A stretch of DNA of 64,000 bases. Source: Actinomycetota bacterium (GTDB taxonomy: Bacteria; Actinomycetota; Actinomycetes; Nanopelagicales; Nanopelagicaceae). The DNA is taken from assembly GCA_947465575.1 (NCBI GenBank), contig CANIBB010000001.1, positions 2,804 through 66,803 of the forward strand, given 5' to 3'. The notes under the pieces were generated by a model. That model had not been told where the DNA came from. It searched no databases and worked only from the letters and a program-made list of their open reading frames with translations. Of the stretch, positions 1-64,000 are shown in pieces. The position numbers and the translations under genes are program-made. How positions within the stretch are numbered: position 1 is the first letter of the stretch; each line of letters starts with the position of its first letter.

Positions 1-2
1 AA

Positions 3-692
3 ATCACTGGAAGCTTCACACAACTTGAGGCACAGGATCTTGCAAATGTTTTGAAATATGGTGCACTGCCACTTGCATTTGATCGTGGCGAAGTACAACA
101 GATCTCACCAACACTTGGCGCAGATCAACTCAATGCCGGTTTAATCGCCGGTGGTCTTGGACTACTCCTCGTATTTCTTTACTCCCTTCTCTACTATCGC
201 GGCCTAGGTCTTGTAACAGTTGGCTCGCTTTTAGTAGCAGGCTCACTCGTCTATCTACTCTTCCTACTTCTTGGAAAGTGGATCGGATTCACATTGACAT
301 TGGCGGGCATAGCCGGTGCGATCGTCGCAATCGGTGTTACTGCCGACTCATTTATTATCTACTTTGAGCGTATTCGAGATGAAATCAGAGAGGGCAGAAC
401 TCTCAGAACTGCCGTTGAAACTGGCTGGATGCGTGCGCGGCATACGATCCTTATCGCCGACTTTGTCTCCATTATCGCAGCTGTTCTTCTCTACTTCTTT
501 GCAGTCGGTGGCGTTCGCGGCTTTGCCTTCACACTCGGATTAACAACATTGGTAGACCTTATTGTTGTCTTCTCATTTACCAAGCCTCTTGTAACAATTC
601 TTGCCCGATTGAACTTCTACGCTTCGGGACACCCACTTTCTGGCCTCTCAGCCAAAAGCACCGGAACCCTGCCAGTAATAAAGGAGGCATAA
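3..692 (+). CDS. secD: Protein translocase subunit SecD, C-terminal part (5'-truncated by window)
   Basis: Frame is open from position 3 (ITGSFTQLEAQDLANVLKYGALP); contains SPTLG, TLAGIAG, ADSFIIYFERIRDE and VRGFAFTL motifs; directly upstream of secF. Confidence 0.97.
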   Translation: MTGSFTQLEAQDLANVLKYGALPLAFDRGEVQQISPTLGADQLNAGLIAGGLGLLLVFLYSLLYYRGLGLVTVGSLLVAGSLVYLLFLLLGKWIGFTLTLAGIAGAIVAIGVTADSFIIYFERIRDEIREGRTLRTAVETGWMRARHTILIADFVSIIAAVLLYFFAVGGVRGFAFTLGLTTLVDLIVVFSFTKPLVTILARLNFYASGHPLSGLSAKSTGTLPVIKEA

Positions 693-696
693 GTAA

Positions 697-1758
697 ATGT
701 CAAAGCTCTCAGGTATTGGTGGTCGTCTTTACCGCGGTGAAACATCTATCGATTTCATCGGCAGACGCCGTCGTTGGTACTCAATTTCGGCACTCTTCAT
801 CTTGCTCTCTATCGCAGCACTATCGCTACAGGGCCTTCACTTAGGTATCGAGTTCAAAGGTGGTTCGTCTTTTACGGTCAATAAAGCTGGTGCATCGATT
901 GAAGATGCACGTGCAGCCGTTGATGCGGTGGGCATTCCGGGAGAGATTATTGTTCAGAATATTGGTACCGATAAGGTCCGTGTTCAGACTTCAGCCCTTG
1001 ATGCGGCACAAAATAATGCTGTACAAGACGCCTTAGCATCAAAGTTTTCAGTAACAGTCGAATCAATTGATACGCAAATAGTTGGGCCTTCATGGGGTAA
1101 AGAGATCACTCGTAAGGCGCTTTATGGCCTCATTGGATTTCTTATCTGCGTAATGCTCTATCTTGCAATGGCCTTTGAACCCAAGATGGCAGTTGCGGCA
1201 ATTGTGGCAGTTGTACACGATGTTTTTATCACCGTAGGAATCTATGCCCTCGTCGGCTTTGATGTCACCCCTGCAACGGTGATTGGGTTCTTAACGATTC
1301 TTGGTTACTCGCTCTATGACACCGTTGTGGTCTTCGACAAGATTCGCGAAAATACTCGCACGATCACCGCCAGTTCAAAGAGTACGTATTCACAAGCTAC
1401 GAATTTGGCTGTAAATCAGACAATTGTTAGATCATTTAATACATCTCTTATCGCACTGCTGCCAGTTGGATCCATTTTGTTTGTAGGTGCCGGACTTCTT
1501 GGCGCCGGAACACTTAAAGATCTCTCGCTAGCACTCTTCATTGGTCTAGCCGTTGGTACGTACTCATCGGTCTTTATTGCACCGCCAGTGCTTGCTCAAC
1601 TTCGCGAAAAAGAGCCTGCGATGATCGCACTTGCAAAGCGCGTCAATGGACGTGGACCAGGCACACTGACCGCAAGTCCAGTAGCAGCGGCGGTAGCTCA
1701 TGCTCCGGGTCAAGTACGCGGACCACGCAATCAACCAAAGCGCAAAGGCCGCAAGTAG
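697..1758 (+). CDS. secF: Protein translocase subunit SecF
   Basis: LGIEFKGG, VGPSWG, GYSLYDTVVVFDKIREN motifs; SD AAGGAGG upstream. Confidence 0.97.
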   Translation: MSKLSGIGGRLYRGETSIDFIGRRRRWYSISALFILLSIAALSLQGLHLGIEFKGGSSFTVNKAGASIEDARAAVDAVGIPGEIIVQNIGTDKVRVQTSALDAAQNNAVQDALASKFSVTVESIDTQIVGPSWGKEITRKALYGLIGFLICVMLYLAMAFEPKMAVAAIVAVVHDVFITVGIYALVGFDVTPATVIGFLTILGYSLYDTVVVFDKIRENTRTITASSKSTYSQATNLAVNQTIVRSFNTSLIALLPVGSILFVGAGLLGAGTLKDLSLALFIGLAVGTYSSVFIAPPVLAQLREKEPAMIALAKRVNGRGPGTLTASPVAAAVAHAPGQVRGPRNQPKRKGRK

Positions 1759-1767
1759 GCAGTTAAC

Positions 1768-3930
1768 GTGGATACTTTGATTGCACCAGTAATTAGTGCG
1801 CTCAAGGAAAATCACGCCACAAGCAAGGGCGAAGATGTTGAACGGGCTTTTCTTATCGCCGAAAAAGCCCATGAAGGACAGCTCCGTAAATCGGGGGAGC
1901 GCTATATAACTCACCCAGTTGCTGTGGCTCAGATTTTGGCCGAGCTTGGCCTTAATACTGAAACAGTAATAGCTGCTCTATTGCACGATACCGTTGAAGA
2001 TACGCCCTACTCTTTGAAAGAGCTTCGTCGAGATTTTGGCGATGAGGTTGCAAATCTCGTTGATGGCGTAACCAAACTAGACAAACTTACATATGGCCCA
2101 ACGGCTGAGGCAGAGACTGTCCGCAAAATGGTCATCGCAATGTCGCGTGATATTCGAGTCCTCGTAATAAAACTTGCCGATAGATTGCATAATGCGCGAA
2201 CATGGAAATACGTCACCCACGAGAGCGCTGAACGCAAAGCGCGAGAGACGTTAGATATCTATGCTCCCTTGGCTCACCGCCTGGGTATGAACGCAATTAA
2301 ATGGGAGCTTGAAGATCTATCTTTTGAGATTCTAGAGCCAAAGAAGTTCGAAGAGATTTCACGGTTGGTTGCAGAGCGTTCACCTTCACGCGATTCTTTG
2401 ACTAAGCAAGTGATCGAAACGGTAACTCAGGATCTAGCTAAGGATGAGATTCATGCGACCGTCACGGGACGTCAAAAACACTACTTCTCGGTCTATCAAA
2501 AAATGGTGGTGCGAGGCCGAGAGTTTAATGAGATTTACGATCTCGTCGGAATTCGCGTGTTAGTTGATGATGTTCGCGATTGCTACGCCGTTCTTGGCTC
2601 GATTCACGCACGTTGGAGTCCGGTGCCAGGACGATTTAAAGATTATATAGCGATGCCAAAATTCAATCTGTATCAATCGCTCCACACAACGGTTATTGGT
2701 CCAACTGGTAAAGCAATTGAGATTCAAATTCGTACATTTGATATGCATTCACGTGCTGAATTTGGTATCGCTGCCCACTGGAAATATAAGCAGGGCCATG
2801 AAAACAACGAAACTTCTCCTGAGATGTTGTGGCTGCGACAGTTACACGAGTGGCAGAAGGAGACCGAGGATCCATCTGAGTTCTTAGAAGCTCTTCGCTT
2901 TGATTTGGGTTCGCCAGAAGTATTTGTATTTACGCCTAAGGGGAGTGTTGTGGCTCTGCCTGCAGGTTCAACACCGGTCGATTTCGCCTTCTCAGTTCAT
3001 ACCGATGTTGGAATCCGCTGCGCAGGTGCCAAAGTAAATGGCCGTTTAGTCCCACTTGAATCACGTTTGAGTAATGGCGATGTTGTTGAGATCGTGACGA
3101 ATAAGAGCGAACATGCGGGGCCGAGCCGGGATTGGCTTAACTTTGTTCAAAGTCCAAGGGCGCGATCAAAGATTAAAGCCTGGTTTAGTAAGGAGCGTCG
3201 TGAAGAGGCGATCGATGCCGGGCGTGAGTCGATTGCACGTCAGATGCGCAAGGCTGGTCTTCCGTTGCAGAAAATATTTGCGGGCCACTCACTTCTCGAG
3301 TTAGCTCACGATCTGCATTACTCCGATATCGAATCTCTGTATTCGGCAGTAGGTGATGGCCATGTTTCCGCCGCTTCGATTATTGATAAGTTAGTTGTGG
3401 CCCTCGGTGGTGATGATTCGCATCCAGAGCCAACGATGGATGTGCTACCAACGCGAGCGCCTACCTTGCGACGCTCAAGTAACGCCGTTGATGTAGAGGG
3501 TGCAGATGATGTATTAGTAAAGCTTGCTCGCTGCTGTACTCCCGTTCCAGGTGATCAGATTATGGGCTTTATTACTAAGGGCAGTGGAGTTTCAATTCAT
3601 CGCAGCGACTGCGTCAATGCCGATGACTTGCTCACTAATCAATCGGACCGTGTAGTCAAAGTTACCTGGAGAATCGGTGCGGGCTCTATCTTCCTGGTAA
3701 ACATTCAAGTTGAGGCTCTGGACAGAGCATCGCTATTGGCCGACGTTACTCGCACACTATCTGATCAGCATGTAAATATATTGAGCGCCTCAGTGAGTAC
3801 ATCTAAGGATCGCACTGCCTTCTCGCGCTTTACTTTTGAGATGGCCGATGCAACGCATTTAGATGCAGTCCTAGGTGCCGTGCGCAATATCGAAGGCGTC
3901 TATGACGTCTATCGAACAACTAATAATTGA
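1768..3930 (+). CDS. rel: Bifunctional (p)ppGpp synthetase/hydrolase Rel
   Basis: Intact HD motif (LHDTVED), KLADRLHN, RFKD and EIQIRT synthetase motifs, TGS domain (FTPKG), CCTPVPGD, C-terminal ACT domain. Confidence 0.97.
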   Translation: MDTLIAPVISALKENHATSKGEDVERAFLIAEKAHEGQLRKSGERYITHPVAVAQILAELGLNTETVIAALLHDTVEDTPYSLKELRRDFGDEVANLVDGVTKLDKLTYGPTAEAETVRKMVIAMSRDIRVLVIKLADRLHNARTWKYVTHESAERKARETLDIYAPLAHRLGMNAIKWELEDLSFEILEPKKFEEISRLVAERSPSRDSLTKQVIETVTQDLAKDEIHATVTGRQKHYFSVYQKMVVRGREFNEIYDLVGIRVLVDDVRDCYAVLGSIHARWSPVPGRFKDYIAMPKFNLYQSLHTTVIGPTGKAIEIQIRTFDMHSRAEFGIAAHWKYKQGHENNETSPEMLWLRQLHEWQKETEDPSEFLEALRFDLGSPEVFVFTPKGSVVALPAGSTPVDFAFSVHTDVGIRCAGAKVNGRLVPLESRLSNGDVVEIVTNKSEHAGPSRDWLNFVQSPRARSKIKAWFSKERREEAIDAGRESIARQMRKAGLPLQKIFAGHSLLELAHDLHYSDIESLYSAVGDGHVSAASIIDKLVVALGGDDSHPEPTMDVLPTRAPTLRRSSNAVDVEGADDVLVKLARCCTPVPGDQIMGFITKGSGVSIHRSDCVNADDLLTNQSDRVVKVTWRIGAGSIFLVNIQVEALDRASLLADVTRTLSDQHVNILSASVSTSKDRTAFSRFTFEMADATHLDAVLGAVRNIEGVYDVYRTTNN

Positions 3931-3931
3931 A

Positions 3932-5230
3932 TTAGCTGAACTCAGCCAAACTCTTTTCCGCCTCGGCTAGCCATACTTTTCTAGCAGCTGCAGATTCGAG
4001 AGCCTCGGTCGCCTTTTTAGCATTCCCCGCGGCCTGTGATTTTGCAGCTACCTTTTCGTAGTTTTCGATCGAGTCGCTCAGTTGCTTAACAACCTCTTCG
4101 GCGCGGGCTTTGGCTGCAGGGTCACTCTTGCGCCAATGCGCAGCCTCTGCCTCTTTGATAACGCTCTCAACTGCGTGCACTCGAGCATCTAGGGATGTGC
4201 GCTTATCGCGGTGAGTCATCCCGATTTTGCTCCAACTATTCATATGCTCGCGCAAGGCCTTCTTTGCCTCTTCGAGATTTGTCACTGGCAGCAAGGCTTC
4301 AATTAAGATAACGAGCTCTTCGCGTTTAATCAGATTAGTTGCCATCGTGACATCGCGTTTTTCTAAATCAGCGTTCTTAGCAGTGAAGAACTGATCTTGT
4401 GCGGCTTTAAATCTCGCCCACATCTTTGCATCATCACTTGGCTTGCCACGTCCTGAAGCTTTCCAAGCATCCATAAGCGATTTGAAACGCTTGGCAGTCG
4501 GTACCCATTCAGTAGAAGTTGCAAGTGATTCAGCTTCAGTAATGATTGCCTTCTTAGCATCCGAGACAACACTCTGCACGGCCTCAAGGGCGGCAAAATG
4601 TGTACGACGGCGCTTATCAAACTTATTTCGAGATGAGGAGAATCTCTTCCAGAGATCGGCATCTGCCTTCTTATCGAGGCGCGGAGCTGACTTCCACTCA
4701 TCGAGCAAAACCTTTAAGCGATCACCGGTAACTTTCCATGACTCTGACTGAGCTAATGATTCGGCCTCAGCAACTATCTTTTCCTTCTCAATTAAAATCT
4801 GTTCAAGGCGTGCTTTCTTTGCCGCCGTTTCAGCAGCCTTCTTTGCCTCGTATGCCTCGCGGTGGCCTTCGATAAGAGGCTCAATCTGCTCGACCGAGGC
4901 CGATAATGCATCCAAGTCGCCAACGGCATTGAGCTCTCTGACTTGATCGCGAAGTTTCTTTACCGCGATGTAGGCATCAGATGGGACAAGTGCGCCACTT
5001 TTAATTCGAGCGGCAAGTAGTGCGACCTCTGCGGCGAGCATTTCAAATTTGCGTACAAAGTATGCAAGGGCCTCTTCGGCGCTCTTGCCAGGATATGAGC
5101 CAACGGGTTTTTCTCCGCTAGATGTGCGGACGTAAACGGTGCCATCGTCGGCGACGCGTCCAAAGGCTGCAGGATCTCCAATCAGGGCGCTGGCCGCTGA
5201 TGCTTGTGGTGCTGGATTAATATCGGTCAT
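3932..5230 (-). CDS. DUF349 domain-containing protein
   Basis: N-terminal FGRVADDGTVYV and repeated helical W..F...R.FF units (LWKRFSSSRNKF, MWARFKAAQDQFF); usual position opposite rel; SD GAAAGGA. Confidence 0.85.
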   Translation of the reverse strand: MTDINPAPQASAASALIGDPAAFGRVADDGTVYVRTSSGEKPVGSYPGKSAEEALAYFVRKFEMLAAEVALLAARIKSGALVPSDAYIAVKKLRDQVRELNAVGDLDALSASVEQIEPLIEGHREAYEAKKAAETAAKKARLEQILIEKEKIVAEAESLAQSESWKVTGDRLKVLLDEWKSAPRLDKKADADLWKRFSSSRNKFDKRRRTHFAALEAVQSVVSDAKKAIITEAESLATSTEWVPTAKRFKSLMDAWKASGRGKPSDDAKMWARFKAAQDQFFTAKNADLEKRDVTMATNLIKREELVILIEALLPVTNLEEAKKALREHMNSWSKIGMTHRDKRTSLDARVHAVESVIKEAEAAHWRKSDPAAKARAEEVVKQLSDSIENYEKVAAKSQAAGNAKKATEALESAAARKVWLAEAEKSLAEFS

Positions 5231-5406
5231 GGTGGTGATCCTTTCAGCGCGTTGTTCATTATGAACGTCGCTATGTATGTCGTGGGTGCGTTCGAGGGTT
5301 AGTTCGAATGCAGCGGAATTGAGCGTTTAGGTAGGGTAAAAGGTACCCTGTCCCTGCCTCATAGCGTCAATCGCCTATGACGCACGAGAAAAGCGGAGGT
5401 ATGCAG

Positions 5407-6069
5407 ATGCTTGTCGCCTCTTTCGCAGCCCCCATGTTTGCCACCAACTGCTGGGTAATAGCTACCCAGGCCGGCTCCGAATGCGTCGTAGTAGATCCTG
5501 GGATGCCCGATGTCTCTGATCAACTATCGGCGATTCTCAATGAGTTCAGGCTCAAGCCAGTGGCGGTTATCGCAACCCATGGCCACTTAGACCACACCTT
5601 TTCCATCACCCCAATCGCCGATGGATATTCAATTCCGGCATATATCCACAGCGCCGATAGGTTGGCGCTGTGCCACCCCGAACGAGTTTTGAGCCCAGAA
5701 TTTGCTGCGACATTGGAGGGCATGGAGTTTATTGAGCCAAAGGATGTAAGAGAATTACGCAATGGTGAGCTTCTTGAACTCGTTGGCCTTAACTTTAAGG
5801 CTATCCACGCTCCAGGTCACACCGCTGGTTCGCTGATGTTCGAAGTTTCAGATGAGCTCTTGATTAGCGGAGATGTTCTCTTTGCTGGCTCCATTGGACG
5901 TACCGATCAACCAACGGGCTCATCGAAAGATATGGAACAGACTCTGCGCAAAAAAATTCTTCCACTCGGGGACCATTTGCGAGTCCTTCCTGGCCATGGA
6001 CCAGAGACAACGATTGCACGAGAGCGAAAAAATAATCCGTTTCTTACCGCTCTTAAAGGTCGTTACTAA
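5407..6069 (+). CDS. MBL-fold metallo-hydrolase (glyoxalase II-like)
   Basis: THGHLDH, PGHT, SGDVLF and PGHG motifs; start chosen at ATG 5407 after SD GGAGGT. Confidence 0.9.
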
Positions 6070-7319
6070 TGTCTGCACAAAAGTTTCAAGCCCCAAAGGG
6101 AGTCAGCGAATATTTTCCGCCGCGTTCAAAGTTATTTGAGTTCGTACGAGAGTGCCTGATTGCACCGGCACGCTTAGCGGGCTATCAATTAATGGAGTTA
6201 CCGGTATTTGAGGATACTGAGCTTTTTAAGCGTGGAGTAGGGGAGTCGACAGACGTAGTCTCCAAAGAGATGTACACATTCACCGATCGTGGTGATCGTT
6301 CAATCACGCTTCGCCCCGAAGGAACTGCTGGAGCAATGCGCGCAGTTATCGAACATGGATTAGATCGCGGCCAGTTACCGGTAAAGATTTGGTATTCAGG
6401 TGCCTACTTCCGTGCCGAACGTCCGCAAGCGGGGCGCTATCGACAGTTCTATCAAGTTGGAATTGAGGCGATTGGACTCGATGACCCAGCAATCGATGCT
6501 GAAGTAATAGCAATCGCAGATGCCGGTTTTAAAGCTATCGGTTTGAAGAAGTATCGATTGGAGTTAACCTCTCTGGGAGATAGCCAATCGCGTGCTGCTC
6601 ACCGCGTTGATTTACTAAAGTTTATTGCAACACTTGATTTAGATGATGCAACAGCTGTACGTGCGCAGGTCAATCCACTTCGACTCTTTGATGATAAGCG
6701 CGAAGAGATGAAAAAAGCGATGTCGAAGGCTCCATTACTGATGGATTATTTAAGCGATGAATCACGCGCACACTTTGAAGCCGTTAAGGGTTACTTAGAT
6801 GCTTTAGGAATTTCCTATCAACTCAATCCTCACATGGTGCGCGGTCTGGATTATTACACCGGCACGACCTTCGAGTTCATTCACGATGGCCTCGGTGCGC
6901 AATCTGGAATTGGCGGCGGGGGTCGATATGACGGCCTCATGCAGGAGTTGGGAGGCCAAGAGCTTTCAGGTATTGGATTTGGTCTTGGTGTTGATCGAGC
7001 ACTGCTTGCAGCCGAGTTTGAAGGCGTTCTCGCCCAGGATGGTTTTGTATCTGACCTCTTCGTCATTCCACTTGGAGACGCGGCAATGGTGGAGAGTTTA
7101 AAAATCGCAACGGCACTACGTTTAGCAGGCAAGCGTGTTGAGATCGCATTTGGGTCTCGTGCTTTAAAGGCTTCGATGAAGGCGGCCGATAAAAGTGGTG
7201 CCCGTTACGTAATTGTTCTTGGCGATGAAGAGATGGCGAGCCAGAGCGTAGAGCTTAAAAACATGAACTCCGGTGTATCCACATCGGTTAGGATTGACTC
7301 CTTAATCAACGCACTGTAG
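6069..7319 (+). CDS. hisS: Histidine--tRNA ligase
   Basis: [33 protein letters not shown] motifs. Confidence 0.98.
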
Positions 7320-7339
7320 AAAGCGAAACCACACTCACT

Positions 7340-9091
7340 ATGTTAAGAAGTCATGAAGCAGGCACTTTACGTAAATCTGACGCTGGAAAAACTGTCACTT
7401 TGGCAGGTTGGGTCTCAAGGCGTCGAGATCATGGTGGAGTTGCCTTTATCGACCTTCGCGATGCTTCAGGCTCAGTTCAGGTTGTTATCCGCGATGAAAA
7501 GATCGCAGGAGCCCTTCGCGCTGAGTGGTGCTTATTAATTACTGGTGAGGTAATGGCACGCCCTGCGGGCAATGAAAATACGAATATTCCTACGGGTGAG
7601 ATCGAGATTATGGGCGACACTGTAGTTGTACTGAGCGAGTCTGCGCCTCTGCCATTTCCAGTCGATAGTGGAAATGATTCAGATATCAGCGAAGAGGTTC
7701 GCCTCAAGTATCGCTACTTAGATTTGCGTCGTGAGAAGCCAGCTGCAAATCTTCGGCTTCGCTCCAAGGTCACATCTACTATCCGTAGAGTCATGGAAGA
7801 TGAAGCATTCCTAGAAATTGAAACACCGTACTTAACCCGCTCCACCCCAGAAGGTGCACGCGACTTTTTAGTCCCAGTACGTTTGCAGCCAGGCAGCTGG
7901 TATGCCCTTCCTCAATCGCCGCAGCTTTTTAAACAGCTATTAATGGTTGCAGGTATGGAAAAGTACTATCAAATCGCACGCTGCTTTCGCGATGAGGATT
8001 TTCGTGCCGATCGTCAGCCAGAGTTCACGCAGTTAGATATTGAGATGTCCTTTATCGATCAAGAGGATATTTTAGCTGTTGCTGAAAAAATCGTTGCAAA
8101 GATCTGGCAAGAGGCAGTTGGCTACACAATTCCACTGCCACTTGCACGCATGACCTATGCCGATGCGATGGCTCGATTTGGTTCTGATAAGCCAGATCTG
8201 CGTTTTTCTAATGAGCTCTCCGAGCAGACTTCATATTTTGCGGATACCACCTTCAGAGTTTTTCAAGCACCATATGTTGGCGCAGTTGTCATGCCAGGGG
8301 GAGCGGGCTCACCACGTCGCGAACTTGATGCGTGGCAAGATTGGGCAAAGGCACGAGGTGCAAAAGGCTTGGCTTATATTCTTATAAACGAAGATTCATC
8401 TCTGGGTGGACCTGTTGCTAAAAACTTAAGCGAGAGCGAGTGCGCAGGCATCGCTGCGGCAACGGGTGCAAAACCCGGAGATGCAATATTTTTCGCCGCG
8501 GGAGAGCGCAGTGCCTCGCTGAACTTACTTGGGGCCGTTCGTCTTGAGATTGGCAAACGTTGCGGATTAATTAATCAAGGCGCTTGGGAGTTTTTGTGGG
8601 TCGTTGACGCACCAATGTTTGAACCGACCGACAACGGCGGTTGGACTGCGGTGCACCATCCATTCACAGGTCCTAAGCCAGAGTTTGCGACTAGCTTTGC
8701 CAGTGATCCAGGCAACGCCTTGGCCTATGCCTACGATATTGTTTTAAATGGCACCGAACTCGGCGGAGGCTCGATTCGTATTCATGATCAGAAAATGCAA
8801 AAGGATGTCTTCCGCGTCATTGGGTTAAGCGATGAAGAGGCGGTTTCAAAATTTGGTTTCTTACTGGAGGCCTTTAACTACGGTCCACCTCCGCATGGCG
8901 GAATCGCCCTTGGCCTTGACCGTGTCTGCGCACTTCTGACCGGCTCTGATTCGATTCGCGAAGTTATCGCTTTTCCTAAAACCGCTAGCGGTGGGGATCC
9001 ACTAACTGGCGCACCAACACCGATAACTACGGCACAGCGCAAGGAGAGCGGAATCGATGGCTCACCTAAGAACTCGCCTCAGGTAGACTAA
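7340..9091 (+). CDS. aspS: Aspartate--tRNA ligase (probably non-discriminating)
   Basis: [47 protein letters not shown]; His in RDHGG is typical of ND-AspRS. Confidence 0.98.
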
Positions 9092-9095
9092 AGCC

Positions 9096-9455
9096 ATGGG
9101 ACCAGGTGGAATTGCAACGATTATTGCATCGTGTGGGCTTTTTATTATCGCCATCGCGATTAGTTATGTCGTAATACGAGTAGGTCGCTTTATTGATGAG
9201 GCGAAGGTTTCCCTCAAATCACTCACCGATGAGACAGCCCCACTTATTGAAGAGGTTCACACGACTGTAACTTTAGTAAATGGTCCGTTGAAGAGTATTA
9301 ACCGCATAACAAAAAATGCCGAAGATATCTCTGAGAAGGTAAGCGATGCAACTAGTTCATTTATGAATAAGAACGGTTCGGCCGTTAAAGTCGCAGCCGC
9401 GCTTTTAACTGCTGCCTCAAAGAACAAATCGCGCTCTAAGAAGAAGGCTGAGTGA
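9096..9455 (+). CDS. DUF948 family membrane-anchored protein
   Basis: N-terminal TM helix followed by coiled coil; usual position upstream of alaS in Actinobacteria. Confidence 0.75.
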   Translation: MGPGGIATIIASCGLFIIAIAISYVVIRVGRFIDEAKVSLKSLTDETAPLIEEVHTTVTLVNGPLKSINRITKNAEDISEKVSDATSSFMNKNGSAVKVAAALLTAASKNKSRSKKKAE

Positions 9456-9464
9456 TCTCAGTAC

Positions 9465-12137
9465 GTGGAATCCGCCGAGATCCGCGCGCGCTGGCTGCGC
9501 TTCTTTGAATCAGATAATCGCCAGGGTTTAACGCACACCGTTGTTCCTTCGGCCTCTCTGATCGCCGATGATCCCAATCTCTTACTCGTTAACGCAGGAA
9601 TGGTTCCATTCAAACCCTATTTCTTAGGTGAAGTAACTCCACCTTTTAAGCGTGCAACCTCGGTACAAAAATGCGTTCGAACTTTAGATATCGATGAAGT
9701 TGGAAAGACAACACGTCATGCCTCATTTTTTCAAATGTGTGGAAATTTCTCGTTCGGTGATTACTTTAAAGAGGGTGCGATTGCACTTGCTTGGGAGCTG
9801 CTCACACGTCCAATTAACGATGGTGGTTACGGATTAGCTGAAGATAGATTATGGATAACTGTCTTTCTTGATGATGATGAAGCGGCAAATATCTGGCATG
9901 AAAAAATCGGCGTACCAAAAGAGCGTATCCAGCGAATGGGCATGGGAGATAATTTCTGGTCCATGGGTGTGCCAGGACCGTGCGGTCCATGCTCTGAGAT
10001 TTATTATGATCGAGGACCAGCATATGGAAAAGACGGTGGACCAATCGCCGATGAGAATCGCTACATGGAGGTATGGAACTTAGTCTTCATGCAAAATGAG
10101 CGAGGTGTCGGTAGCGGTAAAGATGATTTCCCAATTCTGGGTGAGCTTCCAGCAAAGAGTATTGATACGGGTCTTGGACTTGAAAGAATGGCCGCGCTTT
10201 TGCAGGGCGTAGAAAACATCTATGAAATCGATACAACCATGCAGATATTAAACAAGGCCTGCGAATTAACTGGCGTGGCATATGGCGCATCCCAAAAATC
10301 TGATATTTCTCTGCGTGTTATTGCAGATCATGCACGAACCTCGGCGATGCTCATTGGCGATGGCGTGACCCCAGGCAATGAGGGTCGTGGATATGTTCTT
10401 CGACGCATGATGCGTAGAACGATTCGCAATATGCGCCTTCTGGGGTCGATGGATCCGATCATGTCAGAGCTAACTGTTGCCGCGATCGGCGCAATGGGTC
10501 CACAGTATCCAGAGTTAGTAAGTGATAAGAAGAGAATTTTGTCAGTCAGTGTTTCTGAGGAAGAGAGTTTCCTTCAGACTTTAAAAAGCGGAACAAGTAT
10601 TTTCGATGTTGCAAGCGCATCATTAAAGAAGAGCAAGAGTTCAATACTGCCTGGTGCAGAGGCCTTCAAGCTTCATGACACGTATGGCTTTCCCTTTGAT
10701 TTGACGCTGGAAATGGCGCGAGAAGAGGGCCTTGAGGTCGATGAAGAGGGTTTCAGAAGGTTAATGACAGAGCAGAAGGATCGCGCGAAGGCCGATTCGC
10801 GTGCAAAGAAGAGTGGACACACAGATGTGAGTGAGTATCGCGTAATTGCCGACAAGAACGGTAAGAGTGAGTTCTGTGGCTATACATCGACCACGTCAGA
10901 GTCGACCATCACCGGAATATTGCTTGACGGAGTTTCAAGTAAGAGTGCGAGCGAAGGCGATGAAGTAGAGATTATTTTGAATCGTACGCCTTTTTATGCC
11001 GAGGGCGGCGGACAGTTAGCTGACGGCGGAAAAATCACTCTCGGCAATGGTGCGATGGTTGAGATTGACGATGTTCAGACTCCTGTTCCTGGAGTTTTTG
11101 TTCATCGCGGACGTGTAGTCCAAGGGGGCGTTGAACTTGGCGATGAGGTACTTGCCGCCATTGACGTCGAGCGTCGCGAGGCAATCTCTCGCGCACATAC
11201 TGCGACACATATGGTTCATAAAGCCTTCCGTGAAATATTAGGTGAGACTGCAACTCAAGCTGGTTCAGAGAACTCACCTGGGCGCTTTCGTTTTGATTTC
11301 CCATCAACCGGAGCCGTGCCAGATAGCGTCATTAACGATGTCGAATCTCGTGTCAATACCCTGTTGCTAGATAACTTAGAGGTCACTGCCGAAACAATGT
11401 CACAGGCGCAAGCTAAAGAGTTAGGCGCAATGGCGCTCTTTGGCGAAAAGTATGGCGACCAAGTAAGAGTTGTGAGCGTTGGTGATTGGGCGCGTGAATT
11501 GTGCGGGGGAACCCACGTTAAACGCTCTGGTCAATTAGGTGTTGTTAAGTTACTGAGCGAATCGTCAATCGGAGCGGGAGTGCGTAGAGTCGAAGCACTC
11601 GTTGGTGTAGATGCGTACAAATTTCTAGCTCGTGAACACATTCTCCTTAACTCTCTGACATCGATTATTAAAGGGGCACGAGTAGAGGAGTTACCAGAGC
11701 GAATTTCAGATCTACTCCTTAAAATTCGAGATATTGAAAAAGAGCTTGGTGCTGTGCGCTCGAACGCTGCCTTTGCTCAAGTTGATTCGATCGCTAAGAG
11801 TGCGGTTGTAATCAATGGAGTCACAACTATTCTCGCCCTGCTCGCTGATGGGATTTCAGGTGATGATTTACGGAAAATCGCCCTTGAACTTCGTGCCAAA
11901 GCTACGTGCAGCGTTGTCGCTCTGATTAGCGCCAATGACGCGAAACCAATCTTGGTCGTTGCCGCAAGTGATGCTGCACGTACGCAGGGAGTTAAAGCAG
12001 GAGCACTTGTGAAGATTGGTTCGGCCGTTTTAGGCGGCGGCGGTGGAGGAAAAGATGATTTTGCCCAAGGCGGTGGAACCGACATCTCGAAGGCCAATGA
12101 GGCTTTGATGGCAATCACCACTGCTCTTAAAGGATAA
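9465..12137 (+). CDS. alaS: Alanine--tRNA ligase
   Basis: [46 protein letters not shown] motifs. Confidence 0.98.
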
Positions 12138-12145
12138 TTGCAGGC

Positions 12146-12571
12146 ATGCAAAGAGGTCGCCGTATAGCCTTTGATTATGGCGATGTACGGATAGGAGTCG
12201 CAATCTGTGACCCGGATGCAATTTTATCGACACCACTCACGACTCTGAGTGCAACAGATAAAAAGCTTGCAGATTCAATCACAGCGATTATTGTTGAGTA
12301 CGAACCGATCACGATTTATGTAGGCAAACCATCAAATATGGATGGAAGTAAGGGAGCATCGGCCGAAAAAGCTAGCGCATTTTCAGATTTTCTTGCAGCG
12401 TTGAGTACGGTTCCGGTAGTTCAAATCGATGAACGCTTATCAACTGTGAGTGCGGCCAAGGGTTTGCGTGCCTCGGGAGTTAATGCAAAAGCGGCGAAAT
12501 CTCATATAGATCAAATGGCGGCAGTTGCCATCCTGGATTTTGCGTTATCAATCGAAAAGAATCGAGCGTGA
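12146..12571 (+). CDS. ruvX: Holliday junction resolvase-like / pre-16S rRNA nuclease RuvX (YqgF)
   Basis: FDYGDVRIGVA, DERLST, IDQMAAVAIL; alaS-ruvX-mltG synteny. Confidence 0.95.
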   Translation: MQRGRRIAFDYGDVRIGVAICDPDAILSTPLTTLSATDKKLADSITAIIVEYEPITIYVGKPSNMDGSKGASAEKASAFSDFLAALSTVPVVQIDERLSTVSAAKGLRASGVNAKAAKSHIDQMAAVAILDFALSIEKNRA

Positions 12572-13584
12572 AATTTCTACGCTTAGCAGGAGCGTTAGCC
12601 TTTGTGCTTGCTTTAACTTTTAGTCTCCACCTTGTTCGAAGTGGTGTATCTGCCGCTCCTGATTTTCCTACACGTAATATCTCAGCTGGAGAGAAAGAGA
12701 TTCTCATCGAAATCGCATCGGGTACATCTGGCTCTGATGTGGCGCAGCTGCTTTTTGAAAAGAAGATTATTAAATCCTCATCGGCATACTTCCGTCTTGC
12801 CGTTGTCGACAAGCGCTCAACCAAAGTCTCACCCGGTGCGCATCGACTCAATCTGACTATCTCAGCTTCCCAAGCCCTTAGCCAATTGCTTGATCCCGCT
12901 CGCATTCCCAATCTGATTAAGGTATTTGAGGGTGCTTGGAAAAGCGAGATCATCGAGTCGATGCGCGCTTATGGATTTACTAGCGCTGAAATTTCTGAGG
13001 GCTTTAAGAACCTCGTTTTACCGACCGGATTTACCGATGCTGAGGGCCTTCTGTTTCCAGCGCAATATAGTTTTGCAAGCGGCACAAGTGCATCGCAGGT
13101 GGTCCAATCGATGGTTAATCGCTTCATGGGAGATAAGGCGGGTCAAGAAATCTTGGCTGTAACAGGTAAGTACTCTTCGCTGGAAATATTGTCCGTGGCA
13201 TCGATTGTTCAGTCCGAAGGCGATACGGCAGATTTCGGAAAAGTAGCTCGAGTTATCTTTAATCGACTCAAGATTTCGATGCCGCTGCAGATGGATTCGA
13301 CAGTTCATTACATAAAGAAAGTACGTGGACAGATCTTTTTGAGCACTTCGTCAACGTTGATAAAATCTCCCTTCAACACCTATAAACATTATGGATTGCC
13401 GCCTAGTCCCATAGGTAATCCCGGAACAGAGGCGATGGCTGCAGCCCTGAATCCCGAACTCGGGGATTGGCTCTATTTCATTACAGTTGCCCCTGGGGAT
13501 ACACGTTTTACCGCCTCACATGATGAGTTCATTACGTGGAAATTCCTCTATGAAAAGAACCGAAAGGCAGGTGCTTTCAAGTGA
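12568..13584 (+). CDS. mltG: Endolytic transglycosylase MltG (YceG)
   Basis: EGLLFPAQY, ASIVQSE, NRLKISMPLQMDSTV, SPFNTYKHYGLPPSPIGNPG. Confidence 0.95.
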   Translation: MKFLRLAGALAFVLALTFSLHLVRSGVSAAPDFPTRNISAGEKEILIEIASGTSGSDVAQLLFEKKIIKSSSAYFRLAVVDKRSTKVSPGAHRLNLTISASQALSQLLDPARIPNLIKVFEGAWKSEIIESMRAYGFTSAEISEGFKNLVLPTGFTDAEGLLFPAQYSFASGTSASQVVQSMVNRFMGDKAGQEILAVTGKYSSLEILSVASIVQSEGDTADFGKVARVIFNRLKISMPLQMDSTVHYIKKVRGQIFLSTSSTLIKSPFNTYKHYGLPPSPIGNPGTEAMAAALNPELGDWLYFITVAPGDTRFTASHDEFITWKFLYEKNRKAGAFK

Positions 13585-14399
13585 TTAAAGCCGCTGTTCT
13601 AGGCTCGCCGATTGCGCATTCTCTCAGCCCATTGCTCCATACGATTGCATATTCAGAGCTCGGATTAGAAAGCGAATACACGCGTATTGAGATAAAAAGT
13701 GGAGAACTCGAGAAGTTTCTCAATGAGTGCGATGAAAGTTGGACTGGTTTTTCATTGACGATGCCGCTTAAGGAAGAGGTTTTAAACTTTACCGATAATG
13801 TTTCTGAGCTTTCGCAGAAAATTCGAAGTGCAAATACTTTATTCAGGAGCGAGAGTGATTGGGAGGCGACTACGACAGATGTTTCGGGAATCACCCACGC
13901 TCTGGCTTCGCACGGCATAGATGCAAGTGGTGACGTTCTCATTATCGGTGCAGGCGCCACTGCGCGTGCGGCGGCAGCGGCCTGTGATGGAATCGCTACA
14001 CGTATTACCGTCATGAATCGCTCGCTTTCTCGAGTAGAGGGGATTTCAAACTCGGTAGAGATCTCTGATTTAGATTTCGTTGATTGGACTGAGACAAACC
14101 TCTTTGAGCAGGTTGACCTAATTATCTCAACGACGCCAGAGGGTGCTAGCGACAGCCTTACATCCTATTTTCCAAAGAACCCCTCATCAGTATTTTTCGA
14201 CGTTCTTTATAATCCTTGGCCAACTGCGGCTTTGTCGGCATGGAAGGCCAACGGCGGCCAGATAATCGATGGCTTAGATCTCTTGATTCATCAAGGTATT
14301 GATCAGGTTCGGATCTTCTCCGGTGTTTCATTTGATCGAACAAGTATGGCCGAACTTATGCGCAAGCATGCGCTCAAGGCGTTAAAAGTATCCACATAG
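13581..14399 (+). CDS. aroE: Shikimate dehydrogenase
   Basis: GSPIAHSLSP, SLTMPLK, GAGATA, DVLYNPWPT, GLDLLIHQG. Confidence 0.96.
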   Translation: MIKAAVLGSPIAHSLSPLLHTIAYSELGLESEYTRIEIKSGELEKFLNECDESWTGFSLTMPLKEEVLNFTDNVSELSQKIRSANTLFRSESDWEATTTDVSGITHALASHGIDASGDVLIIGAGATARAAAAACDGIATRITVMNRSLSRVEGISNSVEISDLDFVDWTETNLFEQVDLIISTTPEGASDSLTSYFPKNPSSVFFDVLYNPWPTAALSAWKANGGQIIDGLDLLIHQGIDQVRIFSGVSFDRTSMAELMRKHALKALKVST

Positions 14400-14436
14400 G
14401 ATTTTAAGTCTCACTTTGGTCAATTAGCCTCATCTT

Positions 14437-14886
14437 ATGGCTGCCGTCTTTCTATTCGCAGTTCCAATCCTTCTCGCCGATTGGCAATACCGACGAATTC
14501 CAAATATCTATCTCGCCTTTATTCTCTACTGGGTAGCGGCAATGCGAATAATCTCTGGAATAGCTTCGATGCAGAGTTTAATGTTATGCGTGGCGTCAAC
14601 TTTATTTGCTGTGGTGATACTGAAAATGGGAATCGGCGATGCAAAACTTATACTTACAATATCGCTTGCTCTTAATCTCACAAGCAGTGCAGATATAGCG
14701 CTCCTGTTCTTGTGCATGTATCTCGCGGCAGTACTGCAGATTATTGTGATCTGGGGCGCTAGGCAAAGTATTCCGCGCAGCATTCCGCTGGCTTTCGCAA
14801 TTATTGTCGGAACCATGCTCTATTTGGCTGCGGCTAGAGCTCCATCTCTGCAACAATACGCAGATGCGTTGGTTAACAGCTGGTGA
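14437..14886 (+). CDS. Short A24 prepilin peptidase-like membrane protein
   Basis: Hydrophobic; two catalytic-type Asp motifs ([19 protein letters not shown]) and C-terminal IPLA; lies between aroE and aroC. Confidence 0.75.
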
Positions 14887-16045
14887 GTCTCATGGTCAAG
14901 CCCTTAGTGCAATTGTCGAGGGCATTCCCGCCTCGGTCGAGATAACAACTGCAGATATAGATTTTCATCTAGCTCGCCGGCGTTTAGGAGTCGGTCGCGG
15001 AGCACGTCAGAGTTTTGAAGCTGACAAGGTCACAATTCTTGGGGGAGTTCGATTGGGTTTGACACAGGGAGGTCCAATCTCCGTTCAGATCGCAAATTCG
15101 GAGTGGCCAAAGTGGGAAAAGATCATGTCGGCAGATCCTGTTCCCTTAGAAGAGATCGAAACATTGGCTCGCAACGCAGCATTAACACGCCCGCGTCCTG
15201 GTCATGCAGATTTAGTTGGGATGCAAAAATATGACCTTGATGATGCACGTCCAATTCTTGAGCGGGCAAGTGCTCGCGAGACCGCTTCACGAGTAGCACT
15301 GGGTGCGGTAGCTCGTAATTTTCTAGAGCAGAGTGTTGGGATTACGATTTTAAGTCATGTTTTATCAATCGGTAGTGTTCGAGTTCCGACAGGAACTGCT
15401 CTGCCGCAAGCAGGAGATATGCAGAGAATTGATGACGATCCCGTTCGATGTGCAGATGCTTCTACGAGTGAGTTAATGCTTAAAGAGATTGCTAGCGCTC
15501 ACTCTGATGGAGATACGTTGGGTGGTGTAGTAGAGGTGCTCGCCTTCAATATGCCGCCGGGACTTGGCTCACATGTTCATTGGGATCGACGTTTAGATGC
15601 GCAATTAGCGGGGGCGCTCATGGGTATTCAAGCGATTAAGGGCGTCGAAGTTGGTGATGGCTTTGAAACTGCAACGCGTCGCGGCAGCGTTGCCCACGAT
15701 GAGATTGAAAAATCACGTGAGGGAAAGATTATTCGCCGAACCGACCGTGCCGGAGGCACCGAGGGCGGAATGTCCAATGGTGAAATTCTGCGAGTACGTG
15801 CAGCGATGAAGCCAATTTCAACTGTTCCAAAGGCCTTAGATACGATCGATGTGGCTACAGGATTAGCAGCTAAAGCGATTAATCAACGCTCAGATGTCTG
15901 TGCAGTACCAGCGGCGGGCGTTGTCGCAGAGGCGATGGTTGCTCTAGTACTCGCCCAGGCTGTTCTAGAAAAATTTGGTGGTGACAGTGTGGGAGAAACA
16001 CGCAGAAATTTCCAGAGCTACATAAGCAATCTAAATTTTAAGTAG
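14864..16045 (+). CDS. aroC: Chorismate synthase
   Basis: [11 protein letters not shown] start at 14864; [25 protein letters not shown]. Confidence 0.97.
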
Positions 16046-16055
16046 GTCATAAGAG

Positions 16056-16562
16056 ATGCCACAGGCAGTCTTAATTGGTCCACCCGGGGCCGGCAAATCG
16101 ACGGTTGCTAAAGCCCTAGCAAAAACAATCGGAGTCGGTTTTTTGGATTCGGATTTTGTTATCGAGAAAAACGCTGGCAAGAAGATTTCAGATATTTTTG
16201 TAGATGAGGGAGAAGAGGTTTTCAGAGATCTTGAATTTGAAACGCTCAAAACCTGCCTACTGGATAGGAATTGCATCCTCTCTCTTGGAGGTGGTGCCCC
16301 AATCGCCGATCGAGCTCAACGCTTACTCTTAGAGTCTGGTGCTCCAATTGTCTTTCTCGATGTCTCCCTTTCTATCGCAGCTCCTCGGGTGGGTTTTAAC
16401 CGAGATCGGCCTTTATTGTTAGGAAATCCGCGTGCGCAATGGCAGGCGTTATACGATGCTAGGCGGCCGATTTATGAGAAGCTTGCAACAATTACGGTTA
16501 AAGTTGATTTCGTGAAGCTCAATGACATTGTTACGGAGATTAGATCAGGGTTAAATATATGA
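16056..16562 (+). CDS. aroK: Shikimate kinase
   Basis: GPPGAGKST P-loop, GEEVFRDLE, SLGGG, RPLL. Confidence 0.96.
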   Translation: MPQAVLIGPPGAGKSTVAKALAKTIGVGFLDSDFVIEKNAGKKISDIFVDEGEEVFRDLEFETLKTCLLDRNCILSLGGGAPIADRAQRLLLESGAPIVFLDVSLSIAAPRVGFNRDRPLLLGNPRAQWQALYDARRPIYEKLATITVKVDFVKLNDIVTEIRSGLNI

Positions 16563-17614
16563 AAAAAATCTCCGTTAATGCAGAAAGAGAGTATGAAGTC
16601 CTCATCGATTGTGATTGGAAATCACAACTCATCTCCTTAGCTAAGAATAGAACCCGTATCGCCGTTATTCATAGTGAACAGATGTCAGAGAGCGTACGCA
16701 TTGGGGACAGTATTGAAGCTGAGATTTTCTACTTTACTCTTCCTGATGGTGAATTAGCTAAGAGCTTTACGACTATATCCAAATTATGGAACTGGTTAGG
16801 GGCAGCTGGATTTACACGCTCAGATTTAATTGTCGGAGTGGGTGGTGGCGCGATTACGGATGTAGCGGGATTTGCCGCGGCTTCATGGCTTCGTGGTGTT
16901 GATTGGATTGCGGTGCCAACAAGTGTTGCCGGTATGGTTGATGCAGCAGTCGGTGGTAAAACCGGTATAAATAGTGATTATGGAAAGAATCTAATCGGTG
17001 CTTTTCATTCTCCAGTTGCAGTCCTTGTTGATGTGAAATGGTTAAGCACGCTTTCGGATAGGGATTTTTCTGCTGGGATGGCCGAAGTTATCAAATGCGG
17101 TTTTATTGCCGAGAATGAAATCATTACACTTTTATCCAATCAATCTCTCTCGGCGTTGCGCAAAGATCACGCGAGAGTTATAGCTTTGATAGAGGCGGCA
17201 GTGAATGTGAAAGCCGCGGTAGTTTCGAGCGATTTTAAAGAGGGTTTTGCTCGTGAGGTATTGAATTATGGTCATACATTAGGCCATGCAATTGAGATTC
17301 ATAGCAAGTACGGCCTGCGTCATGGGGAGGCAGTTGCAATTGGTTTGGTTTTTGCAGCAGAGTTATCCCACATCAAAGGGCATCTTGCGATGCAGGTAGT
17401 AGAAAAGCACCGCGAGCTTTTGCGGTCCTTAAATTTACCTGTTTCATACCCTCGAGCCGCCTGGTCAGAGTTGATGCCACTATTGGCTTTGGATAAAAAG
17501 TCACGCGGTAATTCCCTGCGCTTTGTGGCAATCTCTGCAATAGGTGCGACGCTTCGAATCGAAGGTGTTTTAGAGAGTGAACTCGTTAGTGCATATGAGA
17601 GAATTAGCACATGA
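16559..17614 (+). CDS. aroB: 3-dehydroquinate synthase
   Basis: GGGAITD, DAAVGGKTGIN, LNYGHTLGHAIE, HGEAVAIG. Confidence 0.97.
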   Translation: MKKISVNAEREYEVLIDCDWKSQLISLAKNRTRIAVIHSEQMSESVRIGDSIEAEIFYFTLPDGELAKSFTTISKLWNWLGAAGFTRSDLIVGVGGGAITDVAGFAAASWLRGVDWIAVPTSVAGMVDAAVGGKTGINSDYGKNLIGAFHSPVAVLVDVKWLSTLSDRDFSAGMAEVIKCGFIAENEIITLLSNQSLSALRKDHARVIALIEAAVNVKAAVVSSDFKEGFAREVLNYGHTLGHAIEIHSKYGLRHGEAVAIGLVFAAELSHIKGHLAMQVVEKHRELLRSLNLPVSYPRAAWSELMPLLALDKKSRGNSLRFVAISAIGATLRIEGVLESELVSAYERIST

Positions 17615-18042
17615 AGATTCTTGTAATCAATGGTCCAAATTTAGCGCGTTTGGATATTCGTGACTCATCAATTTATGGCGATCTTACTTATGGTGAGCTA
17701 AAGAGCCTTATCGAAGGCGCAGCACTAAAGCACGGTTTAGAGGCAGATGTCCGCCAGAGCGATGATGAGGCGACGATTATTGGTTGGTTACATGAAGCGG
17801 CCGACAAGAAATTCCCAGTGATCATTAATCCTGCCGCCTTTACGCATTACTCATATGCCATCAGGGATGCTGCAGCAATGCTCACCACTCCACTGATCGA
17901 GGTGCATCTCTCTAACCCAATGTCACGAGAAGAGTTTCGTCACACGTCAGTAATATCAGGAGTGGCCACTGGAACAGTGGCTGGTTTCGGTCCTAATTCA
18001 TATGTATTGGCGATAATTGCGCTTAAAAACCTGATCGGCTGA
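17611..18042 (+). CDS. aroQ: Type II 3-dehydroquinate dehydratase
   Basis: NGPNL, INPAAFTHYS, EVHLSN, REEFRH. Confidence 0.96.
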   Translation: MKILVINGPNLARLDIRDSSIYGDLTYGELKSLIEGAALKHGLEADVRQSDDEATIIGWLHEAADKKFPVIINPAAFTHYSYAIRDAAAMLTTPLIEVHLSNPMSREEFRHTSVISGVATGTVAGFGPNSYVLAIIALKNLIG

Positions 18043-18132
18043 GCGAACAGAGCACTAGCCCTGAGCGGGTATCCTTATCCTCTTGCTATCACAACGGGTA
18101 GCCGAACTATTTTAAACGAGTGGAGCTTTACC

Positions 18133-18693
18133 GTGGCAACAACAGCTGATCTGAAAAATGGAATTACTTTAGATATTGAAGGCCAACTGTGGAACGTAAT
18201 TGAGTTTCAACATGTAAAACCAGGCAAGGGACCGGCTTTTGTTCGCACAAAATTGAAATCAGTTCTTACCGGAAAAGTTATCGACCGTACATTTAACTCG
18301 GGCGTAAAGATTGATATCGAGATTCTCGAAAAGCGCGACATGCAGTTTCTCTATAAAGAGGGCGAAGACTTCGTTTTCATGGATGCCAAGACTTTTGACC
18401 AAATGACGATTTCTATGGCAACCGTAGGTGGCATGTCCGACTATATGCTTGAAAATACTGATGCCGTTGTAGCCGTCCATGATGGTAATCCCTTGTACAT
18501 TGAACTTGCCGCAGCAGTTCCACTGAAGATTACTTACACAGAGCCTGGAATTCAGGGAGATCGATCATCAGGTGGAACTAAGCCAGCTACCGTTGAAACT
18601 GGTCTTGAGATTCAGGTGCCGCTATTTATTAAACAGGATGAGATCGTCATGGTTGATACACGTGATGGCTCATACCAGGGCCGCGCTAACTAG
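18133..18693 (+). CDS. efp: Elongation factor P
   Basis: [33 protein letters not shown]. Confidence 0.98.
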
Positions 18694-19115
18694 TGTCGGC
18701 TCGCAGTAAGGCACGGAAAGCGGCGTTAGATTTACTCTACGAGGCAGATATTCGAGGAACAAACGCCGTCGAAACGCTTAATCTCCGCGATGTGATTGAA
18801 GAAAGTCCTGATGCAAGGCCGATTCGCGAGTACACGCGCGAACTCGTTATCGGAGTCGGCGAGAATTTCCGGAAGATTGATGAACTGATCACGACATATG
18901 CCCAGGGTTGGGATATGGATCGATTGCCGGCAGTTGATAGAAATATTCTGCGGATTGGAATTTATGAGATCTTGTGGTCGACGACCATTCCTGATGGAGT
19001 GGCAATTGATGAGGCGTTGACTTTAGCTAAAGAGCTATCGACAGATAGCTCTGCCGGTTTTATTCACGGGGTTTTAGGACGTATCTCCTCGATTAAAGAT
19101 AGTTTAGCTATTTAA
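18693..19115 (+). CDS. nusB: Transcription antitermination factor NusB
   Basis: ARSKARKAAL, DRNILR, AIDEA, FIHGVLG. Confidence 0.96.
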   Translation: MSARSKARKAALDLLYEADIRGTNAVETLNLRDVIEESPDARPIREYTRELVIGVGENFRKIDELITTYAQGWDMDRLPAVDRNILRIGIYEILWSTTIPDGVAIDEALTLAKELSTDSSAGFIHGVLGRISSIKDSLAI

Positions 19116-19597
19116 GCAGATAGCAGTAATCGCCGTTCATTAAGAATTTTCGATATCTCATCAGAGTTTCTTCCTAGAGTCATAGCTAATAACGATATAT
19201 CGCTGCTGCGCATTGATAGAACTTCACCGTTCCAGTCATTTCGGAGGGCGACTATTCCACTAATAAAGGTGAATATGCTGCCTAGCTCGGGAGTTATTGA
19301 AAGCTTCTCTTGGGTATCGGCCAATATCTTTCGAATTTGTCGAAGATCGATAACGGGTGGGCGAATCACTCCTTCGGCAGTCTTTGGCTGTTCTAACAAA
19401 TATGTGAGGGGCACGCCATAGAAGGCTGCGATCTCGATCGCTTTCTTTACCGATAAAGCTCGGTCGCCACGCTCATAAGAGCCGAGCACAACGGCGCGAA
19501 TGCTGCGCTTGCTCGTGATCTCAACATCGGCGAGGGATAGGCCCTTTGAGATGCGGATAGTGCGAAGGCGGGTGCAGATTTCTTCATGTGTTGTCAT
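19112..19597 (-). CDS. bldD: BldD-like XRE-family transcriptional regulator
   Basis: HTH with AVVLGSYERGDRA and FYGVP as in Streptomyces BldD; C-terminal RNDWNGEVLSMRSSD; same nusB/pyrR context as Streptomyces bldD. Confidence 0.88.
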   Translation of the reverse strand: MTTHEEICTRLRTIRISKGLSLADVEITSKRSIRAVVLGSYERGDRALSVKKAIEIAAFYGVPLTYLLEQPKTAEGVIRPPVIDLRQIRKILADTQEKLSITPELGSIFTFISGIVALRNDWNGEVLSMRSSDISLLAMTLGRNSDEISKILNERRLLLSA

Positions 19598-19637
19598 AAG
19601 TGGAAGAGTAGGTCTATTGATCTAGCCTCACCGCGTC

Positions 19638-19646
19638 TTATCCACA
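19638..19646 (+). promoter_or_regulatory. Perfect DnaA-box 9-mer in the bldD/pyrR divergent promoter region
   Basis: TTATCCACA; single copy, function inferred only. Confidence 0.35.
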
Positions 19647-19661
19647 GATGAAGGAGCGCGG

Positions 19662-19670
19662 TGGTATAGT
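19662..19670 (+). promoter_or_regulatory. Extended -10 promoter of the pyr operon
   Basis: TGgTATAGT about 10 nt upstream of the PyrR-binding hairpin. Confidence 0.6.
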
Positions 19671-19680
19671 CGCCCACGCA

Positions 19681-19716
19681 TCCTTTAACGACCCATCCTG
19701 AGAGATGGGGAAGGAG
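19681..19716 (+). promoter_or_regulatory. PyrR-binding RNA element overlapping the pyrR Shine-Dalgarno
   Basis: TCCTTTAA...CCCATC-CTGAGA-GATGGG-GAAGGA: CNGNGA hexaloop, UUUAA internal motif, lower stem sequesters SD AAGGAG. Confidence 0.88.
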
Positions 19717-19722
19717 ATTTAC

Positions 19723-20250
19723 ATGAGTGTTGCCCTGTCCGCACCGGATATTACGCGTGCATTGATTCGCATTTCCCATGAAATATTAGAGGCAAATACT
19801 TCGACACATCAGATCACTTTGCTGGGCATTCCGACGCGTGGTGCTCATTTAGCTCGACGAATTGCCACAAGCATGAGTGAGATTGCTGGCCACGTGATTC
19901 CTGTCGGAACTCTCGATATAACCATGCACCGAGATGATCTGAGAATGCGCCCTCCACGCCCGATCATGCCTACTTCGATTCCACATGGGGGAGTCGATGG
20001 ACGAGAAATAGTCTTGATAGACGATGTTTTGTTTTCAGGCCGCACTATTCGCGCAGCATTAGATGCACTAGGCGAAATTGGCCGCCCCCATACTGTGCAG
20101 TTGGCAACACTTGTAGATAGAGGCCATCGCGAACTTCCTATCAGAGCCGATTTTGTTGGCAAGAACCTACCAACATCGATTACTCAATCGGTAAAGGTGC
20201 ATTTGAGTGAGATTGATGGTCTTGATGAAGTTTTGATTGAGGACAACTAA
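19723..20250 (+). CDS. pyrR: Bifunctional pyr operon regulator / uracil phosphoribosyltransferase
   Basis: [46 protein letters not shown]; start at ATG 19723 after the SD. Confidence 0.96.
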
Positions 20251-21197
20251 TGCGCCACTTACTCTCGATCTCCGACTTATCGAAATCCGAAGCGGTATCA
20301 ATTCTTGATACTGCGACCGAATTGGCGCGCGTGAGTGATGGCGCAGTGAAGAAACTTCCAACGCTTCGAGGTCGGACAATCGTTAACCTCTTTGCCGAGG
20401 ACTCAACGCGCACCCGCATCTCATTTGAAGCTGCCGCTAAGCGTCTATCGGCCGATGTCATTAACTTCTCAGCTAAAGGTTCTAGTCTGAGCAAAGGTGA
20501 ATCCTTAAAAGATACTGCTCTGACTCTTCAGGCGATGGGTGCCGATGCCGTAGTGATTCGCCACAGTGCATCAGGTGCACCTGCCCGATTAGCTGACTCT
20601 TCTTGGATGCGGGGAAGTGTTATCAATGCTGGAGATGGAACACACGAACATCCAAGCCAGGCCTTACTAGATGCATTTACTATCAGAAAGCATCTAGGAA
20701 AGGGAGCACCGGATTTAGTCGGTATTCGAGTTGCAATTGTGGGCGATGTTTTACATTCGCGAGTTGCGAGATCAAATGTATTGCTCTTAACTCTTTTGGG
20801 AGCACATGTCACTCTTGTCGCACCACCGACGCTACTTCCTGTTGGTGTGGAGAGTTGGCCGGTCACTATTTCTTACGATTTGGATTCGGTTATTGGCCTT
20901 GTCGATGTAGTGATGATGCTTCGCGTTCAACAAGAGCGAATGAGCGATCTCTTCTTTCCAAATGCAAGAGAGTACTCCCGCTACTTTGGTCTCAACTCTG
21001 ATCGATTAAAAATGATGTCACCCGATTCAATCGTGATGCACCCAGGTCCAATGAACCGTGGTCTGGAAATCGCTGCAGAGGTGGCCGACAGCGCACGTTC
21101 TGTGATTGTTGAACAAGTGGCAAACGGAGTAAGTGTTCGTATGGCAATTCTATATATTCTGCTTACAGGTCAACCTTTGGAAGCAGGGAGCAAGTAA
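20250..21197 (+). CDS. pyrB: Aspartate carbamoyltransferase catalytic subunit
   Basis: [23 protein letters not shown]. Confidence 0.97.
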
Positions 21198-22486
21198 TGT
21201 CATCGCAGCGCTATCTTCTAAAAAACGCATCCCTGCCTGATGGCACGGCCAGTGATGTACTAATCGCCGATGGAGTCATTGCCTCAGTTTCAAGCGCCAT
21301 TACTGATCCTGATGCAGTTCTCATCGATGTAAAGGGCTCTGTTGTTCTGCCAGGTCTAGTTGATCTTCATACGCATCTTCGCCAACCTGGACGTGAAGAT
21401 GCTGAGACTGTTCTCACCGGCTCACGCTCTGGCGCAAGGGGTGGATTCACTGCACTCTCAGCAATGGCCAATACTTCTCCAGTTGCAGATAACGCCGGAG
21501 TTGTGGAACAGGTCTATCGACTCGGTCAAGAGGCGGGTCTGCTTGATGTCTTTCCTATCGGCGCGGTAACGCAGGGGTTGGCTGGAACGGCCCTATCTGA
21601 AATCGGTGCAATGGCCGATTCAATTGCACGGGTCAGAGTATTTAGTGATGATGGAAACTGCGTCTTTGATCCTATGGTGATGCGTCGCGCACTTGAATAC
21701 ATAAAGAAGTTCGATGGAGTAATTGCTCAACATGCTCAGGAGCCACGTTTAACCGTTGGATCCCAGATGAATGAGGGAAACGTATCAGCGGTTTTGGGGT
21801 TAAAGGGATGGCCAGCAATTGCCGAAGAGGCGATTATTGCTCGCGATGTTTTACTGGTGGATCACGTTAAATCACGACTACATATCTGTCACGTGACCAC
21901 AGCGGGTGGAGTTGAAATTATTCGATGGGCAAAGGCACGCGGAATTAATGTAACGGCAGAGGTCACTCCACATCACTTGTTACTCACCGATGAGTTAGCT
22001 CGATCCTATGACCCTATCTTTAAAGTTAATCCACCACTTCGTAGCGAAAAAGATGTGATGGCGTTGCGTGAGGCATTGGCAGATGGCACAATCGATATTG
22101 TTGCAACCGACCATGCACCGCACACAATGGAGTCAAAAGAGTGCGAGTGGCAAGAGGCATCATTTGGAATGTTGGGACTTGAGACCGCACTATCGATCGT
22201 TCAAAAGACAATGGTAGATACGCATTTAATGAACTGGGCGCAGGTTGCAGATCGTTTATCAACGGCGCCTGCACGTATCGGTGGATATAGCCAGCACGGT
22301 AGGAATTTGGCGATAGGCGCACCAGCTCACTTAACGATTATCAAGCCAACGGCCTCTTGGATGGTGGATAGAGATTTAGTTGCCTCAAAGAGTCGCAATA
22401 CTCCATTTCATGGCTACGAGCTGCCTGGAGTAGTTACTCAAACGTTCTTTAATGGCGTTCTTGTCCACGTTAGTGAGCGTCAATGA
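21197..22486 (+). CDS. pyrC: Dihydroorotase
   Basis: DLHTHLRQPG, KVNPPLR, ATDHAPH. Confidence 0.97.
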   Translation: MSSQRYLLKNASLPDGTASDVLIADGVIASVSSAITDPDAVLIDVKGSVVLPGLVDLHTHLRQPGREDAETVLTGSRSGARGGFTALSAMANTSPVADNAGVVEQVYRLGQEAGLLDVFPIGAVTQGLAGTALSEIGAMADSIARVRVFSDDGNCVFDPMVMRRALEYIKKFDGVIAQHAQEPRLTVGSQMNEGNVSAVLGLKGWPAIAEEAIIARDVLLVDHVKSRLHICHVTTAGGVEIIRWAKARGINVTAEVTPHHLLLTDELARSYDPIFKVNPPLRSEKDVMALREALADGTIDIVATDHAPHTMESKECEWQEASFGMLGLETALSIVQKTMVDTHLMNWAQVADRLSTAPARIGGYSQHGRNLAIGAPAHLTIIKPTASWMVDRDLVASKSRNTPFHGYELPGVVTQTFFNGVLVHVSERQ

Positions 22487-23598
22487 GTAAAGCATTTTTT
22501 GTCTTAGATGATGGTCGCATCTTTGAAGGTAAATCCTGGGGAGCAGTTGGCAAGTGCTTTGGCGAAGCGGTATTTCAAACTGGTATGACGGGCTATCAAG
22601 AGACTTTAACCGACCCCTCGTATCACAAGCAGGTTGTTGTTATGACGGCGCCACATATCGGTAATACCGGCGTGAATTCAGATGATAACGAATCGGCAAA
22701 AATTTGGGTTGCCGGATTTGTCGTACGTAATCCATCGACATTGACCTCTAATTGGCGAAGTGAGAATTCACTAGAAGATGAGTTGATAGCTCAAAATATT
22801 GTTGGTATTCAAGCTGTAGATACCCGCGCAATAACGCGTCACTTACGTGATCGCGGTGCAATGCGCGTAGGGATATTCTCAGGTCTAGAACTCTCGCGTG
22901 AAGAGATGGTTGTCGAAGTACGTAAAGTCGAAGCGATGAACGGTGCGTTTTTGGTTGCCGACGTATCAACCCCAACTGCCTATGTCGTGCCAGCGATTGG
23001 TGAAAAACGCTTGGTTGTAGCTGCAATCGATTTAGGAATTAAAGCGGCGACACCTCACGCCCTCGCGCAAAGAGGAGTAGAGGTTCACGTCCTGCCTTAT
23101 AACTCATCCATTGCCGATATTGAATCGATAAATCCTGATGGTGTCTTTATTTCTAATGGTCCGGGGGACCCGGCGACTATGCTCGAAACAATCGAACTAG
23201 TTCGTGAGGTTTTAGTGCGCGAAATTCCAATTTTTGGAATTTGCTTCGGTCATCAAATACTTGGCCGCGCCCTCGGTTTTGAAACCTATAAATTAACCTT
23301 CGGTCATCGTGGAATTAATCAACCAGTAATTGACAAGAACACAGGTAAAGTTGAAATCACTTCGCATAACCATGGCTTTGCCCTCAAAGCACCGACCGAA
23401 TCCACGTTCTCGACGGTGTATGGAAATGGCGAAGTTACCCATGTATCACTCAATGATGGAGTCATTGAGGGATTACAACTTCTAGATCGTCCTGCATTTT
23501 CAGTTCAATACCATCCAGAAGCTGCCGCTGGTCCGCATGATGCGGCCTATCTCTTTGATCGCTTCGTAGATTTAATGAACCAGAAAGCGCGTGCATAA
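22483..23598 (+). CDS. carA: Carbamoyl-phosphate synthase small subunit
   Basis: [32 protein letters not shown]. Confidence 0.98.
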
Positions 23599-26500
23599 TG
23601 CCTTTAGATACCTCCATTAAATCTGTGCTGGTCATCGGTAGTGGGCCCATCGTGATTGGTCAGGCATGCGAGTTCGATTACTCAGGTACTCAGGCCTGTC
23701 GAATATTGCGTGAAGAGGGAATTCGAGTTGTTCTCATTAACTCAAACCCTGCAACGATTATGACCGATCCCGAATTTGCCGACGCTACATATATCGAGCC
23801 CATTACATCGGATGCGATTGAAAAGATTATTGCCCACGAGAGACCTGATGCCGTTCTTGCAACTCTTGGTGGGCAGACCGCTCTTAATGCAGCGATTGCA
23901 GTCTTTGAGGCGGGAATTTTAGCAAAGTATGGTGTTCGCCTTATTGGAGCCGATGTTGATGCGATAAATCGTGGCGAAAACCGAGAACTTTTTCGTGAGA
24001 TAGTGGCAAAAGTTGGAGGCGAATCTGCCAAGTCGGTTATCTGCCACACTATTGAAGAGATATTCCAAGGCGTCGAAACTTTAGGATATCCAGTTGTCGT
24101 GCGGCCCTCGTTCACAATGGGTGGTCTCGGCTCTGGAATTGCATTTGATGCCGAAGAGCTCAAACAGATCGCAGGAGCGGGCCTTCGCCATAGTCCAACT
24201 TCTGAAGTGCTGCTAGAAGAGTCGATTATTGGTTGGAAAGAATATGAGCTTGAAGTTATGCGAGATCACAAAGATAACGTAGTGATTGTCTGCAGTATTG
24301 AAAATATTGATCCCATGGGAGTCCATACTGGTGACTCAATAACAGTTGCACCGGCGATGACGTTAACTGATGTCGAGTATCAGCGGCTTCGTAATCTATC
24401 TCTAGATATTATCCGCGAGGTAGGTGTTGACACAGGAGGCTGCAATATTCAATTTGCAGTAAATCCTGAAACTGGTCGAATAATTGTTATTGAGATGAAT
24501 CCGCGTGTTTCTCGTTCCAGCGCATTAGCATCGAAGGCAACAGGCTTTCCCATTGCAAAAATCGCCACCAAGTTGGCTATTGGATATACCTTAGATGAGA
24601 TCAATAATGACATTACCAAAGTAACTCCCGCCTCTTTTGAGCCATCACTGGACTATGTGGTCGTAAAAGTTCCTCGTTTTGCTTTCGAGAAGTTTGCCGA
24701 TGCAGATCCGCGCTTAACAACAACGATGAAGAGCGTCGGCGAGGCGATGGCCATTGGCCGATCATTTGCTGAGGCGTTAATGAAGGCGCTGCGCTCCCTT
24801 GAACGAAAGGAGGCGATCTTCACGTGGCCAGAGCTCAATGAGAGCCAGAAGAATGAGCTCCTGCTTTCTATCAAGATTCCAACGGAGTATCGTCTTCAAC
24901 AAGTACAGCGTGCAATGTGGGCTGGAGCCACAATCGATGAGATCTTCCAAGCCTGCAAGATCGACCCTTGGTACCTTCGTCAGATTCAAATTATCAATGA
25001 GCAGGCAGCGATCATTGCACAGCCGGGGGATTTGAGTGCAGAACTTCTACGGGATGCAAAATCAGGTGGGTTTTCAGATGCACAGATCGCAACGCTTCGT
25101 GGAATAAGTGAGGATGAAGTTAGGCAAATTAGACATCACTTATCAATTCGCCCCGTCTATAAAACAGTAGATACATGCGCTGGTGAGTTTGAAGCTTTCA
25201 CTCCCTATCATTATTCAAGTTATGAAGAGGAGAGCGAAGTTCGGGTTCGCACAACACCAGCAGTTATTATTTTAGGTAGCGGTCCAAATCGAATCGGACA
25301 AGGAATCGAGTTTGACTACTCCTGTGTCCATGCCTCATTTGCATTACGTCAAGCAGGATATGAAACGATCATGATCAACTGCAACCCTGAAACGGTTTCA
25401 ACTGATTACGACACAAGCAATCGCCTATATTTCGAGCCACTAACGTTAGAGGATGTTCTCGAGGTCATTCATGCGGAGAGCCTTGCCGGTCCACTTTTAG
25501 GTGTGATTACCCAACTTGGTGGTCAAACTCCATTAGGTCTTGCTGCAGGTCTCAAAGCCAATGGCGTAACTATTCTAGGTACCTCACCTGAGGCGATTAA
25601 TCTAGCTGAAGAGCGCGGTGCATTCGGTCAAATATTGGCCGATCAAGGGCTCAATGCACCAGAGTTCGGAATGGCATCATCGCAGTTAGAGGCGATCACG
25701 ATTGCTAGTCGTATTGGATACCCAGTTCTTGTTAGACCATCATTTGTCTTAGGTGGTCGCGGTATGGAGATTGTTTATGACGATAACTCTCTTGCAGGAT
25801 TTATTTCTCGAGCCACAGACATCACTCCTGATCACCCTGTATTGGTAGATCGCTTCCTGGACAGCGCTATTGAGATTGATGTAGATGCTCTCTTTGATGG
25901 TAAAGAGCTTTTTCTTGGCGGAGTAATGGAACATATTGAAGAGGCCGGAATTCATAGCGGAGATAGCGCCTGCGTTCTCCCATCAATGACGATTACGGAG
26001 CTGCAGCTACAAGAGATTAAGGTTGCAACAACAAAGATTGCCCAAGGCGTTGGTGTTCTTGGTTTGATAAATATTCAATTCGCCATAGCGGGGGAGATTC
26101 TCTACGTCTTGGAAGCCAACCCTCGAGCATCGCGAACGGTGCCATTTGTCAGCAAAGCTACGGGAGTGCCCTTAGCTAAAGCCGCTGCACGTATCTCACT
26201 TGGTTCAACTATCGCCGAGCTTCGCAGCGAAGGGATACTGCCAATTTCTGGCGATGGAGTTGCCAAGGGCGTCTCAGTAAAAGAGGCAGTATTGCCTTGG
26301 AATCGCTTCCGAAGGAGTGATGGCAGAGGTGTTGATGCAATCTTGGGTCCTGAGATGCGCTCAACTGGAGAAGTGATGGGTATCTCTCCAAGCTTTGGAG
26401 AGAGCTATGCCAAATCGCAGATTCAGGCATTTGGACCACTTCCAAAGAGCGGAACAGTGTTTATCTCACTTGCCGATAAAGATAAAGCATCTGGCATTGA

Positions 26501-26858
26501 TGGAGCACGTGGCCTAGCTAGCCTCGGTTTTAGAATTTTAGCCACTACCGGCACTTCTCAATACTTAGCCTCACATGGAGTAGTTTCGGTATCTGTTCGT
26601 AAAAACTCAGATGGTACGGGACCTTTGGGTGAGCCAACTATCGTGGAAATAATTAACTCGGGAGAGATTGATTTAGTGATAAATACACCAGTGGGTCGCG
26701 GTACGCGAGCAGATGGCTGGCTCATTCGCACAGCTGCAGTGCAGCGATCTATTCCTATTATTACTACCACCGCAGGATTTAGTGCAGCGGTGGAGGGTAT
26801 TCGTTTTCTTCAGAGCTCGGAACTCTCAATCAAATCACTTCAAGAGTGGCTTGCATAA
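23598..26858 (+). CDS. carB: Carbamoyl-phosphate synthase large subunit
   Basis: [27 protein letters not shown], duplicated ATP-grasp halves, C-terminal MGS domain. Confidence 0.98.
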
Positions 26859-26860
26859 GA

Positions 26861-27697
26861 ATGGCTACCATAAATAAAAACGCAACGTCTATGCAGGCAG
26901 TATTGATGAGCAATAAACGCGTAGGTCAATACCACCAGTTGATAGTTAATATCGGAGATAGTGCGAAGTTGTGTAAGCCTGGCAACTTTGTTGCCATTAG
27001 TGTTGGCGGAGACACGTCACGCATGATTTTGCGAAGAGCTTTTGCGATATCGAGGGTCGCTACTAACTCGACTTTCGGTGGAACGATGGAGCTCATCATC
27101 GCCCCTCACGGTCAAGGAAGTAAATGGCTTTGCGCACAGATTGAGGGTGCGATTTTAGATGTAGTTGTGCCTCTCGGGACGGCCTTTGGAATTCCAACGG
27201 AGCCAGTACCAGTCCTGCTAGTCGGGGGCGGTTATGGATCGGCTCCATTATTTGGTTTAGCCGAAGTTCTCAATGCGCGTGGGTGCAGAGTGGATATGTT
27301 GCTGGGAGCAAGCACTGCAGGGAAGATCTACGCTCCGATGGAGGGTAAGCGTGCAGTTAACTCACTTCGGATCTATACAGAAGATGGCTCAATGGGGCAG
27401 ATGGGTCGTGTTACGGATCCCATTGCAAGCTTAATTACCGATCTTAATATCGCAGTTGTCTATTCCTGCGGACCAATGGCGATGCTCGCAGCGATAAATG
27501 CAATTACTAGCGGTACAGAAGTTGTGCATCAATGCGCCGTGGAGGAGTCGATGGCATGTGGAATCGGTATTTGCATGACCTGCGTTCTACCTGTTGCAGA
27601 TGAAGCCGGTGATGTTTCGATGCTTCGCTCATGTATCGATGGCCCAGTTATGGATGGCGCATTGGTGCAGTGGGATAAAGTTGGACAGGTTCTATGA
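26861..27697 (+). CDS. pyrK: Dihydroorotate dehydrogenase electron transfer subunit
   Basis: GGGYGSAP, CGPMAML, MACGIGICMTC...CIDGPV 2Fe-2S motif. Confidence 0.93.
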   Translation: MATINKNATSMQAVLMSNKRVGQYHQLIVNIGDSAKLCKPGNFVAISVGGDTSRMILRRAFAISRVATNSTFGGTMELIIAPHGQGSKWLCAQIEGAILDVVVPLGTAFGIPTEPVPVLLVGGGYGSAPLFGLAEVLNARGCRVDMLLGASTAGKIYAPMEGKRAVNSLRIYTEDGSMGQMGRVTDPIASLITDLNIAVVYSCGPMAMLAAINAITSGTEVVHQCAVEESMACGIGICMTCVLPVADEAGDVSMLRSCIDGPVMDGALVQWDKVGQVL

Positions 27698-28635
27698 CGA
27701 CGATAGATTTTTCAACGACGATTGCTAATGCTTGGTTTCCATCACCAATCTTTACAGCAAGCGGCTGTGCCAGTTCAGGTCGCGAATTAGCGCAATTCTT
27801 CCCTCTGCACGATATCGGCGGAGTAGTCACAAAGTCGGTCATGAACAAGGCACGTACTGGTCGACCAACGCCACGTATGGCTGAGACTGCCAGTGGAATG
27901 CTTAACTCCATTGGTCTGCAGGGCCCAGGCATAGACGCCTTTATAGCTAAAGATATTCCCTACTTAATTGAGCAAAAGGCGCGCATTATTGTTTCAATAG
28001 CGGGGGAGACGATAGAGGAGTATGCAACGCTTGCAAGAAAACTCCGTTCAGTCTCTGGAATAAGCGCAGTTGAAGTAAATATCTCTTGCCCTAACGTTGA
28101 AAATCGCGGCCTAGTCTTTGCATGCGACCCTGAAGCTTCGAGGCGAGTGATTGATGGAGTTCGTCGAACTCTTGGAGGCGAGCTACCAATAATTGCAAAA
28201 CTCTCTCCCGATGTAACAGATTTAGTCTCCATTGCCAAGGGGGTAGTCGATGCAGGGGCGGATGCCTTAGCTCTGATTAATACCGTCCTTGGAATGGTCA
28301 TCAATCTCGACACCATGCGTCCGCATTTAGGTGGAAAAACTGGCGGCCTATCTGGACCTGCCATAAAGCCGATCGCTGTTCGCGCCGTATATCAAGTTCA
28401 TGAGGCGATGCCAAAGATTCCTATTCTTGGAATGGGCGGAATTTCAAATGGGCGCGATGCACTTGAAATGATTGCAGCAGGTGCAAGTGGCGCCTCTATT
28501 GGAACTGCAAGCTTCGGCAATCCAATGGCATTAATGAATATTTCAAACGAGTTACGAGATCTGCTTGCGCTTAAGGGATTCACATCTCTTAGAGATGCAG
28601 TGGGATTCGCACATCGTGTAGAGGAGACAAAATAG
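27694..28635 (+). CDS. pyrD: Dihydroorotate dehydrogenase, class 1B catalytic subunit
   Basis: MLNSIGLQGPG, NISCPN, KLSP, GGLSGPAIKP. Confidence 0.96.
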   Translation: MTTIDFSTTIANAWFPSPIFTASGCASSGRELAQFFPLHDIGGVVTKSVMNKARTGRPTPRMAETASGMLNSIGLQGPGIDAFIAKDIPYLIEQKARIIVSIAGETIEEYATLARKLRSVSGISAVEVNISCPNVENRGLVFACDPEASRRVIDGVRRTLGGELPIIAKLSPDVTDLVSIAKGVVDAGADALALINTVLGMVINLDTMRPHLGGKTGGLSGPAIKPIAVRAVYQVHEAMPKIPILGMGGISNGRDALEMIAAGASGASIGTASFGNPMALMNISNELRDLLALKGFTSLRDAVGFAHRVEETK

Positions 28636-28636
28636 A

Positions 28637-29341
28637 ATGAGTATCAAATCACCGATCGTATTGGCTGTTGATACCTCGGATTTGGAAACGGCGATTGCAT
28701 GGGTTAAAGCCACGGAGGGTTTGATAGCGGTCTATAAGTTAGGATTAGAGTTTTATTTAAATTTTGGACAAGAGGGTGTTCGCGCGATTTCTAGTTCTAC
28801 GGATAGCGATATATTTTTAGATCTTAAACTTCACGATATTCCGCATACGGTTTCTGGTGCCGCTGCATCTATCTCTTCCCTTGGCGTAAAGTATTTAACG
28901 GTGCACGCATCGGGTGGAAGTGCAATGATTTCAGCGGCCGCGCAGGCAGTCCCATCAACTTTTGTCACGGGAGTAACCATCTTGACCTCACTCTCTGAGA
29001 GCGATGTCTCGGAAATTGGCTTCAAAAATAATGCACTTGAGAGTGCAGTGGGCTTAGCAAAACTCGCCGTCTCAGCTGGTGCTCGTGCAATTGTCTGTTC
29101 TCCACTTGAAATCCTCGCAATTCGCCAGAGCGTTGGAAATGAGATCACGATCATTACCCCGGGTGTTCGCCCTGCAGATAGTGCAGCGGGCGATGATCAG
29201 AAACGGACGATGACTCCGCAAGATGCGATAGATAAGGGCGCGGATCTAGTTGTCATAGGACGTCCAATTACTTCGTTCTGGAGCCAGGGCGGGTTGGCGA
29301 TGAGAGAGCGGACCGAGCAAATCTGCGCACAGATTCTCTAA
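28637..29341 (+). CDS. pyrF: Orotidine-5'-phosphate decarboxylase
   Basis: DLKLHDIPHTV, TPGVR, DQKR, VIGRPIT. Confidence 0.97.
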   Translation: MSIKSPIVLAVDTSDLETAIAWVKATEGLIAVYKLGLEFYLNFGQEGVRAISSSTDSDIFLDLKLHDIPHTVSGAAASISSLGVKYLTVHASGGSAMISAAAQAVPSTFVTGVTILTSLSESDVSEIGFKNNALESAVGLAKLAVSAGARAIVCSPLEILAIRQSVGNEITIITPGVRPADSAAGDDQKRTMTPQDAIDKGADLVVIGRPITSFWSQGGLAMRERTEQICAQIL

Positions 29342-29369
29342 ATTTTGATTAGTGGACTAGATTTCTTGT

Positions 29370-30242
29370 ATGGGCGCCCCTCCGATATTGACTGCCGAGG
29401 AGCGCACTGCCGCTCTTTTAAAGGCGGCTCAGTCTCGCAAACGCCGTGCTGAGGTGAAAGCAAAAGTTAAAACCGGTGAGTTTTCCATCGATGCCGTACT
29501 TGAAATTGCCGCTAATGAAGATGCCATTGCAAAGATGCGCGTCAGAGAGTTGTTAGAGGCGCTGACGGGCGTTGGAAAAGTTCGGGCAGGCTCCTTGATG
29601 GAGCGGTTGAATATTTCTCCAACCCGTAGAATTGCTGGATTGGGACGTCATCAAATTAAAGAGCTACGAAACGAGTTTATGAAATCATCACATGCGTTAA
29701 CTCCAGGAAAGCTACTCGTTCTCTCAGGTCCCGGGGGAGTTGGTAAGAGCACCGTGGCTGCGCGCCTTAGAGCATCGGGTGATTTCTGGGTTAGCGTTTC
29801 TGCGACCACTAGAGCGCCACGATTGAACGAGCATGATGGTGTCGATTATTTCTTTATCAGCGATGATGAGTTTTCACGCCGAGTGCGCAGTGATGAGTTT
29901 CTAGAGTGGGCTGAGTTTGCAGGAAGTAGATATGGAACACCGAGCGCCGCAGTCGAAGAGGCCTTACTTGCTGGCCGCAATGTTCTTTTAGAGATTGAGG
30001 TTGATGGCGCTAGGCAGGTAAAGGCTCATCTGCGGCAATCAATACTGGTCTTTCTAGAGCCACCTTCATGGGAGGAGCTTGTTTCGCGCCTTATCGCCCG
30101 TGGAACCGATACGCCTGAGCGGCGTGCTGAGCGCTTGCAACTAGCCCAAGAGGAGCTCGCAGCGGCCTCATTCTTTGACCTGGTAATCGTCAATGATCAG
30201 GTCGAGCGAGTTGTTGAACAACTGATATCATTGACCTCTTGA
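29370..30242 (+). CDS. gmk: Fusion: actinobacterial integration host factor (mIHF, aa 1-103) + guanylate kinase (aa ~104-290)
   Basis: N-part is mIHF-like (PILTAEERTAALLKAAQSRKRRAEVK...LLEALTGVGKVRA...RRIAGLG); C-part is Gmk (SGPGGVGKST, SATTRAPR, GVDYFF, YGTP); no stop between them. Confidence 0.92.
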   Translation: MGAPPILTAEERTAALLKAAQSRKRRAEVKAKVKTGEFSIDAVLEIAANEDAIAKMRVRELLEALTGVGKVRAGSLMERLNISPTRRIAGLGRHQIKELRNEFMKSSHALTPGKLLVLSGPGGVGKSTVAARLRASGDFWVSVSATTRAPRLNEHDGVDYFFISDDEFSRRVRSDEFLEWAEFAGSRYGTPSAAVEEALLAGRNVLLEIEVDGARQVKAHLRQSILVFLEPPSWEELVSRLIARGTDTPERRAERLQLAQEELAAASFFDLVIVNDQVERVVEQLISLTS

Positions 30243-30281
30243 CCACATTGTTTTTAATATTGATATGAGCGGGGTATAACT

Positions 30282-30530
30282 ATGGATGGCATCACAAATC
30301 CACCGATTGACGAACTTCTAGAGAAAAGTGGCTCTAAATACAGCCTCGTTCTCTATGCAGCCAAGCGTGCCCGTCAGATTAATGCTTACTATTCGCAGCT
30401 CGGTGAAGGCCTACTTGAGTACGTCGGACCACTCGTAGAGACTCATGTGCATGAGAAGCCACTATCTATCGCACTTCGCGAGATTAATGAAGGCTTGCTC
30501 ACGATTGAAAATCTCGAACCAACGGCTTAA
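30282..30530 (+). CDS. rpoZ: RNA polymerase omega subunit
   Basis: [42 protein letters not shown]. Confidence 0.96.
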
Positions 30531-30546
30531 ATAACTCTTCCTTGCT

Positions 30547-31731
30547 ATGTCTGCCACAACTCGTGAGGTCGTACTCGGAGTTGGCGCAGGAATTGCCGCC
30601 TACAAATCATGTGATCTCTTGCGTCGCCTGCAAGATCGTGGCTACTCAATAACGGTTGTACCAACTCCCTCCTCGCTTAACTTTGTTGGTGCAGCGACAT
30701 GGGAAGCTCTCTCGCATCGCAAGGTGAGCACGCAGGTCTGGGAAAATGTCGATGAGGTTTCGCATATTTCTATTGCAGAAAAGACCGATTACTTTCTTAT
30801 CGCTCCTGCGACCGCAGATTTAATTGCGCGAATAGCCGGCGGCCGCGCAGATGATCTTCTGACTAATTTAGTCCTTGCCTCGAGCGTTCCCATCTTGGTC
30901 GTTCCAGCTATGCATCCACAGATGTGGACGGATCCTGCAACCGTTGCAAATGTTGCCACTCTTCGCGCCCGCGGTTATATCGTGATGGAGCCAGAGGTCG
31001 GAAGATTGACGGGCAATGATATTGGTCAAGGTAGATTTCCCCAGAGCTCGGCGATTATCGAAGTATTCGATGGAATGACCGGAAATCTGCGCGACCTAGT
31101 AGGTAGACGAATATTGATCTCAGGGGGCGGAACTCGAGAGGCGATTGATCCAGTTCGCTTTATTGGCAATCGCTCCTCAGGCAAGCAATCACTGGCGCTA
31201 GCGAAGGCAGCCCTTTTGCGTGGAGCGACCGTGCATCTTGTGGCCGCCAATATGCAGGTAGCGGCTGTCGATGGCCTAACGGTTAGTCACGTTGAAAGCG
31301 CGGCAGAGATGAGCGTGGCTCTAGAACGAGAGTTTGCCTCATGCGATATCTTGATTATGAGCGCGGCCGTTGCAGATGCAAAACCTGTGCGCAGTCCTGC
31401 ACAAAAGATAAAGAAAGCTCTCTTCACCTCAATTGAATTAGAGCAAAATCCCGATCTTTTGATGCAGTTGAGCTCAAAAAAGGGGCGACAGATAATGATT
31501 GGCTTCGCCGCTGAGACCAATGATCTCCTGGAGTCGGCAACTGCCAAGTTAGTGGCTAAAGGCTTGGATATTCTCTACGTCAACGATGTCAGTAACGGCG
31601 CAATCTTCGGAAAAGATACGACACAGGGTATGATTCTGACACGCACTGGTGCGCATATAGAAGTCAAGGAAGCCTCCAAAGACGCTCTAGCCAATCTCCT
31701 CCTTGATCACGCCATCCGGCAGTTAGGTTAA
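30547..31731 (+). CDS. coaBC: Phosphopantothenoylcysteine decarboxylase / phosphopantothenate--cysteine ligase
   Basis: GIAAYK, APATAD, PAMH, DPVRFIGNRSSGK, GFAAET. Confidence 0.96.
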   Translation: MSATTREVVLGVGAGIAAYKSCDLLRRLQDRGYSITVVPTPSSLNFVGAATWEALSHRKVSTQVWENVDEVSHISIAEKTDYFLIAPATADLIARIAGGRADDLLTNLVLASSVPILVVPAMHPQMWTDPATVANVATLRARGYIVMEPEVGRLTGNDIGQGRFPQSSAIIEVFDGMTGNLRDLVGRRILISGGGTREAIDPVRFIGNRSSGKQSLALAKAALLRGATVHLVAANMQVAAVDGLTVSHVESAAEMSVALEREFASCDILIMSAAVADAKPVRSPAQKIKKALFTSIELEQNPDLLMQLSSKKGRQIMIGFAAETNDLLESATAKLVAKGLDILYVNDVSNGAIFGKDTTQGMILTRTGAHIEVKEASKDALANLLLDHAIRQLG

Positions 31732-31734
31732 AAC

Positions 31735-32925
31735 ATGTCAAAACGCCTTTTTACCTCGGAATCTGTAACAGAAGGACACCCAGACAAGATTGCAGATGCG
31801 ATCTCTGACGCTGTTCTTGACTCTCTACTCTCGCAAGATATTAAGAGCCGTGTAGCGGTAGAAACACTCATCACAACGGGACAGGTTCACGTTGCCGGTG
31901 AAGTTACTACGAATGGCTATGCCGACGTCAACACAATTGTTCGTGACACTGTTCTAAATATCGGTTACGACTCATCCGACAAAGGCTTCGATGGAAATAG
32001 TTGTGGCGTATCGATTTCGATTGGGCAACAGTCACAAGACATTGCTCAAGGTGTAGATGATGCATATGAGCATCGCGTGGCATCTGGCGCAGATCCCTTG
32101 GATTTACAGGGAGCTGGAGATCAGGGCTTAATGTTTGGATATGCATGCGATGATACAAAAGAGCTCATGCCTCTTCCTATTTGGTTAGCACATGCTCTCG
32201 CCCAACAGCTTTCAAAGGTCCGTAAATCCGGACAGCTTCCATATCTTCGCCCCGATGGAAAAACTCAAGTAACTATTGAATACGATGGAGATCGCGCAGT
32301 TGCACTCAATACCGTTGTTATCTCTAGTCAGCATGCCGAAGAGGTAGATGTAGTTAAAACGCTAACTCCTGAGATTCTTGAGTTTGTTATCGAGCCAATT
32401 CTCTCAACGATCGATCTTCCTCGAAAAGATCTTAAGACGCTTATTAACCCAACTGGTCGCTTCGTTATTGGCGGTCCAATGGGAGATGCCGGATTAACGG
32501 GACGTAAAATTATCGTTGATACCTACGGTGGAATGGCTCGTCACGGCGGGGGAGCCTTCAGCGGAAAAGATCCATCAAAGGTGGATAGATCTGCCGCTTA
32601 TGCGATGAGATGGGTAGCTAAAAACGTAGTTGCCGCAGGACTTGCACGTCGCTGTGAGGTACAGGTTGCTTATGCAATTGGAAAAGCGCAGCCAGTTGGT
32701 CTCTTTGTCGAAACTTTCGGAACCGAGACTGTGCCGGTCGCTAAGATTCAAGATGCTGTTTTAGCCGTCTTTGATCTTCGTCCAGCGGCGATCATTCGCG
32801 ACCTAGAACTACTACGCCCGATTTATAAACTTACTAGCGCATACGGTCACTTTGGTCGTGAACTTCCTGAGTTTGCTTGGGAGCGCACTGATCGCGTGAG
32901 TGCACTTCAAAGCGCTATTAAGTAG
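31735..32925 (+). CDS. metK: S-adenosylmethionine synthetase
   Basis: [28 protein letters not shown]. Confidence 0.98.
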
Positions 32926-32928
32926 AGC

Positions 32929-34812
32929 GTGGTATCGCCGCCTCGACTGCGCTTAAAGGCGCAAGTCATTCCGCGGTCGCAGATTCAAGCGGTAGACAAA
33001 CCCTATGTACGAGCGTGGGTTGATACTGGCATCTTTCATCTAGATGGCTCCTATGACTATCTCGTACCGCAGGAGTTCTCGCACAGCGCCGCCATTGGCG
33101 TGAGAATTCAAGTTCCTTTTAACGGACGAGAAGTCGAAGCTATCGTCTTAGAACGTCTTGATGAATCAAGTGTCACTGGAACTATTAAATCAATCACCAA
33201 AGTGCTCTCTCCTCATCAAGTTGCAACAGCGAACTCTCTGGAACTCATCGATGCTGCGGCCAAGCATTGGGCGACTAATCCATTCGACATTGTGCGCTCG
33301 GCAATACCACCTCGAGTGGCAGGCGTGGACAAGAGATTTGTACCTGTGGTCGATACATCAAGCCCTAAGCCACGATTGCGGGAGACCTACTCCTTCCACG
33401 CATTAGATCCATATGTAGAACCGGCTGATCAGGTAATTAGCATGGCTAAGCGATCGTTGAGCGATGGTTCAGTATTGATAATTGCACCTGATGAGAGTGA
33501 TATCAATGCTCTGTGTAAGAGTGCCCAGGATGCTGGAGTTGATTTCATTCGCCTAGATAGCTCACAATCCCGTGCGGAGCGATACGAAAACTATTTACGT
33601 GCCATGCGTGGCAAAAAGAGTGTGATTATTGGAGCACGTGGAGCTGCCTTTACTCCAGTTGATGATTTAGTAAGTGTCATTGTATATAAAGAGTCATCCC
33701 ACGAGCATTTCGAGATTCGAAGTCCTGGCTGGAATGTGCGGGATGTTGTTCAAATGCGGAGAACTCTTGAAAGCATCGACGTTATCTTTACGGGCTACGT
33801 TCCCTCCCTCGAAATCTCCGCTCTCATAGATTCGAAGAAGTTAAAGTATTTAAACAAATCGCATCGTTTAAGGGTGAAGGCTTTTTCATCTGATGATGGC
33901 GCCTTGCTTCCCGGGAAAATATTCTCTGATATTCGAAGCGCTTTAGCCTCCGGCCCCGTTCTCTTCGTAGTTCCGCGCAAAGGATATGGAAACGCTCTGC
34001 TGTGCGCGCATTGTAAAAATCTTGCCAGGTGTAGTTGCGGCGCCAGATTGGTAGTCGGATCAAAGGGAGCCGCCCCTTCTTGTGAAGTGTGTCAATCCAC
34101 GTATCCCGATTGGTCCTGCACATGGTGCCAAAGAAATAAGCAGTATCTAGCGGGCCGAGGCATCGAACGCGCAGCCGAGGAGATTTCAAGAGCCTTCCCA
34201 GGCTCGCCTCTTGTTTTATCTTTTGGCGATGTTATTAAAACGGAGATAGAGAATAAATCGATTATCGTTTTAGCAACACCAGGGGCCGCGCCAAAAGTAG
34301 TTGGGGGGTATGCCGCCGTCGTTATGCTCGAAGGCCTGAAGCTTTTTTCCCATCCCGATTTGCGAGCTCAAGAGCGTGCACGTGAACTCTTCTTCGAAAC
34401 AGCTGCTATGACTCATCCAAAGGGCGTGGTCCTTTTGTGCATCGATGAATCACATCCAATCGTTGCGTCCCTTGTTAGATGGAACCCTGGAGCGATGATT
34501 CGACGGGAGTTAGAAGAGCGCTTGGAGATCCCATTGCCACCATATGTATCGAGTTTTGTAATAAGCGGTGAATCCAAAGAGTTCACTTCAATTGCTACAG
34601 GCTTAAAAAAGGCGGTCTCTGATGCACGTATACCTTCATCAATTCGAGTATATGGACCCAGCGAAATAGGGAGCACGCAAGCCAGAATTGTCTTGTACTG
34701 CCCGCAGGAAGACTCTGCTGCGTTAACTTCTTTTCTTCACGAGTTGCAACGTAGGCGCAGTATTGCAAAAAAGGATTTCCTGTCTATGAGAATCGATCCA
34801 TATTCGGTGTAA
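32929..34812 (+). CDS. priA: Primosomal protein N' (PriA), helicase-degenerate actinobacterial type
   Basis: N-terminal YDYLVP/VPFNGR, Cys cluster (CAHC, CSC, CEVC, CTWC), GIERAAEE, C-terminal RIDP; no recognisable Walker A or DExH. Confidence 0.9.
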   Translation: MVSPPRLRLKAQVIPRSQIQAVDKPYVRAWVDTGIFHLDGSYDYLVPQEFSHSAAIGVRIQVPFNGREVEAIVLERLDESSVTGTIKSITKVLSPHQVATANSLELIDAAAKHWATNPFDIVRSAIPPRVAGVDKRFVPVVDTSSPKPRLRETYSFHALDPYVEPADQVISMAKRSLSDGSVLIIAPDESDINALCKSAQDAGVDFIRLDSSQSRAERYENYLRAMRGKKSVIIGARGAAFTPVDDLVSVIVYKESSHEHFEIRSPGWNVRDVVQMRRTLESIDVIFTGYVPSLEISALIDSKKLKYLNKSHRLRVKAFSSDDGALLPGKIFSDIRSALASGPVLFVVPRKGYGNALLCAHCKNLARCSCGARLVVGSKGAAPSCEVCQSTYPDWSCTWCQRNKQYLAGRGIERAAEEISRAFPGSPLVLSFGDVIKTEIENKSIIVLATPGAAPKVVGGYAAVVMLEGLKLFSHPDLRAQERARELFFETAAMTHPKGVVLLCIDESHPIVASLVRWNPGAMIRRELEERLEIPLPPYVSSFVISGESKEFTSIATGLKKAVSDARIPSSIRVYGPSEIGSTQARIVLYCPQEDSAALTSFLHELQRRRSIAKKDFLSMRIDPYSV

Positions 34813-34833
34813 GTTCTTTGATAGGATTACCAA

Positions 34834-35385
34834 ATGAGCGCGCAAGAGATACGTCACTTCGGAGATCCCGTTCTCATTACCCCGGCCGCACCCGTAGTTG
34901 ATTTTGATAAAGAGTTGCGTACATTAATAGCTGATTTAACCCAGACGATGCTGGATGCTCCAGGTGCTGGTTTAGCTGCGCCTCAAATCGGTGTATCACT
35001 GCGTGCATTTGTATGGCACGTGGATGATGCCTTAGGGCATCTGATTAATCCCACCCTGGTACTCAGTGGTGAAATCGAAGAGGACGAGGAGGGTTGCTTG
35101 TCATTTCCTGACTTGACGTATCCAACACCCCGTTCTTTACGTGCAGTCGCATCTGGTTTTAATATGTTTGGTGAGCCAATACAAGTTGATGGATCTGAAC
35201 TTCTTGCCAGAGCGTTGCAACATGAGAGCGATCATTTGGATGGGATTTTGTTCATCGATCGCATGAGCAAGGCCAATCGAAAGCTTGCAATGAAGGAGAT
35301 TCGGGAGTCTGATTGGTTCAATGAGGCGGAAAGCAAGATCGTAATTAAACAATCGCCCCACACAATCTTCGGACGGATTTCTTAG
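34834..35385 (+). CDS. def: Peptide deformylase
   Basis: GAGLAAPQIG, EGCLS, QHESDHLDG. Confidence 0.97.
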   Translation: MSAQEIRHFGDPVLITPAAPVVDFDKELRTLIADLTQTMLDAPGAGLAAPQIGVSLRAFVWHVDDALGHLINPTLVLSGEIEEDEEGCLSFPDLTYPTPRSLRAVASGFNMFGEPIQVDGSELLARALQHESDHLDGILFIDRMSKANRKLAMKEIRESDWFNEAESKIVIKQSPHTIFGRIS

Positions 35386-36290
35386 TGCATATCGGAGTAG
35401 CTGCTACTCCAGATGTAGCGATTCCAACATTAAACTGGTTGCTTGAGTCTGAGCATGAAATCGCCCTTGTTATCTCTCAACCAGATCGTCCAGCAGGACG
35501 CGGACGTGAACTCACACCCTCGCCTGTGACTCTATGGGCTCAAGACAGAGGTGTTGGACTTCTGCGCCCGCACTCTCCGAGTGAGCTCATTGGTGCTATC
35601 GAAACTTTGGATCTCGTTCTGACTATTGGATATGGGACGCTTTTACCCGAATCCATACTCTCTTTGCCTCGTCATGGATTTATAAATCTTCATTTCTCCC
35701 TTCTTCCGGCCTACCGTGGTGCAGCTCCAGCGCAACGAGCGATTGAAAATGGCGAGAGCGTTACTGGAGTTACGGTCTTTTCTTTAGATAAAGGAATGGA
35801 TACCGGTCCGATTTACACGGCAACTGAGCTAGCGATCGACAAAGATTGGCGATCGTTGGAGTTATTGAAAGCTTTAGCAGAGTTAGGTCCTCAGGTAGTT
35901 AATGAGGCTTTGCTGGCGATTGAATCAGGAGTTAAACCGCATCCACAAATCGGTTTGGCAACGCTTGCTCCTAAGATTACAAAGCAAGATGCTCGCCTCA
36001 AGTGGAGTTTGTCTTCGGAGGTACTCTCTCGCAAGATTCGTGCCTTTTATCCTGCGCCATGCGCGTGGACCACATGGGAAGAAAATACTTTCAAGATTAC
36101 GAGGGCGGCGATTAGCACGATAGATGTTCCTGTGGGTGAAGTAGTAGTGATTGATGGTGACGTCATAGTTGGGTGCGGTTCGCGGACCGCTTTACGTCTT
36201 GACTCGGTAGTTCCGGCTGGCAAGAGGGAAATGACCGCAACTGAGTGGGCGCGCGGTGCGCGATTGGTTCAAGGTGCCCATTTTGGTTGA
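35385..36290 (+). CDS. fmt: Methionyl-tRNA formyltransferase
   Basis: QPDRPAGRG, NLHFSLLPAYRGAAP, GMDTGP. Confidence 0.96.
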   Translation: MHIGVAATPDVAIPTLNWLLESEHEIALVISQPDRPAGRGRELTPSPVTLWAQDRGVGLLRPHSPSELIGAIETLDLVLTIGYGTLLPESILSLPRHGFINLHFSLLPAYRGAAPAQRAIENGESVTGVTVFSLDKGMDTGPIYTATELAIDKDWRSLELLKALAELGPQVVNEALLAIESGVKPHPQIGLATLAPKITKQDARLKWSLSSEVLSRKIRAFYPAPCAWTTWEENTFKITRAAISTIDVPVGEVVVIDGDVIVGCGSRTALRLDSVVPAGKREMTATEWARGARLVQGAHFG

Positions 36291-37635
36291 AGCCCGCAGA
36301 AACACTTTTAAATCACCTAAACCAGATGCTGCACGTTTATTGGCCTTTGATCTCATTACCGAGGTCAATCGAAATGATGGTTATTCAAATCTTTTATTAC
36401 CGCAAGCGTTGAGCTCTAGCACGCTAGAGGAACGGGGTCGTAATTTAGTGACGGAGTTGGTCTACGGCACATTACGTATGCAGGGCAAACACGATTGGGT
36501 TTTAGCTCAGATTAGTGATCGACCATGGTCAGAAGTAGATCCTGGGATTATTGATGTTGCACGGCTGGGAGTGCATCAAATACATGAGATGCGCATCCCG
36601 GACCATGCAGCAGTTGCGGCAACGGTCGAAGTTGCGCGCAAGAGAGTCGGTGAATCCAAGGCGAGTTTTGTAAATGCTCTCCTTAGAAGCGTCACGCGCA
36701 GATCAATTGATGATTGGTTTGCACCGTTACTGGAGATCAAAGATCCAGTAGAGAGATTCTCTATTCAGTATTCACATCCAGAGTGGATTATTTCGGCTTA
36801 CTACGATCTTTTAAAGGATTGGCAACAAGTTGAGGCGGCGCTTGCAATTAATAACGTGCCTGCATTACCAACATTGGTCTCCTGGCCCGGTTATTCAACG
36901 CAAGAAGAGCTCGTCGCCCTTGGCGCCGAAGCGACTACGTACTCATCTTTGGGTGCGAGATGGAAAGGCAATCCAGGCTCTCTCGAAATAATTCGCCACA
37001 GATTGGCAGGTGTGCAAGATGAGGGGTCACAGTTAGTTGCAACGGTATTTGCCTCGGTCGCCAACGGCTCCTCATGGCTAGATTTATGTGCAGGTCCCGG
37101 TGGAAAAGCGGCCTTACTCTCCTCCATCGCAGCGGAGCGACACATTACATTTACAGCAAATGAGATCTCCACCCCGCGTGCAGATTTAGTTCGGCGTGTT
37201 GTTCATGGTGCGCGAGTGTGGACTGGTGACGGTCGAGAAGTTGCTACTCATAATGAACTCTTTGATGCCGTACTCATTGATGCGCCATGTACAGGTTTGG
37301 GTGCCCTCAGAAGACGACCTGAAGTGCGTTGGCGACGAACATTGCAAGATCTACGCGAACTAACTGCGCTACAACGCGAGCTGATTAACTCTGCCATCTC
37401 TGTACTCAATCTCGAAGGCATACTTGGTTATGCAACCTGCTCTCCGCACTTGGCTGAAACTACGGTTCAAGTCAACGAGATTATTAAGAAACATCCTGAA
37501 ATGGAGTTAGTAGATATAACCCCATATCTGCCACAGGGCTTGCATAATGCAACGAGAGCCGGCGCCATGGCCTTGTGGACGCATATCCATGGCACGGATG
37601 CGATGTTTCTAGCAGTGTTACGCAAGAAAAGTTAG
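36283..37635 (+). CDS. rsmB: 16S rRNA m5C967 methyltransferase RsmB/Sun
   Basis: NusB-like N-terminus, VQDEGSQL, DLCAGPGGK, DAPCTG, ATCS; start codon (TTG 36283) uncertain. Confidence 0.92.
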   Translation: MVEARRNTFKSPKPDAARLLAFDLITEVNRNDGYSNLLLPQALSSSTLEERGRNLVTELVYGTLRMQGKHDWVLAQISDRPWSEVDPGIIDVARLGVHQIHEMRIPDHAAVAATVEVARKRVGESKASFVNALLRSVTRRSIDDWFAPLLEIKDPVERFSIQYSHPEWIISAYYDLLKDWQQVEAALAINNVPALPTLVSWPGYSTQEELVALGAEATTYSSLGARWKGNPGSLEIIRHRLAGVQDEGSQLVATVFASVANGSSWLDLCAGPGGKAALLSSIAAERHITFTANEISTPRADLVRRVVHGARVWTGDGREVATHNELFDAVLIDAPCTGLGALRRRPEVRWRRTLQDLRELTALQRELINSAISVLNLEGILGYATCSPHLAETTVQVNEIIKKHPEMELVDITPYLPQGLHNATRAGAMALWTHIHGTDAMFLAVLRKKS

Positions 37636-37644
37636 GATATTCCT

Positions 37645-38310
37645 ATGTCACGAGAGATTCGTATTACCCCCAGCATTCTCAACGCAGATTTGAATAATCT
37701 AGAGTACGAAATCTCGCGGATAGCGGCGCAGTCAGATCTGATACATCTAGATGTTATGGATAATATTTTCGTACCGAATTTCACCTTCGATTTCGCTCGT
37801 GCTAGTCAGATTATCGCCTCATGTCCCATAGCAGTCGATGCGCATTTGATGGTTGCAGATGTTGATTCGATCGCGCCCGCCTATGCCGAGGTGGGCTGCG
37901 CCAGCGTGACGATTCATGCTGAGGCAGCAAATGATATTTCACAAACTCTTCGATCGATAAGAAAAGCTGGCGCGCGCGCAGGACTAGCCTTGAAGCCAGG
38001 TACGCCCATAGAAGATTATGAAAACTTTCTTAGTGATGTCGATATGTTTCTCATCATGACTGTCGAACCTGGTTTTGGTGGACAGAAATTTATGCATGAG
38101 ATGATGGCGAAAGTTAAACGTGCTCGAAAGATTATTGGAGACCGCCCTATTTGGCTGCAAGTCGATGGGGGAGTCTCATTAGAGACTATTTCGGAGGCGG
38201 CAGAAGCTGGGGCCGACGTGTTTGTTGCTGGAAGTGCCGTATTTAATGCCGATGATCCAGCTGCAATGATTCTCTCCCTGCGCAATTTAGCAAGCTCTGT
38301 GGCATACTAA
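37645..38310 (+). CDS. rpe: Ribulose-phosphate 3-epimerase
   Basis: HLDVMD, MTVEPGFGGQ, VDGG, VAGSA. Confidence 0.97.
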   Translation: MSREIRITPSILNADLNNLEYEISRIAAQSDLIHLDVMDNIFVPNFTFDFARASQIIASCPIAVDAHLMVADVDSIAPAYAEVGCASVTIHAEAANDISQTLRSIRKAGARAGLALKPGTPIEDYENFLSDVDMFLIMTVEPGFGGQKFMHEMMAKVKRARKIIGDRPIWLQVDGGVSLETISEAAEAGADVFVAGSAVFNADDPAAMILSLRNLASSVAY

Positions 38311-38318
38311 CGCCCAAG

Positions 38319-38441
38319 TTGTTCCGGGGGTCGGTGATAATTCCGAACCGGCGGTAAAGTCCGCGACCCGATCACATCCAGTGATCGGTTGATTTGGTGA
38401 AAATCCAAAACCGACAGTTAAAGTCTGGATAAAGGAACATA
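38319..38441 (+). ncRNA. FMN riboswitch (RFN element)
   Basis: GGGGTCGGTG..ATTCCGAACCGGCGGTAAAGTCCGCGA...TTGATTTGGTGAAAATCCAAAACCGACAGTTAAAGTCTGGAT; P1 formed by GTTCC/GGAAC. Confidence 0.95.
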
Positions 38442-38476
38442 CAGTTGGGTGCACCGTGCATTCAGCTGTTCTGTTG

Positions 38477-38503
38477 CTTCCTGGAGCTTTTTATCCTAGG
38501 AAG
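38477..38503 (+). promoter_or_regulatory. SD-sequestering hairpin (FMN riboswitch expression platform)
   Basis: CTTCCTGG...CTAGGAAG pairs over the AGGAAGG SD of the downstream gene. Confidence 0.6.
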
Positions 38504-38511
38504 GTACAACT

Positions 38512-39201
38512 GTGAATATCATTACTTGGCTTTTTGAAACAAATATTAATTTTGGTAGCAAATCTATCGCCGTGCGTGAAATTGTCGGCGGAACGTTAGG
38601 TTTAACAAGTGCAATTTTTGGAATGCGTCGGAAAATTTGGGCATGGCCAATTGGAATTCTCGGAGATGCTCTACTTTTTACCGTCTTTTTGGGCGCGGTC
38701 TTTGCTTATGCAGATCAACCTTCAGCTAATTTCTATGGTCAAGCTAGTCGCAATCTCTTGCTCATCTTTGTTAGCGTCTATGGTTGGATTCGCTGGTCGC
38801 AGCATCGCAAGAGTCATGGCAATTCCAAACATGCTGTGACACCACGATGGACAACAAGTCGGGAGAAAATGATGCTCGCCCCGATTATCGTTGTATTTTT
38901 CCTTCTCTCCATGCAGATTTTTAAGGCGCTAGGTGAGACTGGTACTTGGTTACTTGTAGATACTTGGATATTCACGGGTACGGCACTTGCAACTTTTGGC
39001 ATGAGCCGTGGTTATGTTGAGTTTTGGTTAGTGTGGGTAGCCGTTGATCTAGTGGGCGTTCCCTTTGCCTTTAGCAATGGCTATTACCCCACGGGCACTC
39101 TTTATGCCATTTATCTCCCCTTTGTTATCTGGGGATTCATCTCATGGCTACGCATCTCTAAAGTCGAAGCAAATGGTCAACGTGTGGTTATAGCTTCATA
39201 G
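38512..39201 (+). CDS. pnuX: PnuC-family riboflavin transporter (PnuX/RibM)
   Basis: [22 protein letters not shown] PnuC motifs; directly under an FMN riboswitch. Confidence 0.88.
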
Positions 39202-39214
39202 TAAAGTAACCACC

Positions 39215-39478
39215 ATGAAATCCTTTGATGCTCTCTGGATCGAGCTTGCAGCCACATTGGCAACTCGCCCAGAGGGTTCTGGGACCGTAGCTGCCGTTGA
39301 TGCCGGAGTTCATAGCATCGGTAAGAAAATCTTGGAGGAGGCGGGGGAAGTCTGGTTAGCGGCAGAACATGAATCAGATGATGCGCTAGCCGAAGAGATA
39401 AGCCAACTGATTTATCATCTCCAGACCATGATGCTTGCCCGTGGCTTGACCCCTGATGACATTTACAAATACCTTTAA
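39215..39478 (+). CDS. hisE: Phosphoribosyl-ATP diphosphatase
   Basis: [32 protein letters not shown]. Confidence 0.95.
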
Positions 39479-39493
39479 GAGAATCGAGTAAGC

Positions 39494-40339
39494 ATGTTGC
39501 GTATTGCCGTACCAAATAAAGGCTCACTTGCCGATGCTTCGATTGCAATCTTAAAAGAGGCTGGATATAGCCAGCGCACTGATAGTCGTGATTTAATTTT
39601 AGTTGATAGTGAAAATAACGTTGAGTTTTACTATTTACGCCCTCGTGATATTGCAATCTATGTCGGCTCGGGTGAGTTAGAGGCAGGAATCACGGGAAGA
39701 GATCTATTAATCGACTCCTCGGCCAAGGCAACTGAGCTTTTAGCCTTGGATTTCGGAGGCTCTACCTTTCGATTCGCTGGCCCAATTGATCGGGAGTGGG
39801 TTCTGAGTGATATATCCGGCAAGCGTGTTGCAACTGCTTATCCTGGTTTAGTCAGCGACTACCTATCATCACGCTCGATTACGGCAGATGTGGTTCGACT
39901 AGATGGAGCGGTAGAGAGCAGTGTTCGATTAGGTGTTGCCGATGTTATCGCCGATGTTGTGAGTACAGGTAATACGTTGCGTCAGGCCGGGCTAAAAATA
40001 TTTGGTGATGCGATATTAACAAGTGAGGCGATCGTTATTTCGCGCACGGGCTTTGATATTCCAGCTGAGTTAGAGGTCCTTATCCGCCGTTTGCAGGGTG
40101 TAGTGACAGCCCGCAGATACGTTTTACTTGATTACGATATTCCTAAAATTAAGGTAGAGGCGGCGTGTGCAATCACACCCGGCTTAGAATCTCCTACGAT
40201 CTCGCCCTTACAAAAAGCTGATTGGGTTGCAGTTCGTGCGATGGTCTTACGCAAAGATACAAACCGTGTCATGGATGAGCTCTGGAATGTAGGAGCTCGA
40301 GGGATATTAGTAACTGATATTCACGCCTGCAGATTATAG
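39494..40339 (+). CDS. hisG: ATP phosphoribosyltransferase (long form)
   Basis: IAVPNKGSL, RPRDI, DGAVE, DVVSTGNTL, PGLESPT. Confidence 0.97.
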   Translation: MLRIAVPNKGSLADASIAILKEAGYSQRTDSRDLILVDSENNVEFYYLRPRDIAIYVGSGELEAGITGRDLLIDSSAKATELLALDFGGSTFRFAGPIDREWVLSDISGKRVATAYPGLVSDYLSSRSITADVVRLDGAVESSVRLGVADVIADVVSTGNTLRQAGLKIFGDAILTSEAIVISRTGFDIPAELEVLIRRLQGVVTARRYVLLDYDIPKIKVEAACAITPGLESPTISPLQKADWVAVRAMVLRKDTNRVMDELWNVGARGILVTDIHACRL

Positions 40340-40343
40340 ATTT

Positions 40344-41537
40344 TTAATCCTCTTCAACGGCCTCACGTGGTATTCCTAGTAGGTAAAGGGCCGAATCAAG
40401 ATATGGGCCGCTGAGACTGCTATCTGCTGCAGCCTTAACCGCGGGTTTGGCATTGAAGGCGATACCAAGGCCAGCAGCTGCGATCATGTCCAAATCATTT
40501 GCGCCATCTCCGATTGCCACGGTCTGATCCATTGAGATTGTTTCAATCGCAGCGAAATCACGGAGCGCTTGGGCCTTTGCAGCGCGATCAATGATTGGCC
40601 CGACAAGGCCCCCAGTGAGGATTCCGTTGTCTATCTCAAGTCGGTTTGCACGAAAATGAACAATTCCAAGTTCTGCTATTAAAGGCGCGATTACATCGAC
40701 AAAACCACCAGAGACTATCGAGATGCTATGACCTAAACGCTGCAATGTACGTATCAAGGTTCGTGCACCTGGCGTTAAGACGATCTCACTTTGAACCTCT
40801 GCCAATGCTGATTCAGGCAGGCCTTTGAGTAGTGCAACCCTTGCCCGCAGTGAACTTTCGAAATCTAACTCTCCGCGCATCGCAGATTCGGTTATCTCTC
40901 TTACTTGCGCACCTACTCCCGCTTTCGCGGCGAGCAGTTCTATTACCTCTTGTTTTATCAAAGTTGAATCGACATCAAGCTGCACAAGTTTCTTAGCAAA
41001 ACGCATATGACCGCCAGTTTGAACTGAAATATCCACTCTATGTAGTGCCGCCACAGGAGCAAGGGCCGCTGCGACTATCTCTTGAGGAGCGCCTGAAACC
41101 ACCAGCTCAATTGCCGTAACAGGAGTTGAGGCGGTTCGAGTAATGCGTTCAATGTTGGCACCTGTCGCACTGATAGCTCCAGCAATCTGCGCGATAGCTA
41201 CCGGCAGAAGCTTTGAGCCGAATAAAACGACATGCAGTAATCCTTTTTTAGATGCAATGCTAGAACTACTAGTGGTTGCAAAAAGTGTTGCAATATCTAC
41301 ATCCATTTGTGATGCGCATTCCATCAAATCGCTCTCGATGGCTTTTTCATGGGCGGGGCTGAGGGCGATAAGAACGGTCAAAATCAAGCGGTTGCTTATG
41401 ATCACCTGCTCGATATCTAAAATTGAAATTGAGAATGGGGCCAGCGTGCTAAAAAGCGCTTCGGTGATTCCTGGCCTGTCGACTCCGCTTAGGAGAATTA
41501 GACCCGTGAACTGCTCATTTTCGTTTTCTGTTGCCAT
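40344..41537 (-). CDS. serB: Phosphoserine phosphatase SerB with N-terminal ACT domains
   Basis: GVDRPGIT ACT motif, DVDSTL, SGGF, GDGANDL. Confidence 0.95.
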   Translation of the reverse strand: MATENENEQFTGLILLSGVDRPGITEALFSTLAPFSISILDIEQVIISNRLILTVLIALSPAHEKAIESDLMECASQMDVDIATLFATTSSSSIASKKGLLHVVLFGSKLLPVAIAQIAGAISATGANIERITRTASTPVTAIELVVSGAPQEIVAAALAPVAALHRVDISVQTGGHMRFAKKLVQLDVDSTLIKQEVIELLAAKAGVGAQVREITESAMRGELDFESSLRARVALLKGLPESALAEVQSEIVLTPGARTLIRTLQRLGHSISIVSGGFVDVIAPLIAELGIVHFRANRLEIDNGILTGGLVGPIIDRAAKAQALRDFAAIETISMDQTVAIGDGANDLDMIAAAGLGIAFNAKPAVKAAADSSLSGPYLDSALYLLGIPREAVEED

Positions 41538-41623
41538 AATGAGGAGAAGGTTATCGCGAATCACGCTGCGCCAAAGCAGATAATGGCCTCGCTTTACCCC
41601 TTTACGCAGTATCTTTTTGCCCT

Positions 41624-42415
41624 ATGGGGAGTTCATCGGTTTTAGAAATCACGGGTGTCTCTGTCCGTCGCGAAGAGAAGATTATTCTTGGACCAATTGA
41701 TTTCTCGGTTAATGCGGGGGAGCGTTGGGTAATTCTTGGTCCCAATGGTGCGGGTAAATCTACACTTCTACAAATCCTCTCTACGAGAATTCACCCAACA
41801 ACAGGCACCGTAAAGATTCTAGATAAAACCATGGGCCGTGTAGATCTCTTTGAACTGCGCACTCGAATTGGTATTTGTGGGGCATTAAATGCCGAAGATA
41901 TTCCGTGGGATGAGCTTGTAAGAGATGTAGTTTTGACGGCCGCCTATGCCGTTCTTGGTCGTTGGAATGAAGTTTATGATTTATGGGATGAGTCTCGTGC
42001 GATTGCACTGCTTACGGTTTTTGGAGTGAGAGAGTTTGCAGATCGTCGCTATGGGACATTAAGTGAGGGAGAGCGCAAGCGTGTCCAAATTGCGCGAGCT
42101 CTAATGACTGATCCAGAGCTTCTCTTGTTGGATGAGCCTGCCGCCGGACTAGATGTTGGAGGCCGTGAGGATCTGCTTCGCAGATTTGCTGAATTCTCTA
42201 ATGATCCGAGTGCTCCAGCAACCGTTCTTGTTACACACCACATAGAAGAGATTCCTTTAGGGACTACGCACGCACTATTGCTTAAAGATGGAGCCATAGC
42301 TGTTTCAGGGCCAGTCTTTGATGTAATTACCAGCGAGCACATATCCGCGATTTTCCAAACACCGATTGAAGTCACGAGCACAGCAGGTAGATTTTCAGCT
42401 CGCGCTAAGGCGTAG
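41624..42415 (+). CDS. ABC transporter ATP-binding protein (ModF-like, no adjacent permease)
   Basis: GPNGAGKST, LSEGE, LLLDEP, VTHH. Confidence 0.9.
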   Translation: MGSSSVLEITGVSVRREEKIILGPIDFSVNAGERWVILGPNGAGKSTLLQILSTRIHPTTGTVKILDKTMGRVDLFELRTRIGICGALNAEDIPWDELVRDVVLTAAYAVLGRWNEVYDLWDESRAIALLTVFGVREFADRRYGTLSEGERKRVQIARALMTDPELLLLDEPAAGLDVGGREDLLRRFAEFSNDPSAPATVLVTHHIEEIPLGTTHALLLKDGAIAVSGPVFDVITSEHISAIFQTPIEVTSTAGRFSARAKA

Positions 42416-42416
42416 C

Positions 42417-43055
42417 GTGAGTCTGTTTGACCAGTTACATCCAGATTGGCAAAGTGCGCTCGAGCCTTTTCGCCCAAATCTCTTAAGCATTGATCGTGCC
42501 TTAGAAGGCGAAGTTATTGCTCCGGAGTATAAGAATGTGATGAGAGCGCTCACGACTCCTATTGACTCCATTCGTGTCGCAATTATTGGCCAAGATCCAT
42601 ATCCAACTCCAGGGTTTGCTCATGGCTTTGCTTTCTCGGTCTCACGGGAGATTGTGAAGTTGCCCGCTTCTCTCAAGAATGTTTTTAAGGAGTTAGAGAG
42701 CGATTGCGGAGTTGCTATGCCGATTAACGGAGATCTCTCACATTGGTCAGAGCAAGGAGTATTGCTTCTCAATCGGATATTAACGACACGTGCCGGTCAT
42801 TCTTTGGCCCACGTTGATATTGGATGGCAAGAGATTACTGATGAGGTTGCACGTCAGCTTGGTCAGCGGTCGGTAGTTGCGCTCTTATGGGGTAAATCGG
42901 CGCAAGAGCTTGCGCATTACTTCCCAGCAGAGCTAGTGATTACTTCTGCCCACCCAAGCCCTCTTTCGGCTTATCGCGGTTTTTTTGGCTCCAAACCCTT
43001 CTCTGCTGTTAATAGTATCTTGCTAAGCAAAGGGCAACAGGAGATTAAATGGTAA
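42417..43055 (+). CDS. ung: Uracil-DNA glycosylase (family 1)
   Basis: GQDPYP, GVLLLN, HPSPLSA; start GTG 42417. Confidence 0.96.
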   Translation: MSLFDQLHPDWQSALEPFRPNLLSIDRALEGEVIAPEYKNVMRALTTPIDSIRVAIIGQDPYPTPGFAHGFAFSVSREIVKLPASLKNVFKELESDCGVAMPINGDLSHWSEQGVLLLNRILTTRAGHSLAHVDIGWQEITDEVARQLGQRSVVALLWGKSAQELAHYFPAELVITSAHPSPLSAYRGFFGSKPFSAVNSILLSKGQQEIKW

Positions 43056-43095
43056 AAGATAAAGCCCCGCAGAAATATCCGCGGGGCTTTATCTT
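43056..43095. terminator. Bidirectional intrinsic terminator between ung and the NCS2 permease
   Basis: Perfect 15-bp inverted repeat AAGATAAAGCCCCGC / GCGGGGCTTTATCTT with 10-nt loop between convergent genes. Confidence 0.85.
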
Positions 43096-43110
43096 GAGAT
43101 TTCTTAGATA

Positions 43111-44556
43111 CTAACCAATCCAAGAATTAATTGGAGAGGACAAGAAATAGATCATAAACAGACCTGAAACAAGTAGCATCAAAGGATGAACTTCTTTGCC
43201 GCGACCCTGAACTAAACGGATTACAACGTGTGTAATAAATCCAGCTCCAATACCTACTGAGATGTTGTAGGTGAATGGCATCAAGATTATTGTTAGGAAG
43301 GCTGGGATTCCAATTCCTAGATCGTCCCAATCAATTTTCTTGATCTGTGTCATCATAAGGAATCCGACAATAATCAAGGCTGGAGTAGCAGCTTCATAAG
43401 GGATTACAGCTACTAATGGCGCGAGGAAAGTTGTGAGGAGGAACATAACTCCAGTAACAACTGAGGCAAGACCAGTACGTGCGCCTTCACCAACACCTGC
43501 AGCCGATTCTATGTAACTAGTATTTGAAGAAATTCCTGCAGCACCGCCTGCAGCGGCCGCTATGGAATCCACCAAAAGAATCTTTTGGATGTTATCAACA
43601 TTGCCTTCTTTATCTGCGAGTCCAGCTTCGTGTCCGATTGCAGTAACTGTTCCTACTGTGTCAAAGAAGTCAGACAATAACAATGTAAAGAGCAACAAGA
43701 TTGCCGCAATAAGTGAGACATTATCCAATGTAAATGCGCCGAAGAGATCGAACTGTCCTGTGAAATCGAATTCAGGAACAGCAATAATATCCGTTGGCAC
43801 TGATGGAATGTTGAGTCCCCAACCACCGTCTACGATTGTCGGTGGATTTCCTGGCGTAAAGCCTGGGGCAATCTTGTAGAGCTTCTGAATAATGATGGCG
43901 GCAACAGTTGCACCGACGATACCGATGAGGATTGCCCCTTTGACTTTTCGAACCATCAATCCGATGATCAAAAGCGTTCCAAAGACGAAGACAACTGTGG
44001 GCCAACCAACTAGATTTCCATTAACACCAAGACCCACTGGAACTGGACCACCAGCGGTGCGACGAACAAAGCCAGCATCTACCAAGCCAATAAGGGCGAT
44101 AAATAGACCAATTCCTACGGAGATTGCTATTTTAATCTGGGGTGGAACGGCCTTAAAGACTGCGACTCGGAAGCCAGTCAACACTAGAACCAAAATAATA
44201 AGACCTTCAAGAACGACAAGGCCCATCGCTGCAGCCCATGTCATCTTTGAGGCTATGCCGACTGCAACAAAAGTATTAAGACCAAGTCCAGTTGCAAGTG
44301 CAAGCGGATAATTAGCAACCGAACCCATAAGAATAGTTAATACACCTGCTACTAGTGCTGTTGTCGCTGCAACCATGGCCGGTGCAGGCTGCGCGCCGCC
44401 AAAGAGGAACTGACCGTTTTTATCTGGCGAGTAAGCCAAGATAATTGGGTTAAGGGCAACGATGTAAGCCATGGTGAAGAAGGTAACAAGACCACCTCTG
44501 ACCTCTTGGGCGATCGAAGAACCACGTTCTGAGATTTTAAAATATGAATCCAGCAT
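43111..44556 (-). CDS. NCS2 family nucleobase permease (AzgA/PbuG-like purine permease)
   Basis: EVRGGLVTFFTMAYI, GLGLN, DFFDTVGT, YIESAAGVGEGARTGLAS, PFTYNIS; start ATG 44556 after SD GAGAGG. Confidence 0.93.
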   Translation of the reverse strand: MLDSYFKISERGSSIAQEVRGGLVTFFTMAYIVALNPIILAYSPDKNGQFLFGGAQPAPAMVAATTALVAGVLTILMGSVANYPLALATGLGLNTFVAVGIASKMTWAAAMGLVVLEGLIILVLVLTGFRVAVFKAVPPQIKIAISVGIGLFIALIGLVDAGFVRRTAGGPVPVGLGVNGNLVGWPTVVFVFGTLLIIGLMVRKVKGAILIGIVGATVAAIIIQKLYKIAPGFTPGNPPTIVDGGWGLNIPSVPTDIIAVPEFDFTGQFDLFGAFTLDNVSLIAAILLLFTLLLSDFFDTVGTVTAIGHEAGLADKEGNVDNIQKILLVDSIAAAAGGAAGISSNTSYIESAAGVGEGARTGLASVVTGVMFLLTTFLAPLVAVIPYEAATPALIIVGFLMMTQIKKIDWDDLGIGIPAFLTIILMPFTYNISVGIGAGFITHVVIRLVQGRGKEVHPLMLLVSGLFMIYFLSSPINSWIG

Positions 44557-44640
44557 AATTGCAGCCTCTCTAATTTTGATAACGGGGGTGTTTAGGACCC
44601 CGTGTGCGATGAAGCGACCAGCACAACGGTCGGGGGATAG
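44557..44640 (-). promoter_or_regulatory. Structured 5' leader of the NCS2 permease (pseudoknot plus hairpin; candidate riboswitch)
   Basis: -10 TAGCCT at 44650-44645; stem CGACC/GGUCG; loop UGUGC complementary to downstream GCACA; hairpin ACGGGG/CCCCGU. Confidence 0.5.
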
Positions 44641-44654
44641 CATGAGGCTATCGG

Positions 44655-45326
44655 CTACTTCTCAGTAAGACGGGCTACGACACCAAGGGCTACGGCGATA
44701 GATTGACCAATAAGAACGGCAAATAGAAGCGTTCCAAGGCCGACATTTCCGCCTAGGAGGGCGCCGAGGGCTACAACGGTGAGCTCTATCGCTAAGCGAA
44801 CTCGTCCGACGCGGACCCCAGAGCGCTGATGAATTGCCGTCATTAAGCCATCACGAGGACCAGATCCGAGGCCACACGTGATATATAAACTCGTCGCGAC
44901 TCCCACCATTGCGATGCCAAGAAGTGCGAAAACTACTCCCCATATGAAACTGCTCTGTAAGGGAATAATTGATGTTCCGAGTTGAATCGCGATCGCGATG
45001 ATGATCAAATTTGAGAGAGTTCCAAAGCCTGGCTTTTCGCGTAGAGGAATCCATGCAAGAAGCACAACCGCGCTGATTGCAAAAGTGGACCAACCCATTG
45101 AGATATTTAGATTGACAGAAATGCCTTGTGCCAGCACAGACCAGGGGCCATTACCAATATTGCTCTGGATAACGAATGCATCCCCGATTCCAAAAATGAA
45201 GAGGCCCAAAAACAATATTACGATTCTAAGAAAATTAAGATCCCATCGACCTGTTGCTGTCCAAGGAGTGTGCGGAACCGATCTATGAGGGCGCAAGAAC
45301 TCGGCGAAAGCATTTACTGACACCAT
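44655..45326 (-). CDS. YczE/YitT-like membrane protein
   Basis: GNGPWSVL, KPGFGT, GLGSGPRDGLM, VGLGT motifs; several TM helices. Confidence 0.8.
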   Translation of the reverse strand: MVSVNAFAEFLRPHRSVPHTPWTATGRWDLNFLRIVILFLGLFIFGIGDAFVIQSNIGNGPWSVLAQGISVNLNISMGWSTFAISAVVLLAWIPLREKPGFGTLSNLIIIAIAIQLGTSIIPLQSSFIWGVVFALLGIAMVGVATSLYITCGLGSGPRDGLMTAIHQRSGVRVGRVRLAIELTVVALGALLGGNVGLGTLLFAVLIGQSIAVALGVVARLTEK

Positions 45327-45377
45327 GAGAGCCTAGTCCATGTTGCGCCTTTAATCGATAATGCGTAACCTGCAGGA

Positions 45378-46112
45378 ATGTTTCCAGGTATTGGCACTGT
45401 CATTAATGTTGTTGCAATCATTTGCGGGGGCTCCATCGGCGTGCTCGTTGGTAATCGATTAAGTATAAAAACCCGGACGTTGACCACTGATGTGCTGGGG
45501 CTCGTTACATTACTTGGCGCAGCATCGGCTCTAATGCCCATGTGGTCATCGCAATTTCGATCGGCGTTTCCAAGCGGTTGGCCATTACTAGTTGTTTTGG
45601 GATCACTATTGATCGGCGGATTGATCGGAAGTGCGTTGAAAGTAGATGAGAAGTTGGATTCTCTTGGGGAAAATCTACGCAAGAAATTCAAAGTCTCTGA
45701 AAATGGAACCTTCGTTGAGGGTTTCGTTTCTGCCGCATTACTGTTTGCAATTGGGCCGCTTGCCATATTGGGCTCTATTAGCGATGGTATGTCGACTGGT
45801 ATTGATCAACTCTTGTTGAAGAGCACATTGGACTTCTTTGCCGCCATGGCCTTTGCCTCATCACTTGGTTGGGGGGTTGCAGTTGCTGCAATTCCAGTAG
45901 CAATCTACCAAGGAGCCTGGACAGTCATCGGTCTGTTTCTAGGTACGGTTTTAACCACCTATCAAATCGATGCAATGACAGTTGTCGGGGGAGTGATGCT
46001 AATTACGATCGGCTTAAGTTTACTCAATATTAAGAAGGTCTCCGTCGGCAATCTTCTTCCCGCTTTAGCTGTCGCTCCGTTATTTGCTTTCGCAATTCAT
46101 AGTTTTCTATAA
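45378..46112 (+). CDS. DUF554 family membrane protein
   Basis: GTVINVVAI, FVEGFVSAALLF, GPLAILGSI, KSTLD, GNLLPAL. Confidence 0.85.
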   Translation: MFPGIGTVINVVAIICGGSIGVLVGNRLSIKTRTLTTDVLGLVTLLGAASALMPMWSSQFRSAFPSGWPLLVVLGSLLIGGLIGSALKVDEKLDSLGENLRKKFKVSENGTFVEGFVSAALLFAIGPLAILGSISDGMSTGIDQLLLKSTLDFFAAMAFASSLGWGVAVAAIPVAIYQGAWTVIGLFLGTVLTTYQIDAMTVVGGVMLITIGLSLLNIKKVSVGNLLPALAVAPLFAFAIHSFL

Positions 46113-46115
46113 CAA

Positions 46116-47156
46116 CTAAAAGGTAGAAGCATCGATCACGAATCGATATTTAACATCACTTGCAACTGTTCGCGCATAGGCAGTGTCGGCGTAGCTGGCC
46201 CGGATAATCTCCACATCACTTACTATCGAATGTTCTCCACAGAAATTGAGCATCTCTTGTATCTCAGGAATTCCGCCGATCATTGACCCGGCGATTCGAC
46301 GACGCCCATCAAGAAGCGAACCGACATTAACGGTGTACGGCTTTCCTGGTAGACCTATAACGACCAATGTGCCATCTAAGGTGAGTAAATCTAGATAGAG
46401 ATTTATATCAAGATCGGCGCTGACAGTATTTAGTATTAAATCGAATTTCTTGTGCAAAGGCGTGAGAGCGGCTGGGTCTCGTGTCACAACAAAGTGATCT
46501 GCTCCCATAGCCTTTGCATCGATCTCTTTAGCAGGGGAGTGGGAGAAGACGGTAACCTCTGCCCCCATTGCGTGGGCAAACTTAACTCCCATGTGCCCCA
46601 ATCCTCCAAGACCCATGACACCTACCTGCATGCCAGCACGCGCACCCCATTTTTTCAATGGCGAGTACAGAGTAATTCCTGCACACAAAAGCGGAGCGAC
46701 ACCTGCTAATGAAAGGTTTGATGGAATATGGACGGCATAGTCCTCGTTGATCACGAAATTATTGGAATAACCACCGTATGCGACCGTCTTACCATCGCGC
46801 TCCAAGGTGTTATATGTGCCGGTCATTCCATTGACACAATACTGCTGAAGCCCTGACAAACAACTTGGGCATGTTCGACATGAATCAATAAATACGCCAA
46901 CTCCGATTAAATCCCCAACGGCAAACTTAGTAACAGAGTTTCCGATTGCTCTTACAACACCTGCAATTTCATGACCCGGCACCATTGGAAATATGGCCGG
47001 TCCCCACTCTTCTCGAACCTGGTGAATATCGGAGTGACATATACCGGCGTAGGAGATATCTAGAGCTACATCGTGGCTGCCTAAGTCACGACGATCAAAG
47101 GTAAATGGTGTTAACTGTGCTCCCGCGCTTAATGCAGCTAGTCCTTGAGATTTCAC
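46116..47156 (-). CDS. Zn-dependent NAD(P) alcohol dehydrogenase (cinnamyl ADH-like)
   Basis: GICHSD, PGHE, four-Cys Zn site, PLLCAGIT, GLGGLGH, YRFVID; GTG start at 47156 after SD AAGGAG. Confidence 0.93.
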   Translation of the reverse strand: MKSQGLAALSAGAQLTPFTFDRRDLGSHDVALDISYAGICHSDIHQVREEWGPAIFPMVPGHEIAGVVRAIGNSVTKFAVGDLIGVGVFIDSCRTCPSCLSGLQQYCVNGMTGTYNTLERDGKTVAYGGYSNNFVINEDYAVHIPSNLSLAGVAPLLCAGITLYSPLKKWGARAGMQVGVMGLGGLGHMGVKFAHAMGAEVTVFSHSPAKEIDAKAMGADHFVVTRDPAALTPLHKKFDLILNTVSADLDINLYLDLLTLDGTLVVIGLPGKPYTVNVGSLLDGRRRIAGSMIGGIPEIQEMLNFCGEHSIVSDVEIIRASYADTAYARTVASDVKYRFVIDASTF

Positions 47157-47160
47157 GTGA

Positions 47161-47805
47161 TTACTCCTTAAATGGAAGAGGTTGCGAGGATACGTGAGCG
47201 GCCCTGGAAGCGCGCGCTGTAACTTGGCGCATGTGATGACGACGACAAAGAACCTCATATGCGATTTCTGCGCCCGGTATTACATCGCCAACAACGACCT
47301 GCTCGCCCGTAACAACCATTACACCACCCGATGTACGGGCATTGTGTGTTGCACGTGAACCGCACCAGCACAGCGCTTCGACCTGCAAAGCGTGAACGCG
47401 ATCTGCCAGCTCAATCAATCGTGCAGATCCTGGAAAGAGCAAGGTTTGAAAATCCGTCAGAATTCCAAATGCAAACACGTCGATGCCCAGTCCATCAACG
47501 ATTTTAGCTAATTGTTCGATTTGGGCACGCTCATAGAACTGAGCCTCATCGCAAACGATGTAATCAATGCGATCACCTGCCGATAAATGGTCTACGACAT
47601 GCTTATGTAGATCCATGCCAGGGATAACTTCAATGGCGGGAGAGGAGAGTCCTAAACGCGATGAGATGACACCACTTCCGGCGCGATCTTTGTTTGTGAA
47701 TATCACACCGCTTCGACCACGACTGTGATGATTATGTGCCGTCTGCAGGGCAAGCGTCGACTTGCCGCTATCCATAGTCCCGCAGTAATAGATTAACTCA
47801 GCCAT
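47161..47805 (-). CDS. tdk: Thymidine kinase
   Basis: GTMDSGKST, DEAQF, TDFQ, CWCG, YEVLCRRH. Confidence 0.94.
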   Translation of the reverse strand: MAELIYYCGTMDSGKSTLALQTAHNHHSRGRSGVIFTNKDRAGSGVISSRLGLSSPAIEVIPGMDLHKHVVDHLSAGDRIDYIVCDEAQFYERAQIEQLAKIVDGLGIDVFAFGILTDFQTLLFPGSARLIELADRVHALQVEALCWCGSRATHNARTSGGVMVVTGEQVVVGDVIPGAEIAYEVLCRRHHMRQVTARASRAAHVSSQPLPFKE

Positions 47806-47826
47806 GCAAACTATCTTGCCATAACT

Positions 47827-49677
47827 TTAGTCAAAGAGACCCTTGGCATTTAAAGCCCGCTCAAGCTGCGGCAATAAATGAAGTGCCATCGCAACGGATA
47901 TATGGGATGCATCACGATATGCAACTATTGAGTCGATGATGGCGGGGCAGTAAGAGGTACAAAGCCATGGAGTTGGGTCGATGACTTCAAAACCTTTTAC
48001 GACGCTAACGATCGACTTCTCGGATAGATCGCACTGGCTCGAGTTTCGTGAGGCTAGACATGAAGGTATATCTCGCGAGGGATGAGGAGTGTCGCTGATA
48101 TAAATTAGATGAGGGCTCGATCCTTTGAGCGAACTCAGAAGTTTTCTTTGACCCTCGCTCCACCATTTGGCACGATCATTATTGCCGGCACGAGGTGTGT
48201 AGTACTGGAAACTACTCACGAATACCGTGGCTGGACGGATGTCTTTAATTCGAGCAATCGAATTTTCTCTCCATTTTTCACAGTGAGCGTTCTTAAAAGC
48301 GCCTTGATCTGGACGGGGTGAGTCAACTGATGGACAGGCGGACTTAGTGAAAGAGATCAATTTGAAGGATTTCTTGATTGCCAGTTTTTCAAGAGTTGGG
48401 AACCACTGAGCTGCATGTGAATCGCCATAAAGGACGATTGTCACTGAAGAACTCTTATCACCGTAAGTGCAGTAGCCCGATTTCGTTTCACCATAATTTA
48501 CATGACAGCCATCGCCATACACCGCTGGTTTTGACATAACTTGGGTCAAATCAAAGCTGTATGGGTGATCGCCCTTAGTTGCGATGACCGATGTCGCGGA
48601 AGTTGAAATGAGAATTCCAATCACAAGTGAGGCGACGGTGGTACTCAAGGCAGCCCTGTAAAGTTTCTTTGGTGCAATCTTTACATGGCGAAGGGGTTCT
48701 TCTATAAATCTATTTGTAAGATGTGCCAAAACAACAGTCAGCCCGATGCAGGCAAAACGTTCGAGCACGTGTAAAGGTCGACCGAGTGCACTGCTCGGTA
48801 TAACAAGAGCTGGCCAGTGCCATAAGTAAAGAGGATATGAAATCTTTCCGAGCCACTGAGAAATACGGTTATTTGAGAGATGATTAAAGACTGGTGGCCA
48901 CTTCGAAATACTGGCAATCAATATTGCAGTACCTACAACTGGAAGTAATGCATTAATGCCGGGGAAGGCGGTGTTGTCGTTAAAGTTAAAGGATGCGACA
49001 AGGATTGCTGATAGACCAAGCCACGGTAAGAGTCGGTGTTTAAATGCATTAACTGGGATGAATAGAAGCAGCGCACCTATCCCCAGTTCCCATGCGCGTG
49101 TTGGTAATGAATAGAAGGCCCATATTGGGGAAGTCTGAGTTTGGTAAATCGAGAGAATAAGAGAGAGGGTTGTTATGACTGAAATACCCAATAACACTGC
49201 CCGTTTTCCCAATCGAGCCAAGAGAATCATTAGTATCGGCCAAATTAAGTAGAACTGCTCTTCAACTGCGAGTGACCAATAGTGAATAAATGGGGAAGGG
49301 GTTGCATTCAGATTCTGGTAATCATTCTCCCACCAGGCAAATAAGTAGTTAGAAATATATGCAGCAGCTGCAAAGAGATCTCTACCAAGAACATCTCGTG
49401 TGATTGCTGGCAACACAAACCATCCGACGAAAGCGGTAGTAAATAGTACGAAGACCGATGTTGGCAACAAACGTTTTATACGGCGCTGATAGAAAGCTGC
49501 GAGATTGAGATGGCCGGTACTTTCTATTTCGCGCAGAATTAGACCAGTTATTAAGTAGCCAGAAATAACATAAAAAATATCAACGCCGATGAATCCACCA
49601 GGAACTAAACGTGCGTGAAAGAAAGTTACTACGATTGCCGCGAAAGCGCGCAACCCTTGAATCTGGAGTACACGCAT
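47827..49677 (-). CDS. Acyltransferase-3 / SGNH fusion O-acetyltransferase (OafA/OatA-like)
   Basis: IQGLRA, GVDIFYVISGYLIT, RRIKRL, HYWSLAVEEQFY, SYPLYLWHWP; SGNH domain with GDSHA and DASH. Confidence 0.92.
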   Translation of the reverse strand: MRVLQIQGLRAFAAIVVTFFHARLVPGGFIGVDIFYVISGYLITGLILREIESTGHLNLAAFYQRRIKRLLPTSVFVLFTTAFVGWFVLPAITRDVLGRDLFAAAAYISNYLFAWWENDYQNLNATPSPFIHYWSLAVEEQFYLIWPILMILLARLGKRAVLLGISVITTLSLILSIYQTQTSPIWAFYSLPTRAWELGIGALLLFIPVNAFKHRLLPWLGLSAILVASFNFNDNTAFPGINALLPVVGTAILIASISKWPPVFNHLSNNRISQWLGKISYPLYLWHWPALVIPSSALGRPLHVLERFACIGLTVVLAHLTNRFIEEPLRHVKIAPKKLYRAALSTTVASLVIGILISTSATSVIATKGDHPYSFDLTQVMSKPAVYGDGCHVNYGETKSGYCTYGDKSSSVTIVLYGDSHAAQWFPTLEKLAIKKSFKLISFTKSACPSVDSPRPDQGAFKNAHCEKWRENSIARIKDIRPATVFVSSFQYYTPRAGNNDRAKWWSEGQRKLLSSLKGSSPHLIYISDTPHPSRDIPSCLASRNSSQCDLSEKSIVSVVKGFEVIDPTPWLCTSYCPAIIDSIVAYRDASHISVAMALHLLPQLERALNAKGLFD

Positions 49678-49679
49678 TT

Positions 49680-50207
49680 TTATGTAAGTATCAGAGTAGT
49701 GATATCAATGCCAGGGAATTTGCTTTTAACATTTTCTCTTCCTGGAAGATCTGCAATTTCGATGAGAGCAAGAACATGGGCGACTGTGCCGCCACTGCGA
49801 TGGATCAAATCAATAGCGGCACAAATCGTTCCGCCCGTGGCTAGCACATCATCGATGAGCAGAACCTTGGATCCTTCTGCTATCGCATCGGTATGAATTT
49901 CGAGAACGTCGCTGCCATACTCGAGGCCATAACTTTGCGAAATAACAGTATGTGGAAGCTTTCCAGCTTTACGGATAGGGATAAATCCAGAGCCAAGAGA
50001 ATGGGCAACCGCTGAGGCAAAAATGAAGCCCCGTGCTTCGATACCTGCAATCAATGTTGGCGCGTTTGCAAAGGTGGCAAAATGATTTGTGACCGCTGTA
50101 AAGGCTTCTCCATTTGCAAGGAGTGGAGTGATGTCCTGGAACCGAATACCAGGTTTGGGGTAATCAGGGATTTCACGGATGAGCGAAAGGGCTTCATCTA
50201 TCTGCAT
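49680..50207 (-). CDS. apt: Adenine phosphoribosyltransferase
   Basis: PDYPKPGIRFQDITPLL, EARGF, RKAGKLP, LEYG, IDDVLATGGT; start ATG 50207 gives a normal 175 aa. Confidence 0.96.
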   Translation of the reverse strand: MQIDEALSLIREIPDYPKPGIRFQDITPLLANGEAFTAVTNHFATFANAPTLIAGIEARGFIFASAVAHSLGSGFIPIRKAGKLPHTVISQSYGLEYGSDVLEIHTDAIAEGSKVLLIDDVLATGGTICAAIDLIHRSGGTVAHVLALIEIADLPGRENVKSKFPGIDITTLILT

Positions 50208-50208
50208 G

Positions 50209-50292
50209 TGTCCGAGAGGAGACTTGAACTCCCAATCCCTTGCGGGAACTAGCACCTCAAGCTAGCGCGTCTGCCAATTCCGCCACCCGGAC
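50209..50292 (-). tRNA. tRNA-Leu (anticodon GAG), CCA not encoded
   Basis: Acceptor GTCCGGG/CTCGGAC+A; D-arm GCG-GAATTGGCAGA-CGC; anticodon arm CTAGC-TTGAGGT-GCTAG; long variable arm TCCC-GCAA-GGGA; T-arm GGGAG-TTCAAGT-CTCCT. Confidence 0.97.
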
Positions 50293-50335
50293 TGAGTGAA
50301 GGGTAAGGATAGCAATTCGATGAGAGAATGGCGAA

Positions 50336-51643
50336 ATGACCACTAATGCCCATCTTGAAGGCGAAGTGATCCAAATATGCCAAGAGCTCATCCGCATCCC
50401 TAGCGTTAATTTTGGTGAGGGTAAGGGAAACGAGCAAGAGGTTGCAGATTACGTTGTCGCCTCTCTAGCCGAGGTTGGAATTGCGTCAACGATTTATGAA
50501 TCAGCTCCTGGTCGATGCAATGTCATTGCGAGAATTAATGGTCGTGACTCCGCTCGGCCAGGGTTGGTAGTTCATGGACATTTAGATGTTGTACCGGTGA
50601 ATGCAGATGACTGGAGCGTTGATCCCTTTTGTGGTGACATTATCGACGGCATGATTTGGGGCCGTGGCGCTGTAGATATGAAAGGCATGGACGCCATGAT
50701 TCTTGCGATCGTTCGCAAGTGGGGTCGAAATGGTTACGTTCCACCACGCGATATTGTTGTAGCATTTTTTGCCGATGAAGAAGCCGGAAGTATTTTTGGA
50801 TCCCGCTGGATGGTCGACAATCACCCAGAGTTATTCGCTGGATGTAATCAAGCAATATCCGAAGTAGGTGGCTTTTCAGTTACTTTGAAGAACGGAAAAC
50901 GCTTGTACCCAGTGCAATCGGCGGAAAAGGGGTATCACTGGATGCGATTAACTGCCACGGGTCTAGCTGGACATGGATTGATGATCAATGAAGAAAACGC
51001 TGTTAGCGCCGTAGCCGAAGCCGTGACAAAGATCGCCGCCCATCAATGGCCTCAAAAATATACGCGAACAGTTAAAGAGTTCTTTACAACCGTAGCCAAA
51101 GTTGCGCAAAAACCCATCGACATGAAAGATTTTCGCCCACTCTTAAATGAGTTGGGATCGGCTTCTCGAATGATGAGAGCGACGTTGCAACACACAGCTA
51201 ATCCAACAATGCTAGAAGCGGGTTACAAAGCAAATGTGATCCCTCAATCGGCATCTGCCGTCATCGATGGACGCTTTCTGCCGGGTTTTGAAAATGAGTT
51301 TGAAGAAACCCTGGCCAATATCGTGGGGCCTAATATAGAGATAACGACAATCGCCAAGGGAGAAGGTCTTGAATTTCCTTTTGACGGGGCAATTTCGGCA
51401 GCTATGAATAAGGCCTTGTTAATGGGCGATCCCGATGGAACTCCAGTTCCATTTCTTATGGGTGGCTTCACAGACAATAAGTCCCTCGCAAAGCTAGGAA
51501 TTGAAGGTTATGGATTTGCCCCATTGCTCTTGCCGCCTGATTTAGATTTTATGTCACTCTTTCACGGCGTCGATGAAAGAGTTCCCGTGGATGGATTAAT
51601 TTTCGGAGTAAAAGTCTTAGAGAGTTTTCTTGAGAACTGCTAA
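50336..51643 (+). CDS. M20/M25/M40 metallo-hydrolase, copy 1 (divergent)
   Basis: HGHLDVV, GRGAVDMK, ADEEAG, EVGG, HGVDER. Confidence 0.93.
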   Translation: MTTNAHLEGEVIQICQELIRIPSVNFGEGKGNEQEVADYVVASLAEVGIASTIYESAPGRCNVIARINGRDSARPGLVVHGHLDVVPVNADDWSVDPFCGDIIDGMIWGRGAVDMKGMDAMILAIVRKWGRNGYVPPRDIVVAFFADEEAGSIFGSRWMVDNHPELFAGCNQAISEVGGFSVTLKNGKRLYPVQSAEKGYHWMRLTATGLAGHGLMINEENAVSAVAEAVTKIAAHQWPQKYTRTVKEFFTTVAKVAQKPIDMKDFRPLLNELGSASRMMRATLQHTANPTMLEAGYKANVIPQSASAVIDGRFLPGFENEFEETLANIVGPNIEITTIAKGEGLEFPFDGAISAAMNKALLMGDPDGTPVPFLMGGFTDNKSLAKLGIEGYGFAPLLLPPDLDFMSLFHGVDERVPVDGLIFGVKVLESFLENC

Positions 51644-51672
51644 AAGCAGCAATTTGATGAGAGGATAGCGAA

Positions 51673-52980
51673 ATGACGACTAGAAGCCTTATTGAAAACG
51701 AAGCCATCCAGATATGCCAGGATTTAATCAGAATCCCCAGCGTTAACTTCGGCGACGGTAAGGGTGATGAGAGAGCGGTCGCACAATACGTAGTGAAATC
51801 TCTTGCCGAGGCAGGAATTGAATCGACAGTCTACGAATCGGCACCAGGTCGCTGCAATGTAATGGCGAGAATTAAAGGATCGGATTCGACTAGACCGGGA
51901 TTAGTTGTGCATGGGCATATAGATGTTGTACCGGCAAATGCCGCTGATTGGAGCGTTGATCCCTTCTGCGGCGACATTATCGACGGCATGATTTGGGGCC
52001 GTGGCGCGGTAGATATGAAGAACATGGATGCGATGATTTTGGCAACGGTCAGACAATGGTCTCGAGATGGCTATATTCCACCGCGCGACATTGTCCTAGC
52101 TTTTTTTGCCGACGAAGAGGCGGGAAGTATTTACGGATCACACTGGTTGGTTGATAACCACCCAGAGCTTTTTGCCGGTTGTACCGAAGCGATATCTGAG
52201 GTTGGCGGTTTTTCCGTCACTATCGGAAACGGTAAACGCCTCTACATGATTGAGACTGCTGAAAAAGGTATTCACTGGATGAGATTAACTGCACATGGTC
52301 GCGCAGGTCATGGCTCGCTAATGAATGATGAGAATGCTTTAACGAGATTGACCGAGGCCGTTGCAAAAATTGGTAACCATCAATGGCCTCAGCGCTATAG
52401 CACAACGGTAAAGGCGCTTTTCAAACGTGTAGCTAGTGCAGCAGGCAAGGTTTATGATGAAAAAGATCTACGCCCACTGCTTTCCGAAGTTGGCTTTGCT
52501 GCTCGCATGATTGGTGCAACGCTTCAAAATACTGCGAACCCAACTATCCTGGAGGCAGGTTATAAGGCAAATGTAATTCCCGGCTCGGCAAGTGCGGTGA
52601 TTGATGGACGGTTTATCCCTGGGTTTGAAGATGAGCTGAATGAAACGATCCGCTCTCTTATCGGACCGCACATAGTCGTTGAAACTATTGCGCGCGATAA
52701 GGCGCTAGAAGTACCTTTTGAGGGCGATCTTGTAGATGCCATGTGTCATGCCATTCTTAAGGAGGATCCGGAGGCAATTCCTGTTCCGTATTTGATGAGC
52801 GGTGGAACAGATAACAAGGCATTAGCAGAGCTCGGCATCATCGGGTATGGCTTTTCACCTTTGAAGTTAGATGAAGATTTCGATTTCATGGCGATGTTCC
52901 ATGGAGTTGATGAGCGTGTACCAGTTGAGGGCTTAACTTTCGGCGTCCGCGTATTGAAAGATTTTCTGGAAAACTCTTAA
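51673..52980 (+). CDS. M20/M25/M40 metallo-hydrolase, copy 2
   Basis: HGHIDVV, GRGAVDMK, ADEEAG, GHGS, SGGTD, HGVDER; same length (435 aa) as copy 1. Confidence 0.93.
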   Translation: MTTRSLIENEAIQICQDLIRIPSVNFGDGKGDERAVAQYVVKSLAEAGIESTVYESAPGRCNVMARIKGSDSTRPGLVVHGHIDVVPANAADWSVDPFCGDIIDGMIWGRGAVDMKNMDAMILATVRQWSRDGYIPPRDIVLAFFADEEAGSIYGSHWLVDNHPELFAGCTEAISEVGGFSVTIGNGKRLYMIETAEKGIHWMRLTAHGRAGHGSLMNDENALTRLTEAVAKIGNHQWPQRYSTTVKALFKRVASAAGKVYDEKDLRPLLSEVGFAARMIGATLQNTANPTILEAGYKANVIPGSASAVIDGRFIPGFEDELNETIRSLIGPHIVVETIARDKALEVPFEGDLVDAMCHAILKEDPEAIPVPYLMSGGTDNKALAELGIIGYGFSPLKLDEDFDFMAMFHGVDERVPVEGLTFGVRVLKDFLENS

Positions 52981-53921
52981 GCGCTTACGTCGTTGAGTGC
53001 GCTTCGAAGAATATCTGGAAGCGAAATCTCTTCACTCTTTATGACTCCACGGAGTTGAGCTCCCGTTCGCGCACCGATAATCGCGCTAGTTACTCCTGGA
53101 GCATCCCTTACCCATGCGAGAGCAACTTCAAGGGGTGAGTAGCCAAGGCCGCTAGCTGCAACTGCCACGGCCTCTACGATTCTAGAACTACGAGAATCTA
53201 AATAGGGTTCGATATGTTTAGCAAAGTGAGGCGCTGCACCGCGTGAATCGCTCGGAACTCCATTTCGATACTTACCCGTTAAAACACCACGAGCAAGTGG
53301 TGACCACGCAAGAAAACCAACGCCACAATCCTGTGCGCACTCCAGAAGTTCTATCTCTACATCTCGATTAAGAAGTGAATACTCCGATTGAATGCTGGTA
53401 ATCGGTGCCTTCATTGAGTTTGACTGCTGCTTCGTCGCTGCTCGCGCTAACTGCCATCCTGCATAGTTACTGACCCCAACATAACGAGCGCGCCCGGTTG
53501 TATATGCATAGTCGAGAGCTGCCAATGTCTCATCCAGAGGAGTGTTGGAATCCCAGGCATGGATCTGCCAGATATCAACAAACTCACTTCCCAAGCGAGC
53601 TAGTGATTTATCAAGCTCGGAAATCAATGACTGGCGTGAAGCGTCGACGTTTCTTTGACCATCTGGAAAACTTAAGCCCGACTTTGTTGCAATTACCAAC
53701 TCATCGCGATTGACGAGCGTTCCAACTAATCCACCAATAACTCTTTCGCTATCGCCATCGCCATATGTATTTGCCGTGTCTAAGAAATTGCCACCTGCAT
53801 CTAAGTATGCCCGGCACTGATCTGCCGCTTCATGTTCATCTGTATCTCGTCCCCATGTCATGGTTCCAAGACCCAAACGCGAGAGCATCAACCCGCTGTT
53901 ACCGGCTCTGCGCATTTCCAT
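52977..53921 (-). CDS. Aldo/keto reductase
   Basis: LGLGTMTWG, DTANTYG, ATK, GVSN, WSPLARGVL, IIGART. Confidence 0.93.
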   Translation of the reverse strand: MEMRRAGNSGLMLSRLGLGTMTWGRDTDEHEAADQCRAYLDAGGNFLDTANTYGDGDSERVIGGLVGTLVNRDELVIATKSGLSFPDGQRNVDASRQSLISELDKSLARLGSEFVDIWQIHAWDSNTPLDETLAALDYAYTTGRARYVGVSNYAGWQLARAATKQQSNSMKAPITSIQSEYSLLNRDVEIELLECAQDCGVGFLAWSPLARGVLTGKYRNGVPSDSRGAAPHFAKHIEPYLDSRSSRIVEAVAVAASGLGYSPLEVALAWVRDAPGVTSAIIGARTGAQLRGVIKSEEISLPDILRSALNDVSA

Positions 53922-53972
53922 GGGGCGACCTTAGCAAGGCGGTCTAGGAAAAGCTGCGATAGCCTTAGCTTT

Positions 53973-54650
53973 ATGCAGGTGGTTTTGATTAGACATGCCC
54001 ATTCCGAGGCCAATGCCAAGGGCATACTTTCTGGACGAATCTCAGGAGTACATTTATCATCGACTGGATTGAAACAGGCCCAAGAGCTTTCACGCAGACT
54101 TGGAGCGATAAAAGTATCGCAACTTCGAATTAGCCCTCTTGAGCGTTGCGTCGAAACGATTTCTCCATGGTGGGAAAGCGTTGGAAGGAAAAGCAATCCG
54201 GGTGTCGAGATTTTCAAAGATGACGGGCTTATTGAGGTTGACTATGGCAAATGGAGCGGAAGGAAATTATCTCTTTTATCTAAGAATAAGCTCTGGAAGA
54301 CTGTGCAAAACAATCCAAGTGGTATGTACTTTCCATCAGGTGAGGGTTTGGCGCAGATGCAAGAGCGGGCAATGCGGGCAGTCTACGGTGCTATTGAATC
54401 TAAAAGAAAAGGCGCCACAGTCTTAGTCAGTCACGGAGATGTGATTAAATCTATTGTTGCATCGGCACTTGGACTGCATCTCGATGGTTTTCAACGCATT
54501 GTTGTTGATCCAGCATCGGTCTCTGTCATTGACTTCAGCGGAGATAATCCTCGAATAATACTTCTCAATGATTCTCGCGCAGATTTGGAGAGTTTTATAA
54601 ACGCTCCTTATAGAAAACGTAATCTCTTGGGCGGGGGAGCTGGTAAGTGA
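53973..54650 (+). CDS. Histidine phosphatase, MSMEG_4193 family
   Basis: LIRHAHSEAN, SPLERC, EVDYGKW, SHGDVIK, FQRIVVDPAS; start ATG 53973. Confidence 0.88.
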   Translation: MQVVLIRHAHSEANAKGILSGRISGVHLSSTGLKQAQELSRRLGAIKVSQLRISPLERCVETISPWWESVGRKSNPGVEIFKDDGLIEVDYGKWSGRKLSLLSKNKLWKTVQNNPSGMYFPSGEGLAQMQERAMRAVYGAIESKRKGATVLVSHGDVIKSIVASALGLHLDGFQRIVVDPASVSVIDFSGDNPRIILLNDSRADLESFINAPYRKRNLLGGGAGK

Positions 54651-55153
54651 GTTTCCTCTTTGACTCCGTGGATCGATTTGTTGCAGGAACAGTTGGGCAG
54701 CCCGGGGAGAGGGCCTTCTTTATACAAGCCAAGAGCGGAGTTCGCTTAGTAACGGTCGCTCTAGAGAAGGCTCAAGTCGCAGCCCTTGCTCAAAGACTCG
54801 AAATAGTTGTCAATGATCTGCGTAAGAATGGTCTTTCGCGTCTTATAGCCTCTGAAACTAGAGATGATGCACCTCTTGATACGCCAATTGAACCGGAGTT
54901 TGAAATAGGTGCAATCTCTATGGCATGGGATGAAACTCAATCGATGATGATAATAGAGCTTTTCGAAATTACTTCGGAGGAGGAAGAGCCAGAGAACTGT
55001 TTAAGAGTTTCGTTGAATCTATCCGTGTGTGATGCATTTGTTAAGAGATCAAAAGCGCTCATTGGTGCAGGGCGATTACCCTGCCCATTCTGTGGAATCC
55101 CCATAGATGCCCAAGGCCATCTCTGTCCGAGGGCAAATGGTTATCGACGATAA
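54647..55153 (+). CDS. DUF3090 family protein
   Basis: RFVAGTVGQPGERAFFIQA, LEKAQV, GRLPCPFCG...GHLCPRANG. Confidence 0.88.
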   Translation: MSFLFDSVDRFVAGTVGQPGERAFFIQAKSGVRLVTVALEKAQVAALAQRLEIVVNDLRKNGLSRLIASETRDDAPLDTPIEPEFEIGAISMAWDETQSMMIIELFEITSEEEEPENCLRVSLNLSVCDAFVKRSKALIGAGRLPCPFCGIPIDAQGHLCPRANGYRR

Positions 55154-55841
55154 ATCCGCTCTTCTAACTAGTGGAGATTTAGTAGTAACAGGACGGTTAG
55201 TTGATGCTTCCAACGCCACTTTATTTGGAGCAGTCACTCATGGCGCAGAGTCAATGAACTGTATTTACAAACCAATAGCCGGAGAGCGACCCTTATGGGA
55301 TTTCCCAGAGGGAGCTTTAGCTCATCGCGAATATGCGGCATATGTGTTGAGCGAGCGTTTAGGTTTCAACCTTGTTCCATTAACCATCTTGCGAGATGGT
55401 CCATATGGATTTGGAATGGTGCAAGAGTGGATTGATATAGACGAGAGCATTGATCTCTCACACTATTTTTCAAGTGATGACCCCGCCCTTCGATCGATGG
55501 CGATTTTTGATGCGATTATAAATAACACTGATAGAAAAATTGGCCACTTACTTCCGAGCCCATCGGGTCATTTGTATGGATGTGACCATGGTGTCACCTT
55601 TCATTCACAGGACAAACTGCGCACCGTGCTCTGGCAATGGTCCGGGGATGACTTAACAGATGGAGAACTCTCGATGCTAAGAGAGAGTCTGAAGAAGTTA
55701 GATGGTGAGATCGATCTTTCACCATATTTGACTCAAGAGGAACTAGTCGCACTTTCAGTCAGAATACAGAGATTAATTACGACGGCAGTAATGCCTGAAC
55801 CAAATCCTGATTGGCCGGCCGTCCCATGGCCTGCATTTTAG
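55137..55841 (+). CDS. SCO1664 family protein (PI3/4-kinase-like)
   Basis: ASNAT, YKPIAGERPLWDFP, NNTDRKIGH, DHG, KLRTVLW, VPWPAF. Confidence 0.85.
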   Translation: MVIDDKSALLTSGDLVVTGRLVDASNATLFGAVTHGAESMNCIYKPIAGERPLWDFPEGALAHREYAAYVLSERLGFNLVPLTILRDGPYGFGMVQEWIDIDESIDLSHYFSSDDPALRSMAIFDAIINNTDRKIGHLLPSPSGHLYGCDHGVTFHSQDKLRTVLWQWSGDDLTDGELSMLRESLKKLDGEIDLSPYLTQEELVALSVRIQRLITTAVMPEPNPDWPAVPWPAF

Positions 55842-55865
55842 AGCGGCATTAACTAGGATGAGAAC

Positions 55866-57107
55866 GTGAAATCTTGGGCCAGCGTTGACATTCCTATGTT
55901 GGATAAAGCCGTTGTTCTTCCTGCTCTACATCTGACAAACTCAAAATCAGGCGTGAAAGAGTTGGTTCCGCTCAAATCTACTTACCGAATGTATGTCTGC
56001 GGGATAACTCCATACGACGCGACACATTTAGGCCATGCCGCGACGTATTTAACTTTTGATTTAATCAATAGATTTCTTCGTGCACAAGGCGCCGAGGTCA
56101 ATTATGTTCAAAACATCACCGATATCGATGATCCATTACTCGAGCGGGCCAAACGCGATGGCCTTGAATGGTCAGAGCTAGCGACTTCTCAGATCAATCT
56201 CTTTACTAGCGATATGGTCAATCTGCGTGTTATTCCGCCTAAAAATTACATTGGTGCTGTTGAAGCGATTCCTTTGGTAGTAGATGCAATTGAGGATTTA
56301 CAGAAGAGGGGTTCGATCTATCCGATTGAAAAGGATTATTATTTTTCAAACTCGCCCGGCTCAACATTCGGAGAGCTTTCGCACCTGAGCCGCTCCGAGA
56401 TGGAGCTCATCTTCGCCGAACGTGGGGGCAATCCAAATCTGCTGGGTAAGTTGGATTCTCTCGACTGCCTTGTTTGGATGTCGCAACGAGAGGGGGAGCC
56501 CGGCTGGCCATCGAGTTTTGGTGTTGGACGCCCTGGCTGGCATATCGAATGCACAGCAATTGCAATTGAGTATCTAAAACCCGATCGCGATGAAGAGACA
56601 CTCATCGATATACAGGGTGGAGGAAGCGATTTAATCTTTCCTCACCATGAGATGTGTCGCTCTCAAGCAAAGATTCTTACAGGAAAAGAGTTAGCAGCCA
56701 ACTATGTGCATGCGGGAATGATTGGTCTCGATGGCGAAAAGATGAGCAAGAGTCTGGGAAATCTGGTTTTAGTTTCTACCTTAGTTTCAAATGGTGTTGA
56801 TCCAATGGCCATTCGGCTGGCATTAATGGGCGATCATTATCGAATCGATCGAATGTGGAGCGATGAGATTTTGAAACGCGCAGAGATTTCAATCAAGAGA
56901 TTAAGGCAGGCCCTTTCCTTAGATAAGGTTGCCAAGACCGAGGATGTCTTGCAAACCATTACCAGAGCTTTGGCCGATGATCTCAATACCGACCAAGTTG
57001 TTAAGGCGATAGAAGCTTGGGTTGATGCAAGCCTTAGTGGCGATACTGGGGGAGATAAAGAGGTGTTCGTAGATTGCCTGGATGCACTTCTTGGCTTAAA
57101 GCTCTAA
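55866..57107 (+). CDS. mshC: Cysteine--GlcN-Ins ligase (mycothiol biosynthesis)
   Basis: MYVCGITPYDATHLGH, ERGG, GRPGWHIEC, GGSDLIFPHH, KMSKS; lacks the CysRS anticodon domain. Confidence 0.94.
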   Translation: MKSWASVDIPMLDKAVVLPALHLTNSKSGVKELVPLKSTYRMYVCGITPYDATHLGHAATYLTFDLINRFLRAQGAEVNYVQNITDIDDPLLERAKRDGLEWSELATSQINLFTSDMVNLRVIPPKNYIGAVEAIPLVVDAIEDLQKRGSIYPIEKDYYFSNSPGSTFGELSHLSRSEMELIFAERGGNPNLLGKLDSLDCLVWMSQREGEPGWPSSFGVGRPGWHIECTAIAIEYLKPDRDEETLIDIQGGGSDLIFPHHEMCRSQAKILTGKELAANYVHAGMIGLDGEKMSKSLGNLVLVSTLVSNGVDPMAIRLALMGDHYRIDRMWSDEILKRAEISIKRLRQALSLDKVAKTEDVLQTITRALADDLNTDQVVKAIEAWVDASLSGDTGGDKEVFVDCLDALLGLKL

Positions 57108-57967
57108 TCTGTCCGACGGCGACGTAAGTAGCGTTCAAACTCTTTTGCGATCATCTCTCCTGAAACATCCGGAATATCGGCTGCATCCTTCGATTTCTCT
57201 AGAGCATTAATATATTCGGCGATGTCACTATCTTCATTTGCCAAATTATTTATTTCAACTTCCCATGAATCCGCCGAAGCCGCTAGATCATCTTGCGGAA
57301 TCGCAATAGAGAAGAGATCTTCTAGCGCATGGATCAATGAGAGAGAGGTTTTTGGTGAGGGTGGATTCGATGCATAGTGGGGGACAGGAGCCCACATCGA
57401 GATCGATTCGATGTCTCGGCGTAGGCAATTATCGTGAATTACACTCAAAATTCCAGTTGGGCCCTCATAAGTAGAAAGCTCTATATTCAGGTGAGACGCG
57501 GATTTTGGAGTGACGGTACTTAGATTGACAGTGATTGGTCTCGTATGCGGAATATCTGCCAATAATGATCCCAATGTTACAACCATGGATATCTCAAGGT
57601 CATCGGCTAAATCTAAAAGTTCAGCTGCAAATGTCCTCCATTTCATCGATGGCTCCGCACCTTTAACGACTACCAAATCACGTTCAAGATGAGGAAGTGC
57701 TATTCCAAATATCTCGGTACTAGGCCAACTAATATCCCTGATATCTCTCTCGTTTGTAAAAACCCTCGGGCGATTAACCTGAAAATCATAAAACTCCTCA
57801 GGATCAATTTCTGCGATTAGATGGATGATGGCATCGTCATCAGTGTTTTGCCAAGCAGATAGGAGGTGATCGAGCGCGCCCGTTGCAGCCTCTGCCGCAT
57901 CGTTCCAACCAGAGAAGGCCACAATCATTACTGGATTTCGTAAGGTAGGTATCTGGTGTATCTCCAC
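57104..57967 (-). CDS. PAC2 (proteasome assembly chaperone) family protein
   Basis: AFSGWNDAAEAA, YDFQVNRP, EPSMKW, PHTRP, YEGPTG, VPHY; start (GTG 57967) uncertain. Confidence 0.88.
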   Translation of the reverse strand: MEIHQIPTLRNPVMIVAFSGWNDAAEAATGALDHLLSAWQNTDDDAIIHLIAEIDPEEFYDFQVNRPRVFTNERDIRDISWPSTEIFGIALPHLERDLVVVKGAEPSMKWRTFAAELLDLADDLEISMVVTLGSLLADIPHTRPITVNLSTVTPKSASHLNIELSTYEGPTGILSVIHDNCLRRDIESISMWAPVPHYASNPPSPKTSLSLIHALEDLFSIAIPQDDLAASADSWEVEINNLANEDSDIAEYINALEKSKDAADIPDVSGEMIAKEFERYLRRRRTD

Positions 57968-57997
57968 ATCAACAAACCTTACGGTAACCTTCCACAA

Positions 57998-58684
57998 GTG
58001 ACCAACCCTATGAATACCAGTTTTTTTGATGCCGTCTTCTTTGATATGGATGGACTTTTGGTTGACTCAGAACCTTTGTGGTTGGAGTCGGAGACGGAGA
58101 TTACGGGAGAATTTGGTTATAGGTGGTCGGAGGCCGACCAAGTTGCCTGTCTTGGCGGCCCACTATCCCGAGTGGGTGAATACATGTTTGAACGATGTAA
58201 TCATCAGAAATCACCCTCATATTTCACACAAAAACTTATAGATGTTCAATGTGCAAAACTACGTGGAAATACACCGTTGATGCCTGGAGTGATGGAGTTA
58301 GTTCGGCAGTTGCAAGATGGGGGCATCCCAACTGCTTTGGTATCTGCAAGTCCTCGAAATATTGTCGATGCCGTTCTTGAAAACCTAGGGGGGAGCCCGT
58401 TTCCCTTTTCAATAAGCAGTGATGATGTAGTTAATACCAAACCACATCCAGATGCATATCTGTTAGCGGCTAAAAAAATTGGTTCTGAAATCTCACGCTC
58501 CCTCATATTCGAAGACTCCCTGACCGGGGTAGCGGCGGCCAAAGCCAGTGGTGCGTGGCTTATAGCTGTGCCACATTTGGTCGTTGTTTCTGAAAGCGAG
58601 CGAGTTCGTAGCATCAAATCACTTGAACAACTATCTTATTCAAAGCTGGAGGAGCTTTTTTACGATTTCAGCGTCGATATTTAG
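57998..58684 (+). CDS. HAD family phosphatase
   Basis: FDMDGLLVDSE, KPHPDAY, FEDSLTG; start GTG 57998 or ATG 58010. Confidence 0.9.
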   Translation: MTNPMNTSFFDAVFFDMDGLLVDSEPLWLESETEITGEFGYRWSEADQVACLGGPLSRVGEYMFERCNHQKSPSYFTQKLIDVQCAKLRGNTPLMPGVMELVRQLQDGGIPTALVSASPRNIVDAVLENLGGSPFPFSISSDDVVNTKPHPDAYLLAAKKIGSEISRSLIFEDSLTGVAAAKASGAWLIAVPHLVVVSESERVRSIKSLEQLSYSKLEELFYDFSVDI

Positions 58685-59445
58685 GATACATGAGCTGGAC
58701 AGATTGTTTTAAAGAAACACCAATCACATAGTCGACTCGGTTTAGGTGGCCAATAATCCTTCTCTATTGAAATGAAAATATCATCGGCGGTGCGATGTAG
58801 GAATTTTTCAGCAGAGTCAAGATCGGCCAGTGTTGGATTACTTTTTACTAACTTTCCATCACCCAAGTAGATCAATTGAAGTAAGCGGGGGAGTACGCCC
58901 GTAGATTTCCAGTAGAGCAGAGCATAGACCCGGAGTTGGAAGAGGGCTTTTTCCTCCCAGCCGGGTTTCGGTGCCTTTCCCGTTTTGTAATCAACGATTC
59001 GTACCTCACCGGTTGGCGCGACATCGAGGCGATCAACGTAGCCATGGAGGTAGACGTTCTCCTCAAAGTCATTTTCCAGATGCATTTCGCGATGCGTCGC
59101 TTCGAAAGTCGTTGGTTTCTCAAGAGTGAAATAAGTTTCAAGCAACGATGAAGCTCTGTCGAGCCACTCTTTCTCATTGCTTACCATGCCGGCTAATTCG
59201 GGTTTAGCCTCTAGCTGTGCCTGCCACCTAGAAGGCAGCAATTCGATGGCCGTTGCAGGAGTTCGCTCACTTGCAATACTTTCGAAGAGATCGTGAAGGA
59301 CCGTGTGAACCAAAGTTCCTCGCTCGGCATCAAGGCTGGGGGGCTGGGGTAGCCGATCTATCGAACGGTACTTGTAGAGTTGTGGACAGTTGTTGTAATC
59401 ATTGACGCTGCTAGGCGAAAGCCGAAGTCTGGGATCTGTACTCAC
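58681..59445 (-). CDS. RecB family PD-(D/E)xK exonuclease with Cys cluster
   Basis: LSPSS...CP, GTLVH, GYVDRLD, VDYKTG, QLRVY, LCDWCFFKTICP. Confidence 0.9.
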   Translation of the reverse strand: MSTDPRLRLSPSSVNDYNNCPQLYKYRSIDRLPQPPSLDAERGTLVHTVLHDLFESIASERTPATAIELLPSRWQAQLEAKPELAGMVSNEKEWLDRASSLLETYFTLEKPTTFEATHREMHLENDFEENVYLHGYVDRLDVAPTGEVRIVDYKTGKAPKPGWEEKALFQLRVYALLYWKSTGVLPRLLQLIYLGDGKLVKSNPTLADLDSAEKFLHRTADDIFISIEKDYWPPKPSRLCDWCFFKTICPAHVS

Positions 59446-59496
59446 GTCACGCAAGATACTCGTATCTCGACAAATATTTTCGCCTAAGATACTCCC

Positions 59497-60348
59497 GTGT
59501 CGAACTTAGGGTATTTCGCAATCGGTGATCGTATTCAATTGACCGACCCCAAGGGCAAGTTGTATAGCTTCACCATCGTTGCCGGAAAAGAGTGGCACAC
59601 TCACAAGGGGTGGATTTCTCATGATGATCTAGTGGGGATGCCAGAAGGCTCAGTAGTAAGCACGACGGCAGGTCTTAAATTCACTGCCTTTAAACCTCTA
59701 CTTGCCGATTATGTTTTAACGATGCCACGGGGCGCCACCATCGTCTATCCAAAAGATGCTGCGATGATCCTAGGCTTGGCCGATATCTACCCAGGGGCCC
59801 GTGTTTTAGAGGCTGGCGTCGGAAGCGGCGCCCTGACTATCTCTCTGCTTCGCGCTGTGGGGGATACGGGAAGCGTTCATTCAGTTGAACGCCGAGCCGA
59901 CTTCGCAGAGAATGCGACATCAAATATAGAAAATTATTTTGGATCCTTACCGACTCATTGGAGATTAACCGTTGGGGATCTACAGGAGCAAGTTGTGTCC
60001 GATGAGTATGATCGAGTGATTTTAGACATGCTCGCTCCATGGGAGTGCGTAGATTTAGCTGCGCGCGCACTTCGTCCTGGCGGAGTCTTTATGGCATACG
60101 TGGCAACAACAACCCAGTTATCAGTTACAGCCGAAGCGATTAAAGCCGATGGGCGATTTACCGAACCCGAGAGTTCAGAGACGATTGTGCGCGGATGGCA
60201 TCATGAAGGTTTAGCTGTGCGTCCCCAACAACGCATGATTGGTCACACAGGTTTTCTTATTCAATCGCGTCGCATGGCTCCAGGTGTTGAAGTTCTAGCT
60301 CGTCGCCGCCGACCTGCAAAAGGGGCCTACGGTGTCTCGGAAGATTGA
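59497..60348 (+). CDS. trmI: tRNA (adenine58-N1)-methyltransferase
   Basis: MPRGATIVYPKDAA, EAGVGSGAL, LDMLAPW, RPQQRMIGHTGF. Confidence 0.95.
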   Translation: MSNLGYFAIGDRIQLTDPKGKLYSFTIVAGKEWHTHKGWISHDDLVGMPEGSVVSTTAGLKFTAFKPLLADYVLTMPRGATIVYPKDAAMILGLADIYPGARVLEAGVGSGALTISLLRAVGDTGSVHSVERRADFAENATSNIENYFGSLPTHWRLTVGDLQEQVVSDEYDRVILDMLAPWECVDLAARALRPGGVFMAYVATTTQLSVTAEAIKADGRFTEPESSETIVRGWHHEGLAVRPQQRMIGHTGFLIQSRRMAPGVEVLARRRRPAKGAYGVSED

Positions 60349-61273
60349 AAGGTTAATCAATCTAACTATCGCCTTACTCGCCACCAAAAGATATCTAACC
60401 AAGAGTGAGATTTTTCGCTCGGTAGATGGATACGAGGGGAGTGAAGAGACTAAAGAGCGAATGTTTGAACGTGACAAAGATGATCTTCGTAACCTAGGTG
60501 TTGCAATTGAGGTAGGTAGTTTTGATTCGGTTTTTGAGGATGAAGCGGGTTATCGCATTAAACCGGAAAAGTATTCGCTCGATCTTGGCGAAATCTCTGG
60601 GGTTCAGATCGCTCTACTCTCATTAGCGGCCGAAGCGTGGAGAGGCGCTGCACTCGATGCACCTGCACATAACGCCCTGACTAAACTTCGCTCAGTCGGA
60701 GTGGAGTCTGATTTGGATGCACTACCTGCAATAGCTCCTCGTTTTAATCCCGCGCACAAGGACTTTCAAATTATTACAAACGCCATATCCAAGCGGGCGC
60801 GCATAAGTTTTTCTTATATTTCCTCAAACTTAGAGATCCAGCTGCGAACTATTGAGCCGTTTACCATCGCTACTAGAGATTCATTCTGGTATCTAGCGGG
60901 TAACGATGTTGATAAATCACAGATACGTATCTTTAGATTGGATCGAATAGAGGGAGATATTTCTATCTCTAAAGCTAATCAGGGTTATGAGATACCGGTT
61001 GGCTTTGATCTATTTGCCCACTTTGAAAATCAAGAGATAGCTGGCACCGCAACTATAGATCTGCGAAAAGGTAAAGCTCAATTACTCCGCACCAGCGCAT
61101 TGACGATAACAGACATGGGTGAGTGGGATCGGATCACGTCGAGCTACATCGACGCTGAGAGATTTATAGAGCTTGTGCTTTGGCATGGTGAAGATGCTTT
61201 GATAATCGAGCCTGAGAGTTTGAAAACGCAGATTATCGCGAAGCTTAATGAGATTGTGGCTCACCATGTCTAA
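60332..61273 (+). CDS. pafB: WYL-domain transcriptional activator PafB
   Basis: KIERLINLTIALL, RMFERDKDDLR, FWYLAG, IFRLDRI; tandem with a second WYL gene before tatAC. Confidence 0.88.
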   Translation: MSRKIERLINLTIALLATKRYLTKSEIFRSVDGYEGSEETKERMFERDKDDLRNLGVAIEVGSFDSVFEDEAGYRIKPEKYSLDLGEISGVQIALLSLAAEAWRGAALDAPAHNALTKLRSVGVESDLDALPAIAPRFNPAHKDFQIITNAISKRARISFSYISSNLEIQLRTIEPFTIATRDSFWYLAGNDVDKSQIRIFRLDRIEGDISISKANQGYEIPVGFDLFAHFENQEIAGTATIDLRKGKAQLLRTSALTITDMGEWDRITSSYIDAERFIELVLWHGEDALIIEPESLKTQIIAKLNEIVAHHV

Positions 61274-62189
61274 GCCAGTTCAAACTCCACTTGGGCGTAC
61301 CGCCAGACTCTTAGATCTTGTGCCATTTCTAGCTTCTCACCAAGGGATAGAGCTCAAGGCTTTAAGTGAGAATTTTGATGTCACCGATGCTCAAATGATT
61401 GCAGATTTAACCACTCTTTGGATGTGCGGACTGCCCGGTTATACGCCGCTTGAACTCATGGATCTATCATTCGAATCGGGATTTGTAACGATACACAATG
61501 CCGAAACTCTTTCCAGTCCTCGTGCTCTCAGCGATGAGGAGATAATTGCGCTCTTGCTTGGTCTTGATGTTGTAGTCGCATCCCTTCCAAGTGATCGCGA
61601 CGATCTTAAACTGCTCGCAATCGACTTGATCAACCGACTTTCACATCGAAGTTCAATTCCATCAAAGATGAGTGCGGTTCCTGCAACTCCTGGTTCAATG
61701 CGCGCAATAATCGAGAGCTCGCTAATAAAAAAAGGAGCGGTAGAGATTCTCTACCATTCATCCTATTCAGATGAAATTTCAAGGCGCGTAGTCATTCCAA
61801 TTGAACTACGTCAAGAGAATGGCTTTGAGTATCTGTGGGGAGTGTGCCAAAGCGCTCATGCATTGCGCAGTTTTAGACTGGACCGGATTCAAGAGGCGGC
61901 TGCGAAATCGACGGTTATTGAATCAATCCCAATGAGCGCACATGTTCAGAGCCAGGGGATTTCTTACACAATTCACGCCCACTCCAGACCTCGACACGTA
62001 ATTGAGAGGTTTGCCATCAATAAAGAGGAGTTCACAGCAAATCTTCGGGTCGTCTCTTTTTCCACAGAGTGGATTAGACGTTCTGTATTGGCATCGGCAG
62101 GGAGCGTCGAGGTGGTGGAACCTGCCAGTATTCGTAACGAAATCCTGCTTTCGGCACAGTCGCTACTCAGTCGCTACCAGGGGCGATAA
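61266..62189 (+). CDS. pafC: WYL-domain transcriptional activator PafC
   Basis: RLLDLVPFL, LWMCGLPGY, RSFRLDRI; start ATG 61266. Confidence 0.88.
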   Translation: MSKPVQTPLGRTARLLDLVPFLASHQGIELKALSENFDVTDAQMIADLTTLWMCGLPGYTPLELMDLSFESGFVTIHNAETLSSPRALSDEEIIALLLGLDVVVASLPSDRDDLKLLAIDLINRLSHRSSIPSKMSAVPATPGSMRAIIESSLIKKGAVEILYHSSYSDEISRRVVIPIELRQENGFEYLWGVCQSAHALRSFRLDRIQEAAAKSTVIESIPMSAHVQSQGISYTIHAHSRPRHVIERFAINKEEFTANLRVVSFSTEWIRRSVLASAGSVEVVEPASIRNEILLSAQSLLSRYQGR

Positions 62190-62269
62190 ATCCCCCTACC
62201 CATTGTTGAGGGCTCTGCGGTAGCCTTTCTCCATTCGATTTCATATACGTCAAAAAGGGAGTTCACCTC

Positions 62270-62455
62270 ATGTTTCTGAAAGAGCCAAGTCATATCCTGA
62301 TTCTCTTAATTGTCGTACTCGTACTCTTCGGCGCAAAGCGCCTCCCAGATTCTGCTCGCTCACTTGGTCGCTCAATGCGTATTTTTAAGAGTGAGATAAA
62401 GGAGATGAATACTGAGGAAAAAAAGAGTGAGGGCGAAACAACTCCCGAGAAGTAG
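62270..62455 (+). CDS. tatA: Twin-arginine translocase TatA
   Basis: [24 protein letters not shown]. Confidence 0.96.
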
Positions 62456-62461
62456 TTACTC

Positions 62462-63274
62462 ATGGCGTCCATTTCAGACGCACGGATGCCCCTGCTTGAT
62501 CATCTTCGCGAACTAAGGAAGAGGGTTTTCCGCGCAGCTATCGCGATAGTCCTTGCATCCTTTGTTGGATGGTATTTTTATAATGAGATTATTACTCAGC
62601 TTGCTCTGCCTGTCTGTGATCTTAAAGCGGCACAAAGCTCTGGGGCTACGCATTGCGGTTCGCTCTATATCAATGGTGTTCTCGGTCCGCTTAATCTACA
62701 AATCAAGGTCGCACTCCTTGCCGGTGTAATTCTCTCGGCGCCTCTTTGGCTCTATCAACTCTGGGCATTTATCGCTCCAGGCCTGCACCGTAAAGAGAAG
62801 CGAAACTCAGTCCTCTTCTTAGTGAGTGCAACACCTTTCTTCGCAATTGGTGCGACTTTAGGCTATCTCGTACTTCCCATTGCTATAAAAGTTCTCTTCG
62901 GCTTTACGCCTAATGCGCTTTCAAACTTGGTGAAGTTCGATGATTACTTAGATTTTGTTATGCGCATTATCTTGCTCTTTGGCTTAGCCTTTGAACTTCC
63001 GATATTTCTAGTGACTTTTAACCTCATTGGTTTTCTTCGGGGAGAGACCATACTTCGGCCATGGCGAATTTGGATTTTTTGCATCGTTCTCTTTACCGCC
63101 GCCTTTACCCCGACGGCAGATCCATTTACCATGGCGCTTTTAGCACTTCCCCTGTGCCTTCTGTACTTTATGGCTGGTGGAATCGCCCTATTAGTCGATA
63201 GGCGTCGCGATAAACGTTCCTCTAGCCTTCAAACAGGTGTTTCAACTATCGAGGCCGCAACACCTATCGAGTGA
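62462..63274 (+). CDS. tatC: Twin-arginine translocase TatC
   Basis: MPLLDHLRELRKR, YQLWAFIAPGL, FGLAFELP, TPTADP. Confidence 0.97.
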   Translation: MASISDARMPLLDHLRELRKRVFRAAIAIVLASFVGWYFYNEIITQLALPVCDLKAAQSSGATHCGSLYINGVLGPLNLQIKVALLAGVILSAPLWLYQLWAFIAPGLHRKEKRNSVLFLVSATPFFAIGATLGYLVLPIAIKVLFGFTPNALSNLVKFDDYLDFVMRIILLFGLAFELPIFLVTFNLIGFLRGETILRPWRIWIFCIVLFTAAFTPTADPFTMALLALPLCLLYFMAGGIALLVDRRRDKRSSSLQTGVSTIEAATPIE

Positions 63275-63294
63275 TTGAGCGATAAGGTCGCCCT

Positions 63295-64000
63295 ATGTGG
63301 GCGCTAGTTATAAATCCAACCTCTGGTAGCGGAAGAGGTGCATCTATAGGCCGACATGTTGCTGGATTCTTAAGCGCGCGTGGAGTTGAGCACGAGATAG
63401 TCTCTGGCGATTCAGCGATCTCTCTCGTCACACACCTATCAATCTTCATTGCAAAGAATCCTCAATGCCAGGGCGTCATCGCCGTTGGTGGAGATGGGTT
63501 AGCCCACGTTGTACTCCAAAAGACGGTGCCGGCCCAGATTCCTCTAGCTGTCATTCCAGCGGGTACCGGTAATGATTTTGTCCGAACCCTTGGATGGTCA
63601 CTTGACTCAATTGATCCGTATCTAGAGTCAATTATCTCCACGTCACCGAAAACTATGGATCTAGGGTTAGTAGATGGCGAGTGGTTCGGAGCTATTTTAT
63701 CAACGGGCTTTGATTCGATTGTAAATGAGAAGGCCAACACAATGTCTTGGCCAAAGGGCCCAATGAAATATAACGTCGCAATAGCGATCGAACTGCCACG
63801 TTTCTCACCCCGTCATTACGAAATAACTTTAGATGATCGGACAATCTCTACTCAAGCGATGCTCATCGCTGTATCAAACGGGCGCTCTTATGGTGGCGGA
63901 ATGTTGGTATGTCCGGATGCAGATATTCACGATGGGTACTTCGATGTCATGGTCTTGCACCCTGTATCAAAACTTGAGTTCTTGAAAGTCTTTCCACGGG
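63295..64000 (+). CDS. Diacylglycerol/lipid kinase family protein (3'-truncated; missing from the ORF track)
   Basis: Manual translation from ATG 63295: MWALVINPTSGSGRG...VGGDG...PAGTGNDF...NGRSYGGGM; frame open to the window end. Confidence 0.9.
   Translation, partial: MWALVINPTSGSGRGASIGRHVAGFLSARGVEHEIVSGDSAISLVTHLSIFIAKNPQCQGVIAVGGDGLAHVVLQKTVPAQIPLAVIPAGTGNDFVRTLGWSLDSIDPYLESIISTSPKTMDLGLVDGEWFGAILSTGFDSIVNEKANTMSWPKGPMKYNVAIAIELPRFSPRHYEITLDDRTISTQAMLIAVSNGRSYGGGMLVCPDADIHDGYFDVMVLHPVSKLEFLKVFPR

What the first reader, a model, noticed from the sequence alone, without database searches (positions are those of the whole stretch)
29370..30242. Nucleoid-associated protein mIHF fused in frame to guanylate kinase
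Seen: one 290-aa ORF with a complete mIHF/sIHF-like domain (aa 1-103), a short linker (MKSSHALTPGK) and a full Gmk, with no stop or frameshift. An in-frame ATG at 29679 could also give free Gmk. Established: mihF and gmk are normally separate adjacent genes between pyrF and rpoZ in Actinobacteria, and Gmk is a (p)ppGpp target in several Gram-positive lineages. Inference: the fusion could tether GDP synthesis to the nucleoid, or make DNA compaction respond to GMP/ppGpp or to Gmk oligomerisation.
Basis: partly seen in the sequence, partly recalled or inferred. Interest (0 to 1): 0.75.

Follow-up and report, generated by a model that had tools for sequence, protein, structure and literature searches.

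The report
Conserved mIHF–guanylate kinase gene fusion
In this freshwater actinobacterium (Candidatus Planktophila) the DNA-packaging protein mIHF and the essential enzyme guanylate kinase really are made as one 290-residue protein, but the same fusion sits in many public genomes labelled only "guanylate kinase", so it is genuine and unstudied rather than rare.

Summary
Window 29370-30242 (+) is one open 290-codon frame. It carries a full actinobacterial IHF domain (aa 5-103), an 11-residue linker and a full guanylate kinase (aa 113-288).

It is not an assembly error. The fusion is present in all 80 closest species-level genomes, including closed isolate genomes, and in about 12 of 18 sampled Nanopelagicaceae genera. 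In closed genomes it is the only IHF copy and the only Gmk copy found.

Basal genera of the family keep two genes with overlapping stop and start. The fusion therefore arose inside the family, by loss of the mihF stop.

The same architecture arose separately in Microbacteriaceae and Tropheryma whipplei, and in at least one further species. RefSeq names these proteins only "guanylate kinase".

The linker varies in length and sequence between genera. The internal ATG is not conserved, and AlphaFold2 predicts two confident domains joined by a low-confidence tether. Nothing found here shows any function beyond the two ancestral ones.

This scan has confirmed the same fusion before on other DNA.

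Seen in passing: in another class of the phylum, many genomes have mihF and gmk in one frame, separated by a single stop, with no start codon for gmk. That suggests stop read-through.

The parts
29370..30242 (+). Whole fused mihF-gmk ORF (290 codons plus TGA)
   Evidence: a single open frame; both families score above their curated cut-offs.
29382..29678 (+). Actinobacterial IHF (mIHF/sIHF) domain, aa 5-103
   Evidence: NF041260 at 116.6 bits against a cut-off of 60. Aligns over aa 3-104 to sIHF (4ITQ, residues 3-103 of 107) and to mIHF (6TOB). AF2 helices at 9-35, 40-49, 51-54, 58-64, 70-79 and 93-104, with block-mean pLDDT 89-96 over aa 11-100.
29568..29645 (+). H2TH turn (GVGKVRA) and the basic lid (NISPTRRIAGLG), aa 67-92; these are the DNA-contact elements of sIHF
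   Evidence: Alignment to 4ITQ. G69 is invariant and R87, G90, L91, G92 nearly invariant in 32 fused proteins. The DNA-contact roles come from PMC3627587.
29679..29711 (+). Linker, aa 104-114 (MKSSHALTPGK), including the in-frame ATG at 29679-29681
   Evidence: Block-mean pLDDT about 63 over aa 101-110. Linker length is 4-26 aa and the sequence is not conserved between genera. An ATG is present in 50 of 80 species; M is replaced by L in some Planktophila.
29706..30233 (+). Guanylate kinase domain, aa 113-288
   Evidence: TIGR03263 at 212 bits against a cut-off of 160.45. Best solved relatives are 4QRH, 2J41 and 1ZNW at E about 1e-41. GMP-site and lid residues are invariant.
29727..29753 (+). 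P-loop GPGGVGKST, aa 120-128
   Evidence: G120, P121, G125 and K126 are invariant in alignment A1.
28637..29341 (+). pyrF, the upstream neighbour (context)
   Evidence: The synteny pyrF-(mihF gmk)-rpoZ-coaBC is kept in all Nanopelagicaceae loci examined.
30282..30530 (+). rpoZ, the downstream neighbour (context)

Best explanation
This is a genuine, vertically inherited translational fusion of two neighbouring operon genes. An ancestor inside the Nanopelagicaceae lost the mihF stop codon and the few bases that separated or overlapped it from the gmk start. Since then one polypeptide has carried an N-terminal monomeric DNA-binding IHF domain and a C-terminal GMP kinase, joined by a short flexible tether. 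Each half most likely keeps doing its ancestral job: non-specific nucleoid binding through the H2TH turn and lid, and phosphorylation of GMP to GDP. The fused gene is the only copy of either function in these small genomes. The main forced consequence is 1:1 co-production of the two activities, and a kinase that is held on DNA whenever the IHF part is bound. Shown here: the anatomy, conservation, distribution, sole-copy status and independent origin. Inferred: that both activities are retained, and that the fusion adds little beyond the sum of its parts.
For: Open frame and both domains above curated cut-offs. The fusion is present in 30 of 36 and then 71 of 72 sampled genomes of the genus, including more than 30 single-contig genomes. 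It is present in about 12 of 18 sampled genera of the family, down to 47% identity, and in 80 of 80 closest species genomes named Candidatus Planktophila or Nanopelagicaceae. In closed genomes it is the only NF041260 hit. With the whole fusion protein as query, those genomes show no second Gmk or IHF. The own MAG has one hit to each family. In split genera of the same family the stop and start overlap (TAATG, ATGA) or lie no more than about 30 nt apart, and three of the ten split loci examined are already in the same frame. One indel or one stop-loss is therefore enough to fuse them. In a pyrF+rpoZ+coaBC tree the basal genera are split and the crown clade is mostly fused. The Gmk tree places the fused Nanopelagicaceae among the split Nanopelagicaceae and away from the fused Microbacteriaceae and Tropheryma group, which argues for an independent origin rather than transfer. 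The invariant residues across 32 fused proteins are the functional ones: the P-loop, the SxTTRxxR/Y/E/YGT GMP site, the lid arginines, the IHF R23, R26, G69, Q95 and the lid RxxGLG. AF2 gives mean pLDDT 91, a linker block at 63 and pTM 0.62, consistent with two rigid domains on a tether. [quoted passage not shown]
Against: No protein-level data exist, so internal initiation at Met104 or proteolytic separation cannot be excluded for this species. mIHF is among the most abundant proteins in M. tuberculosis (PMC6155035), so a forced 1:1 ratio with a housekeeping kinase looks wasteful. The fusion recurs and persists across whole families, which hints at selection rather than neutrality. Within Planktophila the linker (MKSxHAxxP) is about as conserved as the rest of the protein, so it may not be a mere spacer. 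Two split genera (g35, g42) sit inside the mostly fused crown clade with weak support, so several gains or re-splitting events are possible.
Confidence: 0.75

Rival explanations
1. Dual products: the fused frame is translated, but a substantial share of free Gmk is also made by internal initiation at ATG 29679 (Met104). This codon may be a relic of the ancestral gmk start.
For: Met104 sits exactly at the IHF/Gmk boundary. An ATG is kept in the linker of 50 of 80 species. Split relatives start Gmk with M-x(0-4)-G-K/R-L. The upstream sequence is A-rich.
Against: M is replaced by L in several Planktophila. 19 of 80 species have no ATG/GTG/TTG anywhere in the linker. Fused genera g27, g29 and g30 have no Met in the linker. 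No convincing Shine-Dalgarno sequence lies upstream, only GAG 3 nt before the ATG. The one promoter-like site in 28900-30700 lies at the 3' end of the ORF, far downstream of ATG 29679, and the scan found no more sites than shuffled sequence gives. Without a stop codon there is no termination-reinitiation coupling.
Confidence: 0.15
2. Adaptive coupling: the covalent link is selected because the two activities work together. Examples would be GDP/GTP supply localised at the nucleoid, DNA compaction that responds to GMP, GDP or (p)ppGpp bound in the Gmk active site, or multivalent DNA bridging through Gmk oligomerisation.
For: At least three independent origins, each retained over long periods. 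Near-universal mihF-gmk adjacency across the phylum. In another class, many genomes have gmk in frame behind the mihF stop with no start codon of its own, as if a fused product were needed there too. Rel is present in closed relatives. The nucleoid-protein set looks small: one HU and no Lsr2 hit in closed genomes.
Against: There is no direct evidence. The linker varies in length and sequence between genera. pTM 0.62 gives no sign of a fixed interface. Fusion of translationally coupled neighbours is a common, often neutral event, and many lineages are one mutation away from it. Most Actinomycetota manage with split genes.
Confidence: 0.2
3. Artefact: a sequencing or assembly error removed a stop or shifted the frame in a 67%-complete MAG.
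For: The genome is a fragmented MAG of 153 contigs at 67% completeness, and no reads could be inspected.
Against: The same open frame occurs in a 98%-identical relative, in dozens of closed genomes, and in all 80 closest species. The same is true of many independent metagenome assemblies.
Confidence: 0.01

Closest known systems
mIHF (M. tuberculosis Rv1388, PDB 6TOB) and sIHF (S. coelicolor SCO1480, PDB 4ITQ/6BEK), the actinobacterial H2TH nucleoid-associated proteins
   Same: The N-terminal 103 residues align end to end. They show the same long N-terminal helix followed by a helical H2TH core in the AF2 model, and the H2TH turn and basic lid are conserved. The genomic position after pyrF and before gmk/rpoZ is the same.
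   Different: The known proteins are free-standing and about 105 aa long. Here the C-terminus runs on into Gmk with no stop.
Bacterial guanylate kinase (TIGR03263; e.g. S. aureus 4QRH, M. tuberculosis 1ZNW)
   Same: Residues 113-288 match over the full length, with the P-loop, GMP site and lid arginines intact.
   Different: It carries a 112-residue N-terminal DNA-binding extension and, in many relatives, has no start codon of its own.
IHF-Gmk fusion proteins of Microbacteriaceae (Microbacterium, Cryobacterium, Amnibacterium, Mycetocola) and Tropheryma whipplei (WP_011102530.1), annotated 'guanylate kinase', 297-309 aa
   Same: Same domain order and the same two families. It is the sole IHF copy in the genome. 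The fusion was found in 13 of 13 sampled Microbacteriaceae genomes.
   Different: Independent origin: the Gmk tree separates the two groups. These proteins have a different P-loop (GPTAVGKGT), a one-residue insertion after WA, longer linkers, and a more divergent IHF domain at 56-78 bits against 117 here.

Membership tests
Actinobacterial IHF (NCBIfam NF041260; mIHF/sIHF) | Profile score above the curated cut-off over the whole domain | tested here: met
   116.6 bits against a cut-off of 60; profile positions 3-101 of 102.
Actinobacterial IHF (NCBIfam NF041260; mIHF/sIHF) | Fold: a long N-terminal helix followed by a helical H2TH core | tested here: met
   AF2 helices at 9-35, 40-49, 51-54, 58-64, 70-79 and 93-104, with block-mean pLDDT 89-96 over aa 11-100. 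End-to-end alignment to 4ITQ and 6TOB. No structural superposition was run.
Actinobacterial IHF (NCBIfam NF041260; mIHF/sIHF) | H2TH second turn and basic lid that contact DNA | tested here: met
   GVGKVRA and ISPTRRIAGLG are conserved against sIHF. G69 is invariant and R87, G90, L91, G92 are at least 90% conserved in 32 fused proteins. The roles come from PMC3627587.
Actinobacterial IHF (NCBIfam NF041260; mIHF/sIHF) | Free-standing protein of about 105 aa | tested here: not met
   There is no stop after codon 103; the frame continues into Gmk.
Actinobacterial IHF (NCBIfam NF041260; mIHF/sIHF) | Sequence-independent DNA binding and nucleoid association | not testable with these tools
   Needs EMSA or localisation of the fusion protein.
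Guanylate kinase (TIGR03263, EC 2.7.4.8) | Equivalog profile score above the curated cut-off | tested here: met
   212 bits against a cut-off of 160.45; profile positions 1-177 of 180.
Guanylate kinase (TIGR03263, EC 2.7.4.8) | P-loop, GMP-binding residues and lid arginines | tested here: met
   GPGGVGKST at aa 120-128. S142, S144, T146, T147, R148, R151, E154, Y160, E179, Y188-G189-T190, R240, R244 and R255 are invariant in alignment A1.
Guanylate kinase (TIGR03263, EC 2.7.4.8) | GMP kinase activity | not testable with these tools
   Inferred from sole-copy status in closed relatives and from intact catalytic residues.
IHF-Gmk fusion architecture (PF22525 + PF00625 in one protein) | Both domains in one uninterrupted frame, with IHF N-terminal | tested here: met
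   The same architecture is precomputed for the 120 best of 1589 matching protein clusters.
IHF-Gmk fusion architecture (PF22525 + PF00625 in one protein) | Common descent with the Microbacteriaceae/Tropheryma fusion | tested here: not met
   In the Gmk-domain tree the Nanopelagicaceae fused forms nest among split Nanopelagicaceae (support 87). The Microbacteriaceae and Tropheryma forms make a separate clade (support 85). Many families with split genes lie between them.

The most novel reading that the evidence does not exclude
A covalent IHF-Gmk polypeptide may be functionally selected across Actinomycetota. It would be made constitutively by gene fusion in Nanopelagicaceae and in Microbacteriaceae/Tropheryma. 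In lineages where gmk lies in frame behind the mihF stop with no start codon of its own, it would be made in smaller amounts by read-through of that stop. That would mean the nucleoid protein and guanylate kinase act together, for example as chromatin that senses guanine nucleotides or (p)ppGpp, or as a GDP/GTP supply located at the nucleoid. It would also mean the mihF stop codon sets the ratio of free IHF to fusion protein.
Probability: 0.15. Interest if true: 0.75.

Novelty: new member of a known kind. Interest (0 to 1): 0.35.

Why it matters
mIHF is essential and one of the most abundant proteins in M. tuberculosis, and Gmk is an essential step in GTP synthesis. Large, ecologically dominant lineages (the freshwater acI group), a large cultured family (Microbacteriaceae) and a human pathogen with a reduced genome (T. 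whipplei) all make the two only as one protein. That fact is not visible in annotation, where the product is named only "guanylate kinase", and no paper on it was found in the searched library. It has three uses. It is a natural test of whether a nucleoid protein tolerates or exploits a bulky enzyme cargo. It is a Rosetta-stone hint that the near-universal mihF-gmk adjacency reflects a functional link. It is also a practical annotation warning, because IHF looks absent from these genomes if one reads product names only. The fusion in this window is ordinary for its clade and shows no sign of a new mechanism.

Tried and rejected
Assembly or frameshift artefact: rejected by conservation across closed genomes and independent assemblies.

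A second free copy of IHF or Gmk: none found in the own MAG. None found in closed relatives either, with the IHF profile or with the whole-protein query. The Gmk profile itself was run only on the own MAG.

Horizontal spread of a single fused gene between lineages: rejected by the Gmk tree and by the intervening families with split genes.

Link to genome reduction: rejected as a rule. Microbacteriaceae of 3-4 Mb are fused, while small-genome basal Nanopelagicaceae are split.

Relaxed selection on the IHF part after fusion: not supported. IHF profile scores fall in the crown clade whether the genes are fused or split (80-131 bits fused; 96-139 bits split), and all are above the cut-off.

Internal promoter or terminator within the ORF: the scan found no more sites than shuffled sequence gives.

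Literature: eight full-text searches found no paper describing the fusion.

Fused forms in other classes, including the Acidimicrobiia cases in earlier scan notes: no uninterrupted fusion was found in my 201-genome phylum sample. One turned up when family f90, in another class, was searched directly (G808). The class of these genomes was not identified, so the Acidimicrobiia notes were neither confirmed nor refuted.

TAG reassignment as an explanation of the in-frame stops in the other class: rejected, because rpoZ and gmk end with TAG in the same loci.

No structure search was run, because sequence matches to solved structures were already unambiguous.

Full report
OBSERVATION

Window 29370-30242 (+) is a single ORF of 290 codons with an ATG start and a TGA stop.

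NCBIfam places the actinobacterial IHF model NF041260 on aa 5-103 (116.6 bits, cut-off 60). It places the guanylate kinase equivalog TIGR03263 on aa 113-288 (212 bits, cut-off 160.45). Pfam agrees, with PF22525 H2TH_5 and PF00625.

The N-terminal part aligns end to end with the solved sIHF (4ITQ, residues 3-103 of 107) and mIHF (6TOB). The C-terminal part aligns with solved guanylate kinases at E about 1e-41. So the frame runs from the last helix of IHF, through 11 residues (MKSSHALTPGK), into strand 1 and the P-loop of Gmk. The in-frame ATG at 29679 is codon 104. pyrF lies upstream, and rpoZ and coaBC lie downstream.

NOT AN ARTEFACT; WHOSE GENOME

The window lies in a 1.12-Mb MAG that is 67% complete. 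Record titles of the closest genomes name Candidatus Planktophila and Nanopelagicaceae, the freshwater acI lineage. They include closed isolate chromosomes such as IMCC19121 (CP015605.1).

- All 80 closest species-level genomes (59-89% identity) have the uninterrupted frame.
- So do 30 of 36, and in a second draw 71 of 72, genomes of the genus, among them more than 30 single-contig genomes.
- A search restricted to proteins of 159-508 aa that match the IHF part (residues 1-112) returned 1589 clusters. The 120 best were all IHF+Gmk proteins (119 of them 290 aa long) from freshwater metagenomes, named at most "guanylate kinase".
- The own MAG has one hit to each family.
- In closed relatives the fused gene is the only IHF profile hit. 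With the whole fusion protein as query, no second Gmk or IHF appears.

DISTRIBUTION AND ORIGIN INSIDE THE FAMILY

Among 151 genomes from 18 genera of the family, the gene is fused in g1, g26-g30, g32, g33, g36, g38 and g41. It is split in g31, g34, g35, g37, g40 and g42. In g39 it is split but in the same frame.

Junction sequences show that split genera have overlapping stop and start (TAATG, ATGA) or spacers of up to about 30 nt. Three of the ten split loci examined (both g39 loci and G197 of g42) have the two genes in one frame with only TAG or TAA between them. A single indel or stop-loss therefore suffices to fuse them.

A tree of the flanking markers pyrF+rpoZ+coaBC places the split genera g39, g31, g40, g34 and g37 at the base. 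The crown clade is mostly fused. The split g35, and a small group holding the split g42 with the fused g33, sit inside it at modest support. Well-supported branches force only one change of state within the family. The Gmk-domain tree gives the same picture.

One origin in the crown of the family is the simplest reading. Extra gains or re-splits are not excluded.

THE SAME FUSION ELSEWHERE

An exhaustive profile-free search of 1.84 billion representatives found about a dozen 50%-identity clusters of full-length fused proteins. One cluster contains Tropheryma whipplei guanylate kinase, WP_011102530.1, 304 aa. An older annotation of the same gene in another strain of the species gives 193 aa.

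A junction-spanning query (aa 60-160) was run over 401 genomes of the class. It found uninterrupted fusions in all 13 sampled genomes of one further family and in one species of a third family.

Exact look-ups name that family's proteins as "guanylate kinase" of Microbacterium, Cryobacterium, Amnibacterium and Mycetocola, i.e. Microbacteriaceae. All carry both families. There too the fused copy is the only IHF.

In the Gmk tree, Microbacteriaceae and Tropheryma form their own clade. The single-species case groups with split forms of other families. The Nanopelagicaceae fused forms nest among their split relatives. The fusion has therefore arisen at least three times.

NCBI's IHF model is typed "equivalog_domain" and the Pfam pair is precomputed on these proteins. 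The architecture is thus catalogued, but eight full-text searches found no paper that mentions it.

WHAT THE PROTEIN LOOKS LIKE

An alignment of 32 fused proteins from all lineages shows that the invariant positions are the functional ones.

- In Gmk: the P-loop (G120, P121, G125, K126); the GMP site (S142, S144, T146, T147, R148, R151, E154, Y160, E179, Y188-G-T190); and the lid arginines (R240, R244, R255).
- In IHF: R23 and R26 of the long helix, G69 of the H2TH turn, Q95, and the nearly invariant lid residues R87, G90, L91, G92.

The linker ranges from 4 to 26 residues and has no conserved motif across genera. Within Planktophila, however, it is fairly constant (MKSxHAxxP).

AlphaFold2 on this alignment gives mean pLDDT 91, with the 10-residue block around the linker at 63, and pTM 0.62. 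This is what two confidently folded domains with no fixed mutual orientation would give.

IHF profile scores of the fused proteins in the family (80-131 bits) overlap those of the split ones (96-139 bits). All are well above the cut-off, so the IHF part is not decaying.

INTERNAL START

Met104 could be a relic of the old gmk initiator, since split relatives begin Gmk with M-x(0-4)-G-K/R-L. It is not a conserved feature.

- Several Planktophila have Leu at this position.
- Fused genera g27, g29 and g30 have no Met in the linker.
- Of 80 species, 30 lack an ATG in the linker and 19 lack any ATG/GTG/TTG.
- Upstream of 29679 there is only GAG three bases away.
- The consensus scan found no promoter-like site upstream of that ATG and nothing above the level of shuffled sequence.

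Free Gmk from an internal start is therefore possible in this species but is not what the clade depends on.

MECHANISM AND RIVALS

The best-supported reading (0.75) is a bifunctional protein in which each half keeps its ancestral role. It was created by loss of the stop between two translationally coupled genes. Its main forced consequence is equimolar production and a DNA-tethered kinase.

The fusion recurs and persists. Gene adjacency is near-universal. Rel is present in closed relatives. The nucleoid-protein set looks small, with one HU and no Lsr2 hit in closed genomes. None of this is a test, and the variable linker and the absence of a predicted interface argue against a tight allosteric device.

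Dual products from Met104 get 0.15. An artefact gets 0.01.

SEEN IN PASSING, OUTSIDE THE WINDOW

A profile of the fused proteins was run on 201 genomes across the phylum. It found no further uninterrupted fusion, but 29 genomes have mihF and gmk in one frame separated only by one to three stops.

In 4 of the 15 such junctions I could examine (16 were fetched), no ATG, GTG or TTG lies between the stop and a position from which a complete Gmk could start. One of the four has only a GTG inside strand 1.

In family f90 of another class (uncultured "Actinomycetota bacterium" MAGs, 68-71% GC in the four loci checked), 27 genomes were searched and 20 had a match.

- 12 of the 20 have this same-frame arrangement. 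In ten of these the stop is TAG; in most it follows a conserved ...K-R (AAG AGG TAG).
- 1 is fully fused (G808).
- 7 are split in other frames.

In 10 of the 12, from eight genera, no canonical start exists before LFVISGPSGVG.

In a 151-genome draw of that class, 45 genomes are same-frame. Of 26 further junctions, 12 lack a plausible canonical start and none uses ATG.

TAG ends rpoZ and gmk in the same loci, so the genetic code is not changed.

The simplest reading is that Gmk there is made by read-through of the mihF stop, which would give an IHF-Gmk fusion, or by an unorthodox re-initiation. Earlier notes of this scan had flagged single cases. This is the basis of the novel case and needs experiments.

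EARLIER FINDINGS AND CAVEATS

This scan has already followed up the same fusion on several other genomes, with the same verdict: real, conserved, common in public data, unstudied. My results were obtained independently and agree.

The tallies include genomes flagged unpublished: G042, G050, G059, G272, G274, G494, G532, G596, G622, G638, G666, G703, G759, G823, G851, G876 and G915. Loci L162 (G823) and L190 (G851) are counted among the junctions of the passing observation. No claim about the window's own fusion rests on these genomes.

VERDICT

This is a new, independently arisen member of a catalogued but unstudied fusion architecture. Interest is moderate (0.35).

Noticed in passing
Other genomes: loci L146, L148, L149, L153, L158-L167, L170-L195 (mihF/gmk junctions): In another class of Actinomycetota, about 30% of sampled genomes have mihF and gmk in one frame separated by a single stop. 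In family f90 the stop is often TAG after a conserved AAG AGG. In 22 of the 38 junctions examined in that class's two draws there is no plausible ATG/GTG/TTG from which a complete Gmk could start. TAG is a normal stop in the same loci. This suggests stop read-through producing an IHF-Gmk fusion, or an unorthodox re-initiation.
   Followed up: partly
Closed relatives G007, G031, G061, G069 (no window coordinates): The nucleoid-protein set of Nanopelagicaceae looks minimal. There are one or two HU genes (PF00216) and no Lsr2 (PF11774) hit in four closed genomes, so the IHF domain of the fusion is one of very few recognisable nucleoid proteins. Neither was found in the own 67%-complete MAG, which is not evidence of absence.
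   Followed up: partly
Tropheryma whipplei guanylate kinase (P0307 / P0308): The same gene of the species is annotated as 304 aa (WP_011102530.1, IHF+Gmk) in one record and as 193 aa (Q83GE3, Gmk only) in another, from a different strain. The IHF domain scores 56 bits, just under the 60-bit cut-off, so IHF may look absent from this pathogen in annotation.
   Followed up: partly
Loci L025, L026 (genus g39) and L027 (G197, genus g42): Split Nanopelagicaceae in which mihF and gmk are already in the same frame with only TAG(TAG) or TAA between them. These are states one point mutation away from the fusion.
   Followed up: yes
Closed relatives, e.g. G007 C1:714013-716082 against the fusion at 687722-688582: The single rel (TIGR00691) gene lies about 25-28 kb from the mihF-gmk fusion in closed Nanopelagicaceae genomes. 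Probably just conserved chromosome order.
   Followed up: no
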